In this document: piece by piece, positions 1 through 64,000 of the stretch
How the letters are laid out: the number at the start of each line of letters is the position of its first letter
How positions within the stretch are numbered: position 1 is the first letter of the stretch
Origin: Flavobacteriaceae bacterium
GTDB lineage: Bacteria > Bacteroidota > Bacteroidia > Flavobacteriales > Flavobacteriaceae
NCBI GenBank assembly: GCA_012959395.1
Contig: DUDG01000029.1
Coordinates: forward strand, 10,536-74,535
Direction: 5' to 3'
Length of the DNA stretch: 64,000 nucleotides
The notes under the pieces: generated by a model
What the model saw: only the letters and a program-made list of their open reading frames with translations
Database searches by the model: none
Told to the model about the DNA's origin: nothing
Program-made: the position numbers and the translations under genes

Positions 1-2696
1 CTTACCCCTCTGGTGCAGGTCTTCATGTTGGGCACCCTTTAGGATATATTGCTAGTGATATTTATTCTCGATATAAAAGACATAAAGGATTTAATGTTTT
101 GCATCCTCAGGGTTATGATTCGTTTGGATTGCCAGCTGAGCAATATGCAATTCAAACAGGAAGACATCCGTTAGAAACAACAAATGAAAATATTTTAAAA
201 TATAGAACTCAACTAGATAGATTAGGTTTTTCTTTTGATTGGTCCAGAGAAATTAGGACATCAAATAAAGATTATTATAAATGGACTCAATGGATGTTTA
301 TTAAACTTTATAATTCCTGGTTTGATTTTGATTTAAATAAAGCTAGATCTATTGAAGAATTAATTTTAATTTTTCAAAAAAATGGAAATACTAATCTCAA
401 CGCATCTAAAAGCGAACCTTTAGAAGAGTTTAATTCTAATCAATGGAATGATTTTTCAGAATTAAAAAAAGAAAAATTATTATTAAAATACAGAATGGCT
501 TTTCTATCTGAAATTGATGTGAATTGGTGTCCTAAATTAGGTACTGTTTTGGCAAATGATGAAATAATTGATGGGTTGTCAGAAAGAGGAGGATATGAAG
601 TAATCAGAAAAAAAATGACCCAATGGAGTATTAGAATTTCTGCTTATTCTAATCGTTTACTTTCTGGTTTAGAAGATATAGATTGGCCTGATCCATTAAA
701 AGAAATGCAAAGAAACTGGATAGGAAAGTCCGAAGGCGCACTAGTTAAGTTTGATATTTTAAATTTTGATAAAAAAATTGAAGCCTTTACAACTAGAGCA
801 GATACAATTTATGGAGTAACTTTTGTTACACTAGCTCCGGAACATTCTTTAGTTGAATTAATAACTTTGGAAGAAAATAAAGATTTAGTAAAGAACTATA
901 TTTTAGAATCTAGTAAAAAAACTGAAAGAGAAAGGTTATCAGATGTTAAAACTATAACTGGTGTTTTTACTGGTGCCTACGCTTTACATCCTTTGACGAA
1001 TAATAAAATTCCTATTTGGATTTCAGATTATGTTTTAGCAGGATATGGAACGGGAGCTGTAATGGCAGTTCCGTGTGGTGATCAAAGAGATTATAATTTC
1101 GCTAAATTCTTTAATCTTCCGATAGTAAATATTTTTAAAGACATTGATATTTCTAAAGAAGCCTTCAAAGAAAAACATAGCTTTATTTTAACTAATTCAG
1201 AAGAATTAAATGGTCTAGATTTTAAAAAAGGATTTGATTTAGCAATTGAAAAATTAGAAAAGATAAATAAAGGAATACATAGCGTTAACTATAAGTTAAG
1301 AGACGCAGTATTTAGTAGACAAAGATATTGGGGGGAGCCTTTTCCTGTTTATTATAAAGACAGTATGCCAGTGATGATTTCTGAAAAGTATTTACCTATA
1401 GAACTTCCAGATGTTGATAAATATTTGCCTACGGAAGATGGGAAACCTCCTTTAGGTAATTCAAGTGATTGGGCTTGGGATACTTTAAAAAATAATATTG
1501 TTAGTAATAAATTTATAGACAATGAAACAGTTTTCAGAATGGAACTTAATACCATGCCAGGATGGGCAGGGAGTTCATGGTATTTTAATAGATATATGGA
1601 TCCTAACAATGAAAATGAATTTGCTTCTAATAAATCTTTAGATTACTGGAAAGAAGTGGATTTATATATTGGAGGAAGCGAACATGCAACAGGACATTTA
1701 TTATACTCTAGATTTTGGCAATATTTTTTATATGACTTAAACTTAGTTCCAGTAAAAGATTATGCTAAAAAATTAATTAATCAAGGAATGATTCTTGGTA
1801 ATAGTGCTTTTATATACAGGTTAAATGGCACTAATACTTATATCTCAAAGGAACTAGTTAACGAGAAAAATGTTCAGTTAATCCATATTGATGTCAGGTA
1901 TGTTAATTTTAGTAATGAATTAGATTTAGAAGGATTAAAAAAATGGCAATCCCATTTTAAAAATGCAAAATTTGAATTTAAAAATAATAAATTTTTCGTG
2001 CATAGAGAGGTCGAAAAGATGTCTAAATCTAAATATAATGTGGTTAGTCCAGATGAAATTTGTAATAAATATGGTGCGGATACTTTAAGGTTATATGAAA
2101 TGTTTTTGGGACCTATTGAACAGGCTAAGCCATGGAATACTGCTGGTATAACTGGAACGTTTTCATTTTTAAAAAAGTTTTGGAGTTTATTTCATCAAAA
2201 CGAAAAGTTCAATGTGTCAAATGAAAAACCTTCTAATGAAAGTTTAAAAGTTCTACATAAGACTATAAAGAAGATAAATGAAGATATCGAGAACTTTTCT
2301 TTTAATACATCTGTTAGTGCATTTATGATTTGTGTTAATGGATTAAACGCTATAAAATGTAATAACCGATCAGTTTTAGAATCTTTATGCGTTTTATTGT
2401 CTCCGTTTGCTCCTCATATCTGTGAAGAAATTTGGAGTAAGTTGGGTTATAATGAATCAATTTCATTTGTTAATTATCCCGAGTTTAATTCTGATTATAT
2501 TAAAGAAGACACTATCGAATATCCTGTTTCTTTTAATGGTAAGCTTAAGTTTAAATTAATTCAAGAAACATCATTAGGTATTGAGCAAATAAAACAAAAT
2601 ATTTTGAGAGATCAGAGAACAAATAAATATTTAGATGATCGTGACATAAAAAAAATTATAATAGTTTCAAAAAAGATAATTAATATAGTTTGTTGA
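1..2696 (+). CDS. leuS: leucine--tRNA ligase, 5' end cut by the window edge
   Basis: The frame is open from nt 3, upstream of the listed TTG at 99. It reads YPSGAGLHVGHPLGY, the class I HIGH motif. KMSKS motif present (EVEKMSKSKYNVV). Length fits bacterial LeuS. Stop TGA at 2694-2696. Confidence 0.95.
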   Translation, partial: YPSGAGLHVGHPLGYIASDIYSRYKRHKGFNVLHPQGYDSFGLPAEQYAIQTGRHPLETTNENILKYRTQLDRLGFSFDWSREIRTSNKDYYKWTQWMFIKLYNSWFDFDLNKARSIEELILIFQKNGNTNLNASKSEPLEEFNSNQWNDFSELKKEKLLLKYRMAFLSEIDVNWCPKLGTVLANDEIIDGLSERGGYEVIRKKMTQWSIRISAYSNRLLSGLEDIDWPDPLKEMQRNWIGKSEGALVKFDILNFDKKIEAFTTRADTIYGVTFVTLAPEHSLVELITLEENKDLVKNYILESSKKTERERLSDVKTITGVFTGAYALHPLTNNKIPIWISDYVLAGYGTGAVMAVPCGDQRDYNFAKFFNLPIVNIFKDIDISKEAFKEKHSFILTNSEELNGLDFKKGFDLAIEKLEKINKGIHSVNYKLRDAVFSRQRYWGEPFPVYYKDSMPVMISEKYLPIELPDVDKYLPTEDGKPPLGNSSDWAWDTLKNNIVSNKFIDNETVFRMELNTMPGWAGSSWYFNRYMDPNNENEFASNKSLDYWKEVDLYIGGSEHATGHLLYSRFWQYFLYDLNLVPVKDYAKKLINQGMILGNSAFIYRLNGTNTYISKELVNEKNVQLIHIDVRYVNFSNELDLEGLKKWQSHFKNAKFEFKNNKFFVHREVEKMSKSKYNVVSPDEICNKYGADTLRLYEMFLGPIEQAKPWNTAGITGTFSFLKKFWSLFHQNEKFNVSNEKPSNESLKVLHKTIKKINEDIENFSFNTSVSAFMICVNGLNAIKCNNRSVLESLCVLLSPFAPHICEEIWSKLGYNESISFVNYPEFNSDYIKEDTIEYPVSFNGKLKFKLIQETSLGIEQIKQNILRDQRTNKYLDDRDIKKIIIVSKKIINIVC

Positions 2697-2698
2697 TT

Positions 2699-2965
2699 AT
2701 GGCTTTTAATGTTGAAATAATTGGATTTTTTGCTGCTATATTAACTACATTAGCTTTTGTTCCTCAAGTTTATCAAGTATGGAAATCTAAATCTAATTCA
2801 GGACTTTCTTTGACTACCTATTTGATGTTTATGATAGGAGTTTTTTTGTGGCTTATTTATGGTATTGTTATCGATAGTATCTCAATGATAATAGCAAATA
2901 GTATTACTGTATTTTTATCATTGATCATTATTTATTTTATAATAAAGTCTAAAAAATCTAATTAA
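2699..2965 (+). CDS. SemiSWEET / PQ-loop small membrane transporter-like protein (3 TM)
   Basis: About 88 aa with three hydrophobic helices and a PQ motif in TM1 (LAFVPQVYQVWK). ATG at 2699 preferred over the listed TTG at 2690, which overlaps the leuS stop. Confidence 0.6.
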   Translation: MAFNVEIIGFFAAILTTLAFVPQVYQVWKSKSNSGLSLTTYLMFMIGVFLWLIYGIVIDSISMIIANSITVFLSLIIIYFIIKSKKSN

Positions 2966-3410
2966 TGGTAATTTGTCTATCAATCTGTTGTTCCAAGGAA
3001 ATAAATGTTTCTGTTCTAGACACTCCTTCAATAGATTGAATTTGATTGTTTAACATATACATAAGATGCTCATTGTCTTTACATAAAACCTTTATTAATA
3101 TGCTCCAATTTCCTGTAGTATAGTGACACTCAAGGATTTCAGGAATTTTTTTCATTAACTTAATAGCCTCTTTATTTCTTTCAGCTTTATCAAAGTAAAC
3201 TCCTATAAATGCTAAAGTTGAGTATCCAAGTGCTTTGGGGTTTAGTTTTAATTGATGACCTGAAATTAGATTAGATTTTTCTAATTTTCTAAGTCTTTGA
3301 TGAATAGCCGCACCAGATATTCCTATTTTTCTAGATATTTCTAAAATTGGCATTCTTGAATTATTTGTTAATTCAATGAGAATTTTTTTATCTATACCAT
3401 CTATTTTCAA
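2958..3410 (-). CDS. Lrp/AsnC family transcriptional regulator
   Basis: 150 aa. N-terminal HTH (DKKILIELTNNSRMPILEISRKIGISGAAIHQRLRKLE) followed by a RAM/AsnC_trans_reg-type C-terminal domain. Confidence 0.85.
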   Translation of the reverse strand: MKIDGIDKKILIELTNNSRMPILEISRKIGISGAAIHQRLRKLEKSNLISGHQLKLNPKALGYSTLAFIGVYFDKAERNKEAIKLMKKIPEILECHYTTGNWSILIKVLCKDNEHLMYMLNNQIQSIEGVSRTETFISLEQQIDRQITIN

Positions 3411-3417
3411 TACTTTT

Positions 3418-4536
3418 TTATTTATTTAGAACAATATCAATTGCGATTCGTTTACTCGAACCGGAAGAACCTAATTTACTAATTAATTGGTCATATTTTA
3501 TTAAGATATCTTTTCTTTTATTTAAATCTAATATATTTTTAAGTTCTTTAGTTATGTTTTGTTTGGTACAATTGTTTTGAATTAATTCTTTAACAATTTC
3601 TTTATTCATAATTAAATTAACAAGCGAAATGAATTTTATTTTTATAAATATTTTTGCTAATAAAAAACTTAGTAAACTACTCTTGTAGCAAACAACTTGA
3701 GGAACTTTTAATATAGCTGTTTCTAAAGTTGCTGTACCACTAGTTACTATTGCAGCTTTAGACATAGACAGAATTTGATATGTTTGATTTTTTATAATAA
3801 TTACATTTTTATTTTTAATTATATTTTTATAATAACTTATTTCAATGTTTGGAGCGGAAGCTATTATAAATTGATAATCAGTAAAATCATCAATTATATC
3901 CACCATAATTGATAATATTTTTTTTATTTCTTGTTTTCTGCTTCCAGGAAGAATAGCTATAGTAGGTTTTTTAGATTGTATATTATTTTTTTTAATAAAA
4001 TCTGTATTTCCAATTTTTGTAAAGTTCTTTATACTATCTAGTAATGGGTGACCTAAATACTTTACTGGAAAATTATGTTTGATTTCAAAAAAATCTTTTT
4101 CAAATGGAAGAATTACGTATAGGTAATTAATATACTTTTTGATTTCATGAATTCTATTTTCATTCCAGGCCCATATTTGAGGAGCAATGTAATAGTATGT
4201 TTTAAAATTGTTTTTATCAGATTTTGCCCACTTAGCAATCCTAAGGTTAAACCCAGGGTAATCAATAAATATAATTTTATCAGGATTAAAGTTTAATATG
4301 TCTTTTTTACAAAAACTAATATTATTTAAAATAGTTCTGAGATTTACCATTACTTCATAAAATCCCATAAATGCTAATTCTTTGTAATGTTTTATAATTT
4401 TAGCTCCAGCCTTTTTCATTTTATTTCCTCCCCATCCTCTAATTTCTGCTTCTGAATCAATTTTAATTATTTCGTTAATTAAATTAGATCCATGTAAATC
4501 ACCAGAAGCTTCACCAGCTATAATATAATACTTCAT
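3418..4536 (-). CDS. lpxB: lipid-A-disaccharide synthase
   Basis: N-terminus MKYYIIAGEASGDLHGSNLI is the typical LpxB signature. 372 aa. Sits in an LPS gene context. Confidence 0.9.
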   Translation of the reverse strand: MKYYIIAGEASGDLHGSNLINEIIKIDSEAEIRGWGGNKMKKAGAKIIKHYKELAFMGFYEVMVNLRTILNNISFCKKDILNFNPDKIIFIDYPGFNLRIAKWAKSDKNNFKTYYYIAPQIWAWNENRIHEIKKYINYLYVILPFEKDFFEIKHNFPVKYLGHPLLDSIKNFTKIGNTDFIKKNNIQSKKPTIAILPGSRKQEIKKILSIMVDIIDDFTDYQFIIASAPNIEISYYKNIIKNKNVIIIKNQTYQILSMSKAAIVTSGTATLETAILKVPQVVCYKSSLLSFLLAKIFIKIKFISLVNLIMNKEIVKELIQNNCTKQNITKELKNILDLNKRKDILIKYDQLISKLGSSGSSKRIAIDIVLNK

Positions 4537-4544
4537 ATTTCAGT

Positions 4545-5315
4545 TTATATTTTCCATTTGTTTAATTCCTTGATATTTGAGTGATCAGTCATATCAAATT
4601 TTACAGGAACTACTGAGATATATCCGTTTTTTAAAGCCCATTCATCAGAATCTTCTCCCTTATCGTGATTAAAAAGTTCACCTGTTAACCAATAATACTC
4701 TTTTCCTTGAGGACTTTTTCTTTTATCAAATTTTTCAATCCAATATGCTTTGGCCTGTCTACAAATTTTTATTCCTTTTATATCTTTTTTTAATAATTTT
4801 GGAAAATTGACATTTAAAGCATTTCCTTTAGGAATTCCCTCCTTTAAAGCAGCAATAGTTATTTTTTTGATGAAAGTTTTTATTGCGTTAAAATCTGCAT
4901 TCCATCTATAATCTAATAATGAAAAGCCAATTGCAGGAATACCTTCTATAGTGGCTTCTAAAGCAGCACTCATAGTCCCTGAATAGATAACATTAATTGA
5001 TGAATTTGATCCATGATTTATTCCCGAAACACAGATGTCCGGTTTTCTTTCTAAAATTTCATTAACACCCATTTTAATACAGTCAGCAGGAGTCCCAGAA
5101 CAAGAATATTCAATTTGAGGTCCATTATCTATTTTAATTGAATCGCAATGTAAAGTAGAATTAATTGTTATAGCATGACCCATTGCTGATTGAGGGCTAT
5201 CAGGAGCAACTACCACAACGTCGCCTAATTCATTCATAACAGAAATTAAAGCTCTAATTCCTGGTGCTGTAATTCCATCATCATTTGTTACTAATATTAA
5301 AGGTTTTTTTGACAT
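4545..5315 (-). CDS. surE: 5'/3'-nucleotidase SurE
   Basis: ILVTNDDGITAPGIRAL N-terminal motif and GINHGSN motif. 256 aa. Confidence 0.9.
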   Translation of the reverse strand: MSKKPLILVTNDDGITAPGIRALISVMNELGDVVVVAPDSPQSAMGHAITINSTLHCDSIKIDNGPQIEYSCSGTPADCIKMGVNEILERKPDICVSGINHGSNSSINVIYSGTMSAALEATIEGIPAIGFSLLDYRWNADFNAIKTFIKKITIAALKEGIPKGNALNVNFPKLLKKDIKGIKICRQAKAYWIEKFDKRKSPQGKEYYWLTGELFNHDKGEDSDEWALKNGYISVVPVKFDMTDHSNIKELNKWKI

Positions 5316-5361
5316 TTATTAATTTTCATTAAAAGTACTTAAAAGAAAATGTTTTTAGAAT

Positions 5362-6069
5362 TTATCTTTGAGTCCAAATTTCATAAATTGGATCTCCTTT
5401 GCTACTGAATCCTTTGTGATGCCATTCATTATTTAATAGTTCGTAGTTAAATTTTAAACTGAGTCCTACTTTAGAATCATCTCTAGAGAAGAAGTCTATA
5501 TTCTCAACATATTCTCCATCAATAGTTGTATAAGTTCCTCCTCCAGTTCCCATGAATTTTTTAGTCTCTGTATTATAAGCTATCCATTGAAACCTAGAGC
5601 CAGATAAAATTTTCATAGTTTTTCTTGGCCTACTAGTATCTCTTAATTGTTTAACTCCGCCCCTTATTCTACCCGACATCAACCAAGGACCTTCAAGTTT
5701 TCCAGGAGTTCCATTATCTATTCTTTTGAATTTCATTCCACTATCAACAATTGCCATAATAGAATCATTAATTTGGACTTTAAAAGTAACTTCTGTACCT
5801 ACACGATCAGAATTATTAGTATCAAACTCTACCTTTTCTGTCATGGTGTCACCATTTAAATTCCAGGTACCACCATTAGAATAAATAAATTGACCAGTTT
5901 TTGAATCATAGGTACTAATCACTTGAAATCCATCTGAAAAAATTACAACACTTTTTAGTTCTGCCCCATTTTCAGATGTATGATGTCTTTCCCAAGCTCC
6001 GATAAAACTTTGAGCATTAACATTAGTTATCAAGAGATTATAAATTAATAAAATAATTATTTTTTTCAT
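5362..6069 (-). CDS. secreted protein of unknown function with two tandem lipocalin-like repeats
   Basis: Signal peptide MKKIIILLIYNLLITNVNAQ. Two internally similar halves (GAWER...GGTWNLNGDT..EKVEF and GPWLM...GGGTYTTIDGEY.ENIDF). Its start overlaps the waaA stop as ATGA at 6066-6069. Confidence 0.55.
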   Translation of the reverse strand: MKKIIILLIYNLLITNVNAQSFIGAWERHHTSENGAELKSVVIFSDGFQVISTYDSKTGQFIYSNGGTWNLNGDTMTEKVEFDTNNSDRVGTEVTFKVQINDSIMAIVDSGMKFKRIDNGTPGKLEGPWLMSGRIRGGVKQLRDTSRPRKTMKILSGSRFQWIAYNTETKKFMGTGGGTYTTIDGEYVENIDFFSRDDSKVGLSLKFNYELLNNEWHHKGFSSKGDPIYEIWTQR

Positions 6070-7307
6070 TTTTTTTCATTTAAATATGTGATTACTTTTT
6101 TAGTAGCTCCTTGATTTGATTTGATATAATTGTAATTAATTTCTCCCATTTCATCTCTTTTATCATTGGATTGAATTAATTCATTAATTTTTGTTTTAAA
6201 AGAATCATAGTTCCTTATACTTATTATTCCATTTAAATTGATTAGATCTGAAACTTCCGGAAATTTTTCAAAGGTCTTTCCAATCACTACTGGTATCTTA
6301 AATACAGCTGGTTCTAATGTATTGTGTAATCCTGTATTCCCCATTCCTCCTCCAACATAAGAAATATCAGCATAAGCATATAATTTTGTTAGCAATCCTA
6401 CACTGTCAACAAAAATTATATCGATATTTTGAAAATTTTCAGAATTTAATTCTGATAATAATATTGAATTTGATTTGACTTTTTGTTGAATTTTTTCAAT
6501 ATACTTTAAATTAATTTGGTGAGGAGCTATGATCCAACAAGTATCATTGAATAGATGGGAATTAATAAATTTTAAAATCAAATCATCATCTTCCTTCCAA
6601 GTACTTCCAGCTACTATACAGGTTCGAGAATTTTTAAATTCATTTACAAATGAAACTTCATTGTTTTGATCTAATAATGTCATAACTCTATCATATCTTG
6701 AATCACCCATTATTGAACAATTGTTGAAATTAAACTTAGAAAGCACTTTCATTGAATTATTGTTTTGAACAAACAAATGTGAAAATGATTTTAAAATTTT
6801 TCTCATCCAAAATCCGTAAAATTTGAAAATCCAATGATTTTCTCTAAATAAACCTGCAATTAAATAAGTGGGAATATTTCTTTTTTTTAGAGATAGTAAA
6901 AAATTTGGCCAAAATTCATATTTAACAAATAATGCTATATCCGGTTTTATAATATCTAAAAATCTATTGGCATTTTTATAGGTATCTATTGGTATGTAAA
7001 CTGTTAAATCACTTATTGGATTGTTTTTTCTAGCGTTATATCCAGAAGAAGAAAAAAAGGATAGTACAATTTTATGATTTTTATAAAGAGATTTGATTTC
7101 TTTAAAAACAGGTAGACCTTGTTCATATTCACCTAATGAAGCTACATGAATCCAAATGTATTTTTCACTCTTTGAAATTTCTTTTTGAAGTACTTGAAAA
7201 ACATTTTTTCTTTCATTAATGAATTTTCTAATTTTTAAATTAAAAATTTTTAAGATGGATAATAAAACCATCACTTTTATCATCAATAAATTATATAGTG
7301 TACTCAT
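6066..7307 (-). CDS. waaA: 3-deoxy-D-manno-octulosonic acid transferase
   Basis: IWIHVASLGEYEQGLP motif and glycosyltransferase family 30-like layout. I place the start at the ATG at 7305-7307 (MSTLYNLL...). The listed start at 7409 would overlap the divergent gene that starts at 7395. Confidence 0.85.
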   Translation of the reverse strand: MSTLYNLLMIKVMVLLSILKIFNLKIRKFINERKNVFQVLQKEISKSEKYIWIHVASLGEYEQGLPVFKEIKSLYKNHKIVLSFFSSSGYNARKNNPISDLTVYIPIDTYKNANRFLDIIKPDIALFVKYEFWPNFLLSLKKRNIPTYLIAGLFRENHWIFKFYGFWMRKILKSFSHLFVQNNNSMKVLSKFNFNNCSIMGDSRYDRVMTLLDQNNEVSFVNEFKNSRTCIVAGSTWKEDDDLILKFINSHLFNDTCWIIAPHQINLKYIEKIQQKVKSNSILLSELNSENFQNIDIIFVDSVGLLTKLYAYADISYVGGGMGNTGLHNTLEPAVFKIPVVIGKTFEKFPEVSDLINLNGIISIRNYDSFKTKINELIQSNDKRDEMGEINYNYIKSNQGATKKVITYLNEKK

Positions 7308-7394
7308 ATCATTTAATACAACACTAAAGTAGTATTTTGTAAATATATTTAATTTTAAACTGCGTATTTTATTATTTTTACACAAAATCATAAT

Positions 7395-8537
7395 ATGAAA
7401 AAAATCCAAATGGTAGATTTACAAACTCAATATGAGTTTATAAAAAATAAAGTTGACGCTTCTGTTTTAAAAGTTTTTCAAAAAGGCACATTTATAAATG
7501 GACCATCAGTTTCACAGTTTCAAAGTAATTTGGAATCTTATTTAAACGTAAAACATGTTATTCCATGTGCTAATGGAACAGATGCTCTTCAAATTGCCCT
7601 AATGAGTTTAGATTTGAAACCAGGTGATGAAATAATTACTTCTGATTTTACATTTGCAGCTTGCGTTGAAGTTATTGCTTTATTAAAACTGAATCCTGTT
7701 TTAGTAGATGTTGATTTGGAAACTTTTAATATAGATTGCAACAAAGTTATTAAAGCAATTACTCCTAATACCAAGGCTATAATTCCTGTTCATTTATTTG
7801 GTCAAGTTGCAAATATGGAAGAGATCATGAATCTTGCAAAAGCTAACAACTTATTTGTAATAGAAGATAATGCACAAGGAATGGGTTCTGTATTCGAATT
7901 TTCTAACAATAATAAAATTAAATCTGGAACTATAGGCGATTTGGGTACTACTTCTTTTTTTCCGTCAAAAAACCTTGGTTGCTATGGAGATGGAGGAGCT
8001 ATTTTTACTAACAATGATGATTTGGCATATATTATTCGCGGCATAGTAAATCATGGTATGTATAAAAGATACCATCATGATGTTGTTGGGGTTAATTCAA
8101 GGTTAGATAGTATTCAGGCTGTTGTTTTAAACGCTAAATTGCCTCTTTTAGATTTTTATAATGAAAGAAGAAAGGAAGCAGCTCTATTATATACAAGCAG
8201 ATTAGAGAGTAATGAATGTTTAATTACACCAAACGTAAAGGGTGATAGTCAGTCCCATGTTTTTCATCAATATACCCTTAGGATTATAAATGGAATGAGG
8301 GATGCATTAGCCAAGTATTTATCAGATTTAAAAATTCCTTTTGGAATTTATTATCCTATTCCATTACATCGACAAAAAGCTTATTTAGATAAAAGATATG
8401 ATGAGAAGGATTTTAAGATTTCTAATTTAATGAGCGAACAAGTTATTTCTCTTCCAATGCATTCTGAACTAGATGAAGATCAGATAGATTTTATTTGTGA
8501 AAAAATAAATGAGTTTTTTAAAGATCAGGAAAACTAG
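7395..8537 (+). CDS. DegT/DnrJ/EryC1/StrS family PLP-dependent sugar aminotransferase
   Basis: Family-typical N-terminus (VDLQTQYEFIK...FINGPSVSQFQ...CANGTDALQIAL) and the FFPSKNLGCYGDGG lysine region. 380 aa. Confidence 0.85.
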   Translation: MKKIQMVDLQTQYEFIKNKVDASVLKVFQKGTFINGPSVSQFQSNLESYLNVKHVIPCANGTDALQIALMSLDLKPGDEIITSDFTFAACVEVIALLKLNPVLVDVDLETFNIDCNKVIKAITPNTKAIIPVHLFGQVANMEEIMNLAKANNLFVIEDNAQGMGSVFEFSNNNKIKSGTIGDLGTTSFFPSKNLGCYGDGGAIFTNNDDLAYIIRGIVNHGMYKRYHHDVVGVNSRLDSIQAVVLNAKLPLLDFYNERRKEAALLYTSRLESNECLITPNVKGDSQSHVFHQYTLRIINGMRDALAKYLSDLKIPFGIYYPIPLHRQKAYLDKRYDEKDFKISNLMSEQVISLPMHSELDEDQIDFICEKINEFFKDQEN

Positions 8538-9399
8538 TTGCTAAGTTTCTATCAATTTTATTTACTAATCCTTGAAGAACTTTTCCTGGACCAATTTCAA
8601 TAAATTCAGTTGTTCCATCTTTAATCATTTGATTAACACTTTGAGTCCATTTAACAGGTGAAGTTAGTTGAGAAATTAAATTTTCTTTTATTTTTTCTAA
8701 AGATTTCTCGCCAATCCCATTTACATTTTGGTATATTGGACATATTGGTTGATTAAAGTAAGAATTGTTTATTGCAATTGATAATTTTTCTTTTGCATCT
8801 TCCATTAATGGAGAATGAAATGCTCCGCCAACAGGAAGTATTAAAGCTCTTCTAGCCCCAACTTTAGTTAGCTTTAAACAAGCTTCTTTAATTGCATTTA
8901 CTTCTCCAGAAATTACAACTTGACCAGGGCAATTATAATTAGCGGCTACTACAATCCCATATGTTTCATGACAAATTTTCTCAATTACTTCATTTTCAAG
9001 AGCCAAGATAGCTGCCATGGTTCCTTTTGTGTTTTCACATGATTTTTGCATTGCTTTCGCTCTTATTGCAACTAGATTCAAACCTTCTTCAAAGCTTAAG
9101 ACACCAGCAGCTACAAGAGCAGAAAATTCTCCAAGTGAATGTCCTGCTACCTTATCAGGCTTAAAAGAATTCCCAATAATTTTTAATATTGCCATCGAGT
9201 GAATGAAAATAGCTGGTTGAGTTACTTTTGTCTGAGTTAATTCTTTAGAAGTTCCATTAAACATAATCTCAGAAATATTGAACCCTAAAACCTCTTCGGC
9301 ATTTGTAAACATTTCTTTAAGTACAGTATATTTTTGATAAAGGTCATGGCACATTCCTGGAAATTGTGATCCTTGACCTGGGAAAACGTATGATTTCAT
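8518..9399 (-). CDS. fabD: ACP S-malonyltransferase
   Basis: FPGQGSQ and GHSLGEFSAL active-site motifs. 293 aa. Confidence 0.92.
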   Translation of the reverse strand: MKSYVFPGQGSQFPGMCHDLYQKYTVLKEMFTNAEEVLGFNISEIMFNGTSKELTQTKVTQPAIFIHSMAILKIIGNSFKPDKVAGHSLGEFSALVAAGVLSFEEGLNLVAIRAKAMQKSCENTKGTMAAILALENEVIEKICHETYGIVVAANYNCPGQVVISGEVNAIKEACLKLTKVGARRALILPVGGAFHSPLMEDAKEKLSIAINNSYFNQPICPIYQNVNGIGEKSLEKIKENLISQLTSPVKWTQSVNQMIKDGTTEFIEIGPGKVLQGLVNKIDRNLATSFPDL

Positions 9400-9403
9400 T
9401 TAG

Positions 9404-10303
9404 TTATTTTTTATCGTACCTAATAAAGGTGAAGTCGTAATTGTGTTTTTCATCTTTTAATCTTTTTTCTCTAGATACTTCTTTCCATATGTTGTCATTA
9501 ATTTCTGGAAAATAGGCATCGCCATCTATTTCTGTATGCACCCTAGTTAGCTCAATTCTATCGGCAATTTTAATAGCAATATTATAAATTTCACCTCCAC
9601 CAATAATGAAGGGCTGATTATCATCAACTGTTTTTTCTAAAGCTTGATTAAGTGAATGGACTACAATGGCATCATTTGCTATGTAATCAGTTTTTCTAGT
9701 TATAACAATGTTTGTTCTATTTGGTAAAGCTTTAGGCATTGATTCAAATGTTTTTCTTCCCATTATTACTACATGACCTTTTGTAAGATCTTTAAAGTGT
9801 TTTAAATCGTCAGAAAGATGCCAAATGAGTTTATTGTCTTTACCAATAACATTATTTTCGCTTGCAGCTGCTATTAAGGTTATTAGATTTTTAGGATTAT
9901 TATGATTAAATAATTCTGATTCTGCTTTAATTCTAGCTTCTTTTTCAAATTCTGCTTTTATTTTAGCAATTTGTATCTCTTGTTTTTGAACAAGTTTTTT
10001 TATTTGTTCTTTCCCCCAATTTTCTCCCATAAAACGATTTGTAATGTAAACGTTATATGTATGAGATAATAGCACTAAAACCCAAAAGGCACTTAACCAA
10101 TATGACCAAGGATAGTTATATAAAATAATTTCTTCTTTAATTCCAAAAAGAATATTGATAATCAATAAAGAAGCAATCCCAAATAACATTACAGAAAAAT
10201 GAAAAAACAATCTTTTTTTTTGTTTTACTCTTTTTTGAGCAGTTTCTACAAGGTTGATTTGTTCTTGGTCAATATTGGGATTACTTTTACTTTTAAATAG
10301 CAT
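9404..10303 (-). CDS. folA: 2TM-domain membrane segment fused in frame to dihydrofolate reductase
   Basis: Residues ~141-299 are a complete DHFR (ITLIAAASENNVIGKDNKLIWHLSDDLKHFKDLTKGHVVIMGRKTFES...). Residues ~30-100 form two hydrophobic helices, followed by a K/E-rich helix (FMGENWGKEQIKKLVQKQE...). No stop or ATG lies between the two parts. Confidence 0.8.
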   Translation of the reverse strand: MLFKSKSNPNIDQEQINLVETAQKRVKQKKRLFFHFSVMLFGIASLLIINILFGIKEEIILYNYPWSYWLSAFWVLVLLSHTYNVYITNRFMGENWGKEQIKKLVQKQEIQIAKIKAEFEKEARIKAESELFNHNNPKNLITLIAAASENNVIGKDNKLIWHLSDDLKHFKDLTKGHVVIMGRKTFESMPKALPNRTNIVITRKTDYIANDAIVVHSLNQALEKTVDDNQPFIIGGGEIYNIAIKIADRIELTRVHTEIDGDAYFPEINDNIWKEVSREKRLKDEKHNYDFTFIRYDKK

Positions 10304-10375
10304 AAAAAGCTTAAAAATATTAATTAGTAAAAGTAAGATTTTAAAAACAAATTATTTAATCTAGAATATTTTAAA

Positions 10376-11416
10376 ATGAAATTCCCAGTTCTAAACAATT
10401 GTGTTTATTTGGATACCGCAAGATCAGGGCTTTTATATAATGAACTTGAAACCTGGAGAAATAATCATGATAAGGAGTTTCTTGAAGGTGGTAGCCAGTT
10501 TAGGTTTAACCATGAAGAATTTTTAGAAGAGGTAAGAAGTGGAGTCTCTAATTTTTTTAATGCCAGTAGTCATCAGGTTTATTTAACTCACAATTTTTCT
10601 TTAGGATTTTCTTCACTATTAAGAACATTTGATTTAAATCAAACTTTTCTACTAATAAATAATGATTATCCATCTATAATTCATCAAGTTCAAATGGCTG
10701 GATTTAAACATTTTTTTGTTGATAATTCATATGATCTTGAACAACAAATTTTAAATGGAATTGAAAAGTATAATCCTAAGATACTTGTATTATCACTAGT
10801 TCAGTATATAAATGGAACATTAATTGATTTAGGACTTTTTAAAAAAATAAAAAATTCTTTTCCAGACCTTTTAATTATTGTAGATGGCACTCAATACTGT
10901 GGGACGAAATATTTTGATTTTAATACTTCTCAAATTGACATTTTAATTTCTAGTGGTTACAAATGGCTATTAGGGGGATATGGAAATGGGTTTATTATAA
11001 AAAGAAAGAACGTTAATGCAGCATTTAATGGAATTAAAAAATCTATAACTAACAATCAAAAATTTTATTTAAATCAGATTTTTGAACCTGGTCATCATGA
11101 TACTTTTAACTTCGGAAGTCTTTTATTTTCATTAAAAACGATTTCAGATTACGGTATTGATAAAATTGAAAAAAAAATTAATGAGCTATCAGAGTATGCA
11201 AAAAAAAGACTATTAGAAAAAAATCTTTTAGATTATCAAGTTAGTAATAGAACTAAACATTCAAATATATTTAATTTAAAAGGAGATGAAATTTTATATA
11301 ATAAGTTAATTAGTAATAAAATAATTTGCTCTCGAAGAGAGGATGGAATAAGAATAAGTCTAAATTTTTATAACAAAATAGAAGAAATTGACTATTTATT
11401 AAGTTTTTTTAAATAG
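10376..11416 (+). CDS. aminotransferase class V-fold PLP-dependent enzyme (cysteine desulfurase / selenocysteine lyase-like)
   Basis: 346 aa with the class V layout. Candidate PLP lysine in SSGYKWLLGGYGNGF. VYLDTARSG start is typical of the family. Confidence 0.65.
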   Translation: MKFPVLNNCVYLDTARSGLLYNELETWRNNHDKEFLEGGSQFRFNHEEFLEEVRSGVSNFFNASSHQVYLTHNFSLGFSSLLRTFDLNQTFLLINNDYPSIIHQVQMAGFKHFFVDNSYDLEQQILNGIEKYNPKILVLSLVQYINGTLIDLGLFKKIKNSFPDLLIIVDGTQYCGTKYFDFNTSQIDILISSGYKWLLGGYGNGFIIKRKNVNAAFNGIKKSITNNQKFYLNQIFEPGHHDTFNFGSLLFSLKTISDYGIDKIEKKINELSEYAKKRLLEKNLLDYQVSNRTKHSNIFNLKGDEILYNKLISNKIICSRREDGIRISLNFYNKIEEIDYLLSFFK

Positions 11417-11419
11417 TAT

Positions 11420-12127
11420 TTAATCAATTACTATAAAAGTAGAAACACCAGAATCTGAAGTGCTGCCATGATTATCTTTTGTAACAATTTTCCAATAATA
11501 GGTTCCCGGGTCGTTTAATGTCACAGTTCTTTTAGTGGCTGTATAATTAGAAGAATATACTGTCGATCCATTATTTTGATCTAAGTAAACATCAAAAGTA
11601 TGGCTATCTCCAGTGTCTATATCAGAAAAGGACCATGAAAGTTGTATTGCTCCTGCATTTACAGTTGCACCAGGTTTTGGAGCTAGAATATCTGCTGGAA
11701 AGGGGGCGTGATTTTTTTGAGGCTCTCCTGATAAATAAAATTTCCATTTTGTACTGCTTGCTGTGGACGTACTCGTATTAGTGGAAATAATGTACCATGA
11801 ATATGGGTAACCCTTAGTTAAAGTAACTTCTGCACTTGTAGAAGTGGTAGTTTGTGATATTGATTCAGAAGTTAATAGATTTTTAATTACTAAAGTATAA
11901 GAATCTGTATTGTCAGATTTGTTCCATTCAAACTTAACAGCATCTACTTCTAAACACTCAGAATTATTGGCAGGTTTTGAAAGCGTTGCTGCTGAAGGAG
12001 CCACTGGTCCTGGGGGATCAACTGGTCCACCACCACCACCTCCATTACCACCTCCATCTGAGCCGCCAGAGCAAGATATTAATGCTATTGAAAAAACATA
12101 AAAGGATAAAATTAATATCTTTTTCAT
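11420..12127 (-). CDS. lipoprotein with a Gly/Pro-rich linker and two Fn3/Ig-like repeats
   Basis: Lipobox ALISC. Linker GGSDGGGNGGGGGGPVDPPGPVAP. Two similar ~90-aa beta-rich modules. Its start overlaps the stop of the upstream 1413-aa gene by 4 nt. Confidence 0.6.
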   Translation of the reverse strand: MKKILILSFYVFSIALISCSGGSDGGGNGGGGGGPVDPPGPVAPSAATLSKPANNSECLEVDAVKFEWNKSDNTDSYTLVIKNLLTSESISQTTTSTSAEVTLTKGYPYSWYIISTNTSTSTASSTKWKFYLSGEPQKNHAPFPADILAPKPGATVNAGAIQLSWSFSDIDTGDSHTFDVYLDQNNGSTVYSSNYTATKRTVTLNDPGTYYWKIVTKDNHGSTSDSGVSTFIVID

Positions 12128-15100
12128 TTTCTTATTACTTTAATGGTTTTATTGATTGTTTCAGAGTTCACATTTAAAATATAAAGTCCTGATTTAATAC
12201 TAGAAAAAGAAACGTCAATGGATCTTGAATATGGCACTTGATCGTTTTTAGTCCAAATCACTCTTCCTGTGATATCAAAAAGGGTGATATTTATGTCTTT
12301 ATCATTACCTCCAACCCATAATTTTGATGATGAATTAGCTGGATTAGGACTTAGTAAAATATCTTCAGAAACAAAGACTATTTCTTCATAAACTCCTTGA
12401 CATTCTAGGTTCGTTGTAACTTTAATAGTATTGATTCCTGGGCTTAATGAAAGATCAATTTTATTATCATAAGTAGTAATTAAATTACCATTTAAAAGTA
12501 TGTTATACTTAGTTCCACCTGCAAGATTTAGTGAAGCTTGTCTATTTTCTCTATTAATAGAAGAAAGAACACTAAGATCAACAGGTTCTTCAATAGTTAC
12601 ATTGAAACATTGATTTAGTTTAGGGAAAGCTTCAGTGGTTAAACAAACTTTATAAGCACCAGCTTTTAAACTTGCTAAAGACCAATCAGAACCTGTGATG
12701 GATTCTGGCGTATGGCTAAAACCAGTCGGACTACCAGTAACAGCTACAGTAAAAGGTAGACTGAAGTCTCCTTTTATAGTTATTTTGATTGTTCCATTGT
12801 CTGAGCTCCTACAAGTTTCATCTGTATGTTCTAAAGTAAAAGTGTCACTTGGAAGAGGGTTAGGGTCACAAACATCTCCAAAACCATCTCCATCAAAGTC
12901 TTTTTGATCCGTATTAGCTGTATTAGGGCAATTATCAACATCATTTTTAATTCCATCATTATCAAAATCATTAGAAAGTACTTCTAAACTTATACCGACA
13001 GGGTCAATGGTTTGTCCAACTGCAGTAGCAACTATTTGTAAAGGATAAGTTTTAGCTTCAGCATTTTCATCAATGGTTAATTCAAAAGAGATTTCACCAT
13101 TTTCATTAATATCTATTTTTTTTGATGGGGTATACACAATAGATGTGTTGGCTGGTAATCCGGTAATTGAAAATTCTGTTTCAGCATTATAAGCTGAAAA
13201 TACTCTGTATTTAACTTTAAAAGTTCCTTTATCTCCTTGACTTATTTTTATACTAGTTTCTGTAGAATTTAACTGAAGCATAGGCCCATCAGAAGAAAAA
13301 TATGAGGAGAAAACGCCTCTTCCATAGGTTGCAGCAAATACTGCATAATCATCTCTAAGATCAAGATCAGTAACTCTAACATCACTCATTCCATTAAAGC
13401 CTTGATTCCAAGTTGGTGAATTATCTTTAAAGTTTTTAGTATACCAAACCCCTAAATCAGTTCCAATAATAACTTCATTTAAAACTATCGGATTTTGTAA
13501 AATAGTTCGAACGGGCAAATCAGGCAAATCACCTTCTTTATTAGCCCAAGTATTTCCTCCGTCAGAAGAATAAAATACATTTTTTACAGCATAATTATGG
13601 AAGGTAATTAAAATTTCATTTTCATTAATTCCAAATTCAATATCTGAAACACTACCTAAAAATTCATTTCCAGAAATATTAGTCCATTTAGCAGCATTTG
13701 TGTTAGCATTTTCTACTTTAAAGACATTGCCATTTTCAAGGCCCACCATAAGAGTTGAAGTATCTGTTCCAAATGGAGAAACGGTTAATGCAGATACATT
13801 AGCAAGCATTTGAGAGCTACTTAAAATAATTTTAGGAGCATTAGTAGTTCTGTCAGCTTCTAAAAAATTATCCCAACTGTGATAAGCAGCAATTTCATAA
13901 TTACCCGAATTAGAATAATTAGAATAAATAACTCCTAATTTAGAATCTAATGCTTGAACTGTTATGAAATCACCGTTAGAAGTACTTTCACCATTTATTT
14001 GAAACAATTGATTAGAGTTGAAATCATAAACTTCAACAGCTTTATTGTATACATAGTTAGTTACATAATATCTTTTATCAAGGTTTTGAGAGAACATAGA
14101 AGCAGCTCCATCTCCTCCAGAGACATCAGAACCTCTACTAATAGAATTATTTTTATTTGCTAATAATTGAGTTCCGTTATCTTGCGCTCCTGCCAAGAAT
14201 ACATCTGTCATTCCACTTATAGTAATCGTGTTTTGTAATCTTGTTGATAAATCTCTACCAGAAACTGTTTCTGTTGAATCTTTAAACATTTCTGATGGCG
14301 CAACTCCAATAGTATAAAATTGACTAGTTACATAATTATTATTCCTTGAAGCAATCATTTCACTTCCATCTACTTGAGTTTTGCTAAAATAAATTCCTCC
14401 ATCATTTCCAAATACTTTTTTTGATGAGTCAAAATTTCCAAATGCAGCTCCATGTTGATCGGCATGAGCATAGAGCTGACCAAAGCCTCCATACCAATGT
14501 GAGAATTGATTCCATGGATTTCCTCCAGCTGAGTTTACAGCTCCAGTGGTTGATTTGAATAAATCAATTCCTCCAGCAAAAACAGTATTAGAATTGCTAG
14601 GATCGGACTCAATTAATAAATCGTAAAAAGCCTGATCTCTAGTAAAATCATCATCATCAATATTTCCATCAGCATCACTAGGCAAAGTAATTACAGTAGG
14701 TGTTGAGCTAAATCCATCAGAAGATTTAATAATTGTAACAGGATTTGCAGCAGCTAGTGCATAGATAGTTCCATTAGAAGCTATTTCTAATTCTGTTCTT
14801 CTGCCGTTTTCAATGGTGTATTTTTTTATAAAGCCAGTCATACCAGAATTAGAAACAAGAATAGTTCCTCCACCTGTGCCTTTAAAATTATTAGTTGTAG
14901 ATACCCATAATTTATTATTATTTGGGTCTAATTCTAAGTCCATAGGCTGATAAAGTGTAGTTGAGCCATCTAGGTAAGCTGGCACTTTTATCCAAGTTGT
15001 TCCTTGATCAAGAGATTTCCAAATTCCATAATCATCTACTCCGAATATGTGACTAGCAGCATCTCTATGACTAGAAACACCAGCAGCTATATATATTTCT

Positions 15101-16365
15101 GAATTACCCCCGTTGTTTCTTACAACTACATCATTTATATAGAAAATCCCTGGAATAACTGTAGTTCCATATGAAGTTAGATTTTGTTGTGAAAGGGAAA
15201 CAGTAACTGTGCCATTTTGCAGATTTTGTTTAAGTTTATTTCCATCGTTAGTTGAAATCATTACTGATGGAATATTAATATCACCAGCCCCCTCAGTTCC
15301 TCCCATTACAATTGGAGCTTGAGTCCAGTCAGCGTTAGAACCATCGTTTCGGTTAATTACAATTACCGCTTTTGCACCAGCATCTTGAGCTACTTTAACT
15401 TTATCTATAAATGGACAATCTCCTCTATCTATTAATGCAACTTTTCCACTCATGCTTGTTGCATTTTCTGATGTAAGACCTTGGCAAGCATCAGAAGTTG
15501 TTCCACCAATTCCATCTGATTCATCTCCTACTGTTGAACCATCATCAGCTAGCAATAAATCTGCAATAATTGGATCTTTGGAAAGAGATGGGCCAAAGGC
15601 TGCAGCCACATAGTTGAAAGGACCAACATCTTCAATATTAGTAACCTCAATAGAATTCCCCTCACTTATATAAACTTGTTCTGTATCAGATTTACCTCCA
15701 AAAACATTGTTCCATGTTATTCCTGAATCAGAAGATTTCCATAACCCATTTCCTAATGCCTCTGCACCAGTATATGATTCTCCAGTTCCAACATAAAACA
15801 CTTTCGTGTCATTTGGGTCATAAGTGATTGAAGAAACAGGAATATTATCAGGAATACCTTTAGTAATATGCATCCATTCAGAGTTTTCGTCAGATATATT
15901 AGAATTTTTAAATAATCCACCACTTACACCTCCAGCAAATACCGTTTCATCATTACTGTCATTCGGATCAAACATTAAACCTTTGGTTCTTCCACCGACA
16001 TTACCCGGTCCCCTAGAAACCCATTTAAACTCTTCCGATTCTCCAGGAACTGAATTTGATCTAATTGATTTTATTCTAGATTTATTAAGATCATATTGGA
16101 GCTCAAATAATTTTTCAATATTTGGTCTTCCTTCAATTGGATTCATAGAAAGTTCCCACATTTTTTCAGAATATTTGTTCGGAGGGAGATCTATTTTTTT
16201 TCTTTCAGCTTTTGATAAATTATAAGTTTTTTTAAAAGGACTGTTTTCTAAATTTTCTTTATGGATAGTTTTTTTAATTGAAATAGAAAATGTATCAAAA
16301 TTGAAAAAAAATATTATCATTAAAGATGATAGAATTAGCAAAAAGTATTTTTGAATTTTTGACAT
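12124..16365 (-). CDS. large T9SS-secreted multidomain protein (Asp-box/sortilin-like propeller repeats, inserted PA domain, thrombospondin type-3 repeats, C-terminal sorting domain)
   Basis: N-terminal hydrophobic signal. Asp-boxes SSDSGITW, SLDQGTTW and SSDGGNTW. PA-domain-like insert (GKVALIDRGDCPFIDKVKVAQDAGAKAVIVINR). TSP3 motif DNDGIKNDVDNCPNTANTDQKDFDGDGFGDVCD. C-terminal Por-secretion-tail-like ending (LSPNPANSS...ITLFDITGRVIW...GLYILNV...KVIRK). Confidence 0.8.
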   Translation of the reverse strand: MSKIQKYFLLILSSLMIIFFFNFDTFSISIKKTIHKENLENSPFKKTYNLSKAERKKIDLPPNKYSEKMWELSMNPIEGRPNIEKLFELQYDLNKSRIKSIRSNSVPGESEEFKWVSRGPGNVGGRTKGLMFDPNDSNDETVFAGGVSGGLFKNSNISDENSEWMHITKGIPDNIPVSSITYDPNDTKVFYVGTGESYTGAEALGNGLWKSSDSGITWNNVFGGKSDTEQVYISEGNSIEVTNIEDVGPFNYVAAAFGPSLSKDPIIADLLLADDGSTVGDESDGIGGTTSDACQGLTSENATSMSGKVALIDRGDCPFIDKVKVAQDAGAKAVIVINRNDGSNADWTQAPIVMGGTEGAGDINIPSVMISTNDGNKLKQNLQNGTVTVSLSQQNLTSYGTTVIPGIFYINDVVVRNNGGNSEIYIAAGVSSHRDAASHIFGVDDYGIWKSLDQGTTWIKVPAYLDGSTTLYQPMDLELDPNNNKLWVSTTNNFKGTGGGTILVSNSGMTGFIKKYTIENGRRTELEIASNGTIYALAAANPVTIIKSSDGFSSTPTVITLPSDADGNIDDDDFTRDQAFYDLLIESDPSNSNTVFAGGIDLFKSTTGAVNSAGGNPWNQFSHWYGGFGQLYAHADQHGAAFGNFDSSKKVFGNDGGIYFSKTQVDGSEMIASRNNNYVTSQFYTIGVAPSEMFKDSTETVSGRDLSTRLQNTITISGMTDVFLAGAQDNGTQLLANKNNSISRGSDVSGGDGAASMFSQNLDKRYYVTNYVYNKAVEVYDFNSNQLFQINGESTSNGDFITVQALDSKLGVIYSNYSNSGNYEIAAYHSWDNFLEADRTTNAPKIILSSSQMLANVSALTVSPFGTDTSTLMVGLENGNVFKVENANTNAAKWTNISGNEFLGSVSDIEFGINENEILITFHNYAVKNVFYSSDGGNTWANKEGDLPDLPVRTILQNPIVLNEVIIGTDLGVWYTKNFKDNSPTWNQGFNGMSDVRVTDLDLRDDYAVFAATYGRGVFSSYFSSDGPMLQLNSTETSIKISQGDKGTFKVKYRVFSAYNAETEFSITGLPANTSIVYTPSKKIDINENGEISFELTIDENAEAKTYPLQIVATAVGQTIDPVGISLEVLSNDFDNDGIKNDVDNCPNTANTDQKDFDGDGFGDVCDPNPLPSDTFTLEHTDETCRSSDNGTIKITIKGDFSLPFTVAVTGSPTGFSHTPESITGSDWSLASLKAGAYKVCLTTEAFPKLNQCFNVTIEEPVDLSVLSSINRENRQASLNLAGGTKYNILLNGNLITTYDNKIDLSLSPGINTIKVTTNLECQGVYEEIVFVSEDILLSPNPANSSSKLWVGGNDKDINITLFDITGRVIWTKNDQVPYSRSIDVSFSSIKSGLYILNVNSETINKTIKVIRK

Positions 16366-16430
16366 TAATTTAAAGAAACTTAAATAGTTAACATTAATTT
16401 AAAAATAAGAAAGAATAGTTGAAAATCAAA

Positions 16431-17255
16431 TTAAACAGCTATCTTTCCTTTTATATGAGGATGAGGGTCATAATTTAGAATTTCAAAATCACTAAAATTA
16501 AAATCTAAAATATTTGTAATCTTTTTATTGATTTTAAGTTTTGGAAGTGTTCTTGGATTTCTAGAGAGTTGAAGATCCAATTGTTCAATATGATTGTTGT
16601 AAATATGAGCATCGCCAAAAGTATGTATAAAATCTCCAGCTTTATATCCACAAACATGTGCTACCATCTCTGTTAGCAATGCGTAAGAAGCAATATTAAA
16701 AGGAACACCTAAAAATATATCAGCACTTCTTTGGTATAGTTGACAGGATAATTTATTGTCATGAACATAAAACTGAAATAAAGCATGGCATGGTGGTAAA
16801 GCTACCTTACCTTGTTTTACATTTTCTTCAAAACTTTTATTTGTATCTGGCAAAACTCCAGGATTCCATGCGGTGATAAGCATTCTTCTACTATCAGGAT
16901 TTTTTTTAAGAGTTTCTATAACTTCTTTTACTTGATCAATTCCATTACTATTCCAATTTCTCCATTGATGACCGTAAACAGGCCCTAGATCCCCATTTTT
17001 ATTAGCCCATTCATCCCATATTTTTACTCCATTTTTTTTTAAATACTCAATATTAGTATCTCCTTTTAAAAACCATAATAATTCATAAATTATTGATTTT
17101 AAATGAAGTTTTTTCGTTGTCACCATAGGAAAACCATCTGAAAGGTTGAATCGCATTTGGTAACCAAAAATACTTTTAGTTCCAGTGCCAGTTCTATCGG
17201 ATTTTTCATTTCCTTGGTTTAACACATGCTTTACTAAATCTAAATATTGTTTCAT
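16431..17255 (-). CDS. thyA: thymidylate synthase (ThyA type)
   Basis: [24 protein letters not shown] and the PPCH active-site region ([12 protein letters not shown]). 274 aa. Confidence 0.95.
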
Positions 17256-17334
17256 TTATAAAATTTAAAAGAATTAAAAATATGAATTATCAATAATAGA
17301 AGAACTAAATTATCTAGAACTTTATTAAAAAATA

Positions 17335-18714
17335 TTAACCAATAATCATTCCAGCTATTGTAGCTGAAAGTAACGAAGCTAAAGTGCCTCCAATTACAGC
17401 TAATAAACCAAACTTAGATAAATTTGTTCGTTGACCTGGAGCTAGAGAGCCAATACCGCCAATTTGTATACCAATAGATGCAAAATTTGCAAATCCACAC
17501 AACATATAAGTTGCCATTATTATAGACTTATTATATTTTAGATGAATTAAACTTGATATATCCTTCAATTCTGCTAATTGCATATACCCTATGAATTCAC
17601 TAGCTGCTAATTTAATTCCTAAAAGCTGACCCATTAATGCTATATCTTCTTTAGCAATTCCTATAATCCACATCAAAGGGGAAAAAATATATCCTAAAAT
17701 AAATTCAATGGAAAGAAATTGGTAGGGAGTATTAGAGTCTATCCATTCATTTAAGTTTGAAAATGAGCCTACTTTTTCAAAACCAAAATTAATCATGGCA
17801 ATAAATGCAATGAAAACTAACAACATAGCCCCTACATTGGCAGCTAATTTCAAACCCTCTGTAGTCCCATTAGATATAGCATCTAACAAATTTGAACCTA
17901 TTTTTTCTTGAGATACACTTAGATTTTTATTAATTGATTCTTGTTGAGGATATAATATTTTAGAAATCACAATTGCACCAGGAGCTGCCATTACAGAAGC
18001 CGTTAGTAAATGTTTTGCGTAAAACAATTTTAAAATTTCATCCTCTCCTCCTAAAAACCCAATATATGCTGCTAAAACCCCTCCAGCAACTGTTGCCATT
18101 CCTCCAATCATAACTAAAAGAATTTCAGATTTAGACATTTTTTCTAAATAGGCTTTAATCATTAGAGGTGCTTCCGTTTGACCTAAAAATATATTTCCGG
18201 CAACACTTAAGCTTTCAGCACCAGAAATATTAAGAAGTTTACTCAAAGACCACGCTAGGGCTTTTACTACTTTTTGAATGATTCCTAAGTAGAAAAGCAC
18301 AGAAGTTAAAGCTGAAAAGAAGATAATAGTGGGAAGAACTTGAAATAAGAAAACATAACCAAAGCTTTCAACATTAACCATATCTCCTAAAAGAAACCTA
18401 CTTCCCTCCAATGTAAAGTCCAAAGTTTTTACAAATATTTTACCAAAAAATTCAAATATTTTTTGAACAAATTCAATTTTTAAAACAGCAATTGCTAAAA
18501 TTAATTGAATTGCTAGTCCAATGGCTGCTGATTTCCAATTAATTGCTTTTTTATTGTTACTAAATAAGTAGGCAATTAAAATTAAAACTGCCATGCCAAT
18601 TAATCCTCTAAATAAACTTTCAATTGAGAAACCTTGACTTAGAACCATTTCTTTATTTTGTTCAAATAATGACGAAGAAAAAATACTTGGATTTAAAAGC
18701 GAGTATAAGGTCAT
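17335..18714 (-). CDS. nupC: NupC/CNT family Na+/H+-coupled nucleoside transporter
   Basis: Polytopic membrane protein with CNT-typical segments (GQTEAPLMIKAYL, GFANFASIGIQIGG). An alternative start at the internal Met (nt 18648) is possible. Confidence 0.85.
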   Translation of the reverse strand: MTLYSLLNPSIFSSSLFEQNKEMVLSQGFSIESLFRGLIGMAVLILIAYLFSNNKKAINWKSAAIGLAIQLILAIAVLKIEFVQKIFEFFGKIFVKTLDFTLEGSRFLLGDMVNVESFGYVFLFQVLPTIIFFSALTSVLFYLGIIQKVVKALAWSLSKLLNISGAESLSVAGNIFLGQTEAPLMIKAYLEKMSKSEILLVMIGGMATVAGGVLAAYIGFLGGEDEILKLFYAKHLLTASVMAAPGAIVISKILYPQQESINKNLSVSQEKIGSNLLDAISNGTTEGLKLAANVGAMLLVFIAFIAMINFGFEKVGSFSNLNEWIDSNTPYQFLSIEFILGYIFSPLMWIIGIAKEDIALMGQLLGIKLAASEFIGYMQLAELKDISSLIHLKYNKSIIMATYMLCGFANFASIGIQIGGIGSLAPGQRTNLSKFGLLAVIGGTLASLLSATIAGMIIG

Positions 18715-18719
18715 ATTTC

Positions 18720-19307
18720 TTATTTTTTCCTATTGATTTCATCCCTTAAATAAGCTGCAAGTTCATAATCTTCATTTTTCACAGCTATTTCTATGGCTTT
18801 TTCTAATTGACCAACAGAAAGTTTAGAATAATCAATTTTTTTAATTGTAGGGTTTTGTTTAGTTGTACCTTTTTTGTTTTTTTTAGAATCGCCAGGTTTA
18901 ATTATTATACCGGCCTTATCTAAAACATCTTCATAGGTAAAAATGGGAGAATTAAATCTTATGGCTAGAGCAATAGCATCTGATGTTCTAGAATCAATTA
19001 TTTCTTCAATTTTATCTCTAACACAAATTAGACTTGAAAAAAAGACTCCATCTACTATCTTATGAATAATGACTTGTTTGATTTTAATTTCAAAACAATC
19101 AGAAAAATTTTTAAATAAATCATGAGTTAAAGGACGAGGCGGCTTAATCTCTTTTTCTAAGGCCACTGCAATTGACTGTGCTTCAAACCCACCTATAATA
19201 ACTGGTAATTTTCTTTCACCATTTTTTTCATTCAAAAGAAGAGCATAAGCTCCATTATGAGTTTGGCTATAAGAAATACGATTAATTGTAAGGCGAATTA
19301 AGCTCAT
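18720..19307 (-). CDS. bifunctional nuclease (BFN/DUF151) with a C-terminal UVR motif
   Basis: YALLLNEKNGERKLPVIIGGFEAQSIAVALE..PPRPLTHDL is the BFN signature. The C-terminal EDYELAAYLRDEI is UvrB/C-like. Confidence 0.8.
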   Translation of the reverse strand: MSLIRLTINRISYSQTHNGAYALLLNEKNGERKLPVIIGGFEAQSIAVALEKEIKPPRPLTHDLFKNFSDCFEIKIKQVIIHKIVDGVFFSSLICVRDKIEEIIDSRTSDAIALAIRFNSPIFTYEDVLDKAGIIIKPGDSKKNKKGTTKQNPTIKKIDYSKLSVGQLEKAIEIAVKNEDYELAAYLRDEINRKK

Positions 19308-19357
19308 ATAATTTAGGAGATATAATATCTTTCTAAAATAATAAAAAAAATATGAGT

Positions 19358-20311
19358 TTAGGCTTTAAATGCTTTGAGTTTTTCAGTTAATCTAGGAACG
19401 ACATCAAAAGCATCACCAACAACTCCGTAATCGGCTGCCTTAAAAAATGGAGCTTCAGGGTCATTATTAATGACAACTTTTATTTTGGATGAATTAATTC
19501 CAGCTAAATGTTGAATAGCTCCTGAAATACCAATAGCAATATATAAGTTAGCAGCAACTGGCTTACCAGTTTGACCAACGTGTTCACTATGTGGTCTCCA
19601 TCCCATATCAGAAACTGGTTTTGAGCATGCTGTTGCTGCTCCTAATGTTTCAGCAAGCTCTTCAATAATATTCCAATTTTCGGGACCTTTTAAGCCTCTT
19701 CCGCCAGAGACAACTATATCAGCATCTGCAATGGATATTTTACCAGAAACTTTTTCAGTTGAGTTTATTGTTATTTTCTTTTCAATTAACGATGGATTGA
19801 AATCCTCTACTAAACTTTCAGTATTATTTTCTAATAATCCAAAAGCATTACTTGATAGTCCAATAATTTTAACTTCAGAATCTATGGTTGAGTCACAAAA
19901 TGCTTTATTAGTAAATGAAGTTCTTTTAATAGTAAATGGGCTTAATGAACTTGGAAGCTCAACTACATTGCTTAAATAACCTGCATCTAGTTCAATAGAT
20001 AATAATGGAGCCATATACTTTGTATTTAGGCTACTGCTTAAAACTATATGGTTGGAATTAGTAGTTTTAGCCGCTTGAGCTATTACATTGGCGAATAATT
20101 TGGCATCAAAACTATCTAAGTTAGGGTTGGTAACTTTTAAAATTTTAGAAGCACCATATTTATTAAGCTCGCTAGTGTCATTAACGTTTAAGATAAGAGT
20201 AACTAGATCTGTGTCAAGTTTTTTTGCTAATTCACTCGAATAAGAGACTATTTCAAAAGCATTTTTTTTAACTTTTCCTTTAAAGGATTCTACGTAAGCT
20301 AATACAGACAT
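19358..20311 (-). CDS. etfA: electron transfer flavoprotein subunit alpha
   Basis: C-terminal FAD-binding region (VVSGGRGLK...IAIGISGAIQHLAG). Start placed at the ATG at 20309-20311 (MSVLAYVE), 10 nt after the etfB stop, not at the listed 20341. Confidence 0.9.
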   Translation of the reverse strand: MSVLAYVESFKGKVKKNAFEIVSYSSELAKKLDTDLVTLILNVNDTSELNKYGASKILKVTNPNLDSFDAKLFANVIAQAAKTTNSNHIVLSSSLNTKYMAPLLSIELDAGYLSNVVELPSSLSPFTIKRTSFTNKAFCDSTIDSEVKIIGLSSNAFGLLENNTESLVEDFNPSLIEKKITINSTEKVSGKISIADADIVVSGGRGLKGPENWNIIEELAETLGAATACSKPVSDMGWRPHSEHVGQTGKPVAANLYIAIGISGAIQHLAGINSSKIKVVINNDPEAPFFKAADYGVVGDAFDVVPRLTEKLKAFKA

Positions 20312-20321
20312 TTTTATAATT

Positions 20322-21068
20322 TTATAGGACTTTAGCTTCATTATAAAGCAAGTCGATTAGTTGATCTAAGTTATCTGGAGAAACCAGCTTAACCTCTTCT
20401 CTAGGATCTGGTTTATAAAATTTTATTGATTTAGTTTTTGAGCTTGAATTAGAAGATGGAATAACTTCTAAAGGCTTTTGCCTTGCTTGCATAATTCCTC
20501 TCATGTTAGGGATTCTAAGATCACTTTCTTCTACTAACCCTTTTTGTCCCCCAATAATTAAAGGAAGTTCACAGCTTAAAATTTCTTTACCACCATCAAT
20601 TTCTCTTTCAATAGTAGCAGTATTATTGTCAATTTCTAATTTGGTACAGTTTGTTACAAAGTTAATTTGTAATAACCCGGCAATTAAACCAGGTACCATA
20701 GCCCCGTTGTAATCTATAGATTCTCTTCCAGCTATAATTAAATCATAATTATTAGACTTAATATATTCTGCAATTTCTCTAGCAACAAATGAACCGTCAA
20801 TTGGCTCGGAATCTATTCTTATGGCTTTATCAGCACCTATAGCCAAAGTTTTTCTTAAAGTAGGTTCTGTATTAGATTTACCAACATTAATTACATCAAT
20901 AGTAGCATTTTGTTTTTCTTTAAACCACATGGCCCTTGTTAATCCAAACTCATCATTTGGATTAATAACATACTGAACCCCTTGACTATCAAAGACCGTA
21001 TCTCCTTCAGTAAAGTTAATTTTCGATGTTGTGTCAGGAACGTGACTTATACAAACTAAAATTTTCAT
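20322..21068 (-). CDS. etfB: electron transfer flavoprotein subunit beta
   Basis: MKILVCISHVPDTTSKINF and later ETF-beta-typical regions. Start at the ATG at 21066-21068 preferred to the listed 21095. Confidence 0.9.
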   Translation of the reverse strand: MKILVCISHVPDTTSKINFTEGDTVFDSQGVQYVINPNDEFGLTRAMWFKEKQNATIDVINVGKSNTEPTLRKTLAIGADKAIRIDSEPIDGSFVAREIAEYIKSNNYDLIIAGRESIDYNGAMVPGLIAGLLQINFVTNCTKLEIDNNTATIEREIDGGKEILSCELPLIIGGQKGLVEESDLRIPNMRGIMQARQKPLEVIPSSNSSSKTKSIKFYKPDPREEVKLVSPDNLDQLIDLLYNEAKVL

Positions 21069-21113
21069 ATTTAATTTAAAATTATTTTCATACAAATATA
21101 AAATAAAATTAAC

Positions 21114-21139
21114 TAATTACTATGCATGCATAGTAATTA
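21114..21139. promoter_or_regulatory. 26-bp perfect palindrome in the divergent etfB/pdhB intergenic region (candidate operator)
   Basis: TAATTACTATGCA|TGCATAGTAATTA checked base by base: all 13 pairs complementary, flanking pair mismatched. Confidence 0.5.
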
Positions 21140-21217
21140 TTTTGAATTAAAAATCGTACAAGTCTATAAATATTTATATATTTTTACAAAAATATTTATT
21201 TCAACAAAATTATATTT

Positions 21218-22195
21218 ATGAGAGTTATTCAATTTAGGGAAGCTATATGTGAAGCTATGTCTGAAGAAATGAGGTTGGACGAGACTATTTACTTGATGGG
21301 TGAAGAGGTGGCAGAATATAATGGAGCGTATAAAGCATCTAAAGGAATGTTAGATGAATTTGGAGATAAAAGAGTGATTGATACACCAATTTCTGAATCA
21401 GGTTTTTCTGGAATTGGAGTTGGTTCTACAATGACAGGTAATAGACCTATTATAGAATACATGACTTTTAATTTTGCACTTGTTGGTATTGATCAAATAA
21501 TAAATAATGCTGCTAAAATTAGACTGATGTCTGGTGGTCAATTTCCTTGTCCAATAGTTTTTAGAGGACCTACTGGTTCAGCAGGTCAATTAGGAGCTAC
21601 TCATTCTCAAGCTTTTGAAAGTTGGTATGCTAATTGTCCAGGATTAAAAGTAGTGGTTCCTTCAAATCCTTATGATGCAAAAGGATTGTTGAAGTCGGCA
21701 ATTAGAGATAATGATCCTGTAATTTTTATGGAGTCTGAACAAATGTATGGTGACAAAGGAGAAGTGCCAGAAGATGAATATTTAATTGAGTTAGGTAAAG
21801 CGGAAATTAAAATTCCAGGAAAAGATGTAACTATTGTTTCATTTGGAAAAATATTAAAAGAAGCTGTTAAAGCTATTAATGAATTAAAAAAAGAAGGAAT
21901 TGAGGCTGAACTTATAGATTTAAGAACTATTCGTCCTCTTGATATGGATACAATTATTGATTCAGTAAAAAGAACCAATAGACTAGTTATTCTAGAAGAG
22001 TCATGGCCTTATGGGAATATTTCTACAGAAATATCTTATCAAATTCAAAATAAAATATTTGATTACTTAGATGCTCCAATTGAGAAAATTAACACTGCTG
22101 ATACTCCAGCACCTTATTCACCTGTATTACTAGCTGAATGGATTCCTAATAGTCAGGATGTTATTAAAGCTGTGAAAAAAGTATTATATAAATAA
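21218..22195 (+). CDS. pdhB: pyruvate (2-oxoacid) dehydrogenase E1 component beta subunit
   Basis: MRVIQFREAICEAMSEEM..IYLMGEEVAEYNGAYK and transketolase-like pyrimidine and C-terminal domains. 325 aa. Confidence 0.85.
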   Translation: MRVIQFREAICEAMSEEMRLDETIYLMGEEVAEYNGAYKASKGMLDEFGDKRVIDTPISESGFSGIGVGSTMTGNRPIIEYMTFNFALVGIDQIINNAAKIRLMSGGQFPCPIVFRGPTGSAGQLGATHSQAFESWYANCPGLKVVVPSNPYDAKGLLKSAIRDNDPVIFMESEQMYGDKGEVPEDEYLIELGKAEIKIPGKDVTIVSFGKILKEAVKAINELKKEGIEAELIDLRTIRPLDMDTIIDSVKRTNRLVILEESWPYGNISTEISYQIQNKIFDYLDAPIEKINTADTPAPYSPVLLAEWIPNSQDVIKAVKKVLYK

Positions 22196-22286
22196 TAGAA
22201 AGGTGTTTTAAATCCCAAATAAATAGAGGTTTTTTATTTAATCCTATTTGACTATTTTTGCCACCTAAAATTAAATTTAAAATAAT

Positions 22287-24686
22287 ATGGAATCTATTAT
22301 AATTTTTTTGCCAATAGTCCTTGCTTTATTGGGATTAATTTATATGACTATAAAAAAGTCATGGGTTATGAAACAAAATGCAGGTGATGGTAAAATGAAA
22401 GAAATTTCTGACCATATATATGCAGGAGCATTAGCTTTTTTAAACGCCGAATATAAGTTATTAGCAATTTTTGTTTTTGTAGTGAGTTTAGCGCTCGCAG
22501 CAGTTTCATTTATGATACCTACTACTCATATACTTATAGTAGTAGCTTTTGGATTTGGTGCATTTTTTTCAGCATTGGCTGGAAATATGGGAATGAAAAT
22601 CGCTACAAAAACTAACGTTAGAACAACACAAGCCGCAAAAACTAGTTTACCAGATGCTCTTAAAATTTCATTTGGTGGAGGAACAGTAATGGGACTTGGA
22701 GTTGCTGGGTTAGCTGTTCTAGGTTTAACATCATTTTTTATTATTTTTTATAACTTTTTCATGAATGGAGCTTGGACAAGCACTGAAGATATGACAGTTG
22801 TTTTAGAAACTTTGGCAGGATTTTCTTTAGGAGCTGAATCAATTGCACTTTTCGCAAGAGTTGGAGGTGGAATATACACTAAGGCTGCGGATGTTGGAGC
22901 AGATTTAGTTGGTAAAGTTGAAGCTGGAATACCTGAAGATGATCCAAGAAACCCTGCGACAATTGCAGATAATGTTGGAGATAATGTTGGAGATGTAGCA
23001 GGTATGGGAGCTGATTTGTTTGGTTCTTATGTAGCTACTGTTTTAGCATCAATGGTGCTGGGAAATTACGTTATAAAAGACATGGGTGGAAATATCTCAG
23101 ATGCATTTGGAGGAATTGGTCCAATTTTATTACCTGTATTTATAGCTGGAGCAGGAATTATTATTTCTATTATAGGAACTATACTTGTTAAGATTAAAAA
23201 TAACGATGCTAAAGAAAATGAAGTAATGAACGCACTTAATAAAGGAAATTGGACTTCAATTGGTCTTGTAGCTATTTCTTGCTATGCATTATGTAGTTGG
23301 ATGCTTCCGGAAACTATGAAAATGGAATTTTTTGGAGAAGGATTAAAAGAAATATCTTCAATGAGTGTTTTCTATGCTACTTTAGTTGGATTAGTTGTAG
23401 GTGCAGGAATTTCTTCTGTAACAGAATATTATACAGGACTTGGGAAAAGTCCAATTTTGAAAATTGTTCAACAATCTAGTACTGGAGCTGGGACTAACAT
23501 TATCGCTGGTTTAGCAACAGGAATGATTTCTACATTTCCATCTGTTTTATTATTTGCAAGTGCAATATGGGCTTCCTATTTCTTTGCTGGTTTTTATGGG
23601 GTAGCATTATCTGCTTCCGCTATGATGGCTACTACAGCAATGCAGTTAGCAATTGATGCTTTTGGTCCAATTTCAGATAATGCTGGAGGAATTGCTGAAA
23701 TGAGTGAGCAGGATCCTATTGTAAGAGAAAGAACAGATATTTTAGATTCAGTTGGAAATACAACAGCTGCTACTGGAAAAGGTTTTGCCATTGCTTCTGC
23801 AGCACTTACTTCTTTAGCTTTATTTGCTGCTTATGTTACTTTCACAGGAATTGATGGGATTAATATTTTTAAAGCTCCTGTTTTAGCTATGCTATTTGTA
23901 GGTGGAATGGTGCCAGTTGTTTTTTCAGCTTTAGCTATGAATGCAGTGGGAAAAGCAGCTATGGAAATGGTTCAAGAAGTTAGAAGACAATTCAAAGATA
24001 TTCCTGGTATTATGGAAGGTAGTGGTAAACCAGAATATGATAAGTGTGTAGCAATTTCTACTCAAGCTTCTTTGAAAGAAATGATGTTACCAGGATTATT
24101 AACTATTGGCTTTCCGCTAGCTATAGCTTTTGTTCCAATGATTTTTGGAATGAATAATTCAGCTATAGCAGAAATGTTAGGAGGTTATATGGCTGGAGTA
24201 ACTGTAAGTGGAGTACTTTGGGCTATTTTTCAAAATAATGCTGGAGGCGCCTGGGATAATGCAAAAAAATCATTCGAAGCTGGAATTGAAATTAATGGTG
24301 AAATGACTTTTAAAGGCTCAGAAGCTCATAAAGCAGCTATTACGGGTGATACTGTTGGAGATCCTTTTAAAGACACATCAGGACCATCAATGAATATCTT
24401 AATTAAATTAACTTGTTTGATTGGTCTAGTGATTGCCCCAATTTTAGGAGGGCATACGATTGATTCAGACTTAACTAATAGTGATCATAATATTCAAAAA
24501 GAAGTTAAAATTGAAGTTACAGGTATAACGAATGATAATTGGTCAATGACTATAATTGATTCAAAAACAGATGAGAATGGTGTAGTTACTAAAACCTCAG
24601 AAACTATTAAAGGAAGCAAAGACGAAATCATGTCTGAAGCTGACAAAAGAGGAATTGCAGCTATGGGCCAGATAGATAAAAAATGA
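22287..24686 (+). CDS. hppA: membrane-integral (K+-dependent type) ion-translocating pyrophosphatase
   Basis: [40 protein letters not shown], and [13 protein letters not shown] (Ala, not Lys, in the K+-dependence position). About 80-aa hydrophilic C-terminal extension. Confidence 0.92.
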
Positions 24687-24690
24687 TATT

Positions 24691-24864
24691 ATGAAAAAAG
24701 ATAATAAACGAGAATTTTCTATAAAGGAAAAATCAATTGCAATTGGTGTTGTTGGTGGTACTTTGGTAGGTGTTTTAACTGATAATATAGGACTTTGGCT
24801 TTCTCTAGGGATAGCTTTTGGAGTTGGAATTGGATTAGAAGCTGATAAACGAAAAAAAGAGTAA
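24691..24864 (+). CDS. small glycine-zipper membrane protein (57 aa), absent from the supplied ORF track
   Basis: Hand translation gives MKKDNKREFSIKEKSIAIGVVGGTLVGVLTDNIGLWLSLGIAFGVGIGLEADKRKKE, with stop TAA at 24862-24864. Basic termini flank a GxxxG-rich hydrophobic core. It starts 4 nt after the hppA stop. Confidence 0.55.
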   Translation: MKKDNKREFSIKEKSIAIGVVGGTLVGVLTDNIGLWLSLGIAFGVGIGLEADKRKKE

Positions 24865-25509
24865 TTAACTCTTAATAGCATCATCTAATTTTTTATCTGA
24901 ATACTTACTTAAACTATTGTCAACTTTACTGATGATTGTTTTGAGGTCTTCTTTATTTTTAACAAAATCTAAATTATCAACATCAATTATTAATAGCTCC
25001 CCTTTTTTATAGGTTTGCGTCCAAGCTTCATATCTTTCATTAAGTCTGCTTAAATAATCGATACTAATAGAGCTTTCATAGTCTCGTCCTCTTTTATGAA
25101 TTTGATCAACTAAATTAGGAATGCCACTTCTTAAATAGATTAAAAGATCAGGAGCTTTTACGAAAGACTCCATAAGATCAAAAATAGATTTGTAGTTTAT
25201 AAAATCTCTATTAGTCATAAGTCCCATAGCTTTCAAATTAGGAGCAAAAATAAAAGCGTCTTCATAGATTGTTCGATCTTGAATTATTTTCTTTCCATTT
25301 TTTGCAAAATCCATTATTTGACGAAATCTACTATTTAAAAAATAGATTTGAAGATTAAAGGACCACCTTTCCATTTGATCATAAAAATCATCTAAATAAG
25401 GATTCTTCACCACGTCTTCATAATGACCTTCAAACTTATAGTGTTTTGAAAGAAGTTTTGTTAATGTTGTTTTACCAGCCCCAATATTTCCAGCAATCGC
25501 AATGTGCAT
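24865..25509 (-). CDS. deoxynucleoside kinase
   Basis: P-loop IAIAGNIGAGKTTL and the dNK family layout (ERS/DR motifs). 214 aa. Confidence 0.85.
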   Translation of the reverse strand: MHIAIAGNIGAGKTTLTKLLSKHYKFEGHYEDVVKNPYLDDFYDQMERWSFNLQIYFLNSRFRQIMDFAKNGKKIIQDRTIYEDAFIFAPNLKAMGLMTNRDFINYKSIFDLMESFVKAPDLLIYLRSGIPNLVDQIHKRGRDYESSISIDYLSRLNERYEAWTQTYKKGELLIIDVDNLDFVKNKEDLKTIISKVDNSLSKYSDKKLDDAIKS

Positions 25510-25639
25510 ATTTTTTGAATTTTAATTTTTTCTAAGGACATCTAAATTAAAAAAATATAATTCAAATTAAACTTTATTATATACTTATTGTCTATTTAGT
25601 ATTAAATCACTAGAATTGCACAGTTTAAAAATATAAATT

Positions 25640-26476
25640 ATGAAAAAAATATTACTACTTTTTTTAATTTTTAATTTCAATGGATTCTCACAAGATTTTC
25701 AGGGAAAAGCATATTACATGTCTAAGACAAGTGTAAATACAGATTTTACTAATAATCTGCCACCAGACAGAGCTAAATACATCTTGGGTATGATGAATAA
25801 AGCACTAGAAAAAAATTACATTTTAGATTTTAATAGTAACTCATCTTATTTTGAAGTAGAAGAAGTGTTAGAAGCAGGTGGAAGGCAAGGTGGGGGATTT
25901 AATTGGATGCAATTTGTTGGAGGGCCTGATGGAGGATCTTTACATAAAGACTTGCAGTCTAAAATTTATACTAATAAAAAGGAGCTTTTTGGAAAAATAT
26001 TTTTAGTAAAAGATAGTATTACTCCTAGTAAATGGGTTATGACTGGGGAGACAAAACAGATAGGAATATATAATGCTTATAAAGCAACTATAACAAAAGA
26101 AGTGGAGGAACGTGAATTCAATTTTGGACGCCGTCCAACTAGCGGAGGTGAGTCAGAGTCTGAACCAGAAGCTCCTAAAATGAGAGAAGTAGTAATGAGT
26201 GCCTGGTTTACACCTGAAATCCCAGTATCAACAGGACCAGCTATGTATGGAGGACTTCCTGGATTAATTTTAGAAATTAATGATGATAAAACAATTATTC
26301 TTTGTACTAAAGTAGTTTTAAATCCTAAAGTGAAAATTAAAATTAAAGCTCCTTCAAAAGGAAAAGTTGTTACTAAAAGTGAATTTGATCAGATTGCAAA
26401 GGATAAGGCAAAAGAAATGCAGGAAATGTACCAAGGAAGAAGAGGAGGAAGATCAAGGGTGTTAATTAGACACTAA
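25640..26476 (+). CDS. GLPGLI family protein
   Basis: Signal peptide plus the family-defining motif YGGLPGLILEI near the C-terminal third. Confidence 0.85.
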   Translation: MKKILLLFLIFNFNGFSQDFQGKAYYMSKTSVNTDFTNNLPPDRAKYILGMMNKALEKNYILDFNSNSSYFEVEEVLEAGGRQGGGFNWMQFVGGPDGGSLHKDLQSKIYTNKKELFGKIFLVKDSITPSKWVMTGETKQIGIYNAYKATITKEVEEREFNFGRRPTSGGESESEPEAPKMREVVMSAWFTPEIPVSTGPAMYGGLPGLILEINDDKTIILCTKVVLNPKVKIKIKAPSKGKVVTKSEFDQIAKDKAKEMQEMYQGRRGGRSRVLIRH

Positions 26477-26509
26477 GCAATTATTGTTTATTAATAAAAA
26501 TCAATTATA

Positions 26510-29260
26510 ATGAAAAAAATATTTTTACTTATTATTTTACTGTTTAACTCTGTTGTTTACTCTCAAGTAAGATTTGAAGGTGTTATAACTGACTCAATGG
26601 GTAATACAATTATGGGAGCTAATGTAATTGCTGTAGAAAAGGATACTCAAGTTTTAGATGGTTTTGGTATTTCTAATGATACAGGATTTTATAGAATTTC
26701 ATTAAAAAAAAATACAAATTATAACATTAAAGTTTCATTTATAGGTTTTAAGCAGGTTGAGTTTGACTTAAATATTAGTGAAGCTTTTGAAAAAAATATA
26801 ATTTTACATCAACAAGCTGAAGCATTGGATGAGGTAGAAATAGTGTACGAAATGCCAGTGACTATAAAAGGAGACACTATTGTATATAATGCGGATTCAT
26901 TTAATACCGGTACTGAAAAAAAATTAGGAGATGTACTGAAGAATTTACCCGGAATTGAGATAAATGATGAAGGGAGAATTGAAGTAGAAGGAAAAGAAAT
27001 AACAAAAATTACTATTGAAGGAAAGGATTTTTTTGATGGCGATTCTAAATTAGCTACTCAGAATTTACCTGCTAATGCAGTAGGAAAAGTGGAAGTTTTA
27101 AGAAATTTCACTGAAGTTGGTCAACTTAGAAATGTTACAAATAATGAAGATAATATAGCTATTAATATTGCTCTTAAAAGCGGTAAAGATAAATTTTGGT
27201 TTGGTGAAATTTTAGGCGGAACAGGAAATGATAATAGAGTTTTAGCTGCACCAAAAATATTTTATTATTCAAAAGACTTAAGTATTAGTGCTTTGGGTAA
27301 TACCAATAACATAGGTGAGCCGGTCCTTTCTAGAAGAGATTATTATAAATTTGGAGGAGGCTTTAGAAACCTAAATGCTCAAACTGGAACTTCAATTAGT
27401 ATTTCATCAGATGGTTCTGGAATTGGGGGCCTTCAGAATAATCAAGCTAAATCTATTGATGCTCAATTGGGAGCGTATAATTTTAGCCATTCTCCTAACG
27501 ATTCGTGGGAAATAAGTGGTTTTGCTATTTTAGCAAAGACTAAAAATATCATTGAACAAGATATTAAAAGAACCTATTCTGTTACTAATACTATTGAAGA
27601 AACAAGTGATAATGTGGTTCAAGACAATAAGCAGCAACTTTATAAATTTACAACAGAATTTAAGCCTAATGATAGATTACAGACAGAATATAATTTATTG
27701 ATTAAATCAGCTGAAAATGAAGAAAATACTGATTTAATTTCATCATCTTATAGAGATCCAAGTAATGGTCCTGTTATTTTACCAGTTGAAATCGACGAAA
27801 TTAATCTTTTAAGATCTGATAAGCCTAGTTCAATTAATCAAGAATTAAAAGCTTATTATACGTTAAATGAAGATCATATTTTTTCTTTTGAAGCTCAACA
27901 TTTATCTCAAGATGAAGATCCTTTTTACAGAGCTATTAAAGAATTACAGCCTTTTAGAAATATAATTCCTTTAGACAGGGATCAATCAAAATTTAATATC
28001 AATCAGTCTCGTAATACAAACACTAACAAAATTGAAGGTAAATTAGATTATTATTATATTTTAACTCCTAAATCAAACCTTAATTTTACTTTTGGAGTTA
28101 CTGATGTTGATCAAAAATTTAATTCAAGTATTTTTCAAATTTTAGATAATAATTCAAATAAAAATTTTGATGACCCTGCTTTAGGAAATGATGTTGATTT
28201 TAAATTTACTGACTCTTACTTATCTATGCACTATAGATTTATTACAGGCATTTTCACTTTTGATCCAGGGATTACAATACATTCTTATAAAACTGAAAAT
28301 ACTCAATTAGGAAACTTAGCTTCTGATTCATATTCTGATATTAGACCTGACATGAGAATTTTTATGAAATTTAAAAGTTCCGAGAGTTTAAGATTTACTT
28401 ACAGAGCTACAACGCAATTCACTGATGTGAATAAATTAGCTTTAGGATATGTTTTTAATAACTATAATTCTTTTTTTCAAGGAAACCCTGCTCTTGAAGC
28501 AGCTAAAGTTTATAACTATAGTTTGAATTATCAAAGTATTAATATTTTTACTTTTACTAATGTATTTTCGAGACTAAGTTATTCTAAAAGAAGTAATTCA
28601 ATACAAAATCAAACACTAATTAGTGGGATTAACAGAGTCAATACTGCAGTCAATTCAAACTTTCCAAGAGAAACTTACTCTGCTTCAGGTAGAATCGATA
28701 AAAGATTTAAAAATTTTAAAGCTGGATTTAATATGAATTTTAATTATAGTGATTATAATAATATAATTAATGGTAATCCAATATCTTCTGTTAATTTCAC
28801 TCAGAGCTATAGAGCAAGTCTTGCAACGAACTTTAGGGATAAGCCTAATCTTGAAATAGGGTATAGTTATAATAAGAGAAAATATGATACAGGCAATTCA
28901 AAAAATTATTTCTTTACTGATTCACCTTACGCCAGACTAGATGCTTATTTCGGAAAAGGGTTTGTGTTTACTGCTAATTATACTTATAATTATTACAGAA
29001 ATGAAGAAGTTACATTAAATAAGTATAGATTTTTAGAAGCTGATTTATCTTACAATAAAGAAGGCTCTAAATGGGAATTTGGATTAGGTGTAACTAATTT
29101 ATTTAATGATACATCAGTTAATAGAGATAGTTTTAATCAGCTCTATAGTCAAACAAGATCTTACGTTATTCAGCCAAGGTATACTGTTTTTAGATTAAAA
29201 TATGACCTAACATCTTATGGCGGAGGTAGTGGAAATGGCTTGAAAAGGACACATCGTTAA
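26510..29260 (+). CDS. outer membrane beta-barrel protein with CarboxypepD_reg-like N-domain and plug-like domain (TonB-dependent-receptor-like)
   Basis: Signal peptide. N-terminal domain VRFEGVITDSMGNTIMGANV...GFYRISL. Plug-like LGDVLKNLPGIEI. Long alternating beta-strand region ending in aromatic-rich strands. Confidence 0.8.
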   Translation: MKKIFLLIILLFNSVVYSQVRFEGVITDSMGNTIMGANVIAVEKDTQVLDGFGISNDTGFYRISLKKNTNYNIKVSFIGFKQVEFDLNISEAFEKNIILHQQAEALDEVEIVYEMPVTIKGDTIVYNADSFNTGTEKKLGDVLKNLPGIEINDEGRIEVEGKEITKITIEGKDFFDGDSKLATQNLPANAVGKVEVLRNFTEVGQLRNVTNNEDNIAINIALKSGKDKFWFGEILGGTGNDNRVLAAPKIFYYSKDLSISALGNTNNIGEPVLSRRDYYKFGGGFRNLNAQTGTSISISSDGSGIGGLQNNQAKSIDAQLGAYNFSHSPNDSWEISGFAILAKTKNIIEQDIKRTYSVTNTIEETSDNVVQDNKQQLYKFTTEFKPNDRLQTEYNLLIKSAENEENTDLISSSYRDPSNGPVILPVEIDEINLLRSDKPSSINQELKAYYTLNEDHIFSFEAQHLSQDEDPFYRAIKELQPFRNIIPLDRDQSKFNINQSRNTNTNKIEGKLDYYYILTPKSNLNFTFGVTDVDQKFNSSIFQILDNNSNKNFDDPALGNDVDFKFTDSYLSMHYRFITGIFTFDPGITIHSYKTENTQLGNLASDSYSDIRPDMRIFMKFKSSESLRFTYRATTQFTDVNKLALGYVFNNYNSFFQGNPALEAAKVYNYSLNYQSINIFTFTNVFSRLSYSKRSNSIQNQTLISGINRVNTAVNSNFPRETYSASGRIDKRFKNFKAGFNMNFNYSDYNNIINGNPISSVNFTQSYRASLATNFRDKPNLEIGYSYNKRKYDTGNSKNYFFTDSPYARLDAYFGKGFVFTANYTYNYYRNEEVTLNKYRFLEADLSYNKEGSKWEFGLGVTNLFNDTSVNRDSFNQLYSQTRSYVIQPRYTVFRLKYDLTSYGGGSGNGLKRTHR

Positions 29261-29333
29261 CATCTTATTTAGTATTTAATTTTTTCTTTATTTAAAGGAG
29301 TTTATATTTATTGATAAATAAAAATTACTTTAA

Positions 29334-30344
29334 TTGAACTTCAAATCAGTATTATTTTTTTTAATAGTTCCATTTTTTTGTTGGTCTCAGTCTAGATTTG
29401 AATCCATATTACTTGCTGTTGAAAGCGATTCAAAAAAACTATTTCAAGGCTATATGTCTCCTTTAATGAAAGGAGCAATTTATAGTTCAAATGGTGGTTG
29501 GTTTAACTCAGCTAAAGTCCATAAAAAGTTAGGTGTTGATTTAAGCTTAAGATTAAATGCTTCATTTGTGCCCTCAGCTGATCAAGTTTTCTCAATTTCT
29601 AATTTAGAATACATTACATCAGAAGCGAATGATTTGCCCACCATTATTGGATCTAGTAGACAAGAAGAATTGATAGTAACTATCCCCCCAGATGGAATTT
29701 TGCCAGAAATGAACACGACTATTAAATCTCCCAAAGGAATTAAAAGTAAATTACCCCTAGGGGCTGTTCCAGCTCCAGTTTTGCAATTAGGAATTGGAAT
29801 TCCTTTTGATACTGAAGTGATTTTAAGATATAGTCCTGAGTATCACAGAAAGGGAATAGACATGTCATTTAAGGGTTTAGGCATTAAACATAATCTATTG
29901 CAATATTTTGGGCCCATTGATAAATTCCCAATAAATATTTCTGCATTAGCTTCATTTTCTAAAATGAAAATAGATTATGATATTCAATCTTTTAGTTCAA
30001 TAAAAGGATCTGGTCAAGTAGCTCAATTTAGTCTTAATAATTATAATTTGTTATTGATAGCTTCTTTGGATGTATTGGTTGTAAATTTTTATGCTGGGTT
30101 TGGTTTTAGTGGTGGAGATTCTTCTTTTAAAATGTTAGGTCATTATGATTTAGAATATCAGACGGAATCAAATATTCCTATCACTAGGTCTTTAAATGAT
30201 CCAATAGATATGAATTTTAATGTTTCAGGCTACCAAACTACGATAGGAGCTAAGTTTAAATTTTTGATTTTTAGTGCTTATGCTGATTTTACTTTTCAGG
30301 ATTATAATACTCTTTCTGCAGGTATTTCAATAAATTTTAGATAA
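29334..30344 (+). CDS. putative outer-membrane / secreted beta-rich protein of unknown function (TTG start)
   Basis: The signal peptide (MNFKSVLFFLIVPFFCWSQS) exists only if the TTG at 29334 is used, since an in-frame TAA lies directly upstream. Ends in an aromatic-rich strand (GISINFR). Confidence 0.55.
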   Translation: MNFKSVLFFLIVPFFCWSQSRFESILLAVESDSKKLFQGYMSPLMKGAIYSSNGGWFNSAKVHKKLGVDLSLRLNASFVPSADQVFSISNLEYITSEANDLPTIIGSSRQEELIVTIPPDGILPEMNTTIKSPKGIKSKLPLGAVPAPVLQLGIGIPFDTEVILRYSPEYHRKGIDMSFKGLGIKHNLLQYFGPIDKFPINISALASFSKMKIDYDIQSFSSIKGSGQVAQFSLNNYNLLLIASLDVLVVNFYAGFGFSGGDSSFKMLGHYDLEYQTESNIPITRSLNDPIDMNFNVSGYQTTIGAKFKFLIFSAYADFTFQDYNTLSAGISINFR

Positions 30345-30394
30345 TTTCTTTTTTTTTTAAAAAAAAATATATAATTTAGCCACCTAATTTATTG

Positions 30395-30446
30395 TTAGAG
30401 GAACGATTTGACTGATTGCAACCTCTTTAAAAAAGTGCTAAAGCAG
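30395..30446 (+). promoter_or_regulatory. SAM-II-like riboswitch candidate upstream of metY-metX
   Basis: GAGGAACGAUUUGACUGAUUGCAACCUCUUUAAAAAAGUGCUAAAGC. P1 pairs GAGG (30398-30401) with CCUC (30422-30425). CGAUUU and UUGCA lie in the loop. The A-rich AAAAAG..GCUAAAGC 3' tail is characteristic of the SAM-II (metA) motif, as I recall the consensus. Confidence 0.5.
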
Positions 30447-30521
30447 ATGCTTCACACTAATTTAACTGTCAAATTACATCTAATTATAAATTTAATTTAT
30501 TAATTAATTAAATATATAAAA

Positions 30522-31814
30522 ATGAGTGAACAAAAATTATCAACTAAAGCTTTACATGCAGGACATGATACAAGCTTAAATCAAGGAACAAGAGCTGTTC
30601 CTATTTACCAATCAACCTCTTATGTTTTTAATGATTCTGAACATGCTGCAAATTTGTTTGCATTAGCTGAACCAGGATATATATACACGAGATTAAACAA
30701 TCCAACAAATGATGTTTTGGAACAAAGATTAGCAGCACTTGAAGGAGGGATTGCTTCTGTTGTTACAGCTTCAGGAACTGCTGCAATTTCAACAGCTTTA
30801 TTAGTGCTTTTAAGAGCTGGAGATCATATAGTAGCATCTAGCAGCTTATATGGAGGAACTTTTAATTTACTAAATGTTACCTTACCAAGATTAGGCATTA
30901 CTACTACTTTTGTAGACCCATCAGACCCTCAAAATTTTGCAAATGCTGTTCAAGAAAATACTAGAGTATTTTTCGCAGAATCTTTAGGAAATCCAAAATT
31001 GGACGTTTTAGATTTAAAAGAAATATCTAATCATGCTAAGGCATCAAAGGTTCCATTTATAGTAGACAATACTGTAGCCACACCAGCTTTATTAAACCCA
31101 ATTGAACATGGAGCTAATATTGTTATCCATTCTTTAACTAAATACATTAATGGTAACGGCACTTCTTTAGGAGGCGCTGTAATTGATGCTGGCACTTTTG
31201 ATTGGTCAAGTGGAAAATTTCCTGAATTTACTGAGCCTTCACCTGGTTATCATGGATTAATTTATCATGATGCTATAGGAGCTGCAGCTTTTATTGCTAA
31301 GGTTAGAATAGAAGGTCTTAGAGATTTAGGTGGTGCTTTAAGTCCATTTAATGCTTTTCAAATTATTCAAGGATTGGAGACTTTAGAGATTAGGATCACA
31401 AAACATAGTGAGAATGCCCTAGAGTTAGCTAAATGGCTAGAAAAAAGAGAAGAAGTAGAATGGGTAAATTACCCTGGATTGAATACAAGCAAGTATAAAT
31501 CTTTAGCTGAAAAATATCTTCCTAAAGGACAAAGTGGTCTTATTACTTTTGGAGTGAAAGGAGGTTATGAATCAGCTAAGACTATTGCTGATAAAACAGC
31601 GATTTTTTCTTTATTAGCTAATATTGGAGATACCAAATCTTTAATTATTCACCCTGCTAGTACAACACATCAACAATTAGGTCCTGATGAACAAGCTTCA
31701 ACAGGAGTTACCAGTGATTTAATTAGACTATCTGTTGGACTTGAAAATATAGAAGATTTGAAAAATGATTTAGAACTAGCTTTTTCAAAAATAGATTCAA
31801 AAGTTTTAGTATAA
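30522..31814 (+). CDS. metY: O-acetylhomoserine aminocarboxypropyltransferase (sulfhydrylase)
   Basis: Cys/Met-metabolism PLP family. HSLTKYINGNGTSLGG (PLP lysine). N-terminus LHAGHD..GTRAVPIYQSTSYVF. 430 aa. Confidence 0.9.
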   Translation: MSEQKLSTKALHAGHDTSLNQGTRAVPIYQSTSYVFNDSEHAANLFALAEPGYIYTRLNNPTNDVLEQRLAALEGGIASVVTASGTAAISTALLVLLRAGDHIVASSSLYGGTFNLLNVTLPRLGITTTFVDPSDPQNFANAVQENTRVFFAESLGNPKLDVLDLKEISNHAKASKVPFIVDNTVATPALLNPIEHGANIVIHSLTKYINGNGTSLGGAVIDAGTFDWSSGKFPEFTEPSPGYHGLIYHDAIGAAAFIAKVRIEGLRDLGGALSPFNAFQIIQGLETLEIRITKHSENALELAKWLEKREEVEWVNYPGLNTSKYKSLAEKYLPKGQSGLITFGVKGGYESAKTIADKTAIFSLLANIGDTKSLIIHPASTTHQQLGPDEQASTGVTSDLIRLSVGLENIEDLKNDLELAFSKIDSKVLV

Positions 31815-31823
31815 ATTAACAAA

Positions 31824-32825
31824 ATGACTAATTTAAATAAGCTCAATATTCTAAATTTTAATTCTTTTAATGGAACTATATTTGATATTGAGCTTACTTA
31901 CGAAATTTTTGGATTACCAATTGGAGATGCTCCTATAGTATTAGTTAATCATGCTTTAACAGGAAATTCAACTTTAGTTGGAGAAAATGGTTGGTGGAAT
32001 CCAATAATTGGTAAAGAAAAATTAATTGATACTGAAAAGTATTCAGTATTGGCTTTTAACTTTCCAGGTAACGGATATGACGGTGTATTAATTGAAAATT
32101 ACAAGGATTTAATTCTAAGAGATATTGCAAAAGTGTTTTTAATTGGTTTAGATAAATTAAATATAAAATCTTTGTTTGCAATAATTGGAGGTTCTATCGG
32201 AGGGGGACTTGTATGGGAAATGGCGGCATTAGCTCCTGATTTGGCAAAGAATCTTATTCCAGTCGCTTGTGATTGGAAGTCTTCAGATTGGCTTTTAGCT
32301 AATACTAGGTTACAACATCAAATATTAAATAATTCATCAAATCCTGTTCATGATGCTAGAATACATGCAATGTTGTGTTATAGATCTCCTAAGTCATTTG
32401 ATAAAAAGTTTGACCGTTCAATAAATGAAGGGTTAAATATTTTTAATATTGAGAGTTGGTTACTTCATCATGGAAAAAAACTTCAAAAAAGATTTCAATT
32501 ATCTTCATATAAACTAATGAATCATCTGCTTTCGACAATTGATATTACTAGTGGAGAGGAAAAGAAATTTTCAGAGATAGTCTCAAAAATAAAAGGAAAT
32601 TTATACATTGTTTCAGTTGATTCAGATCTATTTTTTACAGATTATCATAATAGAAATACCTTTTATAAGGTTTGTAAGGTTAAAGACAACGTTTTTTACT
32701 GTCCGATTAAATCTGTCCATGGACATGATGCCTTTTTAATTGAATTTGATCAATTGAAAGAACTTTTATCGGATATTTTTGTAGAAAAGAAACCTTGGTT
32801 ATTGAGATCTCTTCAAAAAGTTTAA
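31824..32825 (+). CDS. metX: homoserine O-acetyltransferase
   Basis: Alpha/beta-hydrolase fold, VLVNHALTGNS and GGSIGG nucleophile elbow. Directly follows metY. Confidence 0.8.
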   Translation: MTNLNKLNILNFNSFNGTIFDIELTYEIFGLPIGDAPIVLVNHALTGNSTLVGENGWWNPIIGKEKLIDTEKYSVLAFNFPGNGYDGVLIENYKDLILRDIAKVFLIGLDKLNIKSLFAIIGGSIGGGLVWEMAALAPDLAKNLIPVACDWKSSDWLLANTRLQHQILNNSSNPVHDARIHAMLCYRSPKSFDKKFDRSINEGLNIFNIESWLLHHGKKLQKRFQLSSYKLMNHLLSTIDITSGEEKKFSEIVSKIKGNLYIVSVDSDLFFTDYHNRNTFYKVCKVKDNVFYCPIKSVHGHDAFLIEFDQLKELLSDIFVEKKPWLLRSLQKV

Positions 32826-32842
32826 TTATTTTTTAATTGATT

Positions 32843-32873
32843 TTTGTTTTTTCAATAAGTAATACTACTTTTA
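32843..32873 (+). promoter_or_regulatory. candidate Bacteroidetes-type promoter for the phe leader (-33 TTTG, -7 TACTTTTA)
   Basis: TTTG at 32843-32846 and TACTTTTA at 32866-32873 (7 of 8 match to TAnnTTTG), separated by 19 nt and lying 19 nt upstream of the leader ATG. Confidence 0.35.
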
Positions 32874-32891
32874 CACTTTAAGTCAAAAATT

Positions 32892-32969
32892 ATGAACTTA
32901 TCTTATTTCTGTCAAAATTTTTATTTCTTCTTCTATTTTGAAGTAGAAAAAGGACTTTTGTATATATAA
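32892..32969 (+). CDS. Phe/Tyr-rich leader peptide (25 codons) of the aromatic amino acid operon
   Basis: Hand translation gives MNLSYFCQNFYFFFYFEVEKGLLYI*, with 6 Phe and 4 Tyr, including seven consecutive aromatic codons at 32919-32939. It lies between metX and pheA, just upstream of a strong terminator. Confidence 0.7.
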   Translation: MNLSYFCQNFYFFFYFEVEKGLLYI

Positions 32970-32991
32970 GATATTAGTAAAATATATAATT

Positions 32992-33024
32992 AAAGGTCCT
33001 GATTTTATCAGGACCTTTTTTTTT
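32992..33024 (+). terminator. intrinsic terminator (attenuator) 7 nt upstream of the pheA start
   Basis: AAAGGTCCTGA-ttttA-TCAGGACCTTT. The core stem pairs GGTCCTGA (32995-33002) with TCAGGACC (33008-33015) and is extendable by three A-T pairs. A run of nine T follows (33016-33024). Confidence 0.8.
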
Positions 33025-33031
33025 AATAAAA

Positions 33032-33853
33032 ATGAGTAAAGTAGCAATTCAAGGAATAAAAGGATCCTACCACGATCAGGTAGCTAAAGAATATTTTGAT
33101 AATTCTGTAGAAATTATTGAATTTTTATCTTTTGATGAAGTAGTTGATTCGGTTAATAATGGATTCTGTGAGTTAGGTGTTATAGCAATTGAAAATTCAA
33201 TTGCTGGTTCAATAATATCAAATTATGCATTAATTGACAATTTAAATTTGAATATTGTTGGCGAACATTATATGAATATTAATCATCAGTTGATGGCTTT
33301 ACCTGGATCTAAAATAGAGAATTTAGAAATAGTATCTTCTCATCCTATGGCCTTATTACAATGTAAAAAGTTTTTAAAAAATTATCCTAAAATAACACTA
33401 ATAGAGGATAAAGATACTGCTGAAGTTGCTTATAGAATAAATAGGGACAAGATTAAAAATATGGGAGCAATTGCCAGTGTTTATGCTTCAGAGCTTTATG
33501 ATTTGGAAATACTTTCAAAAAACATTCAGACTATAAAAAATAATGAGACTCGATTTGTTGTTGTTTCAAAAGAAACTTTAATAGAAAACACAAACAGTAA
33601 TAAAGTATCTTTTAAATTTTCATTAAGTCATGAAACAGGAAGTTTAGCATCAATTTTGAATGTTTTAAAAGATTATAATTTGAATTTAACAAAAATCCAA
33701 TCTCTTCCAATTATAGAAACACCTTGGAAGTATTCTTTTTTTATTGATACGACTTTTGATTTATTAGATAATTTAAATAAGTCACTAATAATTATACGTG
33801 AAAAATCGGAATCCTTAAAGGTGCTAGGTATTTATAAAAATCAAATCAAATGA
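33032..33853 (+). CDS. pheA: prephenate dehydratase (PDT + ACT domains, no chorismate mutase domain)
   Basis: VAIQGIKGSYHDQVA start, TRF motif (NETRFVV) and a C-terminal ACT domain (GSLASILNVLKDYNLNLTKIQSLP). 273 aa. Confidence 0.9.
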   Translation: MSKVAIQGIKGSYHDQVAKEYFDNSVEIIEFLSFDEVVDSVNNGFCELGVIAIENSIAGSIISNYALIDNLNLNIVGEHYMNINHQLMALPGSKIENLEIVSSHPMALLQCKKFLKNYPKITLIEDKDTAEVAYRINRDKIKNMGAIASVYASELYDLEILSKNIQTIKNNETRFVVVSKETLIENTNSNKVSFKFSLSHETGSLASILNVLKDYNLNLTKIQSLPIIETPWKYSFFIDTTFDLLDNLNKSLIIIREKSESLKVLGIYKNQIK

Positions 33854-35001
33854 TTAAACAGGCAAATAGGTTAAATACAGTTGAAGAATATTATTTTTCA
33901 AAAAAACTTAGAGAAGTCTCGGAATTAATTTTTTCAGGAGAATCGATTATTAATATGGGTATAGGTAGTCCAGACTTGTTTCCTTCAAAAAAGGTTATTG
34001 AAGCCTTGTCTTCGAGCTTAAGTGATGAATTTGCACACAAGTATCAAAGTTATCAAGGTATTTTTGAACTTCGTAAAGCAATTTCAGATTTTTATTTCAG
34101 ATTTTTTAAAGTAGATTGTGATCCAAATTATGAGGTTTTACCTCTAATGGGTTCTAAAGAAGGTATTATGCATATTTCTTTAGCTTTTTTAAACCCTGGT
34201 GATGAAGTGTTAATTCCAAATCCTGGATATCCTACATACTTATCCGTTACAAAACTTGTTGAAGCTATTCCTAAATTTTATAATCTTTCAAAAAAAAATA
34301 ATTGGTTTCCAGATTTATCTACTTTGGAAAAGCAAGACCTTTCTAAAGTTAAAATCATGTGGATAAATTATCCTCATATGCCAACAGGAGCCGCCGCTTC
34401 TCTAAAACAATTTGAAGAACTGATCTTGTTTGCAAAAAAAAATGATATTTTATTAATTAATGATAACCCATATAGCTTTATATTAAATGATGATTTTGTT
34501 AGTCTTTTATATGTTAATAATGCTAAGGAGGTTGCAATGGAATTAAATTCACTTAGTAAGTCATTTAATTTGTCAGGATGGAGAGTAGGTATGTTATTAG
34601 GTTCAAAGGATAACATATCTAAAGTATTAAAAATAAAAAGCAATATGGATTCAGGAATGTTTTATGGAATTCAAAAAGGGGCTATTCAAGCGCTTAGTTT
34701 GGAAGATTCATGGTTTAATTCATTAAATATTAAATATGAAAAAAGAAGAAAATTAATTTGGGAATTAGTTGCAAATTTAGGTTGTGATTTCGATAAAAAT
34801 TCTAAAGGATTATTTGTGTGGGCTAAACTTCCAGAAAGATTTAAAAATTCAGTAAAATTTGTTGACAGTATTTTGAAAGATAAAAAGATATTTATAGCTC
34901 CTGGAACAATTTTTGGTTCAGAAGGAGAGGGCTATATAAGATTTTCGTTGTGTATTGATGAAGAAAAGATTATTGAAGCAATAAAAAGATGCAAAAAATG
35001 A
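33850..35001 (+). CDS. class I/II PLP-dependent aminotransferase (probable aromatic/prephenate aminotransferase)
   Basis: NPGYPTY and SLSKSFNLSGWRVG (PLP lysine) motifs. ATGA overlap with pheA. Confidence 0.8.
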   Translation: MIKQANRLNTVEEYYFSKKLREVSELIFSGESIINMGIGSPDLFPSKKVIEALSSSLSDEFAHKYQSYQGIFELRKAISDFYFRFFKVDCDPNYEVLPLMGSKEGIMHISLAFLNPGDEVLIPNPGYPTYLSVTKLVEAIPKFYNLSKKNNWFPDLSTLEKQDLSKVKIMWINYPHMPTGAAASLKQFEELILFAKKNDILLINDNPYSFILNDDFVSLLYVNNAKEVAMELNSLSKSFNLSGWRVGMLLGSKDNISKVLKIKSNMDSGMFYGIQKGAIQALSLEDSWFNSLNIKYEKRRKLIWELVANLGCDFDKNSKGLFVWAKLPERFKNSVKFVDSILKDKKIFIAPGTIFGSEGEGYIRFSLCIDEEKIIEAIKRCKK

Positions 35002-35858
35002 ATATAGCAGTAATAGGATTAGGTTTAATGGGGGGCTCTTTTGCTTTAGATATCAAATCGGTGTATTCTAATTCTAAAATTTTTGGAATTGATAATTCAG
35101 ATTCTAATTTAAAAGAGGCTCTGGCTTTAGATTTAATAGATCAGATTATTACATATGATGATCTTATTAAAATGGATATTGTACTAGTTTCAATTCCCGT
35201 TAATTATTCACTTATTGTTATTCCTAAGGTTTTAGAAAAAATAAACGAAAATACATTAGTCTTTGATGTTGGTTCAACTAAAGAAGCCATATGTCAGATA
35301 CTGGAAAATCACCCTAAAAGAGCTAATTTCTTAGCAGCTCACCCTATGGCTGGAACTGAATTCTCTGGTCCAAAAGCTGCTCATAAAGGTCTGTATATTA
35401 GTAAGACCAATATATTGTGTGAATTTGAAAAAACAGATCATAAACTTAGAGAATTTGCTTTAGAAATTTTTGATAATCTAAATATGAAAATCATCTATAT
35501 GGACCCAAAGCCTCATGATGTTCATGTGGCATATGTATCCCATTTATCTCATATTAGTTCTTTTATGTTAGGAAAGACAGTAATAGAAAAAGAAAAAAAT
35601 GAAAAAAATATTTTTGACTTGGCAGGAAGTGGTTTTGAATCTACTGTTAGACTAGCCAAAAGTCTTCCTGAAACTTGGACACCTATTTTTTTACAGAATA
35701 AAAACAATTTGGTTTTAGCTATTGATGAATATATTTCTAATTTAAATGCATTAAAAAAAATAATTGAAAATAACGATAGTAATAAACTTTCATCAATATT
35801 AAATGATACAAATAGAATTAAAGAAATATTAAGTAATAAATTAGAAAATGGAAAATAA
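34989..35858 (+). CDS. tyrA: prephenate dehydrogenase
   Basis: Rossmann motif IAVIGLGLMGGSFA and the AAHPMAGTE catalytic region. Overlaps both neighbouring genes. Confidence 0.88.
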   Translation: MQKMNIAVIGLGLMGGSFALDIKSVYSNSKIFGIDNSDSNLKEALALDLIDQIITYDDLIKMDIVLVSIPVNYSLIVIPKVLEKINENTLVFDVGSTKEAICQILENHPKRANFLAAHPMAGTEFSGPKAAHKGLYISKTNILCEFEKTDHKLREFALEIFDNLNMKIIYMDPKPHDVHVAYVSHLSHISSFMLGKTVIEKEKNEKNIFDLAGSGFESTVRLAKSLPETWTPIFLQNKNNLVLAIDEYISNLNALKKIIENNDSNKLSSILNDTNRIKEILSNKLENGK

Positions 35859-36933
35859 GAAAGAAATGAGAAATTGGCTTGATGAGTTGAAATTAATTCA
35901 TCCTTTGGTAATTGCTGGACCGTGTAGTGCTGAAACTGAAGATCAAGTTTTGAAAATTGCGCACGATTTAAAAGATACTGACGTATCAGTTTATAGGGCT
36001 GGAATATGGAAACCAAGAACAAGACCAGGCATGTTTGAAGGAGTTGGAGCAATTGGCTTAAAATGGCTTGAAAAAGTAAAAAAGGAAACAGGACTTCTAA
36101 TAGCTATAGAAGTAGCTAATGCTAGTCATGTAAAGCTAGCGTTAGAATACGATATTGATATTCTTTGGATTGGCGCACGATCTACAGTCAGCCCTTTTAT
36201 TGTTCAGGAAATAGCTGATGCTTTAAATGGAACTGAAAAAATAGTATTAGTCAAAAACCCAGTAAATCCAGACTTATCTTTATGGCTTGGTGGAATTGAG
36301 AGGCTATACACTGCTAATATTAAAAAATTAGGAGTAATACATAGAGGATTTTCAACTTATGAAAAATCTAAATACAGAAACAATCCAGAATGGCAATTAC
36401 CTATCGAATTACAGAATAGGTTTCCAGATTTACCATTGATTTGTGATCCATCTCATATTGCAGGTAGAAGAGATATCTTACAGGATATTTCACAAACTGC
36501 CTTAGATTTAAATTTTGATGGATTAATGATAGAAACTCATATAGATCCTGATAATGCTTGGAGTGATGCTGCGCAACAAATCACACCCAAAACACTTGTT
36601 CAACTGATGGATGATTTAAAAATAAGAAAAGTTACTAATGAAGAAGCGGATTACAAAAATAAATTAAATACACTTAGAACACAAATTGACGTTATAGATC
36701 ACGGATTACTTGACAATCTAGGTAAAAGAATGAAGGTTGCTATTGAAATAGGAGGGCTTAAAAAGCTGAAAAATGTTGCAGTTTTACAAACTAAAAGATG
36801 GAATGAAATTCTGGGAAAAATGATTTTAGAAGGTGAACAAAAAGGATTGAGTGAAGAGTTCGTTTTAAGAATGTTTAAGGCTATTCATCAAGAGTCAATT
36901 AATCATCAAGAAAAGGTGATTAACAGTAAATAA
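35848..36933 (+). CDS. bifunctional 3-deoxy-7-phosphoheptulonate (DAHP) synthase / chorismate mutase
   Basis: N-terminal ~265 aa are type I-beta DAHPS/KDO8PS-like (IAGPCSAE, IWKPRTRPG, CDPSH). The C-terminal ~90 aa are an AroQ chorismate mutase (LRTQIDVIDHGLLDNLGKRMKVAIEIG). Confidence 0.88.
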   Translation: MENKKEMRNWLDELKLIHPLVIAGPCSAETEDQVLKIAHDLKDTDVSVYRAGIWKPRTRPGMFEGVGAIGLKWLEKVKKETGLLIAIEVANASHVKLALEYDIDILWIGARSTVSPFIVQEIADALNGTEKIVLVKNPVNPDLSLWLGGIERLYTANIKKLGVIHRGFSTYEKSKYRNNPEWQLPIELQNRFPDLPLICDPSHIAGRRDILQDISQTALDLNFDGLMIETHIDPDNAWSDAAQQITPKTLVQLMDDLKIRKVTNEEADYKNKLNTLRTQIDVIDHGLLDNLGKRMKVAIEIGGLKKLKNVAVLQTKRWNEILGKMILEGEQKGLSEEFVLRMFKAIHQESINHQEKVINSK

Positions 36934-36937
36934 ATAT

Positions 36938-37879
36938 ATGAAAGGAAGAATTTATAAATCAACTGGAAATTGGCATTCTGTTCTTTCAGAATCCAATCAG
37001 GTTTATAAATGTAATATAAAAGGAAAATTTAGATCATTAGGAATTAAAAGTACAAATCCCATTGCAGTTGGAGATTTTGTAAATTTTGAAATAACTAATA
37101 AAGAAGACTATACAGGGGTTATCTATAAAATTATAAACAGGAAAAATTATATAATTAGAAAATCTGTTAATCTTTCGAAGCAATCGCATATAATTGCTTC
37201 AAATATTGATTGTTGTTTTTTGATAGTTACTCCAAGTAATCCATTAACCTCTTCAATTTTTATTGATAGAGTTTTGGTTGCTACAAAATCTTTTGGAATA
37301 GAAACAATTGTTTTATTTAATAAAATTGATATCTATTCAAAAAATGATCTAAATTATGTAGAACAGTTAAAGAATATTTATATTAAAATAGGATATAAAA
37401 CATTAGAGATTTCTGTTTTAAAAGAAATTAACATAGGTTTACTTAAAGAAATGCTGTTAAATAAAACATCAATTTTTACTGGACATAGTGGAGTTGGGAA
37501 AACTAGTCTTGTTAATCTTTTAGATCCTGATCTAATACTTAAAACTGCTGAAATATCAAAATTTAGTGAGCAAGGTCAACATACTACAACTTTTGCTGAA
37601 ATGTTTGATTTAAAGTTTGGTGCTTCTATTATTGATAGTCCTGGCATTAAAGGTTTTGGTTTAATTGATATAGAAAAAAATGAGTTAGGAGATTATTTTC
37701 CAGAATTTATTTTATATAAATCAAATTGTAAATTTAACAACTGTCTTCATGAAAATGAACCATATTGTGGAGTTAAAAAAGCACTAGAAAAAGGTAATAT
37801 TTCAGAATCCAGATATAAAAGTTATTTAAGTTTATTGAAGGGAGAAGATAAAAACTATAGAACTGATTATTGGGAATAA
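36938..37879 (+). CDS. rsgA: ribosome small subunit-dependent GTPase A
   Basis: Circularly permuted GTPase (NKIDI ... GHSGVGKTSLVN) and a C-terminal zinc knuckle (CKFNNCLHENEPYC). Confidence 0.9.
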   Translation: MKGRIYKSTGNWHSVLSESNQVYKCNIKGKFRSLGIKSTNPIAVGDFVNFEITNKEDYTGVIYKIINRKNYIIRKSVNLSKQSHIIASNIDCCFLIVTPSNPLTSSIFIDRVLVATKSFGIETIVLFNKIDIYSKNDLNYVEQLKNIYIKIGYKTLEISVLKEINIGLLKEMLLNKTSIFTGHSGVGKTSLVNLLDPDLILKTAEISKFSEQGQHTTTFAEMFDLKFGASIIDSPGIKGFGLIDIEKNELGDYFPEFILYKSNCKFNNCLHENEPYCGVKKALEKGNISESRYKSYLSLLKGEDKNYRTDYWE

Positions 37880-38332
37880 ATGAGAGTAGTAATTCAAAGA
37901 GTAAAAAAGGCCAGCGTTGAAGTTGGTAATTCAATTGTTTCTTCTATTGAAAATGGACTAGTGGTTTTATTAGGAATTGAAGATGAAGATGATTCAAAAG
38001 ATATAGAATGGATATCTACCAAAATCTCTCAACTAAGAATTTTTGATGACCAAAATAAAATCATGAATAATTCTCTTATAGATATTAATGGAGATATAAT
38101 AATAATAAGTCAATTTACTTTACATGCTTCCACAAAAAAAGGGAATAGGCCATCATATATTAAAGCTGCTAAAAGTGAGGTTGCAAAAAAAATTTATGAT
38201 CAGTTTTTAATTTCTATTGAAAATAAAATTAAAAAGAAGCCATTTTCAGGATTTTTTGGAGCAGATATGTTAGTTAAAATTGAAAATGATGGACCTGTTA
38301 CTATATTTATTGATTCAAAAAATAAAGAGTAA
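37880..38332 (+). CDS. dtd: D-aminoacyl-tRNA deacylase
   Basis: MRVVIQRVKKASV...SQFTL...GNRPSY...NDGPVT motifs. 150 aa. Confidence 0.92.
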   Translation: MRVVIQRVKKASVEVGNSIVSSIENGLVVLLGIEDEDDSKDIEWISTKISQLRIFDDQNKIMNNSLIDINGDIIIISQFTLHASTKKGNRPSYIKAAKSEVAKKIYDQFLISIENKIKKKPFSGFFGADMLVKIENDGPVTIFIDSKNKE

Positions 38333-38361
38333 AACAAAATTATAAATTAAATAAACATTAG

Positions 38362-38694
38362 ATGAGTTTAAAAAAAATTCAAAAGGAAGTTGATTTATGG
38401 ATAAAAGAACATGGTGTTCGTTATTTTGACCCTCTTACTAATATGGCTCAACTTTCTGAAGAGGTTGGAGAAGTAGCTAGAATTATAGCTCGAAGATATG
38501 GTGAACAATCAGAAAAGCAATCAGATAAAAAAAAGAACCTTGCTGAAGAACTTTCTGATGTTATTTTTGTTGTTATGTGTTTAGCTAATCAAACAGGTTT
38601 AGACTTAGAAAAAGCATTCGATAAGAAATTAAAATTTAAAACTAAAAGAGATTTTTTAAGACATAAAAATAATCCTAAACTAAAAAAAAAATAA
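38362..38694 (+). CDS. MazG-like nucleotide pyrophosphohydrolase
   Basis: 110 aa with an EExxE-type motif (LSEEVGEVARI...AEELSDVIF). Confidence 0.75.
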   Translation: MSLKKIQKEVDLWIKEHGVRYFDPLTNMAQLSEEVGEVARIIARRYGEQSEKQSDKKKNLAEELSDVIFVVMCLANQTGLDLEKAFDKKLKFKTKRDFLRHKNNPKLKKK

Positions 38695-39920
38695 TGAGTT
38701 TTTTAGTTGAACATCCCAGCTCTAAGATTAATCATTCTTTTAATATATCAGGTTCAAAAAGTGAGTCTAATAGATTGCTTATCCTAAAATATATTTTTAA
38801 AAATATTAAAATAGAAAATCTTTCAAATTCGGATGATACTATAGTTTTAAAGAATTACCTTGAAAGTAACTCGAATTTAATTGATGTTCATCAAGCTGGA
38901 ACTGCCATGCGTTTTTTGACAGCTTATTTAGCTATTCAAAATAATAATTCTTTTCAAATTACAGGTTCTAAAAGAATGCAGAATAGACCAATAAAAATTT
39001 TAGTTGACACATTAAATATATTAGGTGCGGATATTAAGTATTTAGATAAAATTGGATACCCTCCACTTAAGATTAATGGTAAAATGCTTCTAGGTGGTGA
39101 AATTTCTTTGAGTTCCGAAGTTAGTAGTCAGTATATATCTGCTTTAATGCTAATTGCTTCTAGTTTAAAAAATGGTTTAGTAATTAGTTTAGAAGGTTCT
39201 GTTACTTCAAGACCTTATATTGAAATGACCTCAAGTATTTTAAATAGAGTAGGAATCAAATCTTCATTTAAAGAAAATAAAATATCAATTCAATCAGTGA
39301 AATTACTTGAGAAAAGTATTCAGAAAGTAGAATCTGATTGGAGCTCCTTATCCTATTTTTATAGTATAGTTGCTTTGTCAAAATATTCAGAATTAAATAT
39401 TGGTAGTTATAATATTAATTCAATTCAAGGTGACAAGAAATTAGTTGAGATTTATCAAAATTTTGGTGTACAAACAAGTTTTTCAAATGATATAATTACT
39501 ATTAAAAAAATAGAGTCGAAAGATTTAAATAAGTCTTTAAAATTAGATCTTTCGGATACGCCAGATATTGCACAGACCATAGCGGTTACTTGTTTTGGCT
39601 TAGGTTTGTCTTGTGATCTTCATGGATTACATACTTTAAAAATTAAAGAAACCGATAGATTAGAAGCTCTAAAAGTTGAATTAACTAAAATGGGCGCGAT
39701 TGTGAGCATTACAAAAGATAGTTTTCACTTAACGAAGTCTTCTGAAATAAAATCAAACATAACAATAGAAACATATAACGACCATAGAATGGCTATGGCA
39801 TTTACTCCTTTAGCAATTTGTAAGCCAATAATTATTAATAACCCTGATGTTGTTTCTAAATCATTTCCAGATTTTTGGGATCATTTAAAAGGAATGAATT
39901 TTTTGATTTCAAAAAATTAA
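38694..39920 (+). CDS. aroA: 3-phosphoshikimate 1-carboxyvinyltransferase (EPSP synthase)
   Basis: [21 protein letters not shown] and NDHRMAMAF motifs. 408 aa. Confidence 0.9.
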
Positions 39921-39994
39921 TTCAATTATATGTTAATAAACTTGACTTTGCTATCTTCAGGAGTGTATATTTGCATCTTTTAATTTTAACATAT

Positions 39995-41044
39995 ATGAAA
40001 CTATCACATTTTAATTTTGAACTTCCCGAAGAGCGCTTAACAGAATATCCTTCAGATCACAGAGATGAATCTAGATTAATGGTTTTAAACAGGAAAAAAG
40101 AAACGATCGATCATAAGTATTTTAAAGATATTATTGATTATTTTAATGAAGGTGATACTTTCGTTTTTAATAATACTAAAGTTTTTCCTGCAAGACTAAT
40201 GGGTAATAAAGAAAAAACTGGGGCTAGAATTGAAGTTTTTTTATTAAGAGAATTAAATGAAGAACAAAGACTTTGGGATGTTTTGGTTGATCCTGCTAGA
40301 AAAATTAGAATTGGAAATAAACTTTACTTTTCGGATGATGATAGTTTAGTTGCTGAAGTAATAGATAACACTACATCAAGAGGGAGAACACTAAGGTTTT
40401 TATTTGATGGATCTTATGATGAATTTCGTAAAGCTCTTTTCGAATTAGGGCAAACTCCTCTTCCTAAATTTATTCGAAGAGAAGAAGAAAGTTTTGATAG
40501 AGAAAGATTCCAAACTATATATGCAAAACATGAGGGTGCTGTAGCTGCACCAGCTGCTGGAATGCATTTTTCAAAACACTTGATTAAAAAATTAGAGATT
40601 AAGGGGATAAATTTAGCAGAATTGACTTTACATATTGGTTTAGGAACTTTTAATCCGGTAGAAGTTGAAGACCTTTCAAAGCATAAAATGGATTCTGAAG
40701 AACTTTTTATTGATCAAAAGACATGTGACATTATTAATACTACTAAGAAAAATAAAAATAGAATCTGCGCAATAGGAACTACGTCAATGAAAGGGCTTGA
40801 ATCATCAGTTTCTTCAATGAAAACATTGAATCCTTATAGTGGTTGGACTCATAAATTTATATTTCCTCCATATGATTTTAGAATTGCAGATTCAATGATA
40901 ACAAATTTTCATACTCCGAAGTCAACGTTATTGATGATGGCTTCAGCTTTTGCTGAGCCAGATTTTCTAAAAGAAGCTTACGATATTGCTATAAAAGAAA
41001 AATATAATTTTTATTCTTATGGTGATGCAATGTTAATTATATAG
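39995..41044 (+). CDS. queA: S-adenosylmethionine:tRNA ribosyltransferase-isomerase
   Basis: [19 protein letters not shown] is the canonical QueA N-terminus. ATG at 39995 preferred to the listed 39875, which overlaps the aroA end. Confidence 0.92.
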
Positions 41045-41054
41045 AAAATTTATT

Positions 41055-42098
41055 ATGAAAGTCAAAAAAGACATACGTTCTTTAAATCTTAAAGAGTTAT
41101 GTTCTTTTTTTGAATCTAATAATTACCCCGCCTTTAGAGGAAACCAAGTATATAATTGGTTGTGGAATAAATCTTGCTTTTCTTTTGATGAAATGACAAA
41201 TATTTCTTTAGAATTAAGAGAAGTTTTAAAAAAGGATTTTGTTATAAATCACATCAAAATAGATAAAATTCAAAAAAGTATTGATGGTACTATTAAAAAT
41301 GCTGTTACACTTTTTGATAATCTTTTAGTTGAATCTGTTTTAATTCCTGTTAAAAACAGAACAACTGCCTGTATTTCAAGTCAAGTTGGTTGTAGTTTGG
41401 ATTGTGAATTTTGTGCTACATCTAAATTAAAGAGAATTAGAAACCTTAATCCTGATGAAATTTTTGACCAAGCTTCTACAATAAACCTACAAAGTAAATT
41501 TTATTATAATAGACCGATTTCTAATATAGTTTTTATGGGTATGGGGGAGCCTTTATTGAATTATATTAATTTAATTGAAGGGATTAATAAAATAACCAGT
41601 AAAGATGGTTTAGGAATGTCTCCTAAAAGAATAACTGTTTCTACATCTGGAATTTCAAAATTAATTATTAAAATGGCAGATGAAAATGTAAAATTTAATT
41701 TAGCAGTTTCATTACACTCTGCTGTTGAAAAAACACGTAATAAAATAATGCCATTTACTATAAAATTTCCTTTAACTGATTTAAAAGAAGCCATAAAGTA
41801 TTGGTATAATAAAACTCAAAAAATAGTGACTTATGAATATATTGTTTGGAAGGGTATTAATGATGACATGAATCATATTAATGCTTTGGTTGATTTTTGC
41901 AAATCATCTCCTTCAAAAGTAAATATTATTGAGTATAATAAAACTAGCAATGATTTTTTTATTTCTGCTGATGATAGTATAATTAATAAATATATAGAAG
42001 AATTAGAAAGTAATAGAATTCCTGTTACTATTAGAAAGTCTAGAGGAAAAGATATTGACGCAGCATGTGGTCAATTAGCTAATAAATTAAAACAATAA
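41055..42098 (+). CDS. rlmN: 23S rRNA/tRNA (adenine-C2)-methyltransferase, radical SAM
   Basis: FRGNQVYNWLW N-domain, radical-SAM CSLDCEFC, and C-terminal DIDAACGQL. Confidence 0.92.
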   Translation: MKVKKDIRSLNLKELCSFFESNNYPAFRGNQVYNWLWNKSCFSFDEMTNISLELREVLKKDFVINHIKIDKIQKSIDGTIKNAVTLFDNLLVESVLIPVKNRTTACISSQVGCSLDCEFCATSKLKRIRNLNPDEIFDQASTINLQSKFYYNRPISNIVFMGMGEPLLNYINLIEGINKITSKDGLGMSPKRITVSTSGISKLIIKMADENVKFNLAVSLHSAVEKTRNKIMPFTIKFPLTDLKEAIKYWYNKTQKIVTYEYIVWKGINDDMNHINALVDFCKSSPSKVNIIEYNKTSNDFFISADDSIINKYIEELESNRIPVTIRKSRGKDIDAACGQLANKLKQ

Positions 42099-42132
42099 GA
42101 AATAATTATTCTTTGAATTGTATATTTATTAA

Positions 42133-43110
42133 ATGAAAATTATAGAAGAAATTAAATTGCCAATCAAGAATGAGATGGAGCTTTTTGAAAAAAAGTTTTC
42201 TAATTTAATGATTTCTAAGGTTCCTTTACTTAACAGAATTACTCATTATGTAGTTAATAGAAAAGGCAAGCAAATGAGGCCAATGTTTGTATTTTTAAGT
42301 GCCAAAATAGTATCAGATGAGATAGTTGGAGAAAAAGTATTCAGAGCAGCTTCAATAATTGAATTAATACATACGGCAACTTTAATTCATGATGATGTGG
42401 TTGATTCAAGTAATATGAGAAGAGGGTTTTTTTCTTTGAATGCTCTTTGGAAAAATAAAATTGCAGTTTTGGTAGGTGATTTTTTGTTATCTAAAGGGAT
42501 GTTGTTGTGTATTGATAATGATGATTTTGATCTTCTTAAGATCATTTCAAATTCTGTAAAGGATATGAGTCAAGGTGAATTATTGCAGATAGAAAAGGCA
42601 AGAAGATTAGATATTGATGAGAAAACTTATTTCGAAATTATAACAAAAAAAACAGCATCATTAATTGCTTCTTGCTGTGCCCTAGGAGCAGCTGCTTCAA
42701 ATGGATCAAAAGATAAAATTGATTATTTTAGAAAGTTGGGAGAAAAAGTGGGAATAGCTTTTCAATTAAAAGATGATTTATTTGATTATGGAAATAAGAA
42801 AATAGGGAAACCAATAGGTGTAGATTTGAAAGAAAAAAAATTAACTCTTCCAATAATATTTGCAATTAATAAATCTTCAATTCCAAAGAAAAGATGGCTT
42901 ATTAATTCTATTAAAAATCATAATAAAGACAATAAAGTTATTAAAGATGTTATAAATTATGTAAAGGAAGTTGGTGGAATAGAATACACTAACTCAAAGC
43001 TTAGCTTTTTTCACCAATCTGCTCTAAGTGATATTAAAGAGCTGGATGAAAGTGTCTATAAAGAAAGCTTAGAAAAGCTAATAAATTATGTTATAGAAAG
43101 AGAGTTCTAG
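42133..43110 (+). CDS. polyprenyl diphosphate synthase
   Basis: First and second Asp-rich motifs (LIHDDVVD, FQLKDDLFD). 325 aa. Confidence 0.85.
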   Translation: MKIIEEIKLPIKNEMELFEKKFSNLMISKVPLLNRITHYVVNRKGKQMRPMFVFLSAKIVSDEIVGEKVFRAASIIELIHTATLIHDDVVDSSNMRRGFFSLNALWKNKIAVLVGDFLLSKGMLLCIDNDDFDLLKIISNSVKDMSQGELLQIEKARRLDIDEKTYFEIITKKTASLIASCCALGAAASNGSKDKIDYFRKLGEKVGIAFQLKDDLFDYGNKKIGKPIGVDLKEKKLTLPIIFAINKSSIPKKRWLINSIKNHNKDNKVIKDVINYVKEVGGIEYTNSKLSFFHQSALSDIKELDESVYKESLEKLINYVIEREF

Positions 43111-43185
43111 AAGTTGAATATAATATGTTTTGTATTGCTTAAATGACATTTTTTTTATTTAAATTGTTTATATAAAATTAACAGA

Positions 43186-45123
43186 TTGATATCTAAAATA
43201 ACAATAGATAAAGTTTTTGAGCAATTACTTGTTGAAGAAGTGATTGGAGATTTTGTGCAGCTTAAAAAATCAGGAGCTAACTTTAAAGGTCTAAGTCCTT
43301 TTTCAAATGAAAAAACCCCAAGCTTTGTTGTTTCTCCTGTTAAGCAAATTTGGAAAGATTTTAGTAGCGGAAAGGGGGGTAATGCAGTTGCGTTTTTAAT
43401 GGAACATGAGCATTTTACGTATCCCGAAGCTATAAAGTATCTAGCAAGAAAGTATAATATAGAAATTGAAGAAACTCAGTTAAACCCTAAAGATAAAGAA
43501 ATATCTAGTGAAAGAGAGAGTTTGTACATCGTGTCAGAATATGCAAAAAAATTCTTTAAAAACACTCTTAATAACTCAATTCAAGGTAAAACAATTGGTT
43601 TAACTTATTTTAAGGAAAGAGGGTTTAACAGTGATACAATTGAAAAATATGACCTTGGGTTTTCGCCTAATGAACAAAGTTATTTTTCAAATTCTGCTAT
43701 TGAAAAAGGGTATGATAAAGGTTTTTTAGAAAAATCTGGTTTAACAATTTTTCAAAATTCTAAATCGATAGATAGATTTAGGGGAAGAGTTATTTTTCCA
43801 ATTCACAGCATGTCTGGAAGAATTTTAGGATTTGGAGGAAGAATATTAAATACTGAAATTAAAACTGCCAAATATTTAAACTCACCGGAAAGCTTAATAT
43901 ATAATAAAAGTAAAATACTTTATGGTATTTATTTTGCTAAACAAGAAATAGCAAAACTTGATAACTGTTATATTGTAGAGGGATATACCGACGTAATTCA
44001 GCTTCATCAAAAGGGAATTAAAAATGTTGTTTCATCTTCTGGAACTGCACTAACAGCTGATCAGATTACTTTAATTAGAAGATTAACATCTAATATTACT
44101 ATGCTTTTTGATGGTGATAAGGCAGGTGTTAATGCAACATTAAGAGGTATTGATTTAATATTGTCAGCAGGCTTAAATGTTAGCATTTGCGCATTTCCTG
44201 AGGGTGAAGACCCAGACAGTTATAGTCAAGATCGAAGTTTTGAAGAAGTTAAAGATTTTTTATCGGAGAATTCCCAAGATTTTATTCAGTTTAAAGCTTC
44301 TATTTTAGCAGAAAGCAGTAAAAATGATCCTATTTTAAAAGCTAAAACAATTAATGAAATAGTCAACAGTATATCAATAATTCCAGATAGAATAAAACAA
44401 GAGATCTATGTAAAACATTGTTCCAGGATAATGGATGTTTCAGAAGAAGTATTATTTAATTCTTTAGCTCAACGTACTAAAAATGAAATACCAGTTATTT
44501 CAAAAAAAAGAATTGCTAAAGTTGAAAAAACACCGAAAAATAAAAAAATAAATATTCTATTTGAGTTAGAAAAAAAAATTATTGAAATATTATTATTGTA
44601 TGGACATAAAGAAGAGCAGTTCGAAGAGGTTCTATTAAATAAAGATGATAAAGGAAATATCATATTGGAGCCAACAATAGTTCAGACGCTAGTATATAAA
44701 AAGATTTTTTTAGATTTACAGCAAGATGAGATAGAATTTACTAATGATTCTTTTAAAATTCTTTATCATAAAATTATTCATGAACTTCAAGAAAATGAAA
44801 AGTTAATTTTAGATGTGTTTTTAAATTCTTTAGATATAGAGTTGTCAAATCAAGTAACAACTATTTTAATGAACGAAGAACAATATCAATTACATGACTG
44901 GCTTAGTAAAGATATTTTAGTAAAAAACAAGGATAAAGTAGTTGGTCAATTAGTTACCGAAACTGTACTTAGGTTAAGAACTTATTTGATAAATGAAAAG
45001 GTTAAAGAATTACAATTAGAAACTAAAAAAAGCAATGAAGATAATTCAGAGATTCTAAAAGAAATAAACGATTACCATAAGCTCAAGTCTTTATTATCTA
45101 AAAAACTAAATAGAGTTATTTAG
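43186..45123 (+). CDS. dnaG: DNA primase (TTG start)
   Basis: EEVIGDFVQLKK.G.NFKGLSPFSNEKTPSF, RNA polymerase core and TOPRIM (VEGYTDV...DGDKAG). TTG at 43186 gives the family-typical MISK... N-terminus. Confidence 0.9.
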   Translation: MISKITIDKVFEQLLVEEVIGDFVQLKKSGANFKGLSPFSNEKTPSFVVSPVKQIWKDFSSGKGGNAVAFLMEHEHFTYPEAIKYLARKYNIEIEETQLNPKDKEISSERESLYIVSEYAKKFFKNTLNNSIQGKTIGLTYFKERGFNSDTIEKYDLGFSPNEQSYFSNSAIEKGYDKGFLEKSGLTIFQNSKSIDRFRGRVIFPIHSMSGRILGFGGRILNTEIKTAKYLNSPESLIYNKSKILYGIYFAKQEIAKLDNCYIVEGYTDVIQLHQKGIKNVVSSSGTALTADQITLIRRLTSNITMLFDGDKAGVNATLRGIDLILSAGLNVSICAFPEGEDPDSYSQDRSFEEVKDFLSENSQDFIQFKASILAESSKNDPILKAKTINEIVNSISIIPDRIKQEIYVKHCSRIMDVSEEVLFNSLAQRTKNEIPVISKKRIAKVEKTPKNKKINILFELEKKIIEILLLYGHKEEQFEEVLLNKDDKGNIILEPTIVQTLVYKKIFLDLQQDEIEFTNDSFKILYHKIIHELQENEKLILDVFLNSLDIELSNQVTTILMNEEQYQLHDWLSKDILVKNKDKVVGQLVTETVLRLRTYLINEKVKELQLETKKSNEDNSEILKEINDYHKLKSLLSKKLNRVI

Positions 45124-45124
45124 T

Positions 45125-45904
45125 TTATCTTAATTCGTCTGGCACTAAATAAATTGGAATAGGATTCATTTTATGAAAATTTTGTTTATTTAGCTTGATT
45201 AAAATATTGTACACTTCTCTTTCTCTTCCTTCAAAATCTAATGAGACCTTCCCTAAATCTTTCTGTTTCATAGCCCATTCTAATTCACTATAAGAAGCTC
45301 CTATTTGATCTTCATCAGTTCTTTCATCATCCCAAAGTCCATCAGTTGGTTTAGCAATAATTATATCATTGATGATATTTAAATGTTTAGCTAATTCAAA
45401 AACCTCTGTTTTGTAAAGATCAGCAATTGGGCTAATATCAACTCCTCCATCACCATACTTTGTGTAAAATCCAATACCAAAATCTTCAACTTTATTACCT
45501 GTCCCAGTAACTAAATGATTGTTCAAGTTAGCAAAATAATAGAGTGTAGTCATTCTTAATCTAGATCTTGAATTGGCTAAAGATAATAAGTTATTCTTAT
45601 CATCTTTAATAGAATTTTTGAATGAAGTAAAGACATTAGTCAGGTCTATAGTTTTTGAAGAAACGTTATTAAAATTTTCAGTTAACCATTGAATGTGATT
45701 AGCGGCTCTTTTTTTCTCATTTAAGTTTTGAAAAATTGGCATATCTAAACAAAGAGAAGGTAATCCTGTTTTGGCACAAAGCGTGGATGTTAATGCAGAG
45801 TCAATGCCTCCAGAAATACCAACAACAAACCCTTTGGCATGGGATTTTTCTATATATTTCTTTAGCCAATTAATAATATTTTCTGTAATTTTTAAGGTGT
45901 TCAT
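45125..45904 (-). CDS. nadE: NH3-dependent NAD+ synthetase
   Basis: PP-loop GISGGIDSALT. 259 aa. Confidence 0.9.
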   Translation of the reverse strand: MNTLKITENIINWLKKYIEKSHAKGFVVGISGGIDSALTSTLCAKTGLPSLCLDMPIFQNLNEKKRAANHIQWLTENFNNVSSKTIDLTNVFTSFKNSIKDDKNNLLSLANSRSRLRMTTLYYFANLNNHLVTGTGNKVEDFGIGFYTKYGDGGVDISPIADLYKTEVFELAKHLNIINDIIIAKPTDGLWDDERTDEDQIGASYSELEWAMKQKDLGKVSLDFEGREREVYNILIKLNKQNFHKMNPIPIYLVPDELR

Positions 45905-46000
45905 TTATTTAAATATATCTTTAAAAGATTTAAAATTATTTATTCCGTTTGCACTAATTTTAATGAATAGATAATTTTGAAATGTAAAATTAATGGTTTT

Positions 46001-46945
46001 ATGATTGATTATAAAATTTTCAATGTTATTTTGTTTATTTTTTTATTGAATATTTTAGGGTGTTTTCAAGAAAAACAAACACATAGTATTGATATAGTTC
46101 GTTTTGAAAAAGAATTTTATAGTTCAAATGAGCAAACGCTTCCAGTATTAATTAATAAATATCCTTATCTTTTTCCTAAAGAATATCATTTATCAATTTG
46201 GAATCAGTTTTTAAAGGATTCTGTTAAATTAGAAATATATAAAGAGACATTAAAGGTGTTTCAAAATTTTGATTCTATTTCAAATGAAATTCAATTAATT
46301 TTTGAAAATTCTAAAGTTATTTTCCCGAAATTTAAATCACCAAAAGTTATCACTTTAAATTCTCAATCAGAATATTCAAATAGAATAATTTATTCCGATT
46401 CTTTACTATTTATTTCTTTGGATTCTTATTTAGGTGAAAATTATTATAAATCCTTACCTAAATATATCTCCCAAAACATGAATAAAGTATTTTTAATTAA
46501 TGATTTAGCTCTAAAAATATCTGAAAATCATGTCAAAAAAGATTTAGACAGAACTCTTTTGTCAGAAATGATTTATTATGGAAAAATTTTATTTATTAAT
46601 AAGTTATTATTATTAAAAAGTGAAGATTATTTATTGTTTCACACTTCTAAGGATAAAATTCATTGGGCAAATAATAATGAAAATAATATTTGGGCATTTT
46701 TTGTTGAAAATGAATATCTTTTTAATACAAGTGACGATTTGAAATTAAGATTTATTTCTATTGCTCCATATTCAAAATTTAATTTAGATATTGATAAGTA
46801 TTCACCTGGAAGCATTGGAAAATGGTTGGGTTATAAAATTGTAAATTCGTATATGATTAACACCAATGTTAGTATTGATGAATTAATTAAAATGGATAAT
46901 TATAAAATTTTTAAAAAATCAAATTATAAACCAAAAAAATTATGA
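46001..46945 (+). CDS. gldB: gliding motility lipoprotein GldB
   Basis: Lipobox LNILGC. About 315 aa. Immediately followed and overlapped by a GldC-sized gene, with nadE upstream, as in the flavobacterial gldB-gldC arrangement. ATG at 46001 preferred to TTG at 45977. Confidence 0.7.
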   Translation: MIDYKIFNVILFIFLLNILGCFQEKQTHSIDIVRFEKEFYSSNEQTLPVLINKYPYLFPKEYHLSIWNQFLKDSVKLEIYKETLKVFQNFDSISNEIQLIFENSKVIFPKFKSPKVITLNSQSEYSNRIIYSDSLLFISLDSYLGENYYKSLPKYISQNMNKVFLINDLALKISENHVKKDLDRTLLSEMIYYGKILFINKLLLLKSEDYLLFHTSKDKIHWANNNENNIWAFFVENEYLFNTSDDLKLRFISIAPYSKFNLDIDKYSPGSIGKWLGYKIVNSYMINTNVSIDELIKMDNYKIFKKSNYKPKKL

Positions 46946-47277
46946 AGAAAACTCAAATAACTTTTGATGTAAAATTAGATGAAAATAAAATTCCTGAAAA
47001 AATTTCTTGGTCAGCAACTGATAGTGGGGTTTATGAGAAAGATTCTAAAGCTATTTTATTATCAGTTTGGAATCATGAATCTCAAGAAACATTAAAAATT
47101 GACCTTTGGACAAAAGATATGCCCCTAGATCAAATGAATGTATTTTTTCATCAAACTTTAGTTAGCATGAGTGATACTTTTTTTAGAGCTACTCAGAATG
47201 AAAAAATGACTGATTCATTTAAACAATTTTGTGATTATTTCGCAAAAAATCTTAAAATTAAATTACCACCTAATTAA
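46942..47277 (+). CDS. gldC: gliding motility protein GldC
   Basis: 111-aa soluble protein (ITFDVKLDENKIPEKISWSA...) overlapping the gldB stop as ATGA. Confidence 0.7.
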   Translation: MKKTQITFDVKLDENKIPEKISWSATDSGVYEKDSKAILLSVWNHESQETLKIDLWTKDMPLDQMNVFFHQTLVSMSDTFFRATQNEKMTDSFKQFCDYFAKNLKIKLPPN

Positions 47278-47857
47278 AATTCTGAATTAATTGCAACAAC
47301 TCTTCTCTTCCTGTTTTGTGTTTTGAAGAACTAACTATGTATTCGGGGGATATTTTGATTTTTTCTGAAAGTTTTTTAATATAATTATTGGGTTTTTCCT
47401 CTTTTTCGCTTTTTTTTAGCTTGTCAGTTTTAGTAAAGATGATCTTGAAAGAGATATTGTTATTGCTTAGCCAATTGACAAATTCAATATCATTTTTTTG
47501 TGGATCTAATCGGATGTCTATTAAAACAAAAGTTAATGAGATTGTAGTTCTATTAATAAAATAATCGATTATTATATTTTCAATTCCTTTTTTTTCTTTT
47601 TTGGAGATTTTAGCATAACCATAACCCGGTAAGTCAACCAAAAACCAATTGCCATTAATAAAAAAATGATTAATTAAGAGCGTTTTTCCTGGCGTACCAG
47701 AAATTTTGGCTAATTTTTTATTTTGAGTCAGCATATTGATAAGAGATGATTTTCCAACATTTGATCTGCCTATAAATGCAAATTCAGGAAATTCATTTTC
47801 AGGGCAATCTTTTGCTTTGGAACTGCTTTTTATAAAACGTGATGATTTTATTTTCAT
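47270..47857 (-). CDS. engB: ribosome biogenesis GTP-binding protein YsxC/EngB
   Basis: FIGRSNVGKSSLIN P-loop, DLPGYGYA and TKTDK motifs. 195 aa. Confidence 0.9.
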   Translation of the reverse strand: MKIKSSRFIKSSSKAKDCPENEFPEFAFIGRSNVGKSSLINMLTQNKKLAKISGTPGKTLLINHFFINGNWFLVDLPGYGYAKISKKEKKGIENIIIDYFINRTTISLTFVLIDIRLDPQKNDIEFVNWLSNNNISFKIIFTKTDKLKKSEKEEKPNNYIKKLSEKIKISPEYIVSSSKHKTGREELLQLIQNFN

Positions 47858-47859
47858 TT

Positions 47860-48627
47860 TCAGAACCCCTTTTCAATAAGCCACTTTTCAACGATACTGT
47901 TGAATAGTGAAGGATGTTCCATCATTGGAGCATGACCACATTTTTCTATCCAAAAAAGATCAGAGTTAGGTAAAAGGCTATGAAATTGATCTGCAACTTC
48001 TGGAGGAGTAACTATATCATTTTTACCCCAAATTAAAGCAGTAGGGATTGTTATTTCAGGAAGATCGTTAGCCATATTATGTCTAATGGCACTTTTAGCC
48101 ATAGCGAGTATTTTTATCACTTTGCTTCGATTATTTACAGATTCAAAAATCTCATCGACAATTTCTTTTGTTGCTATTTTGGGAGAATAAAAAACATCTT
48201 GTGTTTTCTTTTTAATAAATTCATAATTTCCTCTTTTAGGGTAAGTATCACCCATTGCATTTTCATACAATCCTGAGCTTCCAGTCAATATTAGACCTTT
48301 TGTGCTATTAGGGAATAGTTTTGAATGTAGCAAACTAACATGGCCACCTAGAGAATTGCCAATTAGAATAGCTTGATCTATATTTAAATATTTAATAAAA
48401 TTATTTATGAATTTTGCAAAATATTTTACGTTAGTATCTAAAAGAGAAGCGGTGTAAATAGGTAATTCAGGCATAAATACTTGATAACCCAATTTTGAAA
48501 AGTGTGAAATAAAGCCTTCAAAATTTCCAAGCCCTCCCATAAGACCATGCAATACAATGATAGGCTTACCTTCTCCTTTTTGTAAATATCTGAAATCTCC
48601 AGCTTCTTTTTGTTGCTTAAAATCCAT
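47860..48627 (-). CDS. alpha/beta fold hydrolase
   Basis: HGLMGG oxyanion region, GNSLGG nucleophile elbow and a C-terminal GH (CGHAPMMEHP). Confidence 0.8.
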   Translation of the reverse strand: MDFKQQKEAGDFRYLQKGEGKPIIVLHGLMGGLGNFEGFISHFSKLGYQVFMPELPIYTASLLDTNVKYFAKFINNFIKYLNIDQAILIGNSLGGHVSLLHSKLFPNSTKGLILTGSSGLYENAMGDTYPKRGNYEFIKKKTQDVFYSPKIATKEIVDEIFESVNNRSKVIKILAMAKSAIRHNMANDLPEITIPTALIWGKNDIVTPPEVADQFHSLLPNSDLFWIEKCGHAPMMEHPSLFNSIVEKWLIEKGF

Positions 48628-48779
48628 GTAAATTAAAATCTAATGGACAAATATAGGTAAATAGGAATTATAATTTTTTAATAAATTTTTATACTCTTAT
48701 CACTTTTTAACATATTTAATATTCAGATAATCAGCTTTTTATGTATAAATATTTATTAAAAATTAAAATTATTAACAAA

Positions 48780-48809
48780 GTGGTAAAAAGTGGTAAAAAG
48801 TGGTAAAAT
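48780..48809 (+). promoter_or_regulatory. three tandem 10-bp direct repeats GTGGTAAAA(A/T): candidate MraZ operator
   Basis: GTGGTAAAAA GTGGTAAAAA GTGGTAAAAT read directly. Located 36 nt upstream of the mraZ start and 5 nt upstream of a TATATTTG box. Confidence 0.65.
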
Positions 48810-48814
48810 TTCAA

Positions 48815-48822
48815 TATATTTG
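48815..48822 (+). promoter_or_regulatory. candidate -7 promoter element TATATTTG (TAnnTTTG) of the dcw operon
   Basis: Exact match to the Bacteroidetes sigma-A -7 consensus, 23 nt upstream of the mraZ GTG. Confidence 0.45.
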
Positions 48823-48844
48823 AGTTTAAACCTAAAAAGATCCA

Positions 48845-49309
48845 GTGATTAATTTAGTTGGAACATATGATTGTAAAGCTGATGTCAAAGGGCGTCTTAT
48901 GCTGCCTATTGCTTTAAAAAAACAATTAGGAGATAACTTAAATGAAAGCTTTATTCTTAAAAGATCTGTTTTTCAACCTTGTCTAGAACTTCATCCTATT
49001 ATTGAATGGAAGCTTACAATGGATAAAGTTAATAAGCTTAATAGATTTGTTAAAAAAAATAATGATTTTATAAGACGTTATACAGCAGGAGTTAGAATAG
49101 TTGCTCTTGATAATAGCGGAAGAATATTGATTCCTAAAGATTTGCTAAAATCTTATTTTTCTAAAAATGAACTTGTACTTACATCCGCAATTAACATTAT
49201 TGAAATATGGGATAAAAAATTATATGAGGATGTAATTAATGATCCGCAAATTGATTTTGAAGATTTATCTGAAAGTGTAATGGGAAATGCGATTAATGAT
49301 GTATCATAA
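48845..49309 (+). CDS. mraZ: transcriptional regulator MraZ (GTG start)
   Basis: Two DxxxR SpoVT/AbrB-like repeats (DVKGRLMLP and DNSGRILIP). First gene of the dcw cluster. Confidence 0.92.
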   Translation: MINLVGTYDCKADVKGRLMLPIALKKQLGDNLNESFILKRSVFQPCLELHPIIEWKLTMDKVNKLNRFVKKNNDFIRRYTAGVRIVALDNSGRILIPKDLLKSYFSKNELVLTSAINIIEIWDKKLYEDVINDPQIDFEDLSESVMGNAINDVS

Positions 49310-50192
49310 CCCAGTAATGCTTGAGGAGTCTTTAGATAGTTTGTGTATAAATAAAGGTGGAATTTATGTTGATTTAACATATGGCGGTGGTGGCCATTCT
49401 AATGGAATTTTAAATATTTTGGGTAAAAAAGGTAAATTATTGGCTTTTGATCAAGATCTTGATGCTATTAATAATAAAATCAATGATGATAGGCTTCTAT
49501 TGATTAATCAAAATTTCAAGCATTTAAAGCAAAATTTGAATTACTATGGTTTCAATGAAGTAGATGGGGTATTAGCTGATCTTGGTGTTTCTTCATTTCA
49601 ATTTGATCAACCTGAAAGAGGATTTTCAATAAGATCTGATAGTGATTTAGACATGAGAATGAACAAAAATTCCGAATTAACAGCATCGCATATTTTAAAT
49701 AATTATACAGAATCCTCTTTAGCTCAAATACTTTATGATTATGCAGATTTAAGAAATTCAAGAGCTATCGCTAAACATATAGTAAATTTTAGAATTAAAA
49801 ATTGTATCAAATCAACTCTACAACTTAATAAAATATTGAGTCCATTCCTAGCCAAAGGTTTTGAAAATAAAACTTTAGCTAAAATATACCAAGCGTTAAG
49901 AATTGAAGTTAATAGTGAAATTGATGCTTTAAAGGAGTTGCTATGTCAATTACCAGAAGTGGTTAAAAAAGGAGGCAAAATATCTATAATAACCTACCAT
50001 TCTATTGAAGATAGATTGGTAAAAAGGTTTATCAAAAATGGTTGTTTTGATTCGGAACCAATAAAAGATGATTTTGGAAAATGGAACTTGCCATTTAAAA
50101 AATCATTTAAGTTTAAAGTTCCATCAAGTAAAGAAATTAAACTAAATAATAGAGCTAGAAGTGCTAAGCTAAGATCAGCAACAAGGTTATGA
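49287..50192 (+). CDS. rsmH: 16S rRNA (cytosine1402-N4)-methyltransferase
   Basis: YHNPVMLEESL, DLTYGGGGHS and ADLGVSSFQFD motifs. The true start may be the ATG at 49296 or 49299. Confidence 0.92.
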   Translation: MRLMMYHNPVMLEESLDSLCINKGGIYVDLTYGGGGHSNGILNILGKKGKLLAFDQDLDAINNKINDDRLLLINQNFKHLKQNLNYYGFNEVDGVLADLGVSSFQFDQPERGFSIRSDSDLDMRMNKNSELTASHILNNYTESSLAQILYDYADLRNSRAIAKHIVNFRIKNCIKSTLQLNKILSPFLAKGFENKTLAKIYQALRIEVNSEIDALKELLCQLPEVVKKGGKISIITYHSIEDRLVKRFIKNGCFDSEPIKDDFGKWNLPFKKSFKFKVPSSKEIKLNNRARSAKLRSATRL

Positions 50193-50497
50193 GCAACAAT
50201 TTAAAAAAAATATTATTAGGCACATTTTTGGTTGAAGAAGGATCTTATAAAAATTGGAGATTTATAACATTTCTTTTTTTATTGTGTCTTGTTATGATCT
50301 TTTCTTCTCATTCTGTTGATGAAAAAATAATATTAATTAGTGATTTGAAAAATGAAGTTTCTGTATTGCATAGCGAATTTATAGATAGCAGAAAAAAAGT
50401 AATGAAATTAAAAATGGAAACGAATGTAGCTGATATTATGAGTGACAGAAAAATAAAAAGTTCAACTAATCCTCCAAAAAAAATAATTATAAACTAA
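50189..50497 (+). CDS. ftsL: FtsL-like cell division membrane protein
   Basis: 102 aa with a single TM (FITFLFLLCLVMIFSS) followed by a short coiled segment. Sits between rsmH and ftsI. Confidence 0.65.
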   Translation: MSNNLKKILLGTFLVEEGSYKNWRFITFLFLLCLVMIFSSHSVDEKIILISDLKNEVSVLHSEFIDSRKKVMKLKMETNVADIMSDRKIKSSTNPPKKIIIN

Positions 50498-52479
50498 TGT
50501 TAACTAATCAAAAACAATTTTTATACCGGCTGTATTTTGTTGCTAGTGTACTAGTTGTTTTAGGATTAGGAATTGGATATAGAATTTTTCATATACAATT
50601 TATAGAAGGAGAAAAATATCGAAAAATAGCTAAAGAGAAAACTGTTCAAAGTTTTACTATTTCACCAAAAAGAGGGAGTATTTATTCGGATGATGGTAGT
50701 TTATTAGCTTCTTCATCGATAACTTATGATATATATTTTGATGCTGTAACCGTGTCAAATAAAGATTTTAATGAATACATAAATTCACTATCGGAAGCTT
50801 TGTCAGAAACACTTGATAAGTCTCATGATTTTTATCTTAACTCTTTAAATAAAGCTAAGAAATTAAATAGAAGATATCACTTAATCGCTAGAAATATTTC
50901 CATAAATGAATTAAATGAAATTAAAAAAATGCCATTATTTAAAAAGGGTGGAGTTAAAGGTGGTTTAATAGTTGAAAAAAAGAATTCTAGAGAGTATCCA
51001 TTAAATAAAATTGCCGAAAGAACTATTGGGTATGAAAGGAAAAATAATAACAATGAATATGGTGGTGTTGGTCTTGAACATGCATTCGGGACAATATTAA
51101 GAGGGAAAAATGGTTCGCAGTTAATGCAAAAAATTTCAAATGGAAAATGGAAACCTATTTCTTCTGAAAACAGAATTGAACCTATAGCAGGATCAGATAT
51201 AATCACAACTATAAATGTAGGTTTTCAAGATATAGTTCATCATTCTCTTTTAAATCAATTGGAGAAATTTGAGGCCGAACATGGCACTGTTGTGGTCATG
51301 GAAACTGAAACAGGCGCTATAAAAGCTATTTCAAACTTAGGAAGAACGTCTGAAGGAAAATATTATGAAAAATTAAACTATGCTGTTGGTGAACATTATG
51401 AGCCAGGATCTACTTTTAAATTAATGGCAATGATAGCCGCTCTTGAAGATAACATTGTTGATCCTTTAACAATTGTTGATACTAAAAATGGAATACTTTC
51501 ATTTTATGGAAATAAAGTGAGAGATTCTAAAAAAGGTGGGTATGGAAAAATTTCAGTAAATGATATTTTTAAAGTCTCTTCTAATACTGGAATGGTTAAA
51601 ATAATTAATGATGGTTACTCTAGTAATCCAGAAAAATTTTCTAATAGATTGTTTAATATGGGCTTAAATAATATGCTTAACCTTTCAATTTTAGGAGAAG
51701 CATCTCCTAAGATACCACATCCTAAAGATAAGAACTGGAATGGTTTGTCATTACCATGGATGGCATATGGTTATGGAGTTTTATTGACCCCTCTACAAAT
51801 TTTAACGTTTTATAATGCTGTTGCAAATAATGGTGAGATGGTTAAGCCTATTTTTTTAAGCAAAATAAATTCATATTCTAATAAAACTATGAATATGAAA
51901 AAAGTTGTTTTAAACCCCTCTATTTGTTCTGAACAAACATTAAATAAAGTAAAGATCATGCTGGAAAATGTAGTAAATGAAAAAGGAGGAACAGCTTATA
52001 ATATTAATTCTAAAGAATATAAAATAGCAGGAAAAACTGGAACAGGTCAGGTGGATTATAATACAGATAATGTGCAGTATATTTCAAGTTTTGTAGGATA
52101 TTTTCCATCAGAAAAACCTAAATACACTTGTATTGTAGTCATTCATAAGCCAGATAAGAAAAAAGGATATTATGGGAATATTGTAGCTGCACCTGTATTT
52201 AAAAAAATAGCTGATAAGTTATATTCTTTAACTCCAAAAATTCAAACATTAAATCAATTGGAAAATCACAATCTAAATGAAGTTTTAATGAAGGAATTAG
52301 TGATTAGTAATGAGTCTAGAAAAAACTTAGATATAAATGGAAAGAATTTTACTGAAGTTTTACCTGTTTTGGAAAATTCAGGATTTATTGTTGAGTTTAA
52401 AGGAAGAGGATTGATAGTTAATAAACATACCATAATTGAAAATGCTACTACTAAAAAAATTGTTTTGGAATTGACATGA
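50497..52479 (+). CDS. ftsI: penicillin-binding protein (class B transpeptidase, FtsI/PBP3-like)
   Basis: N-terminal TM, SxxK (GSTFK), SxN (SSN) and KTGT motifs. 660 aa. Confidence 0.9.
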   Translation: MLTNQKQFLYRLYFVASVLVVLGLGIGYRIFHIQFIEGEKYRKIAKEKTVQSFTISPKRGSIYSDDGSLLASSSITYDIYFDAVTVSNKDFNEYINSLSEALSETLDKSHDFYLNSLNKAKKLNRRYHLIARNISINELNEIKKMPLFKKGGVKGGLIVEKKNSREYPLNKIAERTIGYERKNNNNEYGGVGLEHAFGTILRGKNGSQLMQKISNGKWKPISSENRIEPIAGSDIITTINVGFQDIVHHSLLNQLEKFEAEHGTVVVMETETGAIKAISNLGRTSEGKYYEKLNYAVGEHYEPGSTFKLMAMIAALEDNIVDPLTIVDTKNGILSFYGNKVRDSKKGGYGKISVNDIFKVSSNTGMVKIINDGYSSNPEKFSNRLFNMGLNNMLNLSILGEASPKIPHPKDKNWNGLSLPWMAYGYGVLLTPLQILTFYNAVANNGEMVKPIFLSKINSYSNKTMNMKKVVLNPSICSEQTLNKVKIMLENVVNEKGGTAYNINSKEYKIAGKTGTGQVDYNTDNVQYISSFVGYFPSEKPKYTCIVVIHKPDKKKGYYGNIVAAPVFKKIADKLYSLTPKIQTLNQLENHNLNEVLMKELVISNESRKNLDINGKNFTEVLPVLENSGFIVEFKGRGLIVNKHTIIENATTKKIVLELT

Positions 52480-53939
52480 AGTTATTAAAAGACATATTAT
52501 ATAAAGTAAATATTGTTTCCGTTATTGGATCTACAGATTTGAATTTTAATAAGATTGAATTTAACTCTAGAAGCATTTCCAAAAATGATTTGTTTATAGC
52601 TATTAAAGGGAATGATTTAGATGGAAATTTTTATATTTCTCAAGCAATTGATAATGGAGCTAAAATTATTTTATGTGAATCATCGCCAAAAATTATCGTG
52701 AAAGGCATTAGTTATGTAATAATAAAAGATAGTAGACAAAGTTTAGCGATTATATCTTCAAATTTTTATAATAATCCATCCTCTAAATTAAAGTTGATAG
52801 GCATTACAGGCACAAATGGAAAGACTACAACATCTACATTGATGCACCAGCTTTTTATGCTTTTAAACAATAAAGTAGGTTTGATTTCAACAAATAAGAT
52901 TTTAATAAATAAAAAAGTTTTACAATCAACCCATACCACACCAGATCCCTTGAATTTGAACAGGATATTGAGCATGATGGTTGAAGAAGGTGTTGAATAT
53001 TGTTTTATGGAAGTCTCTTCTCATGCCATCGATCAACATAGAATTTATGGATTAAATTTTGATATTGGATTGTTTACTAACCTTTCACATGATCATTTAG
53101 ATTATCATAAATCATTTAAAGAATATAGGGATGTTAAAAAAGCATTTATCAATTCATTATCTAAGAATTCTTTTGCAATAATTAATGCAGATGATAAAAA
53201 TGGTGCATATATGACTCAAAATACAAAAGCAAAAGTTTATAAATATGCATTAAAATCTAGTTCCGATTTTTCATTAAAAATTTTAGAAAAAGACTTCAAT
53301 GGAATGAAACTCTTAATAAATGGAAATGAAGTTTGGTCAAAATTAATAGGAGAATTCAATGCATATAATATTTTGGCTACTTATAGTTTAGCCAAAATAT
53401 TTGAGTATTCAGACGAATTAATTTTAAACAAGATAAGTTCTTTGATTTCTGCAGATGGCAGGTTTGAAAGAATTTTGCAAAACAATAATAAGAATATTGG
53501 TATTATTGATTATGCACATAGTCCAGATTCTGTTCAAAAAATTTTAGAAACACTAAATGAGTTAAAAAATAAAGAAGAATCATTAATAACAGTGATAGGT
53601 TGTGGAGGGGATAGAGATAAAGCCAAAAGACCATTAATGGGGAAAATCGCAGCCTCATTAAGCAATAAAGTCATTTTTACATCTGATAATCCAAGGTTTG
53701 AAGATCCAAAATTAATTATTGACCAAATGGAATCGGGGGTTGAACAAAAGGATGTTTATAAAATTTCAAGAATTATTGATAGAAAGGAAGCAATAGAATT
53801 TGCATGTCAAATTGCAAAAGATGATGATGTCATTTTAGTTGCAGGAAAAGGTCATGAAAAATATCAAATTAAAGGAAGTGTCAAATTTGAATTTGACGAT
53901 AAAAAAATTTTAACAAAATCATTAAAAACTAATAATTGA
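52476..53939 (+). CDS. murE: UDP-N-acetylmuramoyl-L-alanyl-D-glutamate--2,6-diaminopimelate ligase
   Basis: [12 protein letters not shown]-loop and a DNPR motif ([11 protein letters not shown]), consistent with a meso-DAP-adding enzyme. Confidence 0.9.
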
Positions 53940-53940
53940 T

Positions 53941-55140
53941 ATGTTTTATTTTTTATTTGAATATTTAGAATTACAGTATCAGTTACCTGGAGCAAGTTTG
54001 TTTAAATACTTGTCATTTAGGTCTTCCTTAGCATTTATATTTTCTTTAATGCTATCTATTAAATATGGAAAAAATATTATTAATTTTTTAAGAAAAAAAC
54101 AAATTGGAGAGACAATAAGAGATCTAGGATTAGCTGGTCAAAAAGAAAAAAGCGGAACTCCAACAATGGGAGGGTTGATAATTATTGTTTCAACTATTAT
54201 TCCTGTATTATTATTTTCAAAGTTTGATAATATTTATATATTATTATTATTATTTACAACATTGTGGCTTGGCCTTATAGGTTTCATTGACGATTATATC
54301 AAAATATTTAAAAAGAATAAGAAAGGACTAAAGGCAAAATTTAAATTAATTGGACAAATTTTTTTAGGTTTCGTGATTGGACTTACTTTATATTTTCATC
54401 CAGATGTAACTATTAAAGATCAAGTACTTTCAGAAAATTTAAAACAAAATTTTGAATATAAATCAACTAAAACTACAGTTCCTTTTTTTAAAAATAATGA
54501 ATTGGATTATTCATATTTTGTTTCATGGATTTCAGAAGAATCTGAAAAATTAAGTTTAATTGCATTTATATTTTTTGTGATTTTAATTATTACTGCAGTT
54601 TCGAATGGTGCTAATTTAACAGATGGAATTGATGGATTAGCTGCTGGCTCATCAGTTGTAATAACCCTTACTTTAGGAGTGTTCGCATGGATTTCAGGAA
54701 ACATAATTTTTTCAGATTATCTAAATATTATGTATATCCCAAGAGTTAGTGAAATAGTGATTTTTATTTCTGCTTTTATTGGAGGGCTAATTGGGTTTTT
54801 ATGGTATAATGCATTTCCAGCTCAAATTTTTATGGGAGATACTGGTAGTTTAACTATAGGTGGAATTATTGCAGTAATTGCAATTATTGTAAGAAAAGAA
54901 TTACTACTCCCTTTAATCTGCGGAATATTTTTATTAGAAACAATATCTGTTATTATTCAAGTCAGTTTCTTTAAATACACTAAAAATAAATATGGTAAGG
55001 GTAAAAGAATTTTCTTAATGTCTCCAATTCATCATCATTTTCAAAAAAAAGGATATCATGAAAGTAAGATAGTTGTTAGATTTTGGATAATAGGAATCCT
55101 ATTAGCAATACTATCATTAATAACACTAAAGATTAGATAA
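53941..55140 (+). CDS. mraY: phospho-N-acetylmuramoyl-pentapeptide transferase
   Basis: [23 protein letters not shown] and PIHHHF motifs. Confidence 0.95.
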
Positions 55141-55142
55141 GG

Positions 55143-56483
55143 ATGAAACAAAATTTAGTTGTATTAGGGGGAGGCGAAAGTGGAATAGGAGCTGCATATT
55201 TAGCGAGTAAAAAAGGAATAAAAGTTTTTTTATCTGATAAAAATTTAATTGATAATAAGTATAAAAAAATATTAATTGATAATAAAATACAATTTGAAGA
55301 AGGACATCATAGCTTAAAAAAAATATTGAAAGCCACTGAAATAATTAAAAGTCCTGGAATTTCGGATAGCTCTAATTTATTTAATGAAATAAGAACTAAC
55401 AATATTCCAATTATTTCAGAAGTGGAATTTGCATCAAGATTTACAAATGCAAAGATTATTGGGATTACTGGTTCAAATGGAAAAACTACGACAACTAGTT
55501 TAATATACCATATTCTCAAATCTTCTGGAAAAAATGTTGGTGTTGCAGGAAATATAGGAAATAGTTTTGCTTTTTTAGTAGCTAATATTGATTTTGAATA
55601 CATTGTTTTAGAGCTCAGTAGTTTTCAGTTAGACGGAGTAAAAAATTTTAAACCTCTAATTGCTGTTATAACTAATCTAAGCCCTGATCATTTAGAAAGA
55701 TATCATAACAATTTTGAAAATTACATTAATTCAAAATTTAACATAGTAATAAATCAATCTAACTCAGATTATTTAATTTATAATTCAGATGACAGCAAAA
55801 TCAATGATGAACTAAACGTCAGAAAAATTAATTCTATTAAAATTCCATTTTCATCTTCTAAGCAAAAATTTAGTAATCAAGTTTATATTGAAAAAAACAT
55901 AATTAAATCAGAAATAAATAAAAATAAATTTATGATACCATTAAAGAGTTTATCCCTTAAAGGAAAGCACAATATACAAAACAGTATGGCTGCAGCAACT
56001 GTAGCTCAATTGCTTAAAATAACTAATGAAGACTTAAGAGAATCATTAGGTAATTTTCAATCTATTAATCATAGATTAGAACATGTTTTAACAATCCAAA
56101 AGGTTAAATACATTAACGATTCAAAGGCAACTAATATTAATGCTGTTTTTTACGCATTAGATTCAATGAGAAGCTCTACAATTTGGATCGCAGGAGGATT
56201 GGATAAAGGAAATAATTATAATGAATTGCTTCCTCTTGTAAGAGAGAAGGTTAAAGCTATTATTTGTTTGGGGATAGATAATAGAAAGTTGGTTGAAACT
56301 TTTTCTTCTGTTACAGAAACAATTATTGAAACAACAAGTATGGTAGAAGCAGTAAATATGGCTTATCATATTGCTAATCCAAAAGATTCAGTTTTACTGT
56401 CCCCAGCTTGTTCTAGTTTAGATTTATTTAAAAACTATGAAGATAGAGGAAATCAATTTAAAGAAGCGGTTAGAAAACTATAA
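55143..56483 (+). CDS. murD: UDP-N-acetylmuramoylalanine--D-glutamate ligase
   Basis: GGGESGIGAA Rossmann motif and GITGSNGKTTT P-loop. Position in the dcw cluster. Confidence 0.9.
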   Translation: MKQNLVVLGGGESGIGAAYLASKKGIKVFLSDKNLIDNKYKKILIDNKIQFEEGHHSLKKILKATEIIKSPGISDSSNLFNEIRTNNIPIISEVEFASRFTNAKIIGITGSNGKTTTTSLIYHILKSSGKNVGVAGNIGNSFAFLVANIDFEYIVLELSSFQLDGVKNFKPLIAVITNLSPDHLERYHNNFENYINSKFNIVINQSNSDYLIYNSDDSKINDELNVRKINSIKIPFSSSKQKFSNQVYIEKNIIKSEINKNKFMIPLKSLSLKGKHNIQNSMAAATVAQLLKITNEDLRESLGNFQSINHRLEHVLTIQKVKYINDSKATNINAVFYALDSMRSSTIWIAGGLDKGNNYNELLPLVREKVKAIICLGIDNRKLVETFSSVTETIIETTSMVEAVNMAYHIANPKDSVLLSPACSSLDLFKNYEDRGNQFKEAVRKL

Positions 56484-57658
56484 TGAAATCAATTTTTGAA
56501 AAAATACAAGGAGATAAAATAATATGGACAATAGTTTCATTATTAGCCTTGTTTTCATTTTTGCCAGTTTACAGTGCTAGCTCAAATTTCGGAAACGATC
56601 TTATTTTTTCCAATATGATTAAGCATATTGCTATTGTATTTATTGGTATGCTGATAATGTACGGTACACATTTGATTCCATATAGATATTTTAAAGGGTT
56701 GTCGATTATATGTTTACCCATTATCATTTTACTTTTATTATTTACAGCTTTACAAGGAAATGTTATAGAAGGGGCTAATGCTAGTAGATGGGTAAAACTG
56801 CCAGTTGTTGGATTATCTTTTCAGCCTTCATCAATGGCAATAGTAATCCTTATGGTTTATACATCTTTCTATTTGTCTAAAAATTATAATAAAAAAATAA
56901 GTTTTAATCAATCAATTTTGCCACTATGGACACCTATTTTATTAGTTCTTATTTTGATTCTTCCATCTAATTTTTCAACGGCAGCAATGATTTTTATGAT
57001 GATTTTAACTTTAATTTTTATAGGAAGATATCCTTTGAAATATTTGTTAGGAATTATTTTTTCTGGACTATTCTTATTATCAATATTTGTTTTATTAGCT
57101 AAAAGCTATCCTGATTTGATGCCTAATAGAATTGATACTTGGGTTAATAGAATAGATAATTTTATAGGAGAAGAAAGCATTGAATCAAATTATCAAATAA
57201 TTAGAGCGAAATCAGCTATTGCAACTGGCTCTATTTTTGGAGTTGGTGCTGGAAAAAGTGCAATGAAAAATTTATTACCACAAAGTACTTCTGATTTTAT
57301 TTATGCAATAATTACTGAAGAATATGGGACAATTGGAGCTATATCAATTTTATTATTATATACATTACTTCTTTTTAGGATAATTATTGTTTCCTATAAA
57401 TCTCAAACAGTTTTTGGGCAGTTATTAGCATTAGGAGTAGGGTTGCCAATTATTTTTCAAGCTTTTATTAATATGGGAGTTGCCGTTCAGCTTTTTCCTG
57501 TAACAGGACAGCCATTACCATTAATTAGTACTGGCGGAACTTCAATATGGATGACTTTTTTAGCTCTTGGAATTGTATTAAGTGTGAGTGTAAATAAAAT
57601 AGACGAAGAAACAGTTGATTATAATAACCCTTTAAATGTTTTAAGTGAAGCAGAATAA
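56483..57658 (+). CDS. ftsW: FtsW/RodA (SEDS) family peptidoglycan glycosyltransferase
   Basis: Ten-TM SEDS layout. SDFIYAIITEEYG and PLPLISTGGTS motifs. Confidence 0.9.
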   Translation: MKSIFEKIQGDKIIWTIVSLLALFSFLPVYSASSNFGNDLIFSNMIKHIAIVFIGMLIMYGTHLIPYRYFKGLSIICLPIIILLLLFTALQGNVIEGANASRWVKLPVVGLSFQPSSMAIVILMVYTSFYLSKNYNKKISFNQSILPLWTPILLVLILILPSNFSTAAMIFMMILTLIFIGRYPLKYLLGIIFSGLFLLSIFVLLAKSYPDLMPNRIDTWVNRIDNFIGEESIESNYQIIRAKSAIATGSIFGVGAGKSAMKNLLPQSTSDFIYAIITEEYGTIGAISILLLYTLLLFRIIIVSYKSQTVFGQLLALGVGLPIIFQAFINMGVAVQLFPVTGQPLPLISTGGTSIWMTFLALGIVLSVSVNKIDEETVDYNNPLNVLSEAE

Positions 57659-58739
57659 GTTTTTAATATCTGGTGGTGGTACTGGTGGACATATTTTTCC
57701 TGCAATTTCTATTGCTGATGAGTTATGTAATAAATTTCCTTCATCAGAAATTTTATTTGTTGGATCTAGTCATAGAATGGAAATGCAAAAAATCCCTGAA
57801 AATGGGTATAAAATAATAGGACTTTGGATTAGTGGAATAAAAAGAAAATTACATTTATCAAATCTTTTAATACCAATTAAAATTCTATTTAGCTTAATTA
57901 AATCATACTTGATTATTAATAAATTCAAACCTGATTTTGTAATTGGAACTGGAGGATTTGCAAGTGGACCTTTATTATTTGTAGCTTCAAAATTAAATAT
58001 TCCTACTCTCATTCAAGAGCAAAATTCATACGCTGGTTTAACTAATAAGATATTATCGAAATCAGTTGACACTATATGTGTTGCTTATTCAAATATGGAT
58101 CAATACTTTCCAAAAAATAAAATTGTTTTTACAGGAAATCCAGTTAGAAAAGAAATTAATAGCCATTCAAATTTTAAAAATGAATCTTTAAATTTTTTTA
58201 AAATGAATAGTAATAATAAAGTTTTATTAGTTCTTGGCGGAAGTTTAGGAGCTCAAAAAATTAATCAGTTTATTTCAGAAAAAATTGATCTATTTAAGAA
58301 ATTAAAAATTCAAATTATTTGGCAATGTGGGAAAATATATTACAATCGATATAAAATTTATAATTCTGATTTCACTTGTGTTTTACCATTTATTAAAGAT
58401 ATGAACTTAGCATATTGTGCAGCTGATATTATTGTTTCAAGGGCTGGTGCTAGTGTAATTTCTGAATTATGTATTGTTGGTAAACCGGTAATTTTCATTC
58501 CATCCCCTAAATTGGCTGAAGATCACCAAACTAAAAATGCTTTAAATATTGTAAAAAATAATGCAGCAGAAATGATAAAAGAAAAGAATTTAAACAAAGA
58601 ATTTTTTAGCGTTTTAAAAAATTTAATTACAAATGATGAACATGCTATTAAATTATCTAATTCCATAAAATTATTAGAAAAACCTAATGCAACAAAAGAT
58701 ATAGTTAATCATATTGATAAATTATTAAGTAATGTTTAA
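57645..58739 (+). CDS. murG: undecaprenyldiphospho-muramoylpentapeptide beta-N-acetylglucosaminyltransferase (GTG start)
   Basis: ISGGGTGGHIFPA motif and a GT28 C-terminal domain (GGSLGA, SRAGAS). Confidence 0.9.
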   Translation: MKQNKFLISGGGTGGHIFPAISIADELCNKFPSSEILFVGSSHRMEMQKIPENGYKIIGLWISGIKRKLHLSNLLIPIKILFSLIKSYLIINKFKPDFVIGTGGFASGPLLFVASKLNIPTLIQEQNSYAGLTNKILSKSVDTICVAYSNMDQYFPKNKIVFTGNPVRKEINSHSNFKNESLNFFKMNSNNKVLLVLGGSLGAQKINQFISEKIDLFKKLKIQIIWQCGKIYYNRYKIYNSDFTCVLPFIKDMNLAYCAADIIVSRAGASVISELCIVGKPVIFIPSPKLAEDHQTKNALNIVKNNAAEMIKEKNLNKEFFSVLKNLITNDEHAIKLSNSIKLLEKPNATKDIVNHIDKLLSNV

Positions 58740-60072
58740 AAATTATAATAAAATATATTTTATTGGAATTGGAGGTATAGGTATGTCTTCAATTGCTTTG
58801 TATTTTATTAATTATGGTAAACAAGTAGCAGGTTATGATAAAACTAAAAATGCTTTAACAAAAAAACTTTCAGAATTAGGCGCGCAAATTCATTACGAAT
58901 CTAAAACATCAGATATTCCTAGAGAGTTTTTAAACAATTTAGAAACATTAATAATTTATACTCCGGCTATTTCTAAAGATAATATGGAATTGAGTTACTT
59001 TTTTAATAATAATTTCACTGTTCTTAAAAGGTCAGAAGTGTTGGGGGAAATTTCAAAAGATAAGTTTTGTATAGCTATAGCTGGAACACATGGAAAGACT
59101 ACGACTTCAACTATTTTATCACACATATTATTTGAAAACAATATAAATTTTACATCATTTATTGGAGGTATTTCAGAAAATTATCAGAGTAATTTAATTC
59201 AAAATGGTAATGATATTATTTTGGTTGAAGCTGATGAGTTTGATCGATCCTTTTTAACATTAAATCCGAATATTGCATGTATAACTTCAGTTGATCCAGA
59301 TCATTTAGATATATATAATTCTAACTCTGAATTACAAAAATCTTTCATAGAATTTGCAAGCAAATTGAAATCAAATGGTGTATTGTTTAAACATTATGAT
59401 ATACCAATTAAGGGAGTTAGTTATGGTTTTAGTAAAGATGCAGATTACTCAATAAAAAATTATTATAATAGTAAAGATTCTTCTTTTTTTGAAATTATTT
59501 ATCAAAAAGAAAAAAGTATTAAAGTAAAGTTTATTATGCCTGGAAAACATAATGCCTGTAATGCATTAGTAGCTTTTGCTATAGGTAGATTTTTGAAAAT
59601 AAAAGAAATAGATATAACAAAGTCTTTAAGCACTTTTAAAGGTGTTAAGAGAAGGTTTAGTTATATTTTAAAAACTCCAAAAATATTGATTGATGATTAC
59701 GCACATCATCCTAGTGAAATTAAAGCAGTTTATGAATCACTAGAATCTTTATACCCTGATAAAAATATAATGGCAATTTTTCAACCACATTTATTTTCAA
59801 GAACAAGGGATTTTATAGATCAATTTGCTCAAATTTTATCAAAATTTGATGAAGTAGTTTTATTAGAAATTTATCCTGCAAGAGAAGAGGCAATTAAGGG
59901 GATTAATTCTAGCGAACTTTTGAAAAGAATCAAAAATATTAATAAAAATTTAGTTAATAAATCAGAATTATCAAGTCATATAAAAAACTCTGAATCTGAT
60001 GTTTTTGTTGTAATGGGAGCAGGCGATATTTCTGAAGAAATACCTTTAATTAAAGATGTAATTCTAAGTTAA
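58732..60072 (+). CDS. murC: UDP-N-acetylmuramate--L-alanine ligase
   Basis: FIGIGGIGMSSIA and IAGTHGKTTT motifs. Confidence 0.9.
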   Translation: MFKNYNKIYFIGIGGIGMSSIALYFINYGKQVAGYDKTKNALTKKLSELGAQIHYESKTSDIPREFLNNLETLIIYTPAISKDNMELSYFFNNNFTVLKRSEVLGEISKDKFCIAIAGTHGKTTTSTILSHILFENNINFTSFIGGISENYQSNLIQNGNDIILVEADEFDRSFLTLNPNIACITSVDPDHLDIYNSNSELQKSFIEFASKLKSNGVLFKHYDIPIKGVSYGFSKDADYSIKNYYNSKDSSFFEIIYQKEKSIKVKFIMPGKHNACNALVAFAIGRFLKIKEIDITKSLSTFKGVKRRFSYILKTPKILIDDYAHHPSEIKAVYESLESLYPDKNIMAIFQPHLFSRTRDFIDQFAQILSKFDEVVLLEIYPAREEAIKGINSSELLKRIKNINKNLVNKSELSSHIKNSESDVFVVMGAGDISEEIPLIKDVILS

Positions 60073-60074
60073 AA

Positions 60075-60782
60075 ATGAGAAATAATTTATTTAAAATATT
60101 GATTATTATGTTATTAGTAGGGTTTTTAACTGCTTTTAGTTTTGTTAAAAACGAGAATAGAAATATTGATTTTGAAAATATAAATTTTATTGATTCTGAC
60201 CTTAAATTTATCTCATTAGACTCGGTTAATAAATTGTTAAAACAAAGTGACTTATTATCAAATAAATTTTTGAAAAGTGATTTAAATTTGAAAGAAATTG
60301 AACAAAAAATTTTAGATAATACATTTATACATTCTGTTGAGGTTTCATTAGGTTTAGATGGTCAATTAGGAATTATTATAAAAGAAAAAAATCCTGTGTT
60401 TAGAGTTTTAAATGACAACTATTATATTGATTCAGATGGAAATAAAATGTCTTTATCTAATCTTTTTTCAGAACGTATTCCGTTGTTATTGAATAAAGTA
60501 GATTCTTCCTATTTCAACAAATTAGGTTTGCTTGGTGAGTACATTAAAAATGATATGTTTTTAAGTAAACATATTATTGCTCTTACTCAATTTGAGGAAG
60601 ATCTTAATTTTTATGTAAATGGCTATTCTTATGTCTTAAAAATTGAAAAATTTGATAATTACAAAACAAAATTGAAAAATTATGAGAATTTCTTTAGATC
60701 TGTTTACAATGAAGGATTATTAGATAGTTTAAGTTCAATTAATTTGAATTTTAAAAATCAGGTAATTGTACAAAAAAAATAA
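60075..60782 (+). CDS. ftsQ: cell division protein FtsQ
   Basis: Single N-terminal TM followed by a POTRA-like region. Sits between murC and ftsA. Confidence 0.7.
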   Translation: MRNNLFKILIIMLLVGFLTAFSFVKNENRNIDFENINFIDSDLKFISLDSVNKLLKQSDLLSNKFLKSDLNLKEIEQKILDNTFIHSVEVSLGLDGQLGIIIKEKNPVFRVLNDNYYIDSDGNKMSLSNLFSERIPLLLNKVDSSYFNKLGLLGEYIKNDMFLSKHIIALTQFEEDLNFYVNGYSYVLKIEKFDNYKTKLKNYENFFRSVYNEGLLDSLSSINLNFKNQVIVQKK

Positions 60783-60783
60783 A

Positions 60784-62088
60784 ATGGAATTAAAAAATTT
60801 ATTTGTTGGCTTAGATATTGGAACTACAAAAATTGTAGCATTAATTGGCTCTTTAAATGAGTATAATAAATTAAAAATTATAGGGATTGGCAAGTCTAAA
60901 AGTTTGGGCGTTCACAGAGGAGTTGTAAATAACATTACACAGACTATCCAATCTATTCAAACTGCAGTTAATGAGGCTGAATTAAATTCTTCTGAGAAAA
61001 TAGAAAAGGTTATAGTTGGTATTGCAGGTCAGCATATAAGAAGTTTACAACATAGCGACTATATAACTAGAGTTAATTCTGATCAAGTTATTGATGAAGA
61101 TGATTTAGAAAGACTAATTAATCAAGTTTATAAATTAGTTATGCTTCCTGGAGAAGAAATTATACATGTTCTCCCTCAAGAATATAAGGTTGATGGACAG
61201 GGTGAGATAAAAGAGCCAATTGGAATGTTCGGAGGGAGATTAGAAGCTCATTTTCATGTTGTTGTTGGTCAAGTTTCTTCTATTAAAAATATTGCAAGAT
61301 GTATTAAGAGTGCAGGTATTGATTTCGAAGGAATTACTTTAGAGCCAATAGCTTCTGCTGATGCTGTTTTGAACCAGGAAGAAAAAGAAGCAGGTGTTGC
61401 GTTAATAGATATTGGTGGAGGAACTACAGATTTAGCAATTTTTAAAGATGGTATTATTAGACATACTTCGGTCATTCCTTTTGGAGGGAATATTATTACA
61501 GATGATATTAAAGAAGGATGTTCCATAATTGAAAAACAAGCTGAGCTATTAAAAATTAAATTCGGATCAGCTTGGCCAGGTGCAAATAAAGATAATGAGA
61601 TTGTTTCAATTCCAGGATTAAGAGGAAGGGAACCAAAAGAAATAACGCTTAAAAACTTATCTAAAATAATTCATGCTAGAGTAGTAGAAATTATTGAACA
61701 GGTTTATATAGAAATTAAAAATTATGGTCATGAAGATCAAAAAAAGAAACTCATAGCAGGTATAGTTTTAACTGGTGGAGGAAGTCAATTAAACCATCTT
61801 AAGCAGTTAGTGGAATATATCACAGGGATGGATACTAGATTAGGATACCCTAGTGAACATTTAGCAGGTAATAATTCTATTGAAATATCAAGCCCAATGT
61901 ATGCTACAGCTGTAGGATTGGTTATGAATTCAACCAAAGTAAGTAAGAAAAAAGAATCTTTAGAAGAAGATCCTTTTGAAAATAAGGATTTAGAAAATAC
62001 TCAAGATCATTCAGCAAAAACTGAAAGACTTACGATTTTTGAAAAATTCACTGAGTCAATAAAAAACTTTTTAGATAACGCAGAATAA
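60784..62088 (+). CDS. ftsA: cell division protein FtsA
   Basis: Actin-fold motifs VGLDIGTTKIVAL, IDIGGGTTDLAIF and LTGGGSQL. ATG at 60784 preferred to the listed 60766, which overlaps ftsQ. Confidence 0.92.
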   Translation: MELKNLFVGLDIGTTKIVALIGSLNEYNKLKIIGIGKSKSLGVHRGVVNNITQTIQSIQTAVNEAELNSSEKIEKVIVGIAGQHIRSLQHSDYITRVNSDQVIDEDDLERLINQVYKLVMLPGEEIIHVLPQEYKVDGQGEIKEPIGMFGGRLEAHFHVVVGQVSSIKNIARCIKSAGIDFEGITLEPIASADAVLNQEEKEAGVALIDIGGGTTDLAIFKDGIIRHTSVIPFGGNIITDDIKEGCSIIEKQAELLKIKFGSAWPGANKDNEIVSIPGLRGREPKEITLKNLSKIIHARVVEIIEQVYIEIKNYGHEDQKKKLIAGIVLTGGGSQLNHLKQLVEYITGMDTRLGYPSEHLAGNNSIEISSPMYATAVGLVMNSTKVSKKKESLEEDPFENKDLENTQDHSAKTERLTIFEKFTESIKNFLDNAE

Positions 62089-62098
62089 AAAAATAATT

Positions 62099-63967
62099 AT
62101 GCAATTAAATCCAGAAATTAACAATCTACCTTTTGATTTACCAAAAAATCAAAGTAATGTAATTAAAGTAATTGGTGTAGGTGGAGGTGGTAGCAATGCC
62201 ATCAATTATATGCATTCAAAGGGAATTAAAGGAGTAGATTTTGTAGTTTGTAATACAGATTCTCAAGCTTTGGAGAATAGCTCTGTAGAAAATAAAATTC
62301 AACTTGGAATTACTTTAACTGAAGGGTTAGGTGCTGGTGCTAATCCAGATATTGGAGAACAAGCTGCTGTTGAAAGTTTCGATGATTTAAGAAAAATGTT
62401 AGAAACTAATACTAAAATGGTTTTTATAACAGCTGGAATGGGTGGAGGAACAGGAACAGGTGCAGCTCCAGTAATTTCAAAACTTGCTAAAGAAATGGAT
62501 ATTCTTACTGTAGGAATTGTAACAATGCCTTTTCATTTTGAAGGCGAAATAAGATCAAATCAAGCAAAGAAAGGAATTGATAAATTGAGAAAACAAGTAG
62601 ATGCCCTTATTGTTATAAATAATAACAAATTAAGAGATATATATGGAAATTTAGGTTTTAAAGAAGGATTTGCAAAAGCTGATGAAGTATTAGCGACAGC
62701 ATCAAGAGGAATAGCTGAAGTAATTACCCATCATTATACTCAAAACATTGATTTAAAAGATGCTAAAACAGTGTTGTCGAATAGTGGAAATGCAATAATG
62801 GGCTCTGCAATTGCAGCTGGATCTAAAAGATCAATAGAAGCTATTTCTTCTGCATTAGACTCTCCTTTGCTAAATGATAATAGAATAACTGGGGCAAAGA
62901 ATGTTTTACTTTTAATTGTTTCTGGAAAAGAGGAAATTACTATTGATGAAATAGGATTAATTAATGATTATATACAGGAAAGAGCAGGTCATGGAGCTAA
63001 TATCATAATGGGAATAGGAGAAGATTCACACCTTGAAAGTTCAATTTCTGTTACTGTAATTGCTACAGGATTTGACCCTAATCAACAAGAAGAAATTATT
63101 CATGCTGATCCTAAAAAAATAATTCATACTTTGGATGGCAGCAGTGAAGTTGTTCAAAATTTTGAAGATCATAAGCGAAGTAAAAAAACATCCCTTCAAT
63201 TTGATTTTGCTTCTGAAAATATAGATTTTAAAAATACTAGTTCTACGGAAAATTCAATAAACATAAATTCAGAATTAATTGATTTTGACAAGGAAGATTA
63301 TGATAATTCTAGTGTTATAAATAATATTGAGGTTTCTTATGATGAAGTAAGTTTTGATTTAGAAATTGATGAGAAAGAAATAGAAATAGATGATATATCC
63401 ATTAAAGTTAATGATTTGGAAGTTGTAGCTCCAGAGTTTGTTGATCCGATGGATCAAGTTTCATTAGATTTTGATATGCCTTTAAACAATAAGAAGAATG
63501 ATTTTTCAGATAAAATAATTCATGAACTTATTGAGGACGTGAATGAAATTGAAGTAAATGATCCTATTCATATAATTCCTGTGACACAAATTAATGAGTC
63601 TGGAACCAACAAATCTGGGTTTGATGATTATCAAAAAACTTCAAAACCTTCAAAACCTTCAAAACCTTCAAATAATAGTTTAGAAAATGAGAAGGAAAGA
63701 GTTGTTAATCCTATGAATAGCTCAATTGCTGAAGGTCTTTCAAAAAGAACTGAAGAAAGAAAAATTAAACTAAAAGAGTATAATTACAATTTTTCAAAAG
63801 CTAATAATATTCATAATATGGAAACTGAACCTGCTTTTAAAAGAGCTGGCATAAGTTTTGATGATATTGAATCTGTTAAAAATTCAAGAATAAGTGTTAG
63901 CAAAGATTCAAATGGAGAAACTAACCTAAGAACTAATAATTCATTTTTACATGATAATGTAGATTAA
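62099..63967 (+). CDS. ftsZ: cell division GTPase FtsZ with a ~300-aa C-terminal linker
   Basis: VIGVGGGGSNA and tubulin signature GMGGGTGTGAAPV. The globular domain ends near residue ~325. An acidic low-complexity linker follows, then a conserved-looking ETEPAFKRAG peptide near the C-terminus. Confidence 0.95.
   Translation: MQLNPEINNLPFDLPKNQSNVIKVIGVGGGGSNAINYMHSKGIKGVDFVVCNTDSQALENSSVENKIQLGITLTEGLGAGANPDIGEQAAVESFDDLRKMLETNTKMVFITAGMGGGTGTGAAPVISKLAKEMDILTVGIVTMPFHFEGEIRSNQAKKGIDKLRKQVDALIVINNNKLRDIYGNLGFKEGFAKADEVLATASRGIAEVITHHYTQNIDLKDAKTVLSNSGNAIMGSAIAAGSKRSIEAISSALDSPLLNDNRITGAKNVLLLIVSGKEEITIDEIGLINDYIQERAGHGANIIMGIGEDSHLESSISVTVIATGFDPNQQEEIIHADPKKIIHTLDGSSEVVQNFEDHKRSKKTSLQFDFASENIDFKNTSSTENSININSELIDFDKEDYDNSSVINNIEVSYDEVSFDLEIDEKEIEIDDISIKVNDLEVVAPEFVDPMDQVSLDFDMPLNNKKNDFSDKIIHELIEDVNEIEVNDPIHIIPVTQINESGTNKSGFDDYQKTSKPSKPSKPSNNSLENEKERVVNPMNSSIAEGLSKRTEERKIKLKEYNYNFSKANNIHNMETEPAFKRAGISFDDIESVKNSRISVSKDSNGETNLRTNNSFLHDNVD
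63641..63673 (+). repeat. 9-bp tandem repeat (TCAAAACCT x3 plus a partial copy) inside the ftsZ linker
   Basis: Three perfect copies at 63641-63667 with degenerate copies on both sides. Encodes SKPSKPSKPS. Confidence 0.85.
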
Positions 63968-64000
63968 TTTAAAAAATAATGTATGGGATTAATTGATAAA

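Follow-up and report, generated by a model that had tools for sequence, protein, structure and literature searches.

A predicted phenylalanine- and tyrosine-sensing leader-peptide attenuator upstream of the pheA operon in an uncultured marine flavobacterium

The pheL leader of Escherichia coli contains phenylalanine codons only and controls one gene, the bifunctional pheA; tyrA and aroF are regulated by TyrR. Multivalent attenuators occur in the same species: the ilvGMEDA leader carries Ile, Leu and Val codons, and the thr leader carries Thr and Ile codons. A survey of such attenuators by Vitreschak and colleagues (2004, in FEMS Microbiol Lett) reportedly mentions Bacteroidetes/Chlorobi. An ortholog of the element described here is known from Flavobacterium psychrophilum, where the 5' element of pheA, THC0290_N_0195, is called a leader-peptide attenuation element in Table S7 and SI D9 of a transcriptome study (Guérin et al. 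2021, ISME Commun 1:33, PMC9723704). Its transcription start, assigned to SigA, is mapped in the same work, and its 5' segment measures 170 nt; the study also notes that further Flavobacteriaceae genera have the element and that Rfam lacks it. In some conditions the 5' segment is expressed at 11.5-12.4 (log2) while pheA is at 5.9-7.9; in others pheA reaches 11-11.3, and the expression of the operon is maximal in minimal nutrient media (PMC9723704). That study is not known to analyse the three-helix architecture or co-variation of the element. The same data place Bacteroid-trp, another attenuator of the phylum, upstream of trpE in F. psychrophilum (PMC9723704). The novelty that an earlier note on the present DNA had claimed for its pheA leader is thus overstated, as the orthologous leader is already in print.

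The window analysed here, a 64-kb stretch of DNA with a GC content of about 28%, comes from an uncultured low-GC marine flavobacterium and adds a member to this published leader family, which has no Rfam entry. The element lies in the 206-nt spacer between metX and pheA (Table 1). By a crude tiling of open reading frames this spacer is the second-longest gap in the window, in agreement with its earlier description as one of the longest non-coding gaps, and the longest among co-directional gene pairs. The assignment of the downstream genes to prephenate dehydratase, aminotransferase, prephenate dehydrogenase and DAHP synthase-chorismate mutase is borne out by NCBIfam, which places rsgA and dtd after the last of them. 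A terminator scan of the operon interior (33032-36933) returned no terminator-like site. The upstream neighbours metY and metX are SAM-II-controlled genes; the terminator of the pheA leader is the first stop signal 3' of them, metX having no terminator-like site of its own before position 32992.

Table 1. Coordinates of the genes, leader elements and predicted RNA segments at the pheA locus; positions are those of the window.
Feature	Position	Strand	Remarks
metY (O-acetylhomoserine sulfhydrylase)	30522-31814		upstream neighbour, co-directional with pheA; NCBIfam
metX	31824-32825		upstream neighbour, co-directional with pheA; stop at 32825; NCBIfam
Putative Bacteroidetes-type promoter	32844-32873	+	consensus match; -33 TTG 32844-32846, 19-nt spacer, -7 box TACTTTTA 32866-32873
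Leader ORF, 25 codons	32892-32969	+	ATG start; MNLSYFCQNFYFFFYFEVEKGLLYI
Segment 1	32913-32933	+	5' arm of the 1:2 (anti-antiterminator / possible pause) helix; overlaps leader codons 8-14
Regulatory codon run FYFFFYF	32919-32939	+	TTT TAT TTC TTC TTC TAT TTT; predicted stall site
Segment 2	32940-32967	+	1:2 3' arm (32940-32960) and antiterminator 5' arm (32951-32967)
Segment 3	32982-33003	+	antiterminator 3' arm (32982-32988, 32991-33000) and terminator 5' arm (32992-33003)
Segment 4	33007-33024	+	terminator 3' arm (33007-33018) and T9 tract (33016-33024)
pheA (prephenate dehydratase)	33032-33853	+	NCBIfam
Aminotransferase	33850-35001	+	NCBIfam
tyrA (prephenate dehydrogenase)	34989-35858	+	NCBIfam
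DAHP synthase/chorismate mutase	35848-36933	+	NCBIfam
pheA-aminotransferase-tyrA-DAHP synthase/chorismate mutase operon (predicted target of regulation)	33032-36933	+	frames overlap

The spacer contains a short open reading frame, a terminator and an antiterminator pairing, each of them found where the earlier note had placed it. Six Phe and four Tyr residues make up 10 of the 25 residues of the leader peptide, and seven of these aromatic codons are consecutive, as had been claimed. The low GC content of the window makes Phe and Tyr codons cheap by chance. FYFFFYF is alone among the F/Y/W codon stretches of all six frames (64 kb) in reaching a length of seven or more; second-order Markov simulations predict 0.2 runs of at least this length per window, and by our own arithmetic the chance of such a run falling within the 206 nt before pheA is about 3e-4. 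A shorter run elsewhere, WWWYWW at 57671-57688, was considered as a Trp leader and rejected: it arises where a GGTGGTGGTACTGGTGG stretch is read out of frame, near the start of the 364-aa ORF at 57645-58739. The start codon of the pheA leader has A at positions -3, -6 and -12, and an A-rich context of this kind is among the positive initiation determinants reported for F. johnsoniae (PMC6847099). Synonymous codon choice in the leader departs from that of the surrounding genes, with TTC used for four of the six leader Phe codons against 11% of Phe codons in the window's genes. In the 1:2 helix, GAAG is the partner of these leader TTC codons, and the preference for a rare codon at these paired positions indicates selection on RNA structure inside the reading frame.

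The whole leader folds at -36.2 kcal/mol (z = -5.2), a value equalled by none of 200 dinucleotide shuffles, and the minimum-energy fold of the full leader consists of the 1:2 and 3:4 helices. The 1:2 helix joins 32913-32933 with 32940-32960 through 18 interrupted base pairs (-11.3 kcal/mol by RNAfold). It is conserved, and the earlier description of the element as a compact two-hairpin form has therefore to give way to a four-segment 1:2/2:3/3:4 design. The core of the antiterminator is the pairing of AGGACUUUU (32951-32959) with AAAGGUCCU (32992-33000) through eight Watson-Crick pairs and one G-U pair. This pairing stands as first proposed, but the helix is about twice as long as had been stated: RNAfold extends it to 17 bp, comprising 32951-32960/32991-33000 and 32961-32967/32982-32988, with an energy of -13.2 kcal/mol. 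The terminator pairs 32992-33003 with 33007-33018 in a 12-bp stem with a 3-nt loop (-16.4 kcal/mol), and 7 nt separate its T9 tract from the pheA ATG at 33032; an intrinsic terminator with T9 at this distance had been noted before. Since both helices use segment 3, the antiterminator and the terminator are mutually exclusive. Comparison of the two alternative folds, one of the checks proposed at the outset, gives the terminator the greater stability at equilibrium (-16.4 against -13.2 kcal/mol), as in other attenuators, so that read-through would rely on kinetic, co-transcriptional folding. Segment 2 either overlaps the stop codon or lies 5' of it, within about 0-16 nt, and its antiterminator arm begins 12 nt after the aromatic run. 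The stop codon stands at the top of the antiterminator 5' arm, so that a terminating ribosome would cover segment 2, as judged with a footprint size taken from general knowledge. The position of the arm always fits such coverage, in line with what the earlier note had proposed.

Together, these elements suggest that the locus is very probably a ribosome-mediated leader-peptide transcription attenuator of the trp/pheL type, controlling the pheA operon and sensing charged tRNA-Phe and tRNA-Tyr. Four features of the trpL/pheL class are found here: a leader ORF with codons for the end products, a terminator, a mutually exclusive antiterminator, and a ribosome geometry that includes the 1:2 helix. 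So are those of the Flavobacteriaceae pheA leaders, namely the position before the pheA operon, the F/Y-Y-F-F-F core and the same helix layout. Transcription would start from a Bacteroidetes -33/-7 promoter. A sigma-70 promoter scan, which is uninformative for Bacteroidetes, gave fewer matches than shuffled sequences, and a search for the -33/-7 motif was used in its place. The start site falls 4-5 nt after the -7 box in F. johnsoniae data (PMC6847099), which on the window sequence predicts a start at about 32878-32879, some 13 nt before the leader ATG. In 71 of 81 loci (the window and the best 80 of at least 591, see below), the motif TTG-N17-21-TAnnTT[TCA][GA] occurs at most 90 nt 5' of the leader ATG; the -7 box of the window ends in A, not G.

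The nascent RNA can be expected to form three overlapping helices, 1:2, the 2:3 antiterminator and the 3:4 terminator (32992-33018 followed by U9). With Phe and Tyr plentiful, a translating ribosome would reach the stop codon at 32967-32969 and cover segment 2; with the leader untranslated, the 1:2 helix would hold segment 2 instead. In both cases segment 3 would pair with segment 4, and transcription would terminate after about 145 nt, at a point 7 nt short of pheA. Scarcity of Phe-tRNA or Tyr-tRNA would stall the ribosome on the FYFFFYF run (codons 10-16), melting 1:2 and exposing segment 2; the 2:3 helix would then form before segment 4 is synthesized, and the polymerase would enter the operon. 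Charging of tRNA-Trp would contribute in some lineages. Indirect support for greater read-through under limiting charged tRNA comes from F. psychrophilum, where the level of the 5' segment relative to that of pheA shifts between conditions. Promoter use, translation of the leader, stalling, kinetic competition and the response to amino acid supply are the steps that we infer from the sequence.

The leader was compared across Flavobacteriaceae by aligning PheA homologues and taking the best 80 of at least 591 pheA loci, which together with the window give a set of 81. The closest PheA relatives among these best 80 of at least 591 belong to uncultured marine flavobacteria with 70-73% identity, and the identity to cultured genera is about 55-60%. 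An ATG-started in-frame ORF with an aromatic run precedes pheA in all 81 loci (the best 80 of at least 591 and the window); the leaders of five of them (L025, L028, L035, L036 and L054) were assigned by inspection, and each has the expected leader. A terminator stands just before the pheA operon in 80 of the 80 related loci, and the gene order pheA-aminotransferase-tyrA-DAHP synthase/chorismate mutase is likewise kept in 80 of 80 (both among the best 80 of at least 591). The 81 leaders contain on average 5.3 Phe, 3.1 Tyr and 0.3 Trp; at least two Tyr residues are present in all 81, at least four Phe in 75, and Trp in 26. Alignment of relatives had been put forward as a check of the attenuator, and the invariable presence of the aromatic leader, along with compensatory changes in both the terminator and the antiterminator helices (see below), answers it in the affirmative. 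The conserved leader, synteny and helices support the proposal that an attenuator sensing Phe and Tyr would control the operon.

The same comparison bears on a reading in which the hairpin and its T9 tract serve solely as the terminator of metY-metX, and the Phe/Tyr ORF is a chance product of an AT-rich spacer. Such a reading draws on the lack of another terminator-like site between the end of metX (32825) and position 32992, on the AT-richness of Phe and Tyr codons, and on the chance runs of five or six aromatic codons that occur in the window. The pairing of leader and terminator, however, travels with pheA rather than with metX: metY-metX is found upstream in only 4 of the 80 related loci (the best 80 of at least 591), the closest ORF on the 5' side runs divergently, on the opposite strand, in 33 of 79 loci, and the neighbour in F. 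psychrophilum is the divergent gldA. The rarity of metY-metX upstream and the divergent neighbours imply that the hairpin is not simply a metX terminator. The run of seven or more aromatic codons, unique in the window, has an in-frame counterpart in all 81 loci. The comparative data effectively refute this reading already, and we consider it extremely improbable. Alongside its role in attenuation, the terminator may additionally stop read-through from metX in this clade, as a side effect.

Conservation of the ORF could also reflect a functional hydrophobic micropeptide, whose place before pheA would be incidental; some leader peptides of attenuators are reported to act in trans, peTrpL in Sinorhizobium being an example. 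The pattern of conservation points the other way. The conserved part of the leader peptide is the aromatic core only, typically F/Y-Y-F-F-F, with N-termini that vary by clade and a tail that is not conserved. The peptide ranges from 17 to 28 residues in length, and its stop codon stands directly before segment 2 in some close relatives and directly after it in others, single-base changes (for example between L013 and L015) shifting it by 7-8 codons while the RNA pairing is maintained. Retention of the aromatic core alone, under variable length and stop position, suggests a regulatory ORF rather than a functional peptide, and leaves the micropeptide with hardly any probability.

The distance between terminator and pheA raises the separate question of whether the 3:4 hairpin, whose end lies 13 nt upstream of the pheA ATG, would also lower the initiation of pheA translation in addition to its part in attenuation. 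The ribosomes of Bacteroidia initiate without Shine-Dalgarno pairing and are affected by structure near the start codon, and initiation in F. johnsoniae is tuned by the secondary structure of the initiation region (PMC6847099). The 7 nt that separate the T tract from the pheA ATG in the window compare with 3-29 nt in most loci. Tight spacing is not universal, though: the distance is 48-108 nt in about one-fifth of the loci and about 450 nt in L028, where repeats are inserted. The hairpin, moreover, lies mostly beyond the usual -15 to +15 footprint. We regard this additional effect as unlikely.

Helix conservation was assessed in 48 non-redundant leaders aligned with MAFFT. The 1:2 helix recurs in 46 of the 48 sequences, and the 2:3 and 3:4 helices in all 48; in 46 the antiterminator 5' arm has the aromatic codons as its pairing partner. 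In the terminator, 89.5% of alignment cells are paired, against 23-53% when the arms are slid, and 6 of 11 pairs show compensatory changes. The antiterminator gives 63% of cells paired both at slide 0 and at slide +1 on the plain MAFFT alignment, where its counts are blurred because about 20 sequences (the GTCTC type and a few others) are one column out of register. This ambiguity was resolved with tests free of the alignment and with a covariance-model alignment (see below). The best 2:3 duplex has a mean z of -3.6 against dinucleotide shuffles over the 48 sequences, and in 44 of them only 0-4 of 200 shuffles are as good as the real duplex. Almost all of the 48 duplexes begin some 7-12 nt downstream of the aromatic run, the run of L025 having been mis-assigned by the script. 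Cognate 2:3 pairs average -12.2 kcal/mol, compared with -6.8 kcal/mol for non-cognate pairs of a different core type (Wilcoxon p = 2e-14), and cognate pairing is the best for all seven core types (GTCCT, GTCTC, GTCCC, ATCCT, ATCCC, ACCCT and GCCTC); because the sequences are phylogenetically related, these seven pair types correspond to perhaps six independent events and not to 48.

A covariance model of the antiterminator state was built from family members, with the window sequence in its seed. The alignment produced by this model has 88% of the antiterminator cells paired (34-48% with the arms slid), and double changes are found in 8 of 9 pairs, occupying 121 cells compared with 42 ± 5 in shuffles; as this alignment is fitted to the structure, these figures are to be read together with the alignment-free cognate test, which is free of that bias. 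In 79 of 81 sources the model finds a single match per locus, in every case ahead of pheA, with no match elsewhere in 598 kb; it also matches 57 loci outside the seed. Within the window it matches 32934-33022 with 69.7 bits (E = 1e-10), a score obtained with the window in the seed. The mutually exclusive antiterminator proposed in the earlier note is thus supported by the shuffle, cognate/non-cognate and model-alignment tests alike.

A switch of this architecture could in principle be toggled by any factor binding segment 1 or 2, be it a ligand-binding RNA domain, a T-box-like tRNA contact or an RNA-binding protein; the U/C-rich tract would then be only an RNA arm, and translation of the leader in this lineage, which we deduce from sequence, would play no part. 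A search of the region 32000-34000 against Rfam 15 returned only weak terminator look-alikes (Yfr10, sau-19, ATPC and PyrR) far below the gathering score, and no T-box, riboswitch, Phe_leader or Bacteroid-trp match at E up to 10; over the full window, neither Phe_leader nor Bacteroid-trp reaches the gathering threshold. Unlike a ligand pocket, the loop that separates segments 2 and 3 varies both in sequence and in length. In all 81 loci the tract is in frame with the ATG, consists of Phe/Tyr(/Trp) codons and is followed by a stop codon within ribosome reach of segment 2, constraints that a purely structural arm would not need. The initiation determinants at A-3, A-6 and A-12 argue in the same direction. 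A switch set by something other than the translating ribosome is therefore very unlikely, and the ribosome-mediated attenuator remains our preferred reading.

Tyr codons are fixed among Phe codons in all 81 leaders and Trp codons occur in about one-third, so one leader would integrate two or three amino acid pools. A broader version of the attenuator can be drawn from the sequence, in which it might act as a multivalent aromatic sensor with wider roles, combining these two or three pools with a gate on metY-metX read-through and an added translational layer. We put this version forward tentatively, as a possibility with the odds against it. If true, the leader would govern flux at the DAHP synthase/chorismate mutase step and along the two terminal branches.

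The locus offers a clean and very well conserved case of what appears to be ribosome-mediated attenuation in a phylum without Shine-Dalgarno-directed initiation and with unusual promoters. In abundant uncultured marine flavobacteria, a single mixed Phe/Tyr leader would govern the synthesis of both amino acids together with the committed DAHP synthase step. The understanding of the mechanism is unchanged, the logic being that of the textbook and an ortholog having been reported; the value lies in annotation and in unusually clean comparative support. The comparison of 81 loci (the best 80 of at least 591 and the window), along with the covariance model, would suffice to seed an Rfam family and to improve annotation of these genomes.

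Among known systems, Bacteroid-trp (Rfam; Weinberg et al. 2010) shares with the window element the phylum and the class of mechanism but differs in its Trp codons, its operon and its sequence, and has no match in the region. The ilvGMEDA and thr leaders similarly use one leader for several amino acids that match the end products of the operon; the amino acids and operons are different, and there is no homology. The pheL-pheA system of E. coli (Rfam Phe_leader; Gurvich et al. 2011, PMC3082878) resembles the window element in having a leader ORF with tandem regulatory codons, four-segment pairing, an intrinsic terminator just before pheA, and a ribosome whose position chooses between termination and read-through. 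It shows no sequence or covariance-model similarity to the window element, which differs further by mixing Phe and Tyr codons in its leader, by its predicted control of both branches plus DAHP synthase/chorismate mutase, and by an initiation independent of Shine-Dalgarno pairing. The F. psychrophilum element likewise precedes pheA-aspC and downstream aromatic genes, and has a like leader (MNTNNTFYSNNSFYFYWNIGRDCYMVI), a segment 2/3 pairing of AGGGATTGT with ACAATCCC, and a terminator with T9. Its identity is about 75% to two leaders of the set (L070 and L067) and about 66% to the window element. The latter comes from a different genus and habitat and has metY-metX upstream in the same orientation; its uninterrupted aromatic run is longer (FYFFFYF), its leader has no Trp codon, and its terminator core is GTCCT in place of the ATCCC of F. 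psychrophilum.

The neighbouring metY-metX operon carries an RNA switch of its own. The 177-nt gap 5' of metY (30522) holds a SAM-II riboswitch of the long-loop type, which scores 73.9 bits with the model of Rfam family RF01726, whose gathering threshold is 44. The 336-aa ORF that precedes it gave no match in an NCBIfam search with E values up to 0.001. No terminator-like site was found 3' of metX at positions 32826-32991, and the first such site downstream of metY-metX is that of the attenuator, at 32992. RNA polymerase that reads through from metY-metX would therefore run on into the leader of the aromatic operon. The order metY-metX-leader-pheA also occurs in the related Flavobacteriaceae pheA loci L002, L003, L005 and L033.

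At its other end, the aromatic operon is followed by rsgA and dtd (D-aminoacyl-tRNA deacylase), with gaps of 4 nt and then 0 nt after the DAHP synthase/chorismate mutase gene. A terminator-like site was sought in the stretch from this gene through rsgA to dtd and none was found; the two genes may share a transcript with the aromatic operon.

Within the leader ORF itself (32892-32969), the rare codon TTC is used for four of the six Phe residues, against 11% TTC among the Phe codons of the genes in the window. This preference is consistent with the G-C pairing needs of the 1:2 helix, in which leader codons 8-14 (32913-32933) pair with 32940-32960.

Other long gaps, taken from a crude ORF tiling of the window, are listed in the table. 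A run of WWWYWW codons at 57671-57688 (+) was considered as a Trp leader and rejected, being an off-frame reading of the GGTGGTGGTACTGGTGG stretch near the start of a 364-aa ORF (57645-58739).

Features elsewhere in the window and in a related locus
Feature	Sequence	Position	Strand	Remark
336-aa ORF	window	29334-30344	+	directly 5' of SAM-II riboswitch
SAM-II riboswitch	window	30392-30451	+	Rfam RF01726 match
rsgA and dtd	window	36938-38332	+	3' of DAHP synthase/chorismate mutase gene
Long gap	window	48628-48844		217 nt, between divergent genes
Long gap	window	24687-24864		178 nt, between convergent genes
Repeat copies	L028	about 2590-2990		three copies

Among the related loci, the T tract following the attenuator terminator lies 3-29 nt from the pheA start in most cases, and a minority (L011, L018, L029 and L049 among others) have an extra 48-108 nt between terminator and pheA start. 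In the Gelidibacter locus (L028), the stretch that separates the attenuator terminator from pheA contains three inserted copies of a repeat of approximately 100 nt. This repeat, TTATGAGTTCGAAGAACGAAATAAAATGAACTAGTTGAACTAATCCCGCNGAAAGGCGGGAT, has a GC-rich hairpin at its end and resembles a small mobile or repetitive element.
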